Shown here: positions 1 through 64,000 of the stretch, one piece after another | Layout of the letters: every line of letters begins with the position of its first letter | Position numbering within the stretch: the first letter of the stretch is position 1 | Assembly: GCA_964252035.1 (NCBI GenBank) | Contig: OZ176200.1 | From: Podarcis erhardii | Taxonomy: Eukaryota | Reading direction: 5' to 3' (one strand) | DNA length: 64,000 nucleotides | Position numbers and translations under genes: made by a program | The notes under the pieces: model-generated | Database searches by the model: none | Seen by the model: the letters and a program-made list of their open reading frames with translations, nothing else | Told to the model about the DNA's origin: nothing

Positions 1-41
1 CTACATGCAAAGCAAATGTTCTACCCCTGAACTAAGGCCCC
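1..41 (-). mobile_element. tRNA-derived SINE head (Squam1-like), cut by the window edge
   Basis: Reverse complement GGGGCCTTAGTTCAGGGGTAGAACATTTGCTTTGCATGTAG, similar to the SINE at 7055-7215. Confidence 0.45.
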
Positions 42-264
42 AGTGGTTAAATCCTTTGCCACTTGGATGGTCCCTGAAAAAATCACTCAATTGCAGGAAG
101 GTGCTTCATTGGAGGGGCAGTAAAAAACATTCCCCGTTTCTGATTAGACCAAAATAATTACTCAATCTTGAATTTGAAAAAAGAAGAGAGCAAGAGAGTG
201 TCCAATGAACATAAAGGAACTGAAAATCCTAGAGCTGCACTTTGGTGATTTCAAACAATAAGAG

Positions 265-1481
265 CATGGGTAATAATAATAATAATAATAATAATTTATT
301 ATTTGTACCCCGCCCATCTGGCTGGGTTTCCCCAGCCACTCTGGGCGGCTTCCAACAAAGATGAAAAATACACTAAAATGTCACAAATTAAAAACTTCCC
401 TGAACAGGGCTGCCTTCAGATGTCTTCTGAATGTCAGGTAGTTGTTTATCGCTTTGACATCTGATGGGAGGGCATTCCACAGGGCGGGCGCCACTACCGA
501 GAAGGCCCTCGGCCTGGTTCCCTGTAACTTGGCCTCTCGCAGTGAGGGAACCGCCAGAAGGCCCTCGGAGCTGGACCTCAGTGTCCGGGCAGAACGATGG
601 GGGAGGAGACGCTCCTTCAGATATACTGGACCGAGGCCATTTAGGGCTTTAAAGGTCAGCACCAACACTTTGAATTGTGCTCGGAAACGTACTGGGAGCC
701 AATGTAGGTCTTTCAAGACCGGTGTTATATGGTCTCGGCGGCCGCTCCCAGTCACCAGTCTAGCTGCCGCATTCTGGATTAGTTGTAGTTTCCGGGTCAC
801 CTTCAAAGGTAGCCCCACGTAGAGCGCATTGCAGTAGTCCAAGCAGGAGATAACCAGAGCATGTACCACTCTGGCGAGACAGTCTGCAGGCAGATAGGGT
901 CTCAGCCTACGTACCAGATGGAGCTGGTAAACAGCTGCCCTGGATACAGATTTGACCTGTGCCTCCATGGACAGCTGTGAGTCCAAAATGACTCCCAGGC
1001 TGCGCACCTGGTCCTTCAGGGGCACAGTTACCCCATTCAGGACCAGGGAATCCTCCACACCTGCCCGCCTCCTGTCCCCCAAAAACAGTACTTCTGTCTT
1101 GTCAGGATTCAACCTCAATCTGTTAGCCGCCATCCAACCTCCAACCGCTTCCAGGCACTCACACAGGACCTTCACCGCCTTCACTGGTTCTGATTTGAAA
1201 GAGAGGTAGAGCTGGGTATCATCTGCATATTGATGGTAGGCAAACTAAGGCCCAGGGGCTGGATCCGGCCCAATCACCTTCTAAATCTGGCCCGCAGACG
1301 GTCCAGGAATCAGCGTGTTTTTACATGAGTAGAATGTGTTTTTATTTAAAATGCATCTCTGGGTTATTTGTGGGGCATAGGAATGTGTTCATTTTTTTCT
1401 TCTTCAAAATATAGTCCGGCCCTCCCAAGGTTCTGAGGGATAGTGGACCGGCCCCCTGCTGAAAAAGTTTGCTGACCCCTG
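265..1481. mobile_element. hAT-type MITE (CATGGGTAGGCAAAC...GTTTGCTGACCCCTG) split by an L2 insertion
   Basis: 8-bp TSD AATAAGAG at 257-264 and 1482-1489. The left TIR is broken between 272 and 1235. Confidence 0.8.
273..1234 (-). mobile_element. L2-clade LINE 3' portion (RT C-terminus, open frame) with (TAA)n tail
   Basis: ORF 381-1184 RLRLNPDKTEVL...LDYCNAL...LQLIQNAAARL...LHWLPV. The frame extends upstream to HQYADDTQLY at the truncation point. Short GGTA duplication at both ends. Confidence 0.92.
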
Positions 1482-1991
1482 AATAAGAGCTCCCTCGTCT
1501 TCTCTTTTTAGATGTCACCAAACTATGAAGCTGGGAGCAACTGAAAGGGTGGTCGAAATGACTGATCAGGGACTTTTCGCTCGAGTACCCATGATATGTT
1601 ATGACTCAAAGCCAAACCCTCCACTACTGAAATCAAAAAGCTGTTAATGTTAGATATTTTGGTAGAGGGTCCCAACCAGATGTCTTGAGCTCTTCTCACA
1701 AACCACCAACACCGGTTGATCACCCAGACTTGTGTGAGCAGCTCTAAATGCAGGAGGCAGGTGTGGATGGGCAGAAGTAGGTTGGGTATCTCAGGAAATG
1801 GCAGAGCATTTGGGATGAACCTTAGGGGCTACAACCACCACCATCGGAGCTTGTGAGTGGAAGTAGAGGTAATAGTAAAAATTAACTGTAGTGTGTGTGG
1901 AAAAAGTGTGCAAAAGGCAACACAGCGCAGGACTTAACAAATCCAAAGCAGATGGGAATGTGCAAGCATCCCTATGGCTCGTCAACTTCTT

Positions 1992-2342
1992 AAAGGTAAA
2001 GGTATCCCTGACCATTAGGTCCAGTCGTGGCCAACTCTGGGGTTGGGGTGCTCATCTCGCTTTATTGGCCGAGGGAGCCGGTGTACAGCTTCCAGGTCAT
2101 GTGGCTAGCATGACTAAGCCACTTCTGGCGAACCAGAGCAGCGCATGGAAATGCCGTTTACCTTCCTGCCGGAGTGGTACCTATTGATCTACTTGCACTC
2201 TGATGTGCTTTCGAAGTGCTAGGTTGGCAGGAGCAGAGACCGAGCAACGGGAGCTCACCCCGTCGTGGGGATTCAAACCACCGACCTTCTGATCAGCAAG
2301 TCCCAGGCTCTGTGGTTTAACCCACAGTGCCACCCGCATCCC
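1992..2342 (-). mobile_element. Sauria SINE
   Basis: tRNA-like head and (ACCTTT)n tail. TSD about CTC(G/A)TCAACTTCTT. Three other copies in the window. Confidence 0.9.
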
Positions 2343-3490
2343 TCATCAACTTCTTACACCCCAACATTTACACCACTATCCTGACTCTGAAGCCAAGATT
2401 TAGGTCACTATTGGAGAATGAATGGCCCTCCAACTCCCATCAGTCCCAGAGAGCATGGCCAGTAGTGAGGAACGCTGGGAGTTGTGGAGGGCCACAGATC
2501 CTTTATTCATGATTTAGGTTGTTGTGGTCACTGGGAATCTCTGAGCTAGTACCAAACATGCTACATTTCAGTAAGTCAGCAGGGATCATTTTTCCATGAT
2601 GATATTTAGGTAGGGAGGCACACAAAAATATATTAATTCTCTTCCTTGTAGAATAATAGATGAAAATCAGTGCAGTATAGCAGACACATATTCAAGCTCT
2701 TCCCTTGGATAGCTGAAAATTAATCTAAATTAAGGGACGTTGTTCTCAGAAATGACACATTCTGCTTCCTCCAGTAATGACCATGTTGTGGAATGAGCTA
2801 CAATAGCTCGGATATGCTCATGGGAAGAATTCAATTGAGTGACCCTATAATGATCCAAGACAGCACAAACACAATTAAGAGAACCATAGCATTCATTAAT
2901 GAATGAGAGCATTAGGAAAAGAGGAAGCTGGAGCTCTGTTAATGAATGCTCATGCCATTTAGGAGCTGAAGCTTCAGAGAGTTACTTAACTTGTGTGTTT
3001 TGATGCTAGCAAGTGAGGTTCTTTGTTGGAATCAGGCATTTATATTGGACACTCTTTTAAAAGTCCCCAAATTCTAATTTCATTGGAGCTAGTATTGCAT
3101 CATGTAGGGTATGCAGAGCTGTAAACATAATCCTAATAAAAATGCAGCTTGCTTTTATGTTCTTAAGCCATTTAAAATTGCCAAAAATGATAAAAGCCCC
3201 CCAAATGCATATTTTTATTATAATTGTGCTCACAGACCCCCATGCCATGTATGATGCAATGTGCTAGCTCTAGTATATTGAGCTAGTAGAATGGGTTATT
3301 GCCATCATGCCTTCCTTGTGAGCTTCCTGGAGTCATTTGATTGGCCGTTGTTGGAAAAAAACTCCTGGAGAAGATGGACCTTTGGGTTCATCAAGCAGGA
3401 CTCATTCTTGATGAAGCAGGCCAACAACATGGTGAACCTTGTGTTGTGGGCCATCATATAAATCTCAGTGAAAGGAAGGATTCCATTCTT

Positions 3491-3878
3491 CGTTGTTGTT
3501 TAGTCGTTTAGTCGTGTCTGAGTCTTCTTGACCCCATGGACCAGAGCATGCCAGGCACTCCTGTCTTTCACTGCCTCCCACAGTTTCGTCAAACTCATGT
3601 TAGTAGCTTCGAGAACACTGTCCAGCCATCTCGTCCTCTGTTGTCCCCTTCTCCTTGTGCCCTCCATCTTTCCCAACACCAGGGTCTTTTCCAGGGAGTC
3701 TTCGCTTCTCATGAGGTGGCCAAAGTATTGGAGCCTCAGCTTCAGGATCTGTCCTTCCAGGGAGCACTCAGGGCTGATTTCCTTAAGAATGGATATGTTT
3801 GATCTTCTTGCAGTCCATGGGACTCTCAAGAGTCTCCCCCAGCACCATAATTCAAAAGCATCAATTCTTCGGCGATCC
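3491..3878 (-). mobile_element. Bov-B (RTE) LINE, 5'-truncated
   Basis: RRRIDAFELWCWGRLLRVPWTARRSN...EGQILKLRLQYFGHLMR... and tail ACGACTAAACAACAAC. 11-bp TSD ATTCCATTCTT at 3480-3490 and 3879-3889. Confidence 0.93.
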
Positions 3879-5741
3879 ATTCCATTCTTAGACATCCTAA
3901 ATAAAACAACTGGTTGTGACAGGCATGAAATGCATTCCACCCTATAATTGGTGCTCTTAGAGGTTAGCATTTCACTGGATTCAACCTCTGGGGGGTTTTT
4001 CTGGGGGAGGATTGTAAATATAAAGCAGTTTAACATAAACCTTTTGAACAATAAATACATAAATAGACTTGCAAAGTTTCTGTATAGTTCACCAAGAACA
4101 AGCAAGTCAGAACAGTTGTTTTAGTTACAGAACAAAAATTAATAACCACTGGTGATGTCAATTATTTGGAAACAGAGAACATCAATATGAACAACACCCA
4201 GGTATCTTATCTAATCTTCCACCTCTCTTTATTTTACTGGCATACTGGGTTCTTTGATCCTGCAAAGAACCCTTAACGACAACACTTGGTGAGTCCCCCC
4301 CCCCCCAATCTCTACAGGTGGCAAGGCACTGATTAGTTCAGAGGCAATTCTTCATTCCTTCCTTAAATTACAAATCACATCTCACACTGTTGATGCATTC
4401 GTTTCCATAAATAAATGGACCTTACTGACTCACAGATGAATGCCTTCATCTGCTCCTCATGCCAGCCTGCTGACAGAACAGATTTATTTGGTACTCCGAC
4501 ACATCATAATTATCCTTTCTAAAAGCGACAACGTTCCTATGGCAACATTTGCATTTTAGTATTTAAGATCTCACGAACATTCCAAAGTGAGAATATGTGT
4601 AAGGAAGAGTACGGGGGGGGGGGGGGGGAGGAAAATTCTGAGCTGTCACTTATGAAGGAGGTGGCATAAAAAGCCAGGTGCACTTGTCTATAATGTGAGA
4701 TGTCCCGGCATATCTGGAGGAACACAACAAATTTCTGGTATGCACTTGCAGGAGAGTGTTTATCAGTTTGTTTTTAATATGTTGGAAGTGATCTGATAAA
4801 ATGTCATAAGAGCCTAACACTGAGACAAGGCATAGATTCCAATGGGAACCAGATAAGGCTGCACAGGAAGTACCTTCAAGGAATGTACACCTAGAATTAA
4901 GAACCTAAAGAAATACCCCACACTGACATTTTGGCCTCAAGTACCAATTTCAAAACTGCCCGGAATTTTTTTGTTTCTTAGAATGCAATGCTGGGTACAA
5001 GGCTTCTATTAGCCAGATTAAGATGCTTTGAAGCAGAGTGTTGGTGATTTTTATTAATTTCTTACCTGCCCTTCAGCAGGCTACAACAATTTTAAAAGAC
5101 AATTTTAAAATCAATTAAAACAAATAATCTGGTGCAGTGCTTGGACTAAGTCCATTGCCCCCCAAACCTGCTGCATTAGACTTGTTAGCACCTTGTGTGG
5201 CGCTGGTCCCCTCCATCCTCTTTCTGCTCAAAGGTAGCACACTGAATTCAAAATATGTGGAGCCCAAAATGTTCTGCACAAATTACTGTTTCTGTTATCA
5301 GCACCCAATAATCACACTGATCACAGCTTGATATTGCATCAGTAAACCAACATGTCCCAGGAAGGAAGGAAGCAACTGCCCTTAAGTAGGGAACAATCTT
5401 GATCATTTTGCCCCCCCCCCCACTTTTCATGTGTTCCTTCTCAGCTCGCTGCATGCATCTGATAACAGCACGTTGTTAACTTAAGAAAGCTCACCACAGT
5501 GTAGACCACTTAGGACTCTAAAAGATACCAGGATATGTTTGCCTTCTGAGTATTTTTTAGTTAACTGAGAGGCTATAGTACATATCCGCCATACCATGGC
5601 CAGTGCACTGCTGACATGTGGCTCCTGGAAGGTTGACTGAGAGGGAATATGGTTCTCAGGTCAAAAAAATATTCCACATCTCTGAGAAAAACAATGCAGA
5701 TTAAAGTACACACCAGAAGAGCCAGACTAGCAGAGAATTTG

Positions 5742-5752
5742 TTTATTTTATT
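5742..5752 (-). terminator. COPB1 polyadenylation signal (two overlapping AATAAA)
   Basis: + strand TTTATTTTATT about 250 nt beyond the stop codon. Confidence 0.65.
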
Positions 5753-5998
5753 TGAAATAGTACATAGAGAAGACAACATTACTTCTAGACATTTGAGAGA
5801 GAGAGAAATGTAGATTTAGAGTTTTATCAACAATGATCTTGGAGTGATAAGTAAAACCTACAAATTATTTGCTGGAATGCATTCAGCACAAGAAGATCAG
5901 CTTCTACAACCAAAGAACATAGAAGAATACAAGATGTTCTGAATCCAACAAGCGAAATTCCAAGCATTTAACTGCAAATAATAAAAAGAATCTTACAT

Positions 5999-8900
5999 TT
6001 ATAGATTAGTTTTCTTCTGAGAGAGATTGATTTTGTCACCAAGACTGAGAGCCATTCCCTGCAAAAGAGATGAGAGATTAATGGGTACATGTCTAAATTA
6101 ATTATTAACATGCAATAGAAACAATTTTCTCTCTATTTATATATCCAGCCAGAAATAGCTGTCATTCACAGTTCAAAGCAGTGTTTCTAAGGTTAGGTCT
6201 GTTTTCTAATAGAATGCTGAAATAGCTATACTGCAGGCAACCCTTGATACAGAGGGAAACCTAAATCAGCACTGGCTACTTCAATCTTTCATCAAATTAA
6301 ACACTGCCAGGACAGCAGCAGTGAGTGTCATAATTAAAGGAGGAATGTATTACATAGAGAAGCTATACTGGAGGAGAGGGGAAAGGGGGTCTCAAAGGCA
6401 AGTTTAGTGGGAAAATACCCAGTAATAATTCAGGCATTATATGTCAGGCATTATAACATCATGAAGAGTGAGATGGGCAGACCTTTGTGATATTGATACA
6501 ATAGAAGAAGAAGAAGAAGAAGAAGAAGAAGAAGAAGAAGAAGAAGAAGAAGAGGAGGAGGAGGAGGAGGAGGAGTAGTTTGGATTTGATATCCCGCCTT
6601 TCACTCCCTTTTTTAAGGAGTCTCAAAGTGGCTAACATTCTCCTTTCCCTTCCTCCCCCACAACAAACACTCTGTGAGGTGAGTGGGCTGAGAGACTTCA
6701 AAGAAGTGTGACTGGCCCAAGGTCACCCAGCAGCTGCATGTGGAGGAGCGGAGATGCAAACCCGGTTCCCCAGATTACAAGTCTACCACTCTTAACCACT
6801 ACACCACACTGGCTCTATTCTATTCCATTCTGCTCCTGAAGTGAGAAGGGAAGATAGCTCTTAGCTCTGGAAAAGAGGTTTCCTATCCCATTCTGGCTCG
6901 TATTTTGCATACTACAAAAGATTATTGTGGTGGTTATTTTCATCAAGCAGTGTGGGCAGATAGCTTTCCATCACTGCTTTTAATACCACTGTATGCATTA
7001 AGGCAGAGATGGGGAAACTGTGCTCCCCAGAAAGACGTGGTCCTTGGAAAAGGAAGAGAGCTTGGTGGAAGAGCATCTGCTCTGCATGCAGAAAACCTCA
7101 GTACTGAAGCATCTCCAGGTGGGGCTCAGAGAGACTCCTGCCTCAATCCCTGGGGAGCCACTGCCAGTCAATGTAGACGATACTGAGCCTAAGTAGAAGG
7201 GAGATTTCTATGTTGGACTACTGCTCCCATCGGCTCTGACCATCCAGATGGTCCAGGACCATCTGGAGGTCCAGGACCATCTGGAGGGCTAGCGGTTCTC
7301 CATCCCTGCAACATGCATGTGAATCCTCCTGCAAACTGCTTTTATCTTTTTTTCCCTGGATTCCTTCCTCATTTCACAACTCCCCAGCAGAAATCTCTTT
7401 TTTTTTCCTTTTCTTTTTTTGAGGGGAGGTGGCAGTGGCATGGGGAACTGCAGTGAGGAAACTTTATTGCATAAGTGTTCTTCTGCTTGCCTAAGTTTTG
7501 GGTGCAATCTTGAGTGTTTCACCTCATTCTGAGATTTCTTAGCGATAAGATGCTCAAACTCATATCCCCCCACAGAACTAAATAGTATGTGCTGGAGGCA
7601 AAAAAGTGCCACTTCTGTCGCTGACACTGGTTCTTCCATACATAGTTGAGACATATAGGAACTTTTTTCTGTGGAAAATGCAGTTTCTATATAAAACAGC
7701 TTCTGGTGCAATGCAAGGAGCCATTGTTAGAAGTAGACTTTGTTGACATTCTAGTATGTCCATGAAGGGACTGGATACCTACTAGAATGTCAGCCAAGTC
7801 TGGTGCTCCTTGCATTGCACTTCTGAGAGTCGCCTCAGTTTCATGAGCACATTTTCCAGTAGACTGCGATGGTATTTACAGGTCCAAGAATTTCTCACAC
7901 ACCTAGAAAAGCATCATTTACAACAACTATTTCAGACACCTTCCTGCTAAATAGAGATTTATGTCTCAAATGTTTACTTAGAAATTCATCTGTAACTCTA
8001 TTCCAGGATACGGTTGCCCACTCTACCTAGATATCCTTACACAGAAAGACATTAACCCACTTACCAATTAGATAATATTAATTTGTAAATTTCAAACTTG
8101 CAGTTTGGGAGTTGACTATTTGAGGAGACATATAAAATATAATTACCTGACTTTTTGCACGAATTCTTATGTGTCCGGTGACTGGAGCATCAGGCCCAAG
8201 ATGAATGGGCTTTTCAATGCTGACATTTGCAAGGGCATCTTCTCCAAATATGGACCGTGCATACAGATTGGCTGCCATGAAGCCACAGTAACCAGAAAGT
8301 GCCTAGAAAGACAATATTTTATACACCTTTTACAAGGGCATTTTATTTATTTCTTTTTTGAAATTAACTCATCACTACACAGCATCTTAAACTACATATT
8401 TACTCACAGGCACCCCCACCCACCCACACCCCTGCGCCCCATAAGGGATTCAAGGCAGATGGTGATTATTATAATAATTCAATAATAATAAATGCATGTA
8501 CTCAATGTGGAGCTAAATTACACTTTAAAAAACCCTTCAGTTTCTAAACCCAAAAGACAAAGAGAATCATATAATCGCTTGGATCCTAAGTTGATCTTCC
8601 ATTTGTGCCAAATGTCCTTTCATTTGTAGCTCTTAGCAACATAACCCAAACGTCTCCCAAACCTTGGAAGAAAATTCTCCGGGGGGGGGGGGGGGATTAT
8701 AGGGCTGCTGATGGAAAGGGAGGTGGGAAAGCCCCACTCCATGAATGTAACCCGATTCATTCACAGAAGGGAAGTTAGGATCCAAGCCAATGTGTCTGGG
8801 TAACAGAACAGATTTAAATTCAATGAAAGTGGTTTTATTTGTGATTTGAGATCAGAGTTATAATTTATTAGCAAAAGGTATTACCTTTTCTGGAGTAAGG

Positions 8901-11900
8901 CACTTCATATTAGTTGACTTTAATATATGTTGCAAATATTCATTCAGATCTATTATATTCGTATTCACAGTGACCTTGAAAAATAAATAAATACAAGGAC
9001 AATCATCGTACCAAGAACCTACAGAAGTTAAATTCACTCAAGGCTGATAAGATCTATGTGGAAGGCTGTTAATCTAACATGGAAACAAGGGCTGTTCTAC
9101 CTCGTAACGAGTTCAGAAGGATAAGATAATACACCCTATTCTATTTAATGTGACCAAACGAAACAAAACAGCACACATTTGCCGTATATCTGAAAGGGTC
9201 CTGCACAACTCAAAAGCCTGTATTTGAAACAAATTTCAGCCCAAGAAAAAGTGTTATGCCATGGGAGGTGCACCTGAGCCAGAGTGGTAGTTTTTCTGAA
9301 AGCAGTACAGTAGCTCAGATGCAAAGACCGGCATGCGGTGTTCTGCATGTATACTTGGGCTCTTATGCTCCTGCAAATAGCTGCATATGTTCCCTAGAAA
9401 GCTGCTTCCAAGGGACCAAAACAAACAAAGCATATCTCCCACACCTGTATGGTTTCTTAATAATATTCTATTTTAAAATGTGGATAAATAAAGGGTAGTG
9501 AGAGCTCACTTTGTTTTCCCATTCAAATTCTGCCCACATCTGACGGAACTCAGCATCAGTACAAGTAGCAGGCTGGATGTAATCCATGATGTCAATATGG
9601 ATGTCACTGAGGACAACACAGTTTCTGTCACTAGCTGCTCCAGAAACATCATACACTAAAAGAGAGAGAGAGAGAGATTAGGAGAATGGAGAGCATTACA
9701 TAACTTGCAACATACTTAAAGGTTGAATGAAACTCATACTCCTTCCAATTCAGAATGGAGACATCTCTTTCAAAATAGCGTTTTCCTAAAGCTAAGTTTG
9801 TAAAATAAATACAGTCACATTCTTATAAAATAGAATCAAAGAAACACACTTTTAAGACTCCTTAGTTACTGTATACTATCAGACTTGTACCCAGTATTGC
9901 TCAGTAATTCTAAGCAAACAATCAGTGCGGCTTTAAAAGGTAAGGTCCACCATCTTGATTCAAAATGGGGTTCAGCTGTATCCAAACATAAGACAAAAAT
10001 CTGTTCCTTGATCTCACAAAACATCATGCAAAATTTGGTCACAGTATCTTAGAAGGTGTCCAAATGAATAGAGAAGAGACAGAAAGACAAACAATATTCC
10101 AAAATCTATAGCAGATAATACAGAATACTTACCGATATTACCAAAAATTATTCCATTCTCGGTGGAAGCAACCTTCACATTAGCCTTAATATTGGCAAAA
10201 TCATGTGGAGCAAGTGTCAGAGGAGATGGTTTTTCCACAAGCTTCAGATCACCTGTTTAAAGAGAGGGTGCACAGAAGTTATCCAGGGGAAAAACTATTA
10301 CCAGTAAAGCATTTTACAAAATTGTTATATCTGTAATTGTTTACCTAATGTAGCTAATTCTAGTGTGCAATTCTGCAAAGTATCACTGGTCTGGTTTACC
10401 ACGAGCACATCCAATACAATATCATATTGGTTGACATGAACATACGCCTCTGCATAGACTGGATCCGAGAATCCTGTCAACTGAGTCACCTGCCAAACAT
10501 AAATAGAGAGTTAGGCTGCAATCCTATCCTCACTTAAATGGGAGGAAGCCCTGTTGAAATTCAATGTGACTCACTTCTGATCAGAGAGGTATAGGATTGT
10601 GCGGTTAACGTCTTAACAAAAAGCTGGCATACATTGTTGAAAATGAAGCATCACTACTGAAAACTGCATTATTCCCTTACATTATTCTCTTCCATTTAGG
10701 TCCATAAGGAGATTTAAGATCTTCCACATCCCAAACCATTTCCGATTATTAATACCAGAACACAGCTACCCTCTCTGGCATCCATATCTTTCTGTAAACT
10801 GTACACTTGGGAGATATGTTAAATAAGACACTCTAATGAACTAATGTCATTTCTGTGTTTTGCCCAGTAAAAACAACTTATCTTGTCTGTTCCATTCTCT
10901 TCAACCACAGCAAGGCCCCCGAGTTGCACAGATTTTTCTCAAGGCTTTCATCTGCTTGTTTAAAAAAGCAGCAAGAATCCCTACAGGACTAACTGCTGTA
11001 AGAATGCAACTTACAAGACTTTTCAATACGTTTTCTAATATCACAAGCCAATGGAAGGGTAACTGAAGCATTAACTGCCTAATTGGTTTGCTGCAGGGGA
11101 AAGTGACAAGAGTATGCCAGCACTGTGTCAATTGTAATTATGGGACTAATTCAGTGCTGCACTTTGTTATTTGTTCCACTAGGGCATGCATTTCAGCTGT
11201 GCCCTATTCTGAAGGTTCACCTGACAACCCCCCAAGGGTATACTGGGGGAAAGCACTGTTGGCTCAAGTGGAAGCCTTTGTGCGGGCTTCCGATTATGGG
11301 AGTCAAAAGCTGAATCCTGCCCATTTTTTAATAATTAAAAAAACAACAACATGGAAAGTGAAAGGATTTCTTTTGCTTCAGTCCTAAGGACCGCCTGGGA
11401 AAATGGATATTTGACATCACCTTGTTGAGCTTGGATGCCAGTGGATCTGCAGCTTCTTTCCTTTGTGTGTTCCCCATAGCTGCTAGAAGACTCAGCTGAA
11501 ACTGATCTTCCTTTGAGCTCATTTCATTTTTAGCAGTGAGTTGCATAAAGGAAATGGGATCATCTGGCTGAACTGTCACACTTCTCTTCTCAGACTCTTT
11601 CTGTGGTAAAGAGGAATAGGGATGAGTTGAGATATAACATACACACAAGGAACAACTCTCTGTTACCTGGGCTTTTTGTCAGAGGCCTACAAACCATTAC
11701 AGTTACACGGGCAATTTTGAGCTCTCACCTTCTGCGAGAGCTTCTCTTCTTCCAGCTTAGCAGACAACATGTGAGAAAGGGACTGCCTGCACTCCTTGTT
11801 GAAGATGTCATTCATTAGCGGGGAACATTCTGAGAGGACCTTCAGGCAGAGAGAAATCCGATCCACGTCATCATCCGTTATTGGTTTCTTGGGAAGAGAT

Positions 11901-14900
11901 GACTTTCCCAAATGGAGGATAGTAGCCATGAGCAACATCGCCTCAGCTACAAAAGACTGAAGGAGGGGAAAAGAGGAGAATATTAGGATGTGCATTTCCT
12001 TTTGAATTCCAAAAACTGAACACTCCCTCTTAAAAATAACATGCAAAACCCAATCAAAAACGGGGGACACAGATTATATCTGAAGCTGACAGCAGCAATT
12101 TGTTAGCTTGAAACTAAGTAGTACACATTCACACAAAGCGAGCTGTAAAAGCAGTGAAGGTGCCTTGAGTGTAAAGAGACTGTCCAAAAGGTGTGATCTT
12201 CAAGTAACTAAGAGAGATGGCTGTCCTCTCACCAAGTATCAGAGGCAGGAATCCCTTAAGCACAATTCAAAGAAATATAACGTACATTTTGCTTCTTTTT
12301 TTCTTGAACCAGCATCACATAACGTAATGCAATCTTGGTCAGAGTTGTGGCGAGGGAGGCTGCGACAAAGAAATCCCCATCCAGCAAAAACCCTCTCAGT
12401 GGAGGCCTACCAAAAAAGATAAAAGGGCAATTTAGAAACAGCACCCAACATTTTGCTTAGCCATGTGACCTATATGACAGACTTCAGAAACAAAAGAACT
12501 CATCTTACTGTACCTAAATGTTTTGAAATCAGGAGGCTATGTGAGAGAAGCAGAAAAGATAGCCTGAACATCTAAATCAAAGTGCACTGTGGGCTTGTAA
12601 GCTATATATGTTTAAATATTTACAATACTTTTTTATACAAAACAATATAAAAGAAGCAAAAGTTATTGTGGTGCCCTCAAGATGTTGGACTACAACTCCC
12701 AGCAGCCCCTGGCAGCAAGGTCACTGATCAGGGGTGATGTGACTTTTAGTCCAAAACATCTGGAGGGCACCACACTGGCTGCACCTGATGTAACAGACTA
12801 CTTATCATCCCACCCATAATAAACCCTCAAAATACACAAGTACACAGAAAAGGGGGGGGGGGACGGTGGGAGTGAGCCACGCAGGTTGACTGATACATAC
12901 TCATCTATTAAGTTACTAATTAATTTTATGAAATGATGCATTTTCAATTTTACCCTTCCACACAGAAGAACAGAATGGCCAATAATGTTCCATGTTGGAT
13001 AAAAATTCCGCCCCACATTACTGGCTGGGACTGTAAGTACTTGGTGGGCTGGTTTTTTTTGGGGGGGGCGGTTATTTTTTTGTAAGCAGCTTTACCCAAG
13101 CTGCAAACAACTTTTTGCTTTGTGTCTATGCCCTGGGCCACAGCAACAAGATTTTCTTCTCTAATGACTCAGCAGGACTTGCTGCCAACGTGCAGATATC
13201 CCGTCTGAACTCAGGGTCTCCTGCCAATGATGTGCTTTCCAACTCCTGGCTGCTTGCTAAGAGAGAGAAAAAATCTCCAAGGAATTCTGTACTCTGAGTT
13301 TTGTTTCTTAAAAACTTGAAACAATATACTCGGCTCTGACCATATGGCAGTAAAGGCACACCGCCCTCTTCTGTCCAATATTCACAGGCAATAACTGCTG
13401 CAGTCTGTTCAAGCGTCATTACTGGAAAGTTGAGACGATTAGAGAGATTACAGGGACAGAAAGAATTGCATCAAGCATTATATATCATTTGGATTCTTTG
13501 TGTTCTTGCCCTTTAAGGCAGCTTTAGTCTGGCAACTGTGTTTTATACATATTTTCATATATGGCAAGTCATTACAAGCAACTCCTTTCTGGAAGGGAGA
13601 AACAAGGTATACATTTTTGTATAATAAAATGTATCACATTGGCAGACTTGTGTAAACATTGATTTATTTATTTTTAAAGATAGGTTTTTATATATAAATA
13701 TTTAAATCCCACTAGTGCTCCTGCTGCTGTTGCACCATCTAAGCAGAGAAGTAGTGCAGATTTCCTTCAATTCTCTCTCCCCACAAAGTTCCTTGGACCC
13801 CATCTCCCATCTAAAAAAATTGGGGGTGGCAGCTGTAGAGTTAATGGGGAAATCAGGGGAAAATCAGCTCCGCACATCTTATGTGAGTGGACACCTCCTG
13901 CCAGATCTAAAGCCCTTGCACTCACACAATAGCACCAGTTGTAAATCATCCACTACTAACAAAGGCAAAAGCCAAATCACCTGTCTTCTTCTTTTTTGGC
14001 AGGTCTGGAACTGCTAAGAGCACTCTGTGTAGCATACGTTCCCATTTCAGTAACCAGTTTTTGGGCTGGACCCACAGTAATTTCCTCCTCAGGCTTCATC
14101 TCACCAGCTTCTTTCTTGATTTCAGATTCTACTATTGGGATCTGAAAGATTAACAATGTGACTGATAAAAAAATTAACAGCATAAACTTCAGCCTGGAAG
14201 ATGGGGCTATTTTTTCTCAGATGCCCCAAAGAAAACAAATTTAGCCAATCTCCTCCTGTACGCACCTCCATATATTAATTTCTCTCCTTCCATTAAAGTA
14301 CTCTCTGTTCCATTAACTATTAATGAAATGATGAATTATTTCAATACGATTAATCTTTGATTAATTTGTTCAGCAGAAACTACAAGTTGGTATTAGCATG
14401 GTATTGTTTTTCATTTGTACAGTACATCCTCAAGAAACCACCAAATGTAACCAATTTTAAAATCCTGTGGTTTTCAAAGGCTTATTTCCCCCCTGAAATG
14501 TATAAAAACAGAAAAATGTGTTTTGATTAACAATACAGACACCTACCTCTCCCAGTGATCTACGGACTTCTGTCATTACGCTCTGTATATCTTCCTTTGT
14601 GCTACAGTATTCTCCAAGGATCCAGAGGGCTCCGCGATAAATTCTAAAAAGCACAAATAAATAAATAAATCAGCCTTGCAATTTTACACAGATAATCGAT
14701 TCAAACTGCACCCTCATACATTTCATGGGCACATCAGTCATTCCGGCGCAAAAGGATTAAGTAGCCTACAAAAATTATTAGTATTTGCTTAGCAGAGGCT
14801 CAGTTGTCTATTGATCTGCTTACCAGATATATGAACTGCCAAAGGTAAAGGAGACGAGTGGAAGAGCATCCTCCTCCCTCCTTCACTCTTTCAGTTACCA

Positions 14901-17900
14901 GTCTAGATTTATTTTCCAGTGGCAGAAAAATATTGCAGGAACAGTAGAACTCATGGGATATAAGCCACTGCTAACAAAGGCAAAAGTCTAATCACCTGTC
15001 TTTCAGGAAATTATTGTGAATGCAAGGGCTTTTATCTGGCAGAAGGCATCCATTTATGGAGGAGGCAGGAAGGTGAGAGGAAGAAGGAAAACAAAAGACA
15101 TGTGAATGGGCTGTCAGAAAGGCCAGGAAGATGAAATGTTGGCACAAAACTATATATATTTACTCACAATTAAGTTACACTGGTCTACTGAACACAATGA
15201 ACGTGTGAGCAGGACTGCAGCATGAGTAACCTTTTAATATCACTTCCCCTGCATGCTGAGAAAACACATACTAAAACAATTAACCTAATGAGGTTTCTCT
15301 CCCAGCAACCCAAGCTGCTTTTGAAATTTGAGGGGCAGGATTACCGAGTACAGTCGTACCTTGGAAGTCGAACGGAATCCGTTCCGGAAGTCCGTTCGAC
15401 TTCCAAAACTTTCAAAAACCAAATCGTGGCTTCTGATTGGCTGCAGGAAGCTCCTGCAGCCAATCAGAAGCTGCAGAAGTCCCGTTGGATGTTCGGGTTC
15501 CAAAAGAACGTTCACAAACTGGAACAATCACTTCCAGGTTTGTAGTGTTCGGGAGCTACAAAACGTCCAAGTTCCAGGTTGTTTGGGATCCAAGGTACAA
15601 CCGCATCAGTAAGGTAAAATTTGGACAGACTTCCATCGGCACAGGCATTGCAGCTTCCCATATAGAATGGTACTGTCCCTGGGGGCTCTCCTGCCCCCCA
15701 CTCCAAGCCACGGTTGGGAGGTGTGGTGGAAGTAGGAGGAGAAAATCCCTGTTGTGCTAGCAGACGTCCTCACACAAGGCTTCTACTGGTGCAGCTTGTT
15801 ATCTGTCAATCCCACCCAATAATTTATTTAGAAACAGTCACATGCTGCTGCAGATGTATGTAATGGAAACAGATTAATTTAACTGCCCAATCACTTCAGA
15901 TTTATAAAGGCAACACAAGTAAGTCTTGTGAGAGTAAGAACACTGCATTTTTGGCAGTGTAGCAGACATACGATTTATTTTCACATCTGTTCAGAGGCAC
16001 ACAAAAATTTGAAGGCAATAAAATGAATCCTTATTCAGTATTTTAGCCGAAGTCCTATGCGCCCACATCGGTTTCCTTAACTCGCTTCTATTTTAACAAC
16101 TTAGAGCAGGGGTCGGCAAGGTTTACCTTGCCTGGGCTGGTTCACTCCAGCGGAGATCTCTCCATGGGCCAGATCGCGAGAGCACATGCCCATGATTTCC
16201 GGCATCAGCGTCTGCGCAGACGTGATTTCCGGTGCCACAGAAGCGAGTCCCCGTGCCGTGTTGGTTTAGCGCAGCGCATGGGGACTCGCCAAGTGGGCAG
16301 CTCGTGGGCCAGTTAAACGACCCCTCTGGGCTGCTTGTAGCCCATGGGCCTTAGGTTGCCAACCCCTGACTTAGAAGCACCTAAACCTTTAAATCCAGGT
16401 GGTGAGCAGTGTCTACTTGAGGCATATGTTAAACTTACTTGACAGATTTAATACAGTGGAACACTTCCAGCATCTTCTCCACAATAAGTAGTCTGAGATT
16501 ATCAAAACGCTGGATGGCTTCACGCACAAACTCCAAGACATCAGCAGCTGCAGCTTCATTATAATCACTGAGGAACTCCATCAACTAGGATAAGAATGAG
16601 CAAGTCACACAACTTGAAAGACATCAGCACCCCATTAGCCAAATCAAGAACTAGAAGTTAACAGGATTTGGATTGACTGTACATGTACAAGAGTGCTTTA
16701 GGCTCAACTATTTCTGTAAGAGACAGTGCACGGAACAAGGTGGCAGCTGGTACAATTTAACAGCCGCTTTGCATGCATAGAGGCCAATAGCTGCCCATAT
16801 CATACGGAGTGATATTCAACAAATGAGTCCCTTCAGCAGAAGCCCTGTGCAAAGACGTCTGCTTGTGCAATGGGCTCCCGCCCCCCCCCCCATTCCTCCC
16901 CACGCAACTGGCTCAGGGGTTGGGGTCAGGGAACCCTTGGAACAACATGGTGGGAGAAAAGGGGGATAATTCCATCTGGCAAGCCATATTGCTTGCACTG
17001 ACAGAACTATCAGAACAGCATGATATTGAATTCTTTCTAAAAACTTTAGTAAACTTTGGCCAGAAATCCTAGGGAACTCAGTGCTTTCTAACTCAATAAA
17101 GTTGTTCTGAAGCTTTTATAATTCAAAATAAAGATGACAAATTCTTGTTTAAACTTCTACAATGTTGTCTTGTTACTTTCTGGCAGTAATACAGTTTGTT
17201 CTTCCAACTACAATTCCATAAAAATAAGAACCTCTTCTCACATAACGAAATTATGAGAATTTATAACAAAGTGTGTGCTTTAACTAATAGAAAACAACAA
17301 ACTGGGAACAAGAATAAACTTATAAAAGGGGGGGAACCAATCAGGACTACAAGAAAAGTAGCTGAGAAGGTAAGCAACTATTAAATATTAAACAATTATT
17401 GCAAGTTAAGTGTAACAAAATTTGTGGAACAGGAAGCAAAATGTTGAATGAGTTGCTTACCACAGGAATGACATTTGCAGCCATATCAGGGAACCGAACG
17501 CTACAGGAATGTAATGTCCGAACAAGCAATTGTCTGTATTTATCAGTATCTTCATGCTCTGTCACATTATTTGTTTTAATTACTTCTTTCTTCAAAACAA
17601 TCACCAGCTAGACAAAAGCAAAGCACAAAACAACAATTACATTTTTTAAAAAAAGGTCAAAAAATTAAAGCTAAAGTATTATGTAGTTACTCAAAAGTAA
17701 GTAAAGGTAAATTAAGAGAGACTTTACTTAAACATTAACAGGTATAGGATTCAACTGTGGGGGGAAAGGAACATGTGTTTTACCTCTTCTACATTTCTGG
17801 AAGATACAAGATCGAGAGCCAACTGTAAGGTCTTCTTGCGCACTTCCAAGTCTGGTGTACTCAGAACTCTTAGTATGTCCATTACTAGATCCTGAAATAA

Positions 17901-20844
17901 AGTACACTTTGTTTGTAGGCATGGGCTATATCATTTCTGTGCAATGCGCTGTTTATATTTATATTTTACTTTATTTATTTAATCTCTATACCACCCTTCA
18001 TCCAAGGATCACAGGGAGGATTAAGATATAAAAAAACCAAAAATGCATAACACAGTTTTAACATACAACATACATTTGGTTGTACAGCTTTGAATTTGGG
18101 AAAACTATGCCTACCTGCAGTACTCTTTCATGGGCTGGGTGATCCTTGAGTTCAATCAAGCGGTCCAACACAATGAGCTTCACATTGTTGTCACTTTCTT
18201 TAATAATAAGGTCAATATAGCACTGAGCTGCTGCCTTCAGTTAAAAGAAAAATGAAAATGCTTAAAGCATTCCAATTTGTGATATAGGAAAAGAAGTTGA
18301 CAAACAAATTAGGTGCAAGAACACAAGTTTTTCTAAATCAACAGGAAATGTTACAAACTAAGGAAGATGGGCAAGCCTGCACAATAATTCTGAGCACTTG
18401 AATTGATTTGCCTGTTTGGCATTCTCTGGTAGTTGCAGTTATATTTTCCATTAAATCTTAGGCATCAGGATGAAATATGGTGTACACATTCAGAAAACAA
18501 TTGTATGTATATTTCAAGTGCAAAATGCAGCTCAACCTTTGCATGAATTTCTGGGGGTGGGCAGGATGCAAATACGATGCTATACTATCTCTCAGCTGAA
18601 GAATAAGATACTGGAGTGTTCCATTACCATGGTACTTTTGGACAACATACAGTTTGAAGTGGCGTTCTTCTAACTTGGCCTGTTCCTGACTTAGTGCAAC
18701 ATCATGGAACTGCAAAATGGTCACTTTGTCTCTGATCACACAGTATGCTCAAAATGCTTTCTTTAAATTATAAATTGGATGATGGTTCATATTCACGTGC
18801 CAATAATCAATGAACAAAGCAGTACCTTGGTGAGACACTCCTAAACTTTACCTGCTGTTCCAATTCACAAGCCTTAAAATGCCTTAGTACCAAATGTATA
18901 CTGATGTCCAAGACACTTAAAAAAATGTTTTGATGTGTCACAATACGCTGCAGTACCTTGATTGCTGTTGGTGCACTGGAAAGTGTAACTAATGTTCCTG
19001 CTGCTTCATATTTTACTGCAGGGCTCGACGATTGCAGTAAATTGTAGATACAACGAATAAACCGAGCTCTTTCTGATGGATTAGCATGGCAAACCTAAAT
19101 TTGGAAATGAAAGATGCAGAAGCAATATTCTCTTGCTGAAGGAGGAATGGATTATCTCTTTTTTAAAAACAACAACAACAAAACCCTCAATTGCTTAGTT
19201 CTCTTGTTACTACACTGGTTGTCAAACACCAGAGGAAACCTGAACAAACAGACTACCCATACAAACATTAGCAGTACCAAAATAAAGAATATCACTGATA
19301 CAGAAGTCTGATTCAAACAACATTTGTTTCTAAAAATACACCAGTTTGAATCTGACAAACTACAATAACTCTGATTTTGGAATATTGCTTTTTTGTCCTC
19401 TCCTCCTTGCTACAGCTTCCAAAAATCGCTTCTGTGAGTTGGGAGACCCTCGTATTCACCGTGGGTGACTACAGATGGAAATGAGTTTTATCAGGAATCA
19501 CAGAATCCTATTGTGTCAGTGCAAGTGCCTTCTGATTGCACTTGCATCCAGCCTATCATCTTTCCATCCGATGATGTGGAATCTGGCACACAAAACTGCA
19601 AAGGTTGTAAAGGTCTATTGTAGACCTACTAAAATGAATGGGCATGATTCATTAGTTTCAATGGATCTACTCAGAGCAAAACCTAGCTGGAGAGAACTCT
19701 CAGTTACTAACACATTTGTTAGTCCTTAACTTCCATTTTTCCAGTGTTTGCAACAAACGAGCTGAGGCTCATTTAATTTTTTTTAGAAACAATTTCTTTC
19801 CCAATGAAAGTTGAAAATTATTTCTTTCCTGTACCTTATAGATCAGTTCCACAATAACAAGTTGTAGAATATCACCAAATGTCTGGACTTGGTCAATACA
19901 GGTACTCAAATAATCCAAAGCACGATCCTTCAGAAATAAACAAAATAATTTTCACATTTGAGTTTTGCCATTTCTCATTATAATCCAAGTACTATGTATT
20001 CATTTTTACATTTTATATCCTTTCAGTTTACCAGGGACACTCCAAATTACAGCAGGTAGTTTTATTTTTAGTCATATGTTGTCATCTTTGTACATGGATG
20101 ACACTTTAATAAAATAATAGGCTCAAGAGGCTTACAATCTAGAAAAAGGCAAAAAGGAGACAACAGAAGGAAATGGAGGTGGGCAGGCCTGGAAGATAAT
20201 GCGTATAATGAAGTTACACATACTTAGGCATACTGGGAGTAGGAGACAGTGCCAAAGGGATCATTGAAAACCTGTGTTTGAAGAGGAATTTGAAGAAAAA
20301 GAGAGAGATGGCATCACAAAAGGCATTCTGGGAGATGTTTCCAAGCATAAGGGGCAGGAAGGGAGAAAGGGTGCAGTTGTTTGATAAAGCAGGAAACATT
20401 TAGATAGCTTGGGGTGATAAAGCTGGATGAGTGAAGGCAAGACAGGGATATGCCTCTTAAATTACAACACAAATTCAAAGTGTTGGTGCTGACCTTTAAA
20501 GCCCTAAATGGCCTCGGTCCAGTATACCTGAAGGAGCGTCTCCACCCCCATTGCTCTACCCAGACACTGAGGTCCAGCACTGAGGGCCTTCTGGCGGTTC
20601 CCTCGTTGCAAGAAGCCAAGTTACAGGGAACCAGGCAGATGCCTTCTCGGTAGTGGCACCCGCCCTATGGAACACCCTCCCACCAGATGTCAAAGAGAAA
20701 AACAACTACCAGACTTTTAGAAGACATCTGAAGGCAGCCCTGTTTAGGGAAGCTTTTAATGTTTGACAGACTATTGTATTTTAATATTTTGTTGGAAGCC
20801 ACCCAGAGTGGCTGGGGAAACCCAGCCAGATGGAAAGGGTACAA

Positions 20845-20895
<51 letters not shown>

Positions 20896-23675
20896 TTCAA
20901 AACCAAGAAGGGTGGGGGGACATTTATTTTTACCTGATCAGCATGAATAAGCATCATGAAGGCATTTCTTTTGCAACTTGCATCTTTCTCATTCACCAGA
21001 AAATCATGGATCAGTTCAGGGGCATCAGGTATAAGATGCTCAAAGTTTCTTTTAAAAGAACAGAGATAAAGATTACAAATGTAACGCTCAATAATGCAAT
21101 TGAATTTATACAAAAAGTAGATGTTGTAGCCTTTTGAAGAAAAGTTAAAGAACAATTGTTCTGCGCTCGCCTTTTATATTCAAAAAACAGCAAGGTACCC
21201 CAAAATAGGTAAAGTTCTTTCAATTCTTTTATCCGATGCCATTTCTGCAGGGTTACAATTATTTACCTTTCCTGTGAGCTTGTAAATATAGAAGACTACT
21301 AACAGGGTAAATCTGTAACATTGTAATTATAACTTGGCTGCAATTCCTGGGCTACGCACAAAACTCCTAACAATCACGATGGCTTCAAACCTTTCCTTAT
21401 GCACTGCTTGACAAACCAAATTGAAGAGTTTCAAAACTATAATCTGCTGCAAAGAAAAAAGCCACATAGAAAGGAGTTCCGTGGACTGCAGCCTCAGTTT
21501 ATTTAGCAAGCTACGAACAGTTGTGTTAAGACTTATGATTTTATTTTAGCCTGGTTTACATTAGCTTGGACCAAAAAGTAAACTTAAAATAAGTATTTCT
21601 GAAAATGAAGTTAAATGCTCCCAATTTCTCACAATGGCTCAATGCCATTTCTTAATTAATTTGAATGATAGACTGGCTCACAAGTATCCCGCATAAAAAG
21701 CTATTAAAATTATGGTCATTAACTGTTTTTCACCAGAACCCAGTGTGCTATACCCCTAGCTCTGCAGGTCTGTGTGTACTTGTAAAGGGGCTTCTGGACA
21801 GATTGGAAGACAACTGTGGCATCCCGCTTGTGCAATGGACTTCCACTCATGCAAACATTACTTTCCCTTCCTCTCCTCCCTCCTGTGTTCCTCCAAAATC
21901 TGCTGAGAGCTACAGGGAGGAGGAGAGATCACACTGCATTCATTGGTGCAACACTGGATTTCATCCATTAGGGTCAAAGAAACAGGACTACTTTCCATAC
22001 TTGATTTAAGTTCAGCGCACACAAAACTGATAAAGTCCTTTCATAAGTAACACTCCCATGCAGCATGTGTGAACAGTTTAGTAAAGGCAAAATAAACCAA
22101 ACCAAAAAGTATTTAGAAATATTTCTCTGCTAGAAGTAGCAACTGAATTGGGATGTAGACTCCACAATAATATAAAAACCACAACAGATATGAATTATGA
22201 ATTCTTCAAGCATTTATTGAAATAAGATTTTAAGTCGGTGTTTTTAACAGGTGATGATCAAGCTTAATTTTATTTGAGCATTATATAATTACTAAATAGC
22301 TTTAATGCATTAAGAAGGGGGAAATATGAAGTGTTAAAATGATGAGCATCATTTAAGGTTGTCACCTTTCTCCCTCCCCACCAAAGATACAGCATAGCTA
22401 TGTTCCTAGCCTGACAGCTGGGACTTTAGTAAATTTGCAAAAATTACCTGTAAATAGTGTAGATTGCAAGGACTGCATTCCTGCGCACATAGCTATGACG
22501 ATGTTCCAGACATGCACGAATAGCTGGCATCAATGGTTCCAGCAATTCTGCTTCCTTAAGCTTGCAAAGGAAACGGAGAGTGGATCCTCTGATGAACTCG
22601 TTTGGATGTTGAAGATCCTGAAACATCAAAATCAATATGATATACGTATGTATTTGGAAATGAGGCACAATTGCATTCTGGTCTCCTTACATCAACTAAG
22701 TCTACTAAATCTGGACAAAATAAAAATCAACTAAATCTGGAGAAAGGTAAAAATAATCCAAAACTGAGTCATTTTTACAATAAAGCCACATCTTGGTCCA
22801 AAAGAACAAGACAAAAACATATTCCACTTACAAAGCAGGATACATAGCATTAGGATGGCTGATTACAAATTATGTTGATTACATATTACAATTCTATGCT
22901 GCAAGTAGAATAAATAAAAGATTAACCTTTCTGTAGGCATCACAAACAAGGATCATTTCTTGCAACAGTCTACCATCTGGAGTGGTCTTGGGAACAATCT
23001 CCCAAAATACTAAAAGCAGTTTTTTGATGGTGTGGTCCTGAAGTGGCAGCACAAACCGAATAATAGTCATCAAAAGTCCTGGCAGCTTTTCACCATTTAA
23101 AATCATTATGATTACTTTCTTCAAGGCCTCTGTCTTAGATTTCACATCTCCTTTTTCTGTTAGACAAAAGAAACTGCGTAAGTTACATTAACCACAGACT
23201 ATGATAGCAGAACATTTTTTTAATGTTGTTGCATTACATACTATCATTCTGAATTTCTTGTTCTTTATCCTGCTACTGCTACATTTTATTACATGATAAT
23301 CACTATAGAGATTTCTACACTTTGGCATAGTAAACCATAGCCTTTGCTAACCTGGTGCCCTCCAGATGTAAGCCCTAGCCAGTATGACCCATGCTGGCTG
23401 GTGCTGACTGGAGCTAGAATCCAAAATACCTGGAAGGCAACAATTTGGTGACGGCTTTCTTACTGTGTACTAGTCCAACCAAAAGAACACACAAATAAAG
23501 AAGGGGAAGGATTTCTGGGTAGACACTATTGGGTTTACATGTGCCTCACATTACTGACAATTCAATTTAGGCAAAATTCTTACATACAACCCCCACACAA
23601 AAGAATGCTTGAAAAGTTCCCATATGGTGGCTCCTCTATGGAGTGGCTATAACACACAAGAGTGGCATGCAATAG

Positions 23676-23708
<33 letters not shown>

Positions 23709-24186
23709 ACTCAGCAATGCCCGCACTTTTGCTGCACTCCACTTTTTCAGTAGAGCTGCCACAGAGTGCAGAAGGAACTGAAATTTAACTTGTCATTCAT
23801 CACTGTTTGCTCTGCAACATCCTAGTCCACTTCCCATGTTTTGCCCGTGAGACCATATGTATTTCCTCACATTAATGTGTGGTCTGTTAACCATTTTAGC
23901 TGCTACTATATGCTTAAATTAGTTTATTTCACTTTTTAAAGGCTGTTTTACAGCATTTAATGTTTAAAATATTTTCATTTCATTTTTTTCTTTCCCACCA
24001 CTTCTCTGATTGCCATGGCAGCAGAACAGGCAATAGAATATTTGAAATAAATTCACATACAACTATAAAAGTATGGTCCAGAAAGCATAACATACCCAAG
24101 TCATTCTTTAAGCTCATTTCAGATGGTGGCTCCGAGTCCATTGGAACAATGATTAATGTATAGCACACATTTTCTGCAGCCGTCAT
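5999..24186 (-). CDS. COPB1: Coatomer subunit beta (beta-COP), complete spliced CDS, 21 coding exons
   Basis: Exons in transcript order: 24186-24096, 23156-22927, 22617-22448, 21048-20934, 19927-19835, 19094-18957, 18234-18115, 17891-17784, 17607-17461, 16584-16439, 14643-14547, 14141-13981, 12406-12286, 11956-11729, 11600-11421, 10489-10345, 10252-10133, 9655-9510, 8974-8885, 8302-8147, 6058-5999. All introns are GT-AG and phases are consistent. Total 2862 nt = 953 aa + TAA. Translation [12 protein letters not shown]...[20 protein letters not shown]...[19 protein letters not shown] is near-identical to vertebrate beta-COP as recalled. Confidence 0.99.
6505..6816 (-). mobile_element. tRNA-derived SINE (Squam3-like) with (CTT)n/(CCT)n tail
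   Basis: Reverse complement begins AGAGCCAGTGTGGTGTAGTGGTTAAGAG (A-box-like). The tail forms the (GAA)n(GAG)n microsatellite at about 6505-6575. Confidence 0.75.
7055..7215 (+). mobile_element. tRNA-derived SINE (Squam1-like), degraded
   Basis: GGTGGAAGAGCATCTGCTCTGCATGCAG...GCCACTGCCAGTCAATGTAGACGATACTGAGC. Confidence 0.55.
7706..7820. repeat. 115-bp fold-back element with a 16-bp perfect terminal inverted repeat
   Basis: GTGCAATGCAAGGAGC (7706-7721) / GCTCCTTGCATTGCAC (7805-7820). Inner stem 7736-7756 / 7780-7800 matches at 19/21. Flanked by TTCTG on both sides. Confidence 0.75.
15351..15603. mobile_element. pogo/Tigger-type MITE
   Basis: TA|CAGTCGTACCTTGG...CCAAGGTACAACCG; related to 35086-35290 and 61241-61916. 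Confidence 0.8.
16107..16368. mobile_element. hAT-type MITE
   Basis: CAGGGGTCGGCAA...TTGCCAACCCCTG, 8-bp TSD ACTTAGA(G/A). Confidence 0.8.
20462..20884 (+). mobile_element. L2 LINE 3' fragment with (AAT)n tail, ending about 50 bp from a COPB1 exon
   Basis: [23 protein letters not shown]...; same family as 273-1234. Confidence 0.9.
23678..23707. repeat. (AC)n microsatellite
   Basis: Direct reading. Confidence 0.95.
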
Positions 24187-24305
24187 TTTGTCTCTTTATC
24201 AAAGTTCTCTCAATGCAAGATTTTTTAAAAAGATGTCTCACAAACTCTGGAAAAGAATCCCAATAATGCAGTTAATTGATAACGATGCTTCTACTGTAGT
24301 CCATA

Positions 24306-24672
24306 AAAAGGTAAAGTACCCCTGACCATCAGGTCCAGTCGTGACCGACTCTGGGGTTGCGTGCTCATCTCGCTCAAGAGGCCGGGAGCCAGCGCTTGTC
24401 CGCAGACAGCTTCTGGGTCACGTGGCCAGCGTGACTAAACCACTTCTGGCGGACCAGAGCAGCACACGGAAACGCCGTTACCTTCCCACTCCCCACCGGA
24501 GAGCGGTCCCTATTTATCTACTCACACTTTTGAGGTGCTTTCGAACTGCTAGGTTGACAGGAGCTGGGACCGAACAACGGAAGCTCGCCCCGTCGTGGGG
24601 ATTCGAACCGCCGACCTTCCGATCAGCAAGTCCTAGGCACTGTGGTTTAACCCACAGCGCCACCCGCGGCCC
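24306..24672 (-). mobile_element. Sauria SINE
   Basis: 13-bp TSD ACTGTAGTCCATA at 24293-24305 and 24673-24685. Confidence 0.9.
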
Positions 24673-24835
24673 ACTGTAGTCCATACGTTGTCATAAAAAA
24701 TCCCCAAATATCTTCAAGTCTGTATTTTGTCTACTGGACTGAGGACTGCAGGACAATGTACTCTATTGAAAATAATGCAACAAATGTGCAAATATATGCA
24801 ACCATATTTCAAGGGGAACAGTGCAGCCTTATATT

Positions 24836-24971
24836 CAGGCATAGGCAAACTCAGCCCTCCAGATGTTTTGGGATTACAACTCCCATCATCCCTGACCACT
24901 GGTCCTGTTAGCTAGGGATTATGGGAGTTGTAGTCTCAAAACATCTGGAGGGCCAAGTTTGCCTATGCCTG
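24836..24971. mobile_element. 136-bp palindromic hAT-type MITE
   Basis: About 58-bp inverted arms starting CAGGCATAGGCAAACT; TSD CTT(A/G)TATT. Confidence 0.85.
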
Positions 24972-26317
24972 CTTGTATTTAACAACTCTCCTGCTGGCCA
25001 CATTAATCCAGGAATGCCATACAAGTGAGGCTAGTAACTTTTGTGGGCTGATTTACAAATCTAGAATAACCTCATCAGAATGCTCACATGTACCAAAGCT
25101 GCAGTCTCATATATGTCTATTCAGCAGTAATACTGCCCCATTAGATTCAGAGGGATGTACTTCCAGGTGTGTATGAGATTGGAGCCAAAATGCAATAGAA
25201 CATCTGAGTAGAAAGTGTTTTTTTAAAAAGCAGTAGCAATATACAGTATCCAGTTCTCAATTGTTATTTAGACATTCCAGATGCTTAACTACATTATTAC
25301 AAACCCTTCTAGTAAAGAATACATACACAATAATGTCCTAAGAAAACATAGCTGGCTGTATAGTCACTAAAATAAGTGGATACTGTATCATCAAAATAAA
25401 GCACCAAGTGCTTTATAAATTTCAGTGCTAGAATAAAATTCATGCTTAACCTTTGACGGGTTCATGAGCACAGAGATATTATTCATTGAGCAGTCAAATG
25501 CCAAACCCCAAGTTATAGCCAGTGGAAAAACAACCTTTTGACAAAGTCCCTCACTAAAAACTCATAAATAAACTTAGCAGTCATGGAATTGGAGAAAAGG
25601 TACCCTTGCAGATGGGTAACTCCTTCAAAAATAGTAAGTGTAGGATAGGTATAGATTGTTCTCAAAATGAAATGCAGTATGAAAACACACAAGGTTCTGT
25701 AGTGTGATATTTGTTCATAAACAATCTGGAGACCAGGGCTAGCAGGAAAAGTAGCCAAGTTTGCAGTTGACACCAAATGATTCCACATGGTGGTAGCTCA
25801 AACAAGTTTTGAGGTGTAGCAAAAGAACTTCTCCAAATGCAGTGAAGGCATTTGCACAAGATGTCAAATGAGATTTAGTGTAAATAGATTTAAGGTGATA
25901 TACATTAGGAGGGGGAAAAATCTAGATTCATATATAGACCAATACAGCATACATTGATGGGAAGCAACCAGACAGGGGAGCTTGAAATCATGGTGAATCG
26001 CTAATGAAAACATTGATTATGTGCATCACATCAGTAAGGGATAATTCCATGCTAGGGATTATTAGGTACGGAACTGATGACGAAGTGACCTGTGCAATAA
26101 ATCCACAGTGTAGCCATCTCCAGAATACTCTGCTCAGTTCTGGTCATCCCCCGTCCCACCCACTTGAAAGTGGTCCTCACAGAGCTAGAAAAGGGGAAAC
26201 AAGGCTATCAGGGAATTTAAGCAATTTCCCTACAAGATTAGGTCTAAACTTAAAAACAAAAGAAATTAATAGGATGGCATATAACAGAGACTTATAAGAG
26301 TATGCATTGCATAAAAA

Positions 26318-26319
<2 letters not shown>

Positions 26320-26369
<50 letters not shown>
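26320..26369. repeat. (AT)n microsatellite
   Basis: Direct reading. Confidence 0.95.
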
Positions 26370-26373
<4 letters not shown>

Positions 26374-26827
26374 TACGCCTTCTCCTATAACAAAGACTGA
26401 CTCAGTGAAATTGATTGGTAGTGGATTCAGAATTTTAAAAGGAAAGTACTTCTTAGAGTGACCAATTGGTGAAAAAACAAATCACTCCCTCAACTGAAAT
26501 CACTGGGTCAGATAGTTAAAAACAAACACACACACGTGTTATTGCAGAAAATTGTCCTCATATTTTTAACCAAGAAACACAGACCCTCTTCTATGAAACT
26601 CACGACTACATAAATGTACATGGATAGGTCAATCAGTAGTTCTCACCCATGGCCAACAAATGGAACCTCCATGTTCAAGGGCAGCGTGCTGCTCAATGCC
26701 AGCTCCTGGCAAACCACAACGGGAGAGGACTGGTGCCCTCATGTCCTGTTTGTGGGCTTCCTAGAGCACCTAGCTGGACACCAGGAGAAGCAGGATGTTG
26801 GACTAGGGGCAGGTTCTTGATCTGATC

Positions 26828-26965
26828 CAGGCATAGGCAAACTCTGCCCTCCAGATGTTTTGAGACTACAATTCCCATCATCCCTGACCACTGGCCTTGT
26901 AGGCTAGGGATGATGGGAGTTGTAGTCCCAAAAAACATCTGGAGGGCAGAGTTTGCCTATGCTTG
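26828..26965. mobile_element. Palindromic hAT-type MITE, same family
   Basis: Same arms as 24836-24971. Confidence 0.85.
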
Positions 26966-27099
26966 ACTGATCCAAGGAAGGAGGATGCCTCTGCACACCA
27001 GAGCCAAGGAAACAGCTTTCGGGGCCAAGATTCTCTGCCAAGATTCTCTTTTTTTAAGTTGAAATCAAACTTCCAACTTCTCCCATTCCCCCGGTTTTG

Positions 27100-27990
27100 T
27101 ATTAATCTCCAGACTAAGCGACCTGGCCAAGAACTGAACCCGGGTGTTTCCAAGCCACTCGCCGCCCACCGACCCAGCAGGAAGAGGCGCCTGTGTAATC
27201 CAGGGCGAAATCCCCCCGCCCGCCCCCCGCCCCTCCGCCCTGGGCAGGCAGAGCCAGACTCGCGACCTGAGGCTCCTGGCCGACCCCCGAGTGACAAAGA
27301 GGCGCCCTTCGGCCTCCCCCATCTTGGCTCGGCGACGGCGCCCGCTCGGCATTAGGCCCAGTCGAGGGAGGTGACGCCTGAGCCTCCCGTGAGGGCGCAC
27401 GTTGTTCCAGCGGGAGGCTGGAGACGACAGGGAAGGTCCTTCTCCGCCTCACGGCGACGCTGAAGGAAACTCGGCGGGCCCCGAGGCTCCGCGCCTCCCC
27501 GGCACCCCTTTCCTCGCCCGCTCGGGTGCCCCGCTGCTACTAACCTCCCGCGGCTCCGGGTCGCTTCCCCTCGCTGGCGGTTCCCGCTGCGGCCTCGGAA
27601 AACGGGCGCTGAGGCTGCGCGGCCGCCGTCTCGTCGCTTCGGTAGCGGGCCGTAGCGGGTCCTCCCCGCCTTCCTGGCTCCTCCCGGCGCCGCCGCTGCT
27701 CCTGCAGCTGACGTGGAAGCACTCGGCGCGCAGGGCCACATCGATAGTACGGCGGCCCGGACGGGACACGCCTCCTCCGCCGCTCGCGTAACGCGCGTTG
27801 GCCGGAGGCGGGGAGCTGAAGCGCGGCCTCTTCCGCCTCACGCCGAGTCGCCGTGTCCGGGTTGGAGTCCAGCCTGCGAGGGCCGATGCTGCTTCTCCAC
27901 CCGCTCCTGGGAGCAGGACGTGGGCGCCGTCCGCACCAGTGGCGGAGGAGCCGTTACACTGCGTGGCATTCAGTGGCCGCGCCATAGGGC
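27100..27990 (-). promoter_or_regulatory. CpG island / COPB1 promoter with TGACGTGG (27709-27716), GC boxes and ETS-like CTTCCG
   Basis: Abrupt GC- and CpG-rich stretch within AT-rich flanks; motifs read directly. Confidence 0.85.
27545..27700 (-). other. COPB1: Probable non-coding exon 1 of COPB1 (5' boundary approximate)
   Basis: Lies in a CpG island 3.4 kb upstream of the ATG exon. Strong donor GAG|GTTAGT at 27545/27544 on the minus strand. TSS not determinable from sequence. Confidence 0.65.
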
Positions 27991-28105
27991 TTTCGGGTTT
28001 CAGGCGCCCGTTTCTTTCTAAGCCATGGATGGGAAACTTCAGGACCAGGGGTCAAATGCAGCCCATCTCCATCTCGGCCGTGGGCCTCTTTCCCAGACCG
28101 TGTAC

Positions 28106-28446
28106 CAGTGCCGGATTTACGTATAAGCTAAACAAGCTATAACTTAGGGCCCCACTCTCTTGGGGGGCCCCCAAAAATTAAAGCTGGATGAACATTTCCA
28201 AAATATAAGATAAAAAAACAAATAAAATAAAACCTACATACAGCAACAGTGGGTTGTGTTGTGTAGACTCCTATTCGTTATGTGCAAATGGTTTTAGATA
28301 CCTATTAGGTCCATAAATTACCATATAGCATATATTCAACAGAAAAAAACAGCGGCAATTTGTTGTTGACAAAGGACAGCTGGACATCTAAAGGGCCCCA
28401 TTACCTTCAGTAGCTTAGGGCCTCCTCACACCTAAATCTGGCCCTG
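28106..28446. mobile_element. Non-autonomous TIR element (hAT-like)
   Basis: CAGTGCCGGATTTA...TAAATCTGGCCCTG termini; TSD degenerate. Confidence 0.6.
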
Positions 28447-29216
28447 CATGTATCCTTCACCCCAAGGAACGCCCCTTATCAGTCTTTGCTCAGCCTTGTT
28501 TGTGGTAGCTGGAATGGGTCCCTGAACTCTGACTGTGCTTCTTGCTTGCCTGACAGGTTGTGTGAGGGTGTGGAAACTAGGCTAGGGTACAAAGGCAAAA
28601 TTCACATCAGTTGCCCCATCCAACACTGGCATACTGGCTCAGGGAGGGGGTGCTGCCTTTGAACTGAAAAAAATTCCTGACAGTAGCCTTCGGTTGCAAT
28701 CCTAAAATGCTTGCTAGCATAGGCCACATTCAACTCAGTAGGATTACTTCCAGACAGACACGCATCTAGTATCCTATTCAAAACCTGTGCTTTTTATTTT
28801 TGTAGAATCATAGAATGGTTCATAAATTATACAGAGTTAAGGGCGAGTAGTGTGGTGTTTCCCAATGATACTGTTCAGAGATGTGAGATTGTGAAAAGCT
28901 CCAAAAAGACCTCTCTGAACTGAGTGACTGGGTGGTAAATGGACAATTGAAATTCAGTGTAAACAAATTTAAAGTGATGTGCGTCAAACACAATCTTATA
29001 TATGCTCATGGAGTCTGAACTGGTGGTGACTGACAAGCAGTAAGACCTTGGAGTCAAAGAGAATAGCTCCATGAATGGCCCAGCGTGTGGCAGCTGTGAA
29101 GAAGGCAAATTCCAAGCTAGGGATCATTAGGAAAGGATTTGACAATAAACTGCCAATATCATAATGCAATTATTCAAATCTATGGTGTGACTGCATTTGG
29201 TATATATACTGTGTAT

Positions 29217-29552
29217 CAGGGATCGGCAAAGTTTTTATGGCTTGGGCCGCTTCACAGTCCCGAGGATGCCGCAGTGGGCCAGAGTGCGCGCACGCACGTG
29301 CAAACACTATTTCCAGCGCTCCTTCTGGCGCAGAGGCATGCACAGCTTCCCATTGGTTGCAGGAGCTTCCTGCAGCCAATGGGAAGCCGGCAAGCATCGC
29401 GGAAGGCGGTCCCCACTCTGCTCCGTGCCAGTTTAGCGCAGTGTACAGGAGCCAACCAAACGGGCTGCACGGTCCCCGAGCAGGTGGCAGAGCTGGTTAA
29501 ACGACCTTCATGGCCTGCTTGTGGCGCATGGGCCTTAGGTTGCTGACCCCTG
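29217..29552. mobile_element. hAT-type MITE nested in CR1
   Basis: CAGGGATCGGCAA...TTGCTGACCCCTG; related to 16107-16368. Confidence 0.75.
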
Positions 29553-29697
29553 GTTCCGATCACATCTCAATGGTCAGAAAAGGGCAACGAAAACGATCAA
29601 GGGGGTGTTGCAACTCCTCTGAGGAAAGGTTGCAGTATTGAGGTGATTATGCATAGCATTATTATTATTATTTATTGATTTTATATACCGTTATATA

Positions 29698-29955
29698 CCG
29701 TTGCTTGGTCCCTGCTCCTGCCAACCTAGCAGTTCGAAAGCACATCAAAGTGCCAGTAGATAAATAGGTACCGCTCCGGAGAGAAGGTAAACGGCGATTC
29801 CGTGCGCTGGTTTGCCAGAAGCGGCTTAGTCATGCTGACCACATGACCCAGAAGCTGTACGCCGGCTCCCTCGGCCAATAAAGCAAGATGAGCGCCGCAA
29901 CCCCAGAGTCGGCCACGAATGGACCTAATGGTCAGGGGTCCCTTTACCTTTACCT
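29698..29955 (+). mobile_element. Sauria SINE, 5'-truncated
   Basis: Reverse complement of the other copies; ends CCTTTACCTTTACC. Confidence 0.85.
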
Positions 29956-30209
29956 ATACCCGCAGGTCTCAGGCATGTAGATAGAGGATAGAAAAAAGTC
30001 CTTCCCTGCCTCATAACACTAGAACTCAGGGCCATCCAATGAAACTGAATGTTAGACAATTCAGGACAGAGAAAAGAAAGTAGTTCTTCCCACAGTGCAT
30101 GGTTTAACTATGGAACTTTCTCCCTCAAGAAGCAGTGATAATGATTTTGCTTTTCCTGATTTAAAGAATTAAAAAATAAAAACCAGAGCAAGTTGTTTCA
30201 AGAAACAGG

Positions 30210-30215
30210 TTTATT
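30210..30215 (-). terminator. PSMA1 polyadenylation signal AATAAA
   Basis: + strand TTTATT about 255 nt past the stop codon. Confidence 0.65.
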
Positions 30216-30468
30216 TAATCAACGCCTTTATGACAGGAAAACAAGCTTTTTCATATAAAACAATATTCCATAGTTTCTAGAAAACGACATCTCAAGAGCA
30301 GTGGTCAGTTATTAATTCTTTGCTGCCAGTTTAGGATTTTTGGCAATACATTTTTGTAGACCAACTCACTAGAATGTATCACTACAATATGCATTTATCT
30401 CAGAGTTATGTTAACAGAATACAAATGCATGCTCTGGCATTCCTGTGTCTGAAGTGCATGCACAATGA

Positions 30469-41357
<10,889 letters not shown>

Positions 41358-41787
41358 GTCGGCTACTTCCCGAACACCAGCACGAGCGGCTGCACCGGCG
41401 AGGGTGGCTTTGGAAAAAAAGGAGATCGATAGCTCGGCGAGCGTCGAGTGCGGGCTTCGGGACTTCCTTCCGTCTCTGGCGAGGAATCGCAGCCGATCGC
41501 TAAACCCCCGATCCAAAGGCGCCTCGCCAGGACGGCTCCTCCCTCTGGAACGGCGGAAGGTCGGCGCGTGCGCACTGGGTACTCGCCGCTTCGCGCTGTG
41601 AGCCGACCTCAGATCTTCGGGTGAAGGGCGGTATACACATTTAATGAAAGTATACGTAATAATAATAATAATAGCGACCTGCCCCATCCTTTAGCTATTG
41701 TTGTTTTCCCCCTTTTAAAATACTAACAATGCAGTACTATATGAGTCTCCTCAAAAGTAAGTCCCCTTGAATTTAATGAGATTTAGT

Positions 41788-42117
41788 AAAGGTAAAGGGA
41801 CCCCTGACCATTAGGTCCAGTCGTGACCGACTCTGGGGTTGCGGCGCTCATCTCGCTTTATTGGCCGAGGGAGCCGGCGTACAGCTTCCGGGTCATGTGG
41901 CCAGCAGGACTAAGCCACTTCTGGCAAACCAGAGCAGCGCACGGAAACGCCGTTTACCTTCCCGCCGGAGCGGTACCTATTTATCTACTTGCACTTTTGA
42001 TGTGTTTTTGAACTGCTAGGTTGACAGGAGCAGGGACTCGTGGGGATTTGAACCACCGACCTTCTGATCGGCAAGTCCTAGGCTCTGTGGTTTAACCCAC
42101 AGCGCCACCCACGTCCC
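41788..42117 (-). mobile_element. Sauria SINE with a short internal deletion, just upstream of the PSMA1 promoter
   Basis: 15-bp TSD TTAATGAGATTTAGT at 41773-41787 and 42118-42132. Confidence 0.9.
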
Positions 42118-42320
42118 TTAATGAGATTTAGTCCCAGGTAAATTAGTGTGGGACTGCAACCTAGATTGACACAACTGGGCGAGTTGGTGGGAATTGTAAT
42201 CCAAAATGTCTGGAGGGCACCAGGTTGGTAAAGACTGGTATAAATAAAAAGCTGTGGAATTATAGAGGCAATCAGGTGGCACTTTTGGCAGCACAGAGAG
42301 TCCAGAGCAAGGCATTAGGC

Positions 42321-42456
42321 CAGGCACCCCCAAACGTGGCCCTCCAGATGTTTTGGGACTACAACTCCCATCACCCCTAGCTAACAGCACCAATGGTCAG
42401 GGATGTTGGGAATTGTAGTCCCAAAACATCTGGAGAGCCGAGTTTGGGGGTACCTG
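42321..42456. mobile_element. Palindromic hAT-type MITE
   Basis: Perfect 8-bp TSD CATTAGGC. Confidence 0.87.
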
Positions 42457-42608
42457 CATTAGGCCAACCTTGCAGGAAGGCAAGTGCACTCTGTTGATGG
42501 GTGGGGCCAAAACAAATGAGATGGGGCAACAAGTTCAAGTCAAAGCAATTTACAGAAGCTTAAGCAGCCCAGGGAAAATATCAAGGCCTTTGCCTGGCAC
42601 TGAAATTA

Positions 42609-43080
42609 CAGTGGTGCCTCGCAAGACGAAAAGAATCCGTTCCGCGAGTCTCTTCGTCTAGCGGTTTTTTCGTCTTGCCAGTGGCGTAGCGTGGGGGGTG
42701 CAGGAGGGGCCAGCCGCACCAGGCGCAACATCTGGGGGTTAGGGTTAGGGGGCGCAAATCCACGGGTTAGGGGGCACAAATTACTTGCCTTGCCCCGGGT
42801 GCTGACAACCCACACTACGCCACTGCGTCTTGCGAAGCAAGCCCATTGACGGATTAGCGCTATTAGCAGTTTAGTGGCTTTTAGCGGCTTAGCGGATAAG
42901 CGGCTTAGCGGCTTAGAAAATGGGGGGGAGGGAAAAAACCCGCAGGATCTCGCAAGACATTTTCGTCTTGCAAAGCAAGCCCATAGGAAATTCGTTTTGC
43001 GAAGCACCTCCAAAACGGAAAACTCTTTCGTCTAGCGAGTTTTCCATCTTGCGAGGCATTCGTCTTGCGGGGCACCACTG
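42609..43080. mobile_element. pogo/Tigger-type MITE hosting a nested hAT MITE
   Basis: TA|CAGTGGTGCCTCGCAAGACGAA...TTCGTCTTGCGGGGCACCACTG|TA. Confidence 0.87.
42679..42825. mobile_element. hAT-type MITE (short form)
   Basis: CAGTGGCGTAGCGTGGG...CCCACACTACGCCACTG; perfect 8-bp TSD CGTCTTGC. Confidence 0.88.
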
Positions 43081-43558
43081 TACATCAAGGTCACATACAG
43101 GACATCATACTTTAATTCTGCTGTATTCTCAGTTACCCCTTCTGTTGCTACACTGAAGTAACATCCCAGAAAGAAGTTGCACATGCTTCATTCTAAGTAG
43201 TATGCCAGTGTAGTGAATAAATCATGCTATTGGTCTGTGTTGATCATCTGTAAGGATTGATGATTGTTACATCCTGATTCACCAAAATAGACCGAACAAC
43301 ATTTTTACACCTGGACACCAGGATTTTTCTACTACTACTATCTTACGAATAACAGTCTGAATCATATCTAATGAGAGAAAATATGGGCCCTGGGATGTGT
43401 GCACATCCCTCATTCCTACCTCCTGTCTGCGCACCCTTCTCAAGGTCTTCTTGTGAAGAAAGATACATGCATCTGTTACATCCTTCCTTTTTGCTGTAGC
43501 ACATAGTCACTCTTTTGGGGGTATGAGGAAGAATGGGCACATAATTCTTTTTTTCTGT

Positions 43559-43928
43559 TGTTATGTACTGAGTCGAATAGGATCCAAACTGCAGCAGTCT
43601 GATTGGTCCTAGAACAATAGGATCCAAAAGGCAGCAGTCTGATTGGTCCTAGAACAATAGGATTCAGAATGCAGCAGTCTGATTGGTCCTAGAACAATGC
43701 AGCAGTATGATTGGTTGGCAGGAACCACCCAATCATGCTCCAGATTGAAGTGAATCCACAACCTGATTGGTTTACAGTACAATTCCGGAATTAGCCAATC
43801 ATGTGCAGCCCATTGTGTAAATAATGTATATAAGGCAGATACTTTGAGGGGACTTTCATTCATTCCTCCTCACCACTATGAGCTGAATAAAGAGCATGAA
43901 ATCACTTTGCGACTCCGAGTATATTTCA
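43559..43928 (+). repeat. 5' LTR with 3x 40-bp CCAAT/SOX-like tandem units, TATATAA (43827-43833) and AATAAA (43886-43891)
   Basis: Direct repeat of 48144-48513; motifs read directly. Confidence 0.97.
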
Positions 43929-43929
43929 C

Positions 43930-43947
43930 TGGCGACGAGGATGGGAT
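43930..43947 (+). other. Primer-binding site complementary to the 3' end of tRNA-Ser(GCU)
   Basis: TGGCGACGAGGATGGGAT starts 1 nt after the 5' LTR. It is the reverse complement of ...ATCCCATCCTCGTCGCCA, the vertebrate tRNA-Ser(GCU) 3' end as recalled; verify against a tRNA database. Confidence 0.85.
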
Positions 43948-44053
43948 CCCGCTGAGCTGACTGCCACACACAGCACCGCAGCACCGCCACCTGCCGCACC
44001 GCTGCCTCGCACCGTGTATCCAGGCTTCAGCTCCGGGACACAAGGAACTCAGA

Positions 44054-47000
44054 ATGGCAACTGACAGCAACTTCTCGCCGTTCAACCCAGCATCTGGAGA
44101 CTGGGAAGCGTACGCCTCCCGTTTCACCTTCCTCCTAGAAGCCAAAGGGGTCACCGATGATGAAGACGCCAAGAAGAGGGCAATATTCTTCAGCGTCTGC
44201 GGAGAGGAGACATTTGAAATCGCCCGGGCTCTCCTTGCGCCTGAAGACGTTGCTACTGTTCCATACAAAACAATAATGGAACAGCTGAAGGGGCACTTTT
44301 CGCCACAGCCCTCAGTGGTGGCTCGTCGAAATGCCTTCTACGCAAAGCGGCAAGCCCCTGGGGAAACCATAACTGGGTTTGTGACCTCTCTCCGCCAAGC
44401 CGCCCGGTTCTGCAACTTCTCAGAGCTGGAGAACATGCTTCGTGACCGCCTCGTCGGTGGCCTGAGGGATGAGAAGCTGCAACGACGCCTCTACGCTAAG
44501 AAGAACCTAACGTTCCAGGTCGCTCTGGAGGAGGCCCTGGCAACGGAAGCTGCCGAGAGGTCGACACAAGAGGCACGGCCGAGCCAGCCGTCCCAACCGA
44601 GGGTCCACCATGAAGACCTCACCGACGACTCAGGATCTGACAGGGAGGAGGTGCACCGAGTACAGCAGCGCACTCAAGCAGCCCACATACCACAGCTGCC
44701 TCGACGAGAAGGAGGGAACTGCGCAAGCTGTGGAGAAAGTCATGAGAGGAGGACCTGCCGTTTCCGCAATGCAGAGTGCAGACAGTGCAGAAAATCGGGA
44801 CACATCGCCCGGGTGTGTCGGGCTCGGCCCACCCGACACCAGGCATCAGACGACCAATCCAAGAACCCCAGGTCCCGGGGCCCAACGCACCAAGGCAACT
44901 CGACAGAGCTCACGGACTTCCAGGTATACCAGTTGCCCCACCCCAACATAGAGAAAATTTATGTAGAGGTACAGATAGAGGGGGCCCCATGCCGCATGGA
45001 GCTTGACACGGGTTCAACTCTATCCATAATCTCGGCAAGGACCTTAAGGAAACTGTGTCCTACTGGGGGTCCCAAACTCAGGCCGGCCCCATTCACCCTC
45101 CGGGACTTCCAGAAACGTAAGGTCCCCACAATGGGGGTGGGGACCTTCAGGGTGCAATACCGAGGGCGGACGCGGCAACTGGACTTGCTTGTGGTCAAGG
45201 GCCCCTACATTAGCTTACTGGGATTGGCATGGTTTGGACCACTGGGGCTAGCTGTCACCGGGGTGAACCACACTAGCTTACAAGTGGACGTGGACGCCAT
45301 ATGCAAGGAATTTCCGGGGGTTTTCGATGGGAAATTGGGACAGTATACGGGCCCCCCCATTGCTCTACAGCTGGACCCCGCAGTACGACCAGTCAGGCTC
45401 AAGGCCCGCCGGGTCCCGTTCGCTCTGAAACCCCGTATAGACGAGGAATTGGACCGGCTCGTGGAGCAAGGAGTGCTGGAACCGGTACCTAATGCCCCCT
45501 GGGAAACCCCAATCGTCACACCTGTCAAGCCTAATGGCTCAGTCCGCATCTGCGCAGACTACAAATGTACCATAAACAAGGCCCTCACGGCCCATGCATA
45601 CCCAGTGCCAGTGGTCAGCCATGTCCTTGCCACCCTGGCTGGGTCGAAAATTTTTGGCAAGCTGGACTTGGCCCAAGCATATCAACAGCTGCCAGTAGAT
45701 GAGGCAACAGCAGAGGCACAGACGATTGTGACGCACAGAGGAGCATTCAGGGTAAAGCGGCTGCAATTCGGTGTCAGCGTGGCACCAGGCATATTCCAGA
45801 ATCTAATGGACTCTCTCCTTAAAGGGATTCCTGGCGTCACCCCCTTCTTCGATGATGTGTTGATTGCCGGGCCCACACCAGAGGAGTTTGAGGACCGCCT
45901 CCGCACCGTTCTGCACCGTTTCCAGACAGCGGGTCTCAAGGTAAAGCGGGAAAAATGTCTACTAGGAGTGCCCCAGGTGGACTTTCTGGGATTCATGGTG
46001 GACGCAGAAGGGGTCCACCCGACTGGGGACAAGGTACGGGCCATTTGTGATGCCCCAGCGCCCAGGAACAAGACTGAACTTCAGGCCTTCTTGGGACTAT
46101 TGAACTTTTACCATTCCTTCCTTCCCCACAAGGCGGCGGTAGCGGAGCCCCTACACAGACTCCTGGACAAGCGGGCCCCTTGGGTGTGGGGCCATCGCCA
46201 GGAGGCCGCATTCCAGGCAGTCAAGGACTTGCTTGTCTCAAACTCGGTCTTGGCACACTTCGACGAGAGGCTGCCGGTGGTGCTAGCATGCGACGCCTCA
46301 CCCTATGGCATTGGCGCTGTCCTGGGACACCAACTCCCAGATGGAAGAGAGGTACCGGTGGCATACTTTTCCCAGACACTCAACGCAACCGAGCGGAACT
46401 ACTCACAAATCGACAAGGAGGGCCTGGCAATCGTGAAGGGAGTAAAAAAATTCCATGATTTCTTGTATGGGCGGCCCTTCACCGTGGTGACTGACCACAA
46501 ACCGTTGCTTGGCTTGTTTGCCCCCGAAAAGCAGACCCCCCAAGTGCTGTCTCCTTGTGTCCTCAGGTGGTCAATTTTCCTTGCCAGCTACCAGTATGCA
46601 CTGATTCACCGCCCTGGGAAGGCGATGGGCCATGCGGACGCCCTCAGCAGGCTACCACTACCAGAAACAGGCCCCGACCCGGCACCTGCACAAGAGGTTA
46701 TGAGCCTGGAGCTGCTTCCCGACCGCCCCATTCAGGCACAAGAAGTTGCACACCATTCCAAGAAAGATAGGGTCATCTCCCGGGTCCTGGACTGGGTGTG
46801 GAGGGGATGGCCCAGCAGCAGCCCCGGGCCAGAATTCGCCAGCTACACAACCCGCAAACATGAACTGTCGGCCCACAAGGGGTGCCTGTTATGGGGAAGC
46901 AGGGTCGTTGTTCCCCAGCCCCTCCGCAAAAGGGTCCTCACAGCCCTACACGAGACACACCCAGGGGTAGTAAGAATGAAGGCCCTTGCCAGGAGTTATG

Positions 47001-48133
47001 TGTGGTGGCCGGGGATCGACGGAGAGATAGAGGCCTGGGTCAAACACTGCCAGGCCTGCCAAGAATCCCGCCCAGATCCCCCAAGGGCCCCAGTCCAGTC
47101 CTGGGAGTCTGCCCGAGCACCATGGTCACGCCTGCATGTGGACTTCGCTGGCCCCTTTCAGGGGAAAACATTCTTCATAGTGGTGGACTCCTACACCAAA
47201 TGGCTGGAAGTCGCACTGGTACCATCCACTTCTACATCCGCAGCCATCCGGGTACTACGCAGGCTGTTTGCAACGCACGGGCTCCCTGACACTCTCGTCT
47301 CAGACAACGGGACTGCATTTACGTCAGGAGAATTCCAAACCTTCACAGCGCAGAACGCCATCCGCCACATCCGTTCGGCGCCATTCCACCCTGCCACCAA
47401 TGGCCAAGCAGAACGCATGGTGCGGACCACCAAGGACACCCTTCGCCGCATGACGCAAGGGGATTGGGAGTACCGCCTTGCCACATTCCTTCTAGCACAG
47501 CACAGCACCCCCAGCTCAACGACTGGCCGGAGCCCCGCTGAACTACTAATGGGTCGGCGCCTTGCAATCAGATTGGACCGCCTTCACCCCGATAGAGCTC
47601 AGGATGAGGTAGGGGTGGGGGAAGGCAGGAACCCCCGGACCTTCGAGGCCCAGGACCCAGTGTACGCAAAGAATTTTGGGGCAGGCCCTGCATGGGTACC
47701 CGCCACAGTCACCAGGGTCACTGGCCCCGTGTCGTACGAGGTGCTAACGGATGGGGGGCAATGCTGGCGCCGCCACTGTGACCAGATACGGCGACGATTC
47801 CCGGGAGAAAACCAGGAGGAGGAGGACAGGTCAGAGGAGTCCCAGGGGAACAGTGGGGCAGTGAGGCCCATAGAGCAGCAGGGGCCAGCAGGAGAGGCAG
47901 AACCAGTAAATACAGAGAGGTCCCGGGAGGCCGAAAGGACACCGGAACCAGAACCACGACTGAGCGAGCCGGTTGCGCCAGACCAAACAGCCCCATCACA
48001 GCCAGCATCCTTGGAACACGAGCCAGAACCAGAACCCCGGACCAGGGAACACCCCAGGCCGCAACGCACACGTAGGCCGCCAGCGTACCTTGAGGACTAT
48101 GAATGCGACCTCCCGGGCAGGACTGGAACTTAG
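44054..48133 (+). CDS. Retrotransposon Gag-Pol polyprotein, 1359 aa (Gag with two Zn knuckles, PR, RT, RNase H, IN)
   Basis: Zn knuckles CASCGESHERRTC and CRQCRKSGHIARVC. Protease LDTGS (D at 45005). RT RLQFG...FFDD (45845-45856). RNase H CDAS...YSQIDKEGLA. Integrase HETH/CQAC with D(47141), D(47303) and E(47411), giving D-35-E spacing. GPVSY motif. PR-RT-RH-IN order is Ty3/Gypsy. Confidence 0.98.
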   Translation: MATDSNFSPFNPASGDWEAYASRFTFLLEAKGVTDDEDAKKRAIFFSVCGEETFEIARALLAPEDVATVPYKTIMEQLKGHFSPQPSVVARRNAFYAKRQAPGETITGFVTSLRQAARFCNFSELENMLRDRLVGGLRDEKLQRRLYAKKNLTFQVALEEALATEAAERSTQEARPSQPSQPRVHHEDLTDDSGSDREEVHRVQQRTQAAHIPQLPRREGGNCASCGESHERRTCRFRNAECRQCRKSGHIARVCRARPTRHQASDDQSKNPRSRGPTHQGNSTELTDFQVYQLPHPNIEKIYVEVQIEGAPCRMELDTGSTLSIISARTLRKLCPTGGPKLRPAPFTLRDFQKRKVPTMGVGTFRVQYRGRTRQLDLLVVKGPYISLLGLAWFGPLGLAVTGVNHTSLQVDVDAICKEFPGVFDGKLGQYTGPPIALQLDPAVRPVRLKARRVPFALKPRIDEELDRLVEQGVLEPVPNAPWETPIVTPVKPNGSVRICADYKCTINKALTAHAYPVPVVSHVLATLAGSKIFGKLDLAQAYQQLPVDEATAEAQTIVTHRGAFRVKRLQFGVSVAPGIFQNLMDSLLKGIPGVTPFFDDVLIAGPTPEEFEDRLRTVLHRFQTAGLKVKREKCLLGVPQVDFLGFMVDAEGVHPTGDKVRAICDAPAPRNKTELQAFLGLLNFYHSFLPHKAAVAEPLHRLLDKRAPWVWGHRQEAAFQAVKDLLVSNSVLAHFDERLPVVLACDASPYGIGAVLGHQLPDGREVPVAYFSQTLNATERNYSQIDKEGLAIVKGVKKFHDFLYGRPFTVVTDHKPLLGLFAPEKQTPQVLSPCVLRWSIFLASYQYALIHRPGKAMGHADALSRLPLPETGPDPAPAQEVMSLELLPDRPIQAQEVAHHSKKDRVISRVLDWVWRGWPSSSPGPEFASYTTRKHELSAHKGCLLWGSRVVVPQPLRKRVLTALHETHPGVVRMKALARSYVWWPGIDGEIEAWVKHCQACQESRPDPPRAPVQSWESARAPWSRLHVDFAGPFQGKTFFIVVDSYTKWLEVALVPSTSTSAAIRVLRRLFATHGLPDTLVSDNGTAFTSGEFQTFTAQNAIRHIRSAPFHPATNGQAERMVRTTKDTLRRMTQGDWEYRLATFLLAQHSTPSSTTGRSPAELLMGRRLAIRLDRLHPDRAQDEVGVGEGRNPRTFEAQDPVYAKNFGAGPAWVPATVTRVTGPVSYEVLTDGGQCWRRHCDQIRRRFPGENQEEEDRSEESQGNSGAVRPIEQQGPAGEAEPVNTERSREAERTPEPEPRLSEPVAPDQTAPSQPASLEHEPEPEPRTREHPRPQRTRRPPAYLEDYECDLPGRTGT

Positions 48134-48143
48134 AGGGGAGGGG

Positions 48144-48513
48144 TGTTATGTACTGAGTCGAATAGGATCCAAACTGCAGCAGTCTGATTGGTCCTAGAAC
48201 AATAGGATCCAAAAGGCAGCAGTCTGATTGGTCCTAGAACAATAGGATTCAGAATGCAGCAGTCTGATTGGTCCTAGAACAATGCAGCAGTATGATTGGT
48301 TGGCAGGAACCACCCAATCATGCTCCAGATTGAAGTGAATCCACAACCTGATTGGTTTACAGTACAATTCCGGAATTAGCCAATCATGTGCAGCCCATTG
48401 TGTAAATAATGTATATAAGGCAGATACTTTGAGGGGACTTTCATTCATTCCTCCTCACCACTATGAGCTGAATAAAGAGCATGAAATCACTTTGCGACTC
48501 CGAGTATATTTCA
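48144..48513 (+). repeat. 3' LTR, preceded by polypurine tract AGAGGGGAGGGG (48132-48143)
   Basis: Identical by eye to the 5' LTR. Confidence 0.97.
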
Positions 48514-48566
48514 TCTGTGCTCTCACGTTTGAAAGGTACTATCTCATCACTTCAGGGTAGGAGACC

Positions 48567-48640
48567 TAGAATCATAGAATCATAGAGTTGGAAGAGACCA
48601 CAAGGGCCATCGAGTCCAACCCCCTGCCAAGCAGGAAACC
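48567..48640 (-). mobile_element. CR1 3' tail fragment
   Basis: (AGAATCAT)n tail followed by AGAGTTGGAAGAGACCACAAGGGCCATCGAGTCCAACCCC. Confidence 0.65.
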
Positions 48641-51436
48641 TGTTGAAAGAGGACAGGATTCCTGCCCTTTTAAATAGTCTGAGTAGAAAAGGTACCTTGT
48701 TATGCAAGTTACACTTGCTGAAATCCTCTCTTCTGCACAAGTATTATTCTTGCTCATCTTCACAGAATAGTAACAGATCCTAGTTGTCACAAGCTATGTC
48801 CCTAAGTATAAGCATTTTTGTTACATTTTTGCCTTATGTATAAAGAGGTTTTGCTACATTTTTGGCTGTTGTGATCAAGGATATTATTAGCTCATTGCTA
48901 TATTTGTTTTGTTTATTTATTAAATTATTTATTTGTTTTGTTTATTTATTAAATTCCCATACTTCCCTTCAGCCGAGGATCATAAGGCGGTTTACAATAT
49001 ATTTTGACTGCCAACGCAAAAGAAAAGTTCTGATATGGAAACTTATCATTAATACAAATTTGTCTGGAGTCCCTTTTGCTATATGTGAGGCTTGTGTCTT
49101 TTTACCCTTGTAATTCCCTACTATACGACTAGATGGGAACTACTGCTTCAATTGCTATTTATTTAATCTATTATTTTCATTATGCCTTTGTATATTCACT
49201 CTCAGAGTTGGCAGCCTTGTTCAGCAAATAATCTTTTCTGTCTTTCATATCTTGTTTGCCAGTTGTGTTTACTCATCCATTTTTCTCTTTAGTTGTCAAG
49301 CAGCAACCACCCAAACTGCATCCTCTGTACCAAAAGCCATCTAAGGAAGCCCAGCAGATGGTCTAGCTGCTGTGAAACAAAGAGTTGCTTTCATTCTTAA
49401 ATTTGTTTCCTCAGCTCTTTTCATTTGGTAACTCTGTAATAGAACATTTGACCTTTGCAAAGATCAAAATGTAAATAATGTTCTTTTCATGTTGTTCTTT
49501 AGCAACCATTTTAAAAGTCAAATAACATTAAAGTCCTTTTTTACTTTTAAAACGTTATTGCTGCCAAGATCTCTCTCCCCCTCTGCCTTGGAGTCCTTCT
49601 GTGATTTATCACAATATGCATTAGACCTGAACAGGCTTGTCAGCATCAGGTGATCAGAACTATAAAGCCCAACCCTCTGTGGTTTAACTTGGAAATAAGT
49701 CCCAGTGAAATCAATTAATTTAGGCTGTAGCCTTGCAGCAGAAGGCCCACTGGGTTCAGTGATGCTTATATCTAGATATGTATAGGATTGCAACCTTTTT
49801 CAAGGGAAAAGGGGGCAATCCTATACATTCTTACCTTAAGCCTTCTTGAACTCAATGGGTCTTTCTGCTAGGTAAACAGGAATAGGACTGCACTGATGGA
49901 AGCAATAATATGCTTTTACTTTGTCTTAAACTCAGAAGAAAACAGGTTCAGATTCAAGACCCATCAGTAAAAACATGCATAGGATTGGACTAATTTACAA
50001 AAACAAACTTTGAAAAGGTTGTGGTTAAACTTACATAATGATAAAGTATGCACAGTATGCCACATTCAAAAACCCCAAATGATTTAATACATCTAGATTT
50101 TACTCTACAGTAAGTTGAAAACTTGCCATTGCATGAAATGTGAAAAGCCATTTCTTAGAACTTTATATTGTTTCCAAGAATATACTTATTACTGAAATAC
50201 CAATAAGCATTTCTCAAACTATCTTATGGCTTCATTTTTGTGTTTTTTGTATAATTATGGTATTGGTTTTCACTTTGAAACATCTGCCTATTATGAAAAT
50301 TGAACTAATGCTCAGAAAAAGTGTTGCCGATTTTAATTGAGCAACCACCCTGCTGTGAAAAACCTCACCTGATTTCTTCAGATCATGTTGCTGTGAAAGG
50401 AATGGGAGCAGAGCAGCTTTTTGGAGCTCATTTTGCAAATCTAGCTCAGATAGCTAGATAAAGGTCTTGTGCTTAAATTCTGCTTGTGGTTTCCCAGCAG
50501 CTTCTGGTTGGCCACTGTGAGAACAGGATGCTGGACTAGATGGGCCATTGGCCTCATTCAGCAGGCTCTTATGGAACTACATGCACAAAATACGTTTTTA
50601 GCATGGAAGCATGCCTGGATCATGATCAATAATTCTATTTTTCTTCCCAAGATATAGAATTATGAGGCCCATCAATATTTCAGTTATGCTTCTACAGTGG
50701 AGTATGCATAGCTCAGTTCCTTGTAGCAGTTCTCTGAAACACATCAATGCACTTCAAATAAATGAAAATGGTAAGCAGAAATGTTTGTAGGATCCAAGCC
50801 AAGGTGTAGTGCAAATAGCAGAAGAGCATGAGCCATGAAAAAAAACATTTTTACAAAGACTGCAGTAAAGTCAGTGTTTTTCTTATCTGCCTTGGGAATT
50901 TAAAACAAGCTGCATTGGATCAGATTAAAGGGCTATCTAGTTCAGCATCCTGTTCTCAGATGCCTATGGGATGCACACAAGCATGGCATGAGTGCAACAG
51001 CCCTCTCCCCACTCTCATGTTGCCCAGCAAATATAATTGTAGATAAAATGTTAAGTATAGAAAATTTAATCATCCTAGCTTATCTGGCTACAGTTCTGAA
51101 TTTTTGTATACCATCATCCACTAAAGAATGACATTTTAAAACACTGGAGAAGGCACCTGGGAGACTGTTTGGATGATGATTAAAATGTATCTGCCATGGA
51201 TAAGAAACAGCTATGTGCATAAGATGATAGCTGTAGATGTATGAAGTCTGTGGTACTACTTAACTTCTGCTTTACAATACAGGAAATGACTTTGGTACAA
51301 TATACCCAGCCAAGTTATTGTATTTCATAATATTTTTCAGAGTGAATGTTAGTTTTGGGAGTCCTGTTGACATCGTTCACATTTATTTACAGTTTGCCAA
51401 CCTGCCGAATAATGCATTGGCTGCAACCGCTTTGTG

Positions 51437-52300
51437 TTAATTCAATTCAACATTATGTACAGCAAACATTTTCTTTGGCAGCGCCATCTTAGTCACCTCT
51501 GCTCCAAGACCATCTGCTTTGGAAGCAGAAATATGATCCTGCCTTGACAACAGCGAGACAGCTTCTGGCAATGAAACATCCTTCCTCTGCAATTGTTTTG
51601 ACAGATTCCTGACTTCAGACAGTACATAATGCATGATGCCTACATTATTAGAGATTTCACTGGTGTAAAGACATTTCTGAAAACAGTGTATTTGATTTTT
51701 GTCTATGTCCATGGAACATTGGTTCCATGTAGGCAATGGTAAAATGTCTACAACAGTCCTGTAGAACTTGAGACCCCTCAAGGCAACCAGACCCCACTAG
51801 TGGGGAATACTAGTGATTGACAATTCCTCTGCATTTGTAGTCCCAGACCTGCAACAGAAATAGTGTTACAGTACTGAGCCTTCGGTAAGTCACCATTCAT
51901 AGCTCATAGATGATATACGATTTCATAGAGTCAAATAATTGTAGAGTTGGAAGCAGTGGTGTAGCATGGCAGGGTGGGCTCACAGGGGCAGTTGCCCTGG
52001 GCTCAAAATTGTTAGGGATACAAAATTTTAACACCTGATGCTTCAATACAACTGTGCGCTTCCATTGATGGGCTCTGTTGAAAACGGCTTCTCCATGAGA
52101 ACCAGGAAGTGACCTCTCCTGACAACGGAATGACTCTTCTTTTCATCTCTGCAGCTGCAATCTCCTGGGTGATCAAATACCATTAGACAGTTGAATGCAC
52201 ATGCATATTCTGTCAGTTTTATTGTCTTACTCTTTTTGTGAAACACTTTACAATCAAGCAGTATATAAAAGTGGTGAAATAATAATATATATAATGCAAA
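51437..52300 (-). pseudogene. Possible decayed hAT-type transposase remnant
   Basis: Minus-strand peptides HYVLSEVRNLSKQLQRKDVSLPEAVSLL and QEIAAAEMKRRVI resemble hAT transposase segments as recalled; frames broken; not searched. Confidence 0.4.
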
Positions 52301-52659
52301 CATTATTCAATTTTTACTTACATTTCAAGCCTATTCCACCCCAAATCTTCAGGATGGGCTAAAACATATAGAAATATATACATTAAGCTATTAAAAAGAT
52401 GAAAAAATAGGCAATACAATATATCCACAATCTTTTTAGCAGTGGTCCATCAGTCGTGGAATCCTGTTACTTGGGAGGTGTTCATAGTCTTCTCATTGTT
52501 CTTTCTTCAACCTTAAGAACATTATTTTCCTGCCATGTATTGTAATTAAGATTGTACTGGTTCAATATATTCGTTCCTACTGTTTGTAACTGTTGACTTG
52601 TTTTTAACAGTTTTGACTAGATTAAAGTTTTGAGAGAGTTCCTTTTAAAAGGTAGTTTT

Positions 52660-52681
52660 GTGTGTGTGTGTGTGTGTGTGT
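52660..52681. repeat. (TG)n microsatellite
   Basis: Direct reading. Confidence 0.9.
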
Positions 52682-55500
52682 AAATAAAAGGTCACCTTGT
52701 AAGAGTAATCCCCTTGGGATTCATGCTATCTTCAGGCAAGGGCTAGAGATAAGGGGGGGGGGGAGGTTGCAGAGAATTCAGAGTAAGGTGAGAACCACTT
52801 GTCTGCTGGCTTCTGTATATACATAAAAGCTAATGGCCTGAAGGGACCACCATCTAAATTTGCAGCCTTGGATTATCATTCTCAGCCAAAGTGAATATAG
52901 AGCTGGTGGAAGAAGTGGGGTTATAAAATGGAAAGCAGATAAGTATGAAATAACCCCCCACACCGTGTCAGCTATTTCCCAGGACTGTCTGAATGCTGCT
53001 CGAGCCCCCCCCCCCCCCCCCGGCTGAGATTAAGCATTGAATGGTTATATAAATCAAAACTAACATTTCCCAATAGTGGCCACTCAAAGATAGCCCAGGA
53101 GCAAGATATTCTGAGCTGCCTTTACAAACGGAAAGGGGGCCAGAGTGTCCTCTCTGGAATGGGCATTTGTAGGAGGGGTTCAAAAAGATTTTGTGCCTTC
53201 AAACAGTTATATTCTATGTGTTTCACCATGGCTGCCTAGGTACTAGGTGTACCAGGCAGTTTACATAAAGAGATTGGCACAGTGCCCTTCCTGAAACCTT
53301 GTATGGCTGTTGATTCTGGAGACATTTTCAGCTGAATATCATGAGTGCCAGCTAGATGTGTAACTTGGGTGACTGACACCAAATGATCAGGATTGTTTGC
53401 GTAAGTGGGATAATGGCACTGTGTCCAGTCTCAAACTGACACACAGAGTTGAGTTTAGGAGAGGATTTCTTGCAGTATACTATGGACACCAAATAGAAGA
53501 GTTATGTCTATGCTTTGGCAGACCTTGGATGCTAAAATTGCAGGAAATCTGGGTTGCTTTACAAATGGGGTGTGTATCAACAGAATCAAGTTTTAAGCAT
53601 GGGCAGTTTGGGGGAAGAATTATTTTGCAGACAGAGAAATATAGGCACTTTTTATGCACTGTTTATGTTCTTTAGGAATACTGTCGTTGAACTTCATAAA
53701 AACCTAAAAAATCTATGTATTTCAACTTTTAACACTGCTGTTAAATAGTACATAGGCTGTATTTTACAGCTACAGCATGAGAGAAGATGAGTTGTGCTAC
53801 TAAAATGTTTGTAATTTGTATTTTATACCCATAGGGGTGGAACTGCAAAATTTGTTGCTAGGTAGATATTGAGGGTGTTTTCGTTTTTAACATTGTCTCA
53901 TTTTTGTCTTTGTGAGACGGTAGTGTAGCTGAGCTCCCTGGTAGGGTCAATTTACCTGCAGAAGTGAAAATAACATCTTGTTCAAATTGGGAATATCATT
54001 AAGAGCATTAAGATAATGGTCTTTTGAGTCCCCATCTTTAGAACATGTTGGTTTATGTGCCTAGGGAAGGGAAGTAGCTGGGTGGAACAAGGAGCTATAA
54101 TCTCTGTGAGTATGGGCAGATATGGTCTGGGGAGAAACTATTCAGATCTTGTAAAAAGGGGTTGACCTTAGTAATCTTCTAGCTACTGGAGTTTACCTTA
54201 GTAATATGGCGCCCTGTGCAAGGCCAAAATGTAACACCTGCCCCCTGCCAATGCATATAAGGGACCTGCAGGTCTTTGGGAAGGAGTCGTGAGGCTCTGG
54301 CAGGTCATAGAGCCCTGACACCTCCTTCCCAAAGTTGGTCAAGTGCTAACAAGGCTTTGGGAAGAAGGGAAGGCGCCCCTTTGTGGAGTAACCAGTCACG
54401 CTGCCCTAAATCTGCCTCTGCTAGCTATTATAAAGCCATTATCTAGTGTCAGCTGATCCCCAGCTCACAGATATGGAGTAGCCATGTTAGTTACTCGTTC
54501 TCTGACAGTGTTATTGATAAATACCGGGTTAGTCCTGAAGAAAACATCAATAAAGGACCAGCCTGGTATGACTTGCAGAGACCTGGGTGATTTACCTTTG
54601 ACCCAGCTTTGCACCCAAGGGTACTCAATCCAGCATCAGCACAGATTGGAGAGAGGGTGAGTGTCACCATCATTCATATATCTTTCACTGTCCTCATCAG
54701 GTTACCCTTTGTAACAGCATTTGAGGGCTTGTTCTTGGTGCCGATCCTGAAAAACAGACTAATGCAAAAGATGGCAGCCACAGTGCTATTGAGGAGCAGT
54801 CTGAACACACAATTCCCATTCCAAAATGATTACACTGGTTAACAATTATTTTTCTAGGCCCAATTCAAGGAGCTTACATTTCTGCTTAAAGTCATGAATG
54901 GCCAGGGACCCCCAAACCTTAAAAAAAAAACCCTCCTCACATACCAACTTGTCTAAGTCTCAACCTGAATGGATAAGGCCCACCTGGTGGTTCTTGTGCA
55001 GGGGGATTGCACAGCGCTGTGAAATGCATAGCACTAATTTCCTACAAGGGAAAGCGCAGAATCCATAAAATGGGAGGATAACATATGGAACGTGTAAGGT
55101 GCATGTATCATTACAATTAGATGGAAATTATTTTTATGGCGAATGACCCCTAGACTTGTTGCATAGCCCTACCCATTCTTGAATCCTGATAATTTATTGG
55201 GCTTTAGATTAGACCTGAAGATGGAATGAAATGGTGAAAATGACCTTTTACCGGCTGTGTCTAAAATGCTGTTTTAATGGGGGCCTAATCTAAAATCCAT
55301 TTTAATCAATTGTTTTTCATAGTAAGAACTTCTATTTGTTCCACTGCCAACACTTTAAGAGACAAAAATATTAAGCTAATAAAAGTTGCATGTTAAAAAA
55401 GAAAGGTGAAACAGAGAAGCATCCAATGTGAAGGTTTGAGACGAAAAGTGTTACATCCCTGACATTTGAACTGCAATTCTGTACTCATTTACCCTGGATC

Positions 55501-55741
55501 CAGTGGCGTAGCGTGGGGGGTGCAGGGGGGCCCGGCTGCACCGGGCGCAACATCTGGGGGGGGCGCGCTCGCACTCGCAGCTCTCTGCCCCTACCTGGCT
55601 CACTCACTCTCACTGCTGTGCGAATCCGATCCGAGCCGGCGGGTCGCCGCCCACTGTGGAGGGGGGGTGCCAGGCGTGCGGCTTAGGGGGCGCAAATTAC
55701 TTGCCTTGCCCCGGGTGCTGACAACCCACGCTACACCACTG
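55501..55741. mobile_element. hAT-type MITE (long form of 42679-42825)
   Basis: Same TIRs; perfect 8-bp TSD CCTGGATC at 55493-55500 and 55742-55749. Confidence 0.88.
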
Positions 55742-55885
55742 CCTGGATCTATGCCCCACTGAACTCAGTGGGATGAACTGCACATGCCTATCCATTTCTA
55801 CTCAGCACGGCCAGCCCAAATCTTTTTGGCATCTGAGATGAACCACAGAATGGTGCCCACCACCCACCAGACCAGGAAAGAAGGG

Positions 55886-56255
55886 TGAAATATACTCAGA
55901 GTCGCAAAGTGATTTCATGCTCTTTATTCAGCTCATAGTGGTGAGGAGGAATGAATGAATGTCCCCTCAAAGTATCTGCTTTATATACATTATTTACACA
56001 ATGGGCTGCACATGATTGGCTAATTCCAGGATTCTACTGTAGGCCAATCAGGTTGTGGATTCACTTCTATCTGGAGCATGATTGGGTGGTTCCTGCTAAC
56101 CAATCATACTGCTGCATTGTTCTAGGACCAATCAGACTGCTGCATTCTGAATCCTATTGTTCTAGGACCAATCAGACTGCTGCCTTTTGGAGCCTATTGT
56201 TCTAGGACCAATCAGACTGCTGCAGTTTGGATCCTATTCAACTCAGTACATAACA
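55886..56255 (-). mobile_element. Solo LTR of the same Gypsy family
   Basis: 370 bp, reverse complement of the element LTRs with about 12 substitutions. 5-bp TSD AAGGG at 55881-55885 and 56256-56260. Confidence 0.96.
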
Positions 56256-56569
56256 AAGGGGTTCGAGTGAAGATCTACATCAGGAACCAAGGTGGAAAAT
56301 CTTATCAACCCCACCAGTCAGTTGAAAGGGGAATCAAAGGCTGTCATGGGGCAGGGAGGGAGAAGGGTCCCACTCTGAACCTTGCCAGGTGGGTGCAGAT
56401 AGACCAGGAGACCCCAGAGGGCAGCCCCTGCCATTCCCTCCCGGGTCTGCTGTTCCCGTGGAACCTGCGGTCGCCTCACTTTGCCTCCTGCTGGCCCCCA
56501 GAAGCAAGTCCTACGGAAATCAGCGGGGCTTACTCCCCAGTAAGCAGGGCGAGAACTGCAGCTTTACTG

Positions 56570-58060
56570 CCGAGATGGTCCGAGTTCGTGCGCTGCTCGG
56601 CCTCCCGCCGCCCTCCACCTCCGACCGTTAGGATCCAATTGTGCGGGGGGGGGGCGGGGGCGGATTTTCTAATTCGTCGGTGCTTTCGGCGCCTACTGCC
56701 ACGTGACTTCATGCGGCGGCGGGGCAAAACTTCGTTCGCCACACCGGACCCTCCTGAAAGTCGTTATTTCTCAGAGCGTGGAAGCGCGCGCGAACGGACC
56801 GTTGCAGCCGTTGAGCTCTGGGAGGCGACCGCGAGTTCCCTCCGAGGGAGCGCAGCGAGCGAGGGAGAAAGAGATACTTTTACCTTTCCCTCTCTCTCTC
56901 CCTCCTCCCCCCTTTTACCCACCATGCTCCGAGTCCGGACTCTCAGCCTCTGCCGTCGCCGCCGTTTGGGCTCCGCGGGCCGCCGCCGCCTCGCTCCGCG
57001 TGCCTTTCTTTCGACGAAGATGAGCGAGGCAAAGCCCGGAGGGAAGAGAAGCTGACGGCCTCCTCCCCGCTTTTCCCGCGCGACCACCATGAGGGAAGAG
57101 AAAGAAGCCTCTCCCTCCTGCTCCCCCCTCGCTCCTCACAGGCATAACAACAAACTTGCCAGCCCGCCGCCTCCTGCCCCGGCCGGCGCGGAGCCCAGCC
57201 TGAGGAACGGCTACGTGAAGGGCCACGCCACCCCGCTGCCGCAGAGCCCGCCGCTCGGCTCTGTCTCGCTGCTCCGGGCCGCTTGCCCGCGGGGCTCCCT
57301 CTCCGTGGGGCTGGGCGCCCTGGCTGCCGCTTCGGCGGCGCTGCTGCTCTCGTTCTGGCTCGCCTGGAGCGAGGGCGAGAGGAGGGCGGCGGCGGCGGCG
57401 GCGGCTCCGGGGGCGCTGCTGTTGCCGCTGGCGGGACTGGGCCAGTGCCTGAGCCCGCTCTTCACCCTCGCCTGCGCTTTCTTCTTCCTCACCTGCTACC
57501 TGGCCCGGGACGAGCCCGGCGGCCCCCGGTGGCTCCTGGCGCTGCCGCTGTGCTGCCAGGCGGGGGACTTGGCGGCGCTGCTCTTCCCCCGCCGAGAGGA
57601 GGCGGCTGAGCAGGGCGCCCCCGACCCCCCGACGGCCCAACTGCAGGTGCTGGCGGGCCGGCTGCTGGCCACGCTGAGCACCGTGGCCGGGCTGACCCTC
57701 GCGCAGCGCAGCCTCGGGCACGGCAGGAGACTCCTGCTGCTGGCCTTCTCTGCCCTCGTGTGGCTGCTGTCGCTCTCCAGCCTGGGCTCTCTGGCCCCGG
57801 CCCTTAGGCCCCTGCTGTCCGGCGCCGTCGGAGTGGCGGGGTGCCTGCTGGCGCTGCTGGGCGGACCGCGCTGCGCCTTCGCCTCCTGCTGCTGCTGCTG
57901 CTGTTGCTCGCCCGGGCGGGAGCCCCAGCCGCACCACCAGCCCCAGCCGCCGCCGCCGCCGCACGACCACCGCCAGTCTCCTTACCCCAAGTCGCCGAGC
58001 GGCGCAGCAGAGGAGAAAGTGCCCGTGATCCGACCCCGGAGGAGATCCAGCTGCGTGTCT
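56570..58060 (+). promoter_or_regulatory. CpG island / PDE3B promoter and exon 1; GC boxes 56651-56663, E-box CACGTGAC 56700-56707
   Basis: GC- and CpG-rich block; motifs read directly. Confidence 0.85.
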
Positions 58061-58141
58061 TTGGGGGAGACGTCTACCAGTTACTATGGGAGCTGCAAAA
58101 CCTTCAGGAGACCCTCGTTGCCTTGCATTTCCAGAGAGCAG
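57089..58141 (+). CDS. PDE3B: cGMP-inhibited 3',5'-cyclic phosphodiesterase 3B, coding exon 1 (351 codons; gene continues beyond the window)
   Basis: ACCATG start. Contains LRNGYVK, LSPLFTLACAFFFLTCYL, several hydrophobic TM segments, AAEEKVPVIRPRRRSSCVSLGE and FRRPSLPCISREQ, and ends at donor CAG|GTAAG (58141/58142). Synteny next to PSMA1 matches PDE3B. Confidence 0.97.
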
Positions 58142-60310
58142 GTAAGCCTTCCTCCGACAGGGAGGTGAAGGGTAACTTTTCTCTAACAGAAAACTTTGGC
58201 CTCAGCCAGGGACGCTGGAGAAAGAAGATCGCAGTTTGCTTGCTAGGCGCTCAGGCCACTATTTTGATGCTTTAGGTTTATCTTAAATCCGGGGTGAAAC
58301 TGAACATTCCGATTTGGTCTGTACTTAGAACTCCAGTCTCCTGGTATAAACTTTCAGAGAGGGAGCTGCTAAAGGAAAAACAACAAGAGTCCTGTAGGCC
58401 CTGATATAATTGACTTTTGAGGTGCTACATGACTATTTGTTGTGCTTCCTGATATTCTACCCCTTTTGAAAACTTGCATGCTCCATGCTCAGTTACATAG
58501 GAACATAAAAATGAAACCTTGTTAGGACTTTGTAACAGGACAGCAAAAATTGTGAAGTGATGTATTTTGGGTCAGTAACTTCTACAGCAAGAAAGACTTT
58601 TCAGTTGCAAAGTTAGTATGAATTTCCAGACTGAATTTCCACGCAACCATGGAGCTTTTGGAATTAGCCAGGTAGTGCCATGGAGAAGGATGGGGGAAAG
58701 TGTGAACATGCAAACAGAATTCTTTTGCCAATGAAGAGGATGTTTGTTCAGAGTTTTTCGTGCAGCATTGCTTATCGTTTGATCCATTGAAATCCAGCAA
58801 ACTGGGCAAGCTTCACTTACTAAAAAAACAAAGGAGCATTTTAACAGAATTTGAGAGGCAACCTGTTATGCTTTGATAACATAGAGGACTAATAACGGTT
58901 TCATATGGTGCCAAGAAACAAGGCTGAGGAAAGAATACTGCGAATCCTGTATCAACATTAGAGAATAGGGTTTCAATATGTTAAGCTAGTAGCATTTGTT
59001 GTATGAAAAGCTGAAATTCAGCTCATAAGTGAGACAAAGCATTTACTGGCTGTACTGTCATAGGAAACAACTGGCATATGTAGTGTGTATGTGTGATTGA
59101 ATCAAGCCATCTTTGTCAGCAGGAATTGTGCTTGAAGGGATTTTTAGTGGGCACATTTTTTTCTATTCTTCTGTAATTTACCTTGTGCATAATACATTAT
59201 CTTGCATCAGCAAAGTGAATACCCCAAATAGAAATAGTCAGATGCTGGAAAAACTTTAGAGTTGACAGCTAGTATGGGATTTCCTCCTAACTGGAAAAAT
59301 TGACTATCACACAAAAATTGGCCAGTAACAAATTAAGAAAGCATCTGAGGAGTTTCTATTGAACTGGCTCCACCTTATGTTGCATCAAGAAACTTATTAT
59401 CAATGTGTATCCTAAGGCTGCAATTCTATGCACAAATACAGTAGTGGGAGTAAGCACTATTGAAATCAGTAGGACTGGTTTCTGAGCAAACATATACAAT
59501 ATATGGTTGGGCTGTCTAGTTCTCAGACACCAAGCTTTTCTATACTGAGGTTTTGTGTGAAGTGAAAAAGCATATGGATATGCTGGAACTTAGAAACGTA
59601 CTGTATGGCTGCTTAGTTTGTTTTATTGTAATGTGATTGTATTTTTTGATTAAAATCTTAAGCTCTGTGTGTCTCCAGCAAGCTGTTCTTGAACACAGTC
59701 TAAGATTTACTGCTTAGTTTTCTAAAACTTTTTGTTCATATTTACTATGATAAAGGAAATTTACATTGCATTTTTATTTTAAATAAAGTAGAAATTAACT
59801 GAAAGTATCATCTTTGTTATAGAGCATAGGATTATTAGTAGGCCTTCAGAAATAGTTTTGTAGTCAGATGTTTGAAGTAGCCTACTAATAAATATAGTAA
59901 ATAATGTAATGTATACAGTATAAATAACAGTAAATGCCCTTTGTATATAGGGCTTTTTAGCGTAAAACATTGCAAATAGAGGAACATGAATATTTTAATT
60001 TCCACACCTTTTTCTTTAGCTTTTTTCTTTAAACATTAAAAAGCCAATTCATATTGCTCAAAAGGAATTAATAGGTGTTGTATATCAGTTAGTAACTCTT
60101 AATGTAGCCCATTACCTTAGTATTCAGCTCATGGCCTTATTATGCCAGAAGTTTGTACTAAACTAATTTTATGTAGTTTTTTAAAGTACACTCCCTTCTT
60201 TCTGCAGGGAGATTCAAGCAAGTTTAAAATATCCATTTAATAATACAGTATATTATATTATATACATATGATCGATCTTAATGGTGCAAATATCTCTTCC
60301 TAGCTTTCTA

Positions 60311-60755
60311 GCCGAGACCATATAACACCGGTCCTGAGAGACCTGCATTGGCTCCGAGTATGTTTCTGAGCATAATTTAAAGTGTTGGTGCTGACCTTTA
60401 AAGCCCTAAATGGCCTCGGTCCTGTATACCACTCCCATCATTCAGCCCGGACACTGAGGTCCAGCCCTGAGGGCCTTCTGTTTGTTCCCTCACTGAAAGA
60501 AGTGAGGTTACAGGGAATCAGGCATAGGGCCTTCTCAGTAGTGGTGCCTGCCCTGTGGAATGCCTTCTCATCAGATGTCAAAGGAAATAAGCAACTATCT
60601 TACTTTTAAAAGAAATCTGAAGGCAGCCCTGTTTAGGGAAGTTTTTAATGTTTAATGCTGTATTGTGTTTTTAATATTTGGTTTTAAGCCACCTAGAGCA
60701 GCTGGGGAAACCCAGCCAGATGGGCGGGGTATAAATAATAAATTATTATTATTAT
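60311..60755 (+). mobile_element. L2 LINE 3' fragment
   Basis: [16 protein letters not shown]...AFSVVVPALWNA; same tail as 273-1234. Confidence 0.87.
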
Positions 60756-61240
60756 ACTTTTTAAAGCAGTTCACTGTGTGCTTAATCCTGTACGTATCTG
60801 CACAGAATAAATCACATTAAGTTCATTGGGGCTTACTGTCAAATAAATGGGCAAGGAGCTGCTGTCTAAGAGTTAATTTATTTGAGCATTTAAAGAATTT
60901 GTTTCATACGTATAGCACTTGAATTTTCACTTTCAGAAAACACAAAACAAATCAAATTCTTTCATTGAGGGAGTGTGGTGGAAATGCAAGATCTAGAATT
61001 TTAGATCTAGAAACTTACTTTAAAATTTTAGATCTAGAAACTTACTTTAAAATTGCACAATTGATACATTATTATGGTGTAATTCTGTGGTGCCAGTTCC
61101 AAAGCACAGATCAAACAAGATGGAAACAAATACATATTATATACACGAATTTGGGCATGAATGTGCCCATTAAATTATTTGTAAGTTTCTTGAACACTGG
61201 AAGTTTGCACTAAAAAGTATTTGTTTGCTGTATTAGACTA

Positions 61241-61916
61241 CAGTGGAACCTTGGTTCTCATTCGACTCCCAAAACCGTTTGAAAACCAAGGCGCAGATTC
61301 CGATTGGCTGCAGGAGCTTCCTGCACTCAAGCGGAAGCCATGTCACACGTTCGGCTTCTGAAAAACGTTTGCAAACCGGAACACTTACCGTACTTTTCCA
61401 TGTATAAGACGACCCTTATTTTTTTTAACCCAAAATTAAGAAATTAGGTTGTTTAGCTTTTTGGGAGGGTGGGGGAGGTCACTTCTGTCAGTCGCTCACC
61501 CGCCTGCCTGGCACTGCTGATCGCTTGCCACAGCCACTACAAATTGCACATCTGTCCGCAGCCGCCAATTGTCTGCCCGCTTGCCACCACCAACAGCACA
61601 CTCACCCACTTGTTGCAGCCGCCAATCACCTTCCCGCCTCGCCACAGCTGCCAATCACCTGCCCAGTTACCACAGCCACAGCCACCAATCACCGACCCAA
61701 TCGCTGCTGCCAATATCCTGCTTGCTGCTGCCATTAATCACACATCCTCCCTCTTCATTCACTATCCATGTATAAGATGACACCCAATTTTTGTCTATTT
61801 TTTTTTTAGCAAAAAGCATCGTCTTATACATGGAAAAATACAGTACTTCCGGGTTTGCGGCATTCAGAAGCTGATTTGTTCAACAACTAAGCCGTTCTGG
61901 AACCAAGGTACCACTG
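61241..61916. mobile_element. pogo/Tigger-type MITE with a nested second TA-targeting element
   Basis: TA|CAGTGGAACCTTGG...CCAAGGTACCACTG|TA. Confidence 0.8.
61388..61843. mobile_element. Tc1/mariner-pogo non-autonomous element
   Basis: TIR CCGTACTTTTCCATGTATAAGACG / CGTCTTATACATGGAAAAATACAG, TA on both sides. Confidence 0.82.
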
Positions 61917-62169
61917 TAGATACATGATGTACTGTGGTAAGAGCAACCGTGTACATTTCCCTGATACAGAAATGGTGTAATGTTTGGAAAGGAACCTGTA
62001 TGGAAGAGGTGTGCAAGTTTCAGATGAGGAAATTACTTGTTTATCTCCCCAGTGCAAGTTCCTTTTTTAATGTCACACTAATCGTGGCAAAACAGGAAGC
62101 ACATCTCATTCATGAATTGTGCTTCTTCTCTCACATCAAAAGAACATGTAGCATTTGTAATTTGCTGTA

Positions 62170-63760
62170 ATTATTCCAGTCTCCCCTTCTTGGGGAAAGT
62201 TCTTGAGTGGGTGGTCACTGACCAGATCCAGGTGCTTCTGAAAGAGAGGAGGTTTTTTTCCTTCAATCTGGATGCCAACAGTTCGGCAGAGTCCTTTGAC
62301 AAGCTGAGGTCGCAAACTAGATCATTCAACTCCTTTTGGGAAAATGGATGTGGAGCATCATCTTCAAGAACCACTTCTTCTTCTTCATGTCCTTCAACAC
62401 TGGAGGCATCTTCGTCACTAATGTCAGGAAATTCTCCAAAGATAGGCACTGGAATTTCATCACAATGAGCTACAGGACAACGTGCTGATTGAAGATCAGG
62501 ATTAACTTATTTTGATCCCCCAACTTTATGCTTTGCTGCACCAATTTATGGAAGATTTCGAGTTTTTATGACTTCAAACTGATCCCTTTTCGACATAATC
62601 ACCCAGAACTATCGGACCTGAATACTTCTTGTCATTAAAACAATCATTTCCAATCAAAATAATTATTCGACATGGCATTTTACCCCCACCAACTTCTTCT
62701 AAAATGCTCCACACAAGCGTACATGTGAACAAAAACATAAAAAATGACATGTCTCCATAGCTCAAAAACTTGACCTGATTGAGCAAAACCAATGTGATTT
62801 TTGGATTCAGCGCATCAGAATCGTCCTAAATCAACTGAAAAAACGCAGACAACAAATTTGTTGTTGACCAGTGTTATTGTTTCCAGACGGTGATGCTTGG
62901 GGAGTGCTCTTCATCCCTGTGGAGCCTTCAGTGTGGGGCTCATCAGGGCTCATTTTTATTTCCTGTGCTGTTTAATATCTACATGAAACCTCTGAGTGGA
63001 GTTATTCCGAGTTTTGGAGTATGTTGTGAGCAATGTGCTGATGATACCTAGCTCTACTTCTCTTTTATATCTGGAGGTGTGGCAGTGGATGTGCTGGCCA
63101 TTGTTTTGCCTCAGTAATGGATTGAGTGAGAGCCAACAAACTGAAGCTCAATCCAGATAAGATTGAGGCACTATTAGTGGGTGGTTCCCTAGAGCAGAGG
63201 GATGGAAGGTGGCCTGCTCTTGATGGGGTTACACTTCCTCTGAAGGAGCAGGTACATAGCTTGGAGGCACTTCTGGATTCTTCGCTTTCTCTTGAGGTGC
63301 AAGTGGCCTCGTTGGCAAGGAGTGCCTTCCATCAGCTTCAGCTTGGTGGGGCCTCACTGTGCTGATGTCTTGACAGGGATAGTCTAACTTCTGTCATCTA
63401 TGCTCTGGTAACCTCTGGATTAGATTACTGCAATGTATTTCAGCTGGTGCAGAATTCAGCACCAGGTTGTTCCCTGGGGCAAGACTGTTTGAGCATATTG
63501 CACCAATCCTCGCTCAACTGCACTGGTTGCCAGTTAGTTTTGGAGCCCAGTTCAAAGCGCTAGTTTTGACCTATAAAGCCTTAAATGGCTCAGGACCACA
63601 ATACCTGAAGGACCTCTTGAACTGACCTGGACCCTGAGGCCCTTCTTCGTGTGTCTCCTTGCAGTGCCTCCCTGTTTGTGGAATGCTCTTCCCAGGGAGG
63701 CTCGCCTGTGATCACTTCCATGTGATTTTCAGATGAAGGGCGCTATACAAATTTAATAAG
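62170..63760 (+). mobile_element. Old L2 LINE RT region, interrupted at about 62245-62873
   Basis: LPFLGKVLEWVV (62175-62230), a QGS..P.LFNIYMKPL...ADDT-like segment (62935-63055), KLKLNPDKIEAL (63130) and 3' sequence. Confidence 0.75.
62245..62873 (-). mobile_element. Chapaev3-like (CMC/EnSpm-related) DNA transposon 5' end with transposase remnant
   Basis: Minus-strand terminus CACTGGTCAACAACAAATTT next to TTA/TAA. Peptides IKLGDQNK, PDLQSARCPVAHCDEIPVPIF and FSQKELNDLVCDLSLSKDSAELLASRLKEKNLL match Chapaev3-type transposases as recalled; not searched. Confidence 0.6.
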
Positions 63761-64000
63761 TGATAAAATACACAATATCAACATGGTACTTGCTCGTAGC
63801 AAGAACCTCTCCTGATTTCCATGAGAGATGACATAACAATAAATTGTTCCCCTTCTTCCAGTGTAACCAGGAGGGGAAAAGACTAGCAGGTCATGGGAAT
63901 TTTACCCATGGGTTAATGCTGTCAAACTCCCCATGGCTGCTAAGGGGACCTAACACTTGTCAATACAGAAAAGTGGGGAAAGGGAGAGGCGTGAATTTGG

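What the first reader, a model, noticed from the sequence alone, without database searches (positions are those of the whole stretch)
43554..48518. Apparently intact, very recently inserted Gypsy LTR retrotransposon 2.2 kb upstream of PSMA1
Seen: two 370-bp LTRs with no difference found by eye, a perfect 5-bp TSD, an 18-nt PBS, a PPT and a stop-free 1359-aa ORF with PR, RT, RNase H and IN motifs. Established: the two LTRs are identical at integration and diverge afterwards. Inference: this is a very young, possibly still mobile and population-polymorphic element. The twin Zn knuckles, 5-bp TSD and tRNA-Ser primer point to a Mag-type lineage. It is the strongest candidate for an active, possibly unnamed family in this window.
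Basis: partly seen in the sequence, partly recalled or inferred. Interest (0 to 1): 0.75.

Follow-up and report, generated by a model that had tools for sequence, protein, structure and literature searches.

The report
Complete young Mag-type Gypsy retrotransposon
This is a real, structurally complete Gypsy-type jumping gene of a family common in lacertid (wall and common) lizards; it is an ordinary member of a well-known kind, and whether it still moves could not be tested.

Summary
The two 370-bp LTRs are 370/370 identical. There is a perfect 5-bp duplication (TCTGT), an 18-nt primer site, a purine tract against the 3' LTR, and one stop-free 1359-aa gag-pol frame.

The frame encodes a capsid-like fold, two zinc knuckles, protease, RT, RNase H and integrase. 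There is no env and no chromodomain.

It belongs to a family already in public protein sets as "K02A2.6-like". Podarcis raffonei fragments are 99% identical. A burst of Zootoca vivipara copies is 90-92% identical to this one and over 99% identical among themselves.

Published features tie this label to the Mag lineage, probably its C-clade (SURL/Steamer-like). No tree with named reference elements could be built.

"Very recent" is weaker than it sounds: zero changes in 740 LTR bases only bounds the age at about 2-4 Myr (95%).

This copy has Cys at residue 835, where 69 of 71 distant and 13 of 13 close relatives have Arg. Its own competence is therefore open.

A solo LTR of the same family lies 7.4 kb away. 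The scan noted another intact Mag-like element elsewhere in this genome.

The parts
43554..43558 (+). 5' target-site duplication TCTGT
   Evidence: Identical to 48514-48518.
43559..43928 (+). 5' LTR, 370 bp, TG..CA ends. U3 holds 3.1 tandem copies of a 40-bp unit (43576-43698) and 7 CCAAT/ATTGG boxes. TATATAA at 43827 and AATAAA at 43886.
   Evidence: 370/370 identical to the 3' LTR. Tandem repeat. Motif counts against 0.8 expected. The U3/R/U5 borders are inferred, not shown.
43930..43947 (+). Primer binding site, 18 nt, starts TGG. Its complement reads as T-loop end, T-stem, acceptor strand, discriminator G and CCA, as in a tRNA-Ser(GCT) 3' end.
   Evidence: Sequence. The tRNA assignment is from my own knowledge and was not tool-tested; no tRNA gene lies in the window.
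44054..48133 (+). Single gag-pol ORF of 1359 aa plus stop, with a strong Kozak context
   Evidence: It keeps 166 of 167 columns that are at least 95% conserved among 71 full-length relatives.
44063..44575 (+). Gag capsid-like two-lobed helical domain (aa 4-174)
   Evidence: AlphaFold model with pLDDT above 90 over aa 11-170. The listed Foldseek rows and all 50 listed VIA rows are retroelement or retroviral capsids, Z 8-11. No Pfam hit.
44720..44818 (+). Nucleocapsid with two Zn knuckles (CX2CX3HX4C and CX2CX4HX4C; aa 223-255)
   Evidence: All eight ligand residues are invariant in 42 sequences.
44963..45235 (+). Aspartyl protease (aa 304-394, active site D318-T-G)
   Evidence: Pfam gag-asp_proteas and Asp_protease_2, below the curated cut-off. 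D318 and G320 are conserved.
45557..45997 (+). Reverse transcriptase (aa 502-648; FFDD box at 598-601)
   Evidence: Pfam RVT_1, E 1.2e-18. FFDD is shared by all 14 close relatives. Closest solved structure is Ty3 Gag-Pol 7q5b, E 1.5e-78.
46187..46591 (+). RNase H (aa 712-846). The codon at 46556-46558 encodes Cys835, where relatives have Arg.
   Evidence: Pfam RT_RNaseH_2 and RT_RNaseH. Arg in 69/71 distant and 13/13 close relatives.
46910..47458 (+). Integrase: HHCC zinc domain (aa 953-1007) and DDE core (aa 1023-1135; D1030, D1084, E1120)
   Evidence: Pfam Integrase_H2C2, rve and rve_3. The catalytic residues are conserved.
47723..48130 (+). GPY/F-type motif (GPVSY at aa 1224), then a poorly conserved acidic and proline-rich tail. 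No chromodomain.
   Evidence: The tail is 69% identical to Zootoca against 94-96% in pol. No Pfam domain.
48132..48143 (+). Polypurine tract, directly before the 3' LTR
48144..48513 (+). 3' LTR, 370 bp
48514..48518 (+). 3' target-site duplication TCTGT
55881..56260 (-). Solo LTR of the same family (55886-56255) with its own 5-bp TSD CCCTT
   Evidence: 96.8% identical to the element's LTRs. TSD read.

Best explanation
It is a complete, env-less Ty3/Gypsy (Metaviridae) LTR retrotransposon of the Mag lineage, probably the C-clade ('K02A2.6-like', SURL/Steamer-like). The family is shared by lacertid lizards.

Inferred life cycle:
- Transcription starts in the 5' LTR after TATATAA, driven by a U3 rich in CCAAT boxes, and ends after AATAAA in the 3' LTR.
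- The RNA is translated as one Gag-Pol polyprotein, which the element's own protease cuts.
- Gag (capsid fold plus two Zn knuckles) packages the RNA.
- A tRNA-Ser 3' end primes minus-strand DNA at the PBS, and the purine tract primes the plus strand.
- The integrase inserts the cDNA with a 5-bp staggered cut.

This insertion happened within roughly the last 2-4 Myr, between the PSMA1 promoter and the next gene downstream. Shown: the anatomy, the relatives and the age bound. Inferred: the transcript ends, the priming tRNA, and that the family is still active. Not shown: that this copy can move.
For: Identical LTRs, TSD, PBS and PPT. Intact ORF with PR-RT-RH-IN order. Capsid fold and invariant knuckles. 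It keeps 166 of 167 highly conserved residues. Ty3 is the closest solved pol. Relatives are 99% identical in Podarcis raffonei and 90-92% in a 133-member, mostly Zootoca cluster whose full copies are 99.3-99.8% alike. A second insertion of the family, now a solo LTR, has its own 5-bp TSD. Internal CpG obs/exp is 0.4-0.8, against 0.05-0.25 in the flanking DNA downstream. Mag features come from the literature: Ser or Leu PBS, 5-bp TSD, 4.5-5.3 kb, 1-2 ORFs (PMC3286476). The 5' LTR end fits TGTNATRT (PMC3601003). The K02A2.6-like label is tied to the C-clade (PMC8905726). MchSLE1 has the same build, with 4758 bp, one ORF of 1376 aa and two Zn fingers (PMC11046912).
Against: No phylogeny with named Mag, SURL, Jule or Steamer references could be run. 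The 3' LTR end differs at 2 of 8 positions from the published Mag C motif. Cys835 sits at a near-invariant Arg. There are no data on transcription, polymorphism or genome-wide copy number. LTR identity has low resolving power.
Confidence: 0.85

Rival explanations
1. It is a real insertion of this family, but a fixed and no longer mobile copy. It is either up to a few Myr old, or older with LTRs kept alike by gene conversion. It may be crippled by the residue-835 change or silenced by the host.
For: Zero differences in 2 x 370 bp is compatible with ages up to 2-4 Myr. This copy alone has Cys at a position where 69/71 distant and 13/13 close relatives have Arg. The codon is TGT, as a CpG transition from CGT would give; the relatives' codons were not available.
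Against: All other 166 highly conserved residues are kept. Internal CpG is not yet depleted. The TSD is perfect. Near-identical copies exist in Podarcis.
Confidence: 0.35
2. The perfect LTR identity, or the element itself, is an assembly artefact from repeat collapse or consensus polishing with reads from other copies.
For: It is a multi-copy family, since a solo LTR lies in the same window. No reads could be laid on the locus.
Against: The unique flanks join the element through a perfect 5-bp TSD, and the identity stops exactly at the LTR ends. The internal sequence carries private substitutions not seen in other copies.
Confidence: 0.04
3. It is an endogenous retrovirus, a chromovirus or a domesticated gag-pol gene rather than a Mag-type retrotransposon.
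For: The gag fold is shared with retroviral and domesticated capsids such as MLV, PNMA2, PEG10 and Arc.
Against: Pol matches Ty3 far better (E 1.5e-78) than the retroviral-type polymerase chains (E 1e-26 or weaker). There is no env, because the ORF ends 10 bp before the 3' LTR. There is no chromodomain. The LTRs, TSD, PBS and PPT are intact, unlike a domesticated gene.
Confidence: 0.02

Closest known systems
'Uncharacterized protein K02A2.6-like' of Zootoca vivipara (e.g. XP_060126817.1, 1356 aa; a 133-member 90% cluster) and Podarcis raffonei fragments (XP_053257964.1, XP_053239995.1)
   Same: Same family. Identity is 90-92% over the full length (94-96% in pol) to Zootoca and 99% over about 630 aa to P. 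raffonei, with the same length and domain order.
   Different: Gag (82-87%) and the C-terminal tail (69%) have diverged from the Zootoca subfamily. Those records are gene predictions, not described transposon families. This copy has Cys835 where they have Arg.
Steamer and Steamer-like elements of bivalves (e.g. MchSLE1), Mag C-clade
   Same: Size near 4.8-5 kb, short LTRs, one gag-pol ORF of about 1.36-1.38 thousand aa, two Zn fingers in the nucleocapsid, no env, and relatives annotated K02A2.6-like (PMC11046912; PMC8905726).
   Different: MchSLE1 has 185-bp LTRs, a tRNA-Asn PBS and a DSG protease motif. Here the LTRs are 370 bp, the PBS is Ser-type and the motif is DTG. No direct sequence comparison was possible.
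Mag-lineage elements of mosquitoes (Culex cqgypsy families); Mag of Bombyx; Jule of Xiphophorus; SURL of sea urchins
   Same: PBS for tRNA-Ser or Leu, mostly 5-bp TSD, 4.5-5.3 kb and 1-2 ORFs (PMC3286476 Table 1). The 5' LTR end matches TGTNATRT / TGTTRKR (PMC3601003 Table 3). The lineage is known in vertebrates.
   Different: The LTR is longer than most of these (140-300 bp). The 3' LTR end differs from the Mag C motif at 2 of 8 positions. Placement was not tested by a tree.
Ty3 of yeast (solved Gag-Pol 7q5b, RT 4ol8, capsid 6r24)
   Same: Same superfamily. Pol aligns over 650 aa at E 1.5e-78, and the capsid fold is shared.
   Different: Ty3 has separate gag and pol frames and targets Pol III genes. 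Neither feature is seen here.

Membership tests
Ty3/Gypsy (Metaviridae) LTR retrotransposon | Direct LTRs with TG..CA ends, flanked by a short target-site duplication | tested here: met
   370-bp LTRs, 100% identical, with TG..CA ends; TSD TCTGT.
Ty3/Gypsy (Metaviridae) LTR retrotransposon | Pol domain order PR-RT-RNase H-IN | tested here: met
   Pfam hits in that order. Best solved match is Ty3 Gag-Pol.
Ty3/Gypsy (Metaviridae) LTR retrotransposon | Gag with a capsid fold and a nucleocapsid Zn knuckle | tested here: met
   Model and fold matches at Z 8-11 to retroelement capsids. Two invariant knuckles.
Ty3/Gypsy (Metaviridae) LTR retrotransposon | PBS next to the 5' LTR and PPT next to the 3' LTR | tested here: met
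   PBS at 43930-43947 and PPT at 48132-48143. The tRNA identity comes from knowledge only.
Mag lineage (A/B/C clades; C-clade = SURL/Steamer-like) | RT-RH-IN groups with the reference elements (Mag, SURL, Jule, Steamer) in a phylogeny | not testable with these tools
   No named reference sequences were available. Indirect support only: the nearest named proteins are all 'K02A2.6-like', a label PMC8905726 relates to the C-clade.
Mag lineage (A/B/C clades; C-clade = SURL/Steamer-like) | Structural habit: about 4.5-5.3 kb, 1-2 ORFs, no env, PBS for tRNA-Ser or Leu, 5-bp TSD | tested here: met
   4955 bp, one ORF, Ser-type PBS, and a 5-bp TSD at two independent insertions, compared with PMC3286476 Table 1.
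Mag lineage (A/B/C clades; C-clade = SURL/Steamer-like) | LTR end motifs (Mag C: 5' TGTNATRT, 3' AYANAACA) | tested here: inconclusive
   The 5' end TGTTATGT fits. The 3' end ATATTTCA differs at 2 of 8 positions.
Chromovirus | Chromodomain at the integrase C-terminus | tested here: not met
   No chromo hit in the whole protein or in the tail, even at E up to 5.
Errantivirus / endogenous retrovirus | An env ORF after pol | tested here: not met
   The pol stop lies 10 bp before the 3' LTR, so there is no room for env.

The most novel reading that the evidence does not exclude
The family is transposing now in wall lizards, and this insertion is still polymorphic. Its CCAAT-box-rich LTRs, here and at the solo LTR 7.4 kb away, may act on the PSMA1 and downstream-gene promoters. 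A further possibility comes from the tree: tick and Trichinella relatives nest in or beside the squamate clade, which may mean this Mag C-type group has moved horizontally between parasites and reptiles.
Probability: 0.3. Interest if true: 0.4.

Novelty: new member of a known kind. Interest (0 to 1): 0.25.

Why it matters
Gypsy elements are lost as mobile elements in birds and mammals (PMC7397244). Lizards are therefore among the amniotes where this superfamily can still be studied alive.

A complete copy with identical LTRs, from a family that has just burst in Zootoca, is a reasonable marker for population studies and for TE annotation of lacertid genomes. It adds no new mechanism or new kind of element.

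Tried and rejected

**Searches that came back empty**
- The exact protein is not in the 15-billion-sequence collection.
- No tRNA gene lies in the window to test the PBS against.
- No Rfam family is present in 43000-49000.
- Pfam finds nothing in the first 300 aa; the fold was needed to call gag.
- No paralogous empty site exists in the window.
- Bowen and McDonald 1999, which could say which Cer element K02A2.6 belongs to, was not held.
- No paper describing this lacertid family was found.

**Readings rejected**
- Chromovirus, ERV and domesticated gene are rejected; see the rival explanations.
- The tick/Trichinella horizontal-transfer idea stays a hint only, because identities are just 54-58%.

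**Handling rules followed**
- The majority line that align_proteins prints by itself was used only to read off conserved positions and was not kept.
- I sent no DNA letters of the element to paper searches beyond a 7-11 letter PBS prefix.
Full report
**Observation**

The repeat finder and a direct string comparison show two 370-bp direct repeats, at 43559-43928 and 48144-48513, with no mismatch. The identity stops exactly at both ends. Each repeat begins TG and ends CA. The five bases TCTGT flank the element on both sides, at 43554-43558 and 48514-48518.

One base after the 5' LTR lies an 18-nt stretch beginning TGG, at 43930-43947. Its complement has the layout of a tRNA 3' end: the last T-loop bases, a 5-nt T-stem strand, a 7-nt acceptor strand, discriminator G and CCA. 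From my own knowledge it equals the 3' end of vertebrate tRNA-Ser(GCT). No tool here could confirm that, and there is no tRNA gene in the window.

A 12-nt purine tract at 48132-48143 abuts the 3' LTR. Between the LTRs runs a single ORF, 44054-48133, of 1359 codons.

**What the ORF encodes**

Pfam finds, in order:
- a weak aspartyl-protease match (aa 304-394),
- RVT_1 (aa 502-648),
- RT_RNaseH and RT_RNaseH_2 (aa 712-846),
- Integrase_H2C2 (aa 953-1007),
- rve (aa 1023-1113).

Pfam finds nothing in the first 300 aa. I therefore folded that part with an alignment of 41 relatives. Residues 11-170 are predicted with pLDDT above 90 as nine helices. The listed Foldseek matches and all 50 listed VIA-align matches are capsid proteins of retroelements or retroviruses, including Copia, dArc1, PNMA2, PEG10, MLV, RSV, Ty1 and Ty3. 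Z is 8-11, with rmsd 2-3 A over the C-lobe. For helical folds such Z values alone are not decisive, but the uniformity of the hit list is.

Two zinc knuckles (C223-C226-H230-C235 and C242-C245-H250-C255) are invariant in 42 sequences. The tail after the GPVSY motif (aa 1224) is acidic and proline-rich, and has no chromodomain. The stop codon lies 10 bp before the 3' LTR, so there is no env. The closest solved pol is yeast Ty3 (7q5b, E 1.5e-78), far ahead of the retroviral-type polymerase chains.

**Integrity at residue level**

I aligned 71 full-length relatives and looked at the 167 columns that are at least 95% conserved. This copy agrees at 166 of them. These include the protease D318/G320, the RT D538/D600/D601, the RNase H D747/E789/D814, and the integrase H966/H969/C999/C1002 and D1030/D1084/E1120.

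The exception is residue 835, in the RNase H region (codon 46556-46558). This copy has Cys where 69 of 71 distant and all 13 close relatives have Arg. Whether this matters for activity is unknown. It means "apparently intact" is true of the frame but not proven for the enzyme. The FFDD form of the RT box is a family trait, shared by 14 of 14 close relatives.

**Relatives**

The word-based protein search gave 911 hits at E of 1e-10 or better. The best is a 1356-aa Zootoca vivipara protein named "uncharacterized protein K02A2.6-like", at 91% identity and full coverage. It represents a 90% cluster of 133 sequences. The listed members are Zootoca proteins, several of them full length, plus Podarcis raffonei fragments.

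Two P. raffonei fragments are 99.2% and 99.0% identical to this copy over about 630 aa. The window therefore most likely comes from Podarcis or a close relative. This is an inference, since the species is not given.

The Zootoca copies are 99.3-99.8% identical to each other, which points to a very recent burst in that species. Against Zootoca, pol is 94-96% identical, gag 82-87% and the tail 69%. The next relatives are about 61% identical (Lacerta agilis and unnamed assemblies). Below those come many squamate, Xenopus, fish, insect, tick and nematode proteins at 45-58%. In a FastTree of 72 full-length proteins, this copy is sister to the Zootoca burst.

**A second insertion in the window**

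A solo LTR at 55886-56255 on the - strand is 96.8% identical to the LTRs. It has its own perfect 5-bp duplication, CCCTT. The family has therefore hit this 64-kb stretch at least twice, at different times, and the 5-bp duplication is a property of the family. Another note, s1-254818, reports an intact "Mag-like" Gypsy element on another piece of this genome. I could not inspect it.

**Age**

With no difference in 2 x 370 bp, the probability of the data is exp(-740 x mu x T). At the rate used for Podarcis muralis, 1.98e-9 per site per year (PMC8760935), the 95% upper bound is 2.0 Myr and the median 0.47 Myr. At 1e-9 the bound is 4.0 Myr.

CpG obs/exp inside the element is 0.4-0.8, against 0.05-0.25 in the flanking DNA downstream. 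That agrees with little time under methylation decay. "Young" is fair. "Very recent" and "polymorphic" are not shown.

**Classification**

No named reference elements were available, so a proper RT-RH-IN tree against GyDB could not be made. The indirect evidence is consistent:
- In Culex, Mag-lineage elements are 4.5-5.3 kb, have 1-2 ORFs, use tRNA-Ser or Leu, and mostly make 5-bp duplications. The mdg1 and mdg3 elements make 4-bp ones (PMC3286476 Table 1).
- The published 5' LTR end motif for Mag C (TGTNATRT) and Mag A (TGTTRKR) fits TGTTATGT. The 3' motif fits only 6 of 8 positions (PMC3601003 Table 3).
- Mag is known in vertebrates, for example Jule.
- PMC8905726 notes that Steamer-like, C-clade elements are commonly annotated "K02A2.6-like".
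- The mussel element MchSLE1 has the same build: 4758 bp, one ORF of 1376 aa, and two Zn fingers (PMC11046912).

I file it as Ty3/Gypsy with certainty and as Mag lineage, probably C-clade, with good but indirect support.

**Context**

The PSMA1 exon encoding [15 protein letters not shown] lies on the - strand near 39479, and the next exon near 38687. A CpG island covers about 41000-42000. The element is on the + strand, so it points away from PSMA1. Its 5' LTR lies about 1.5-2.5 kb from the likely PSMA1 promoter.

I did not verify that name.

The LTR U3 has 3.1 copies of a 40-bp unit and 7 CCAAT/ATTGG boxes against 0.8 expected. It also has TATATAA at 43827 and AATAAA at 43886. The regulatory reading of these motifs is inference only.

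**What could not be done**

Polymorphism, expression, assembly support and copy number in this genome therefore remain untested.
- A bench test of mobility is left to a person to decide.

**Verdict**

This is a correct observation of an ordinary thing: a complete, young member of a lacertid Mag-type Gypsy family. The family is already present in public protein sets, although apparently not described as a transposon family in the papers searched.

Noticed in passing
window 55881-56260 (- strand): Solo LTR of the same family, 96.8% identical, with its own perfect 5-bp TSD CCCTT. It lies about 0.3 kb before the CpG island at about 56500-58000.
   Followed up: yes
window 43576-43698 and 48161-48283: The U3 of the LTR has 3.1 tandem copies of a 40-bp unit, each with an ATTGG (inverted CCAAT) box. 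There are 7 such boxes per LTR against 0.8 expected. The solo LTR has the same array.
   Followed up: partly
proteins P0008, P0015, P0051, P0073 (tree): A Rhipicephalus microplus (tick) polyprotein from a 41-member cluster nests inside the squamate clade of K02A2.6-like elements. Ornithodoros plus Trichinella sit beside that clade. Identities are only 54-58%, so this is a weak hint of old horizontal transfer between parasites and reptiles. Per PMC8905726, the Steamer-like-element survey of Metzger 2018 spans several phyla; from memory, that paper reports horizontal transfer.
   Followed up: partly
proteins P0001, P0124-P0134 (Zootoca vivipara): Copies of the same family in Zootoca are 99.3-99.8% identical at protein level, at least three of them full length (1356 aa). 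This is the signature of a very recent burst in that species.
   Followed up: partly
window 38687-39479 (- strand) and 41000-42000: PSMA1 exons encoding [15 protein letters not shown] and [25 protein letters not shown].., with a CpG island about 1.5-2.5 kb further up. The initiator ATG must lie in a separate first exon, which I did not locate.
   Followed up: partly
window 1991-2342, 24531-24977, 41787-42462 and others: Several interspersed repeat families of 100-210 bp and 61-92% identity are scattered through the window, probably SINE or other old repeats. I did not examine them.
   Followed up: no
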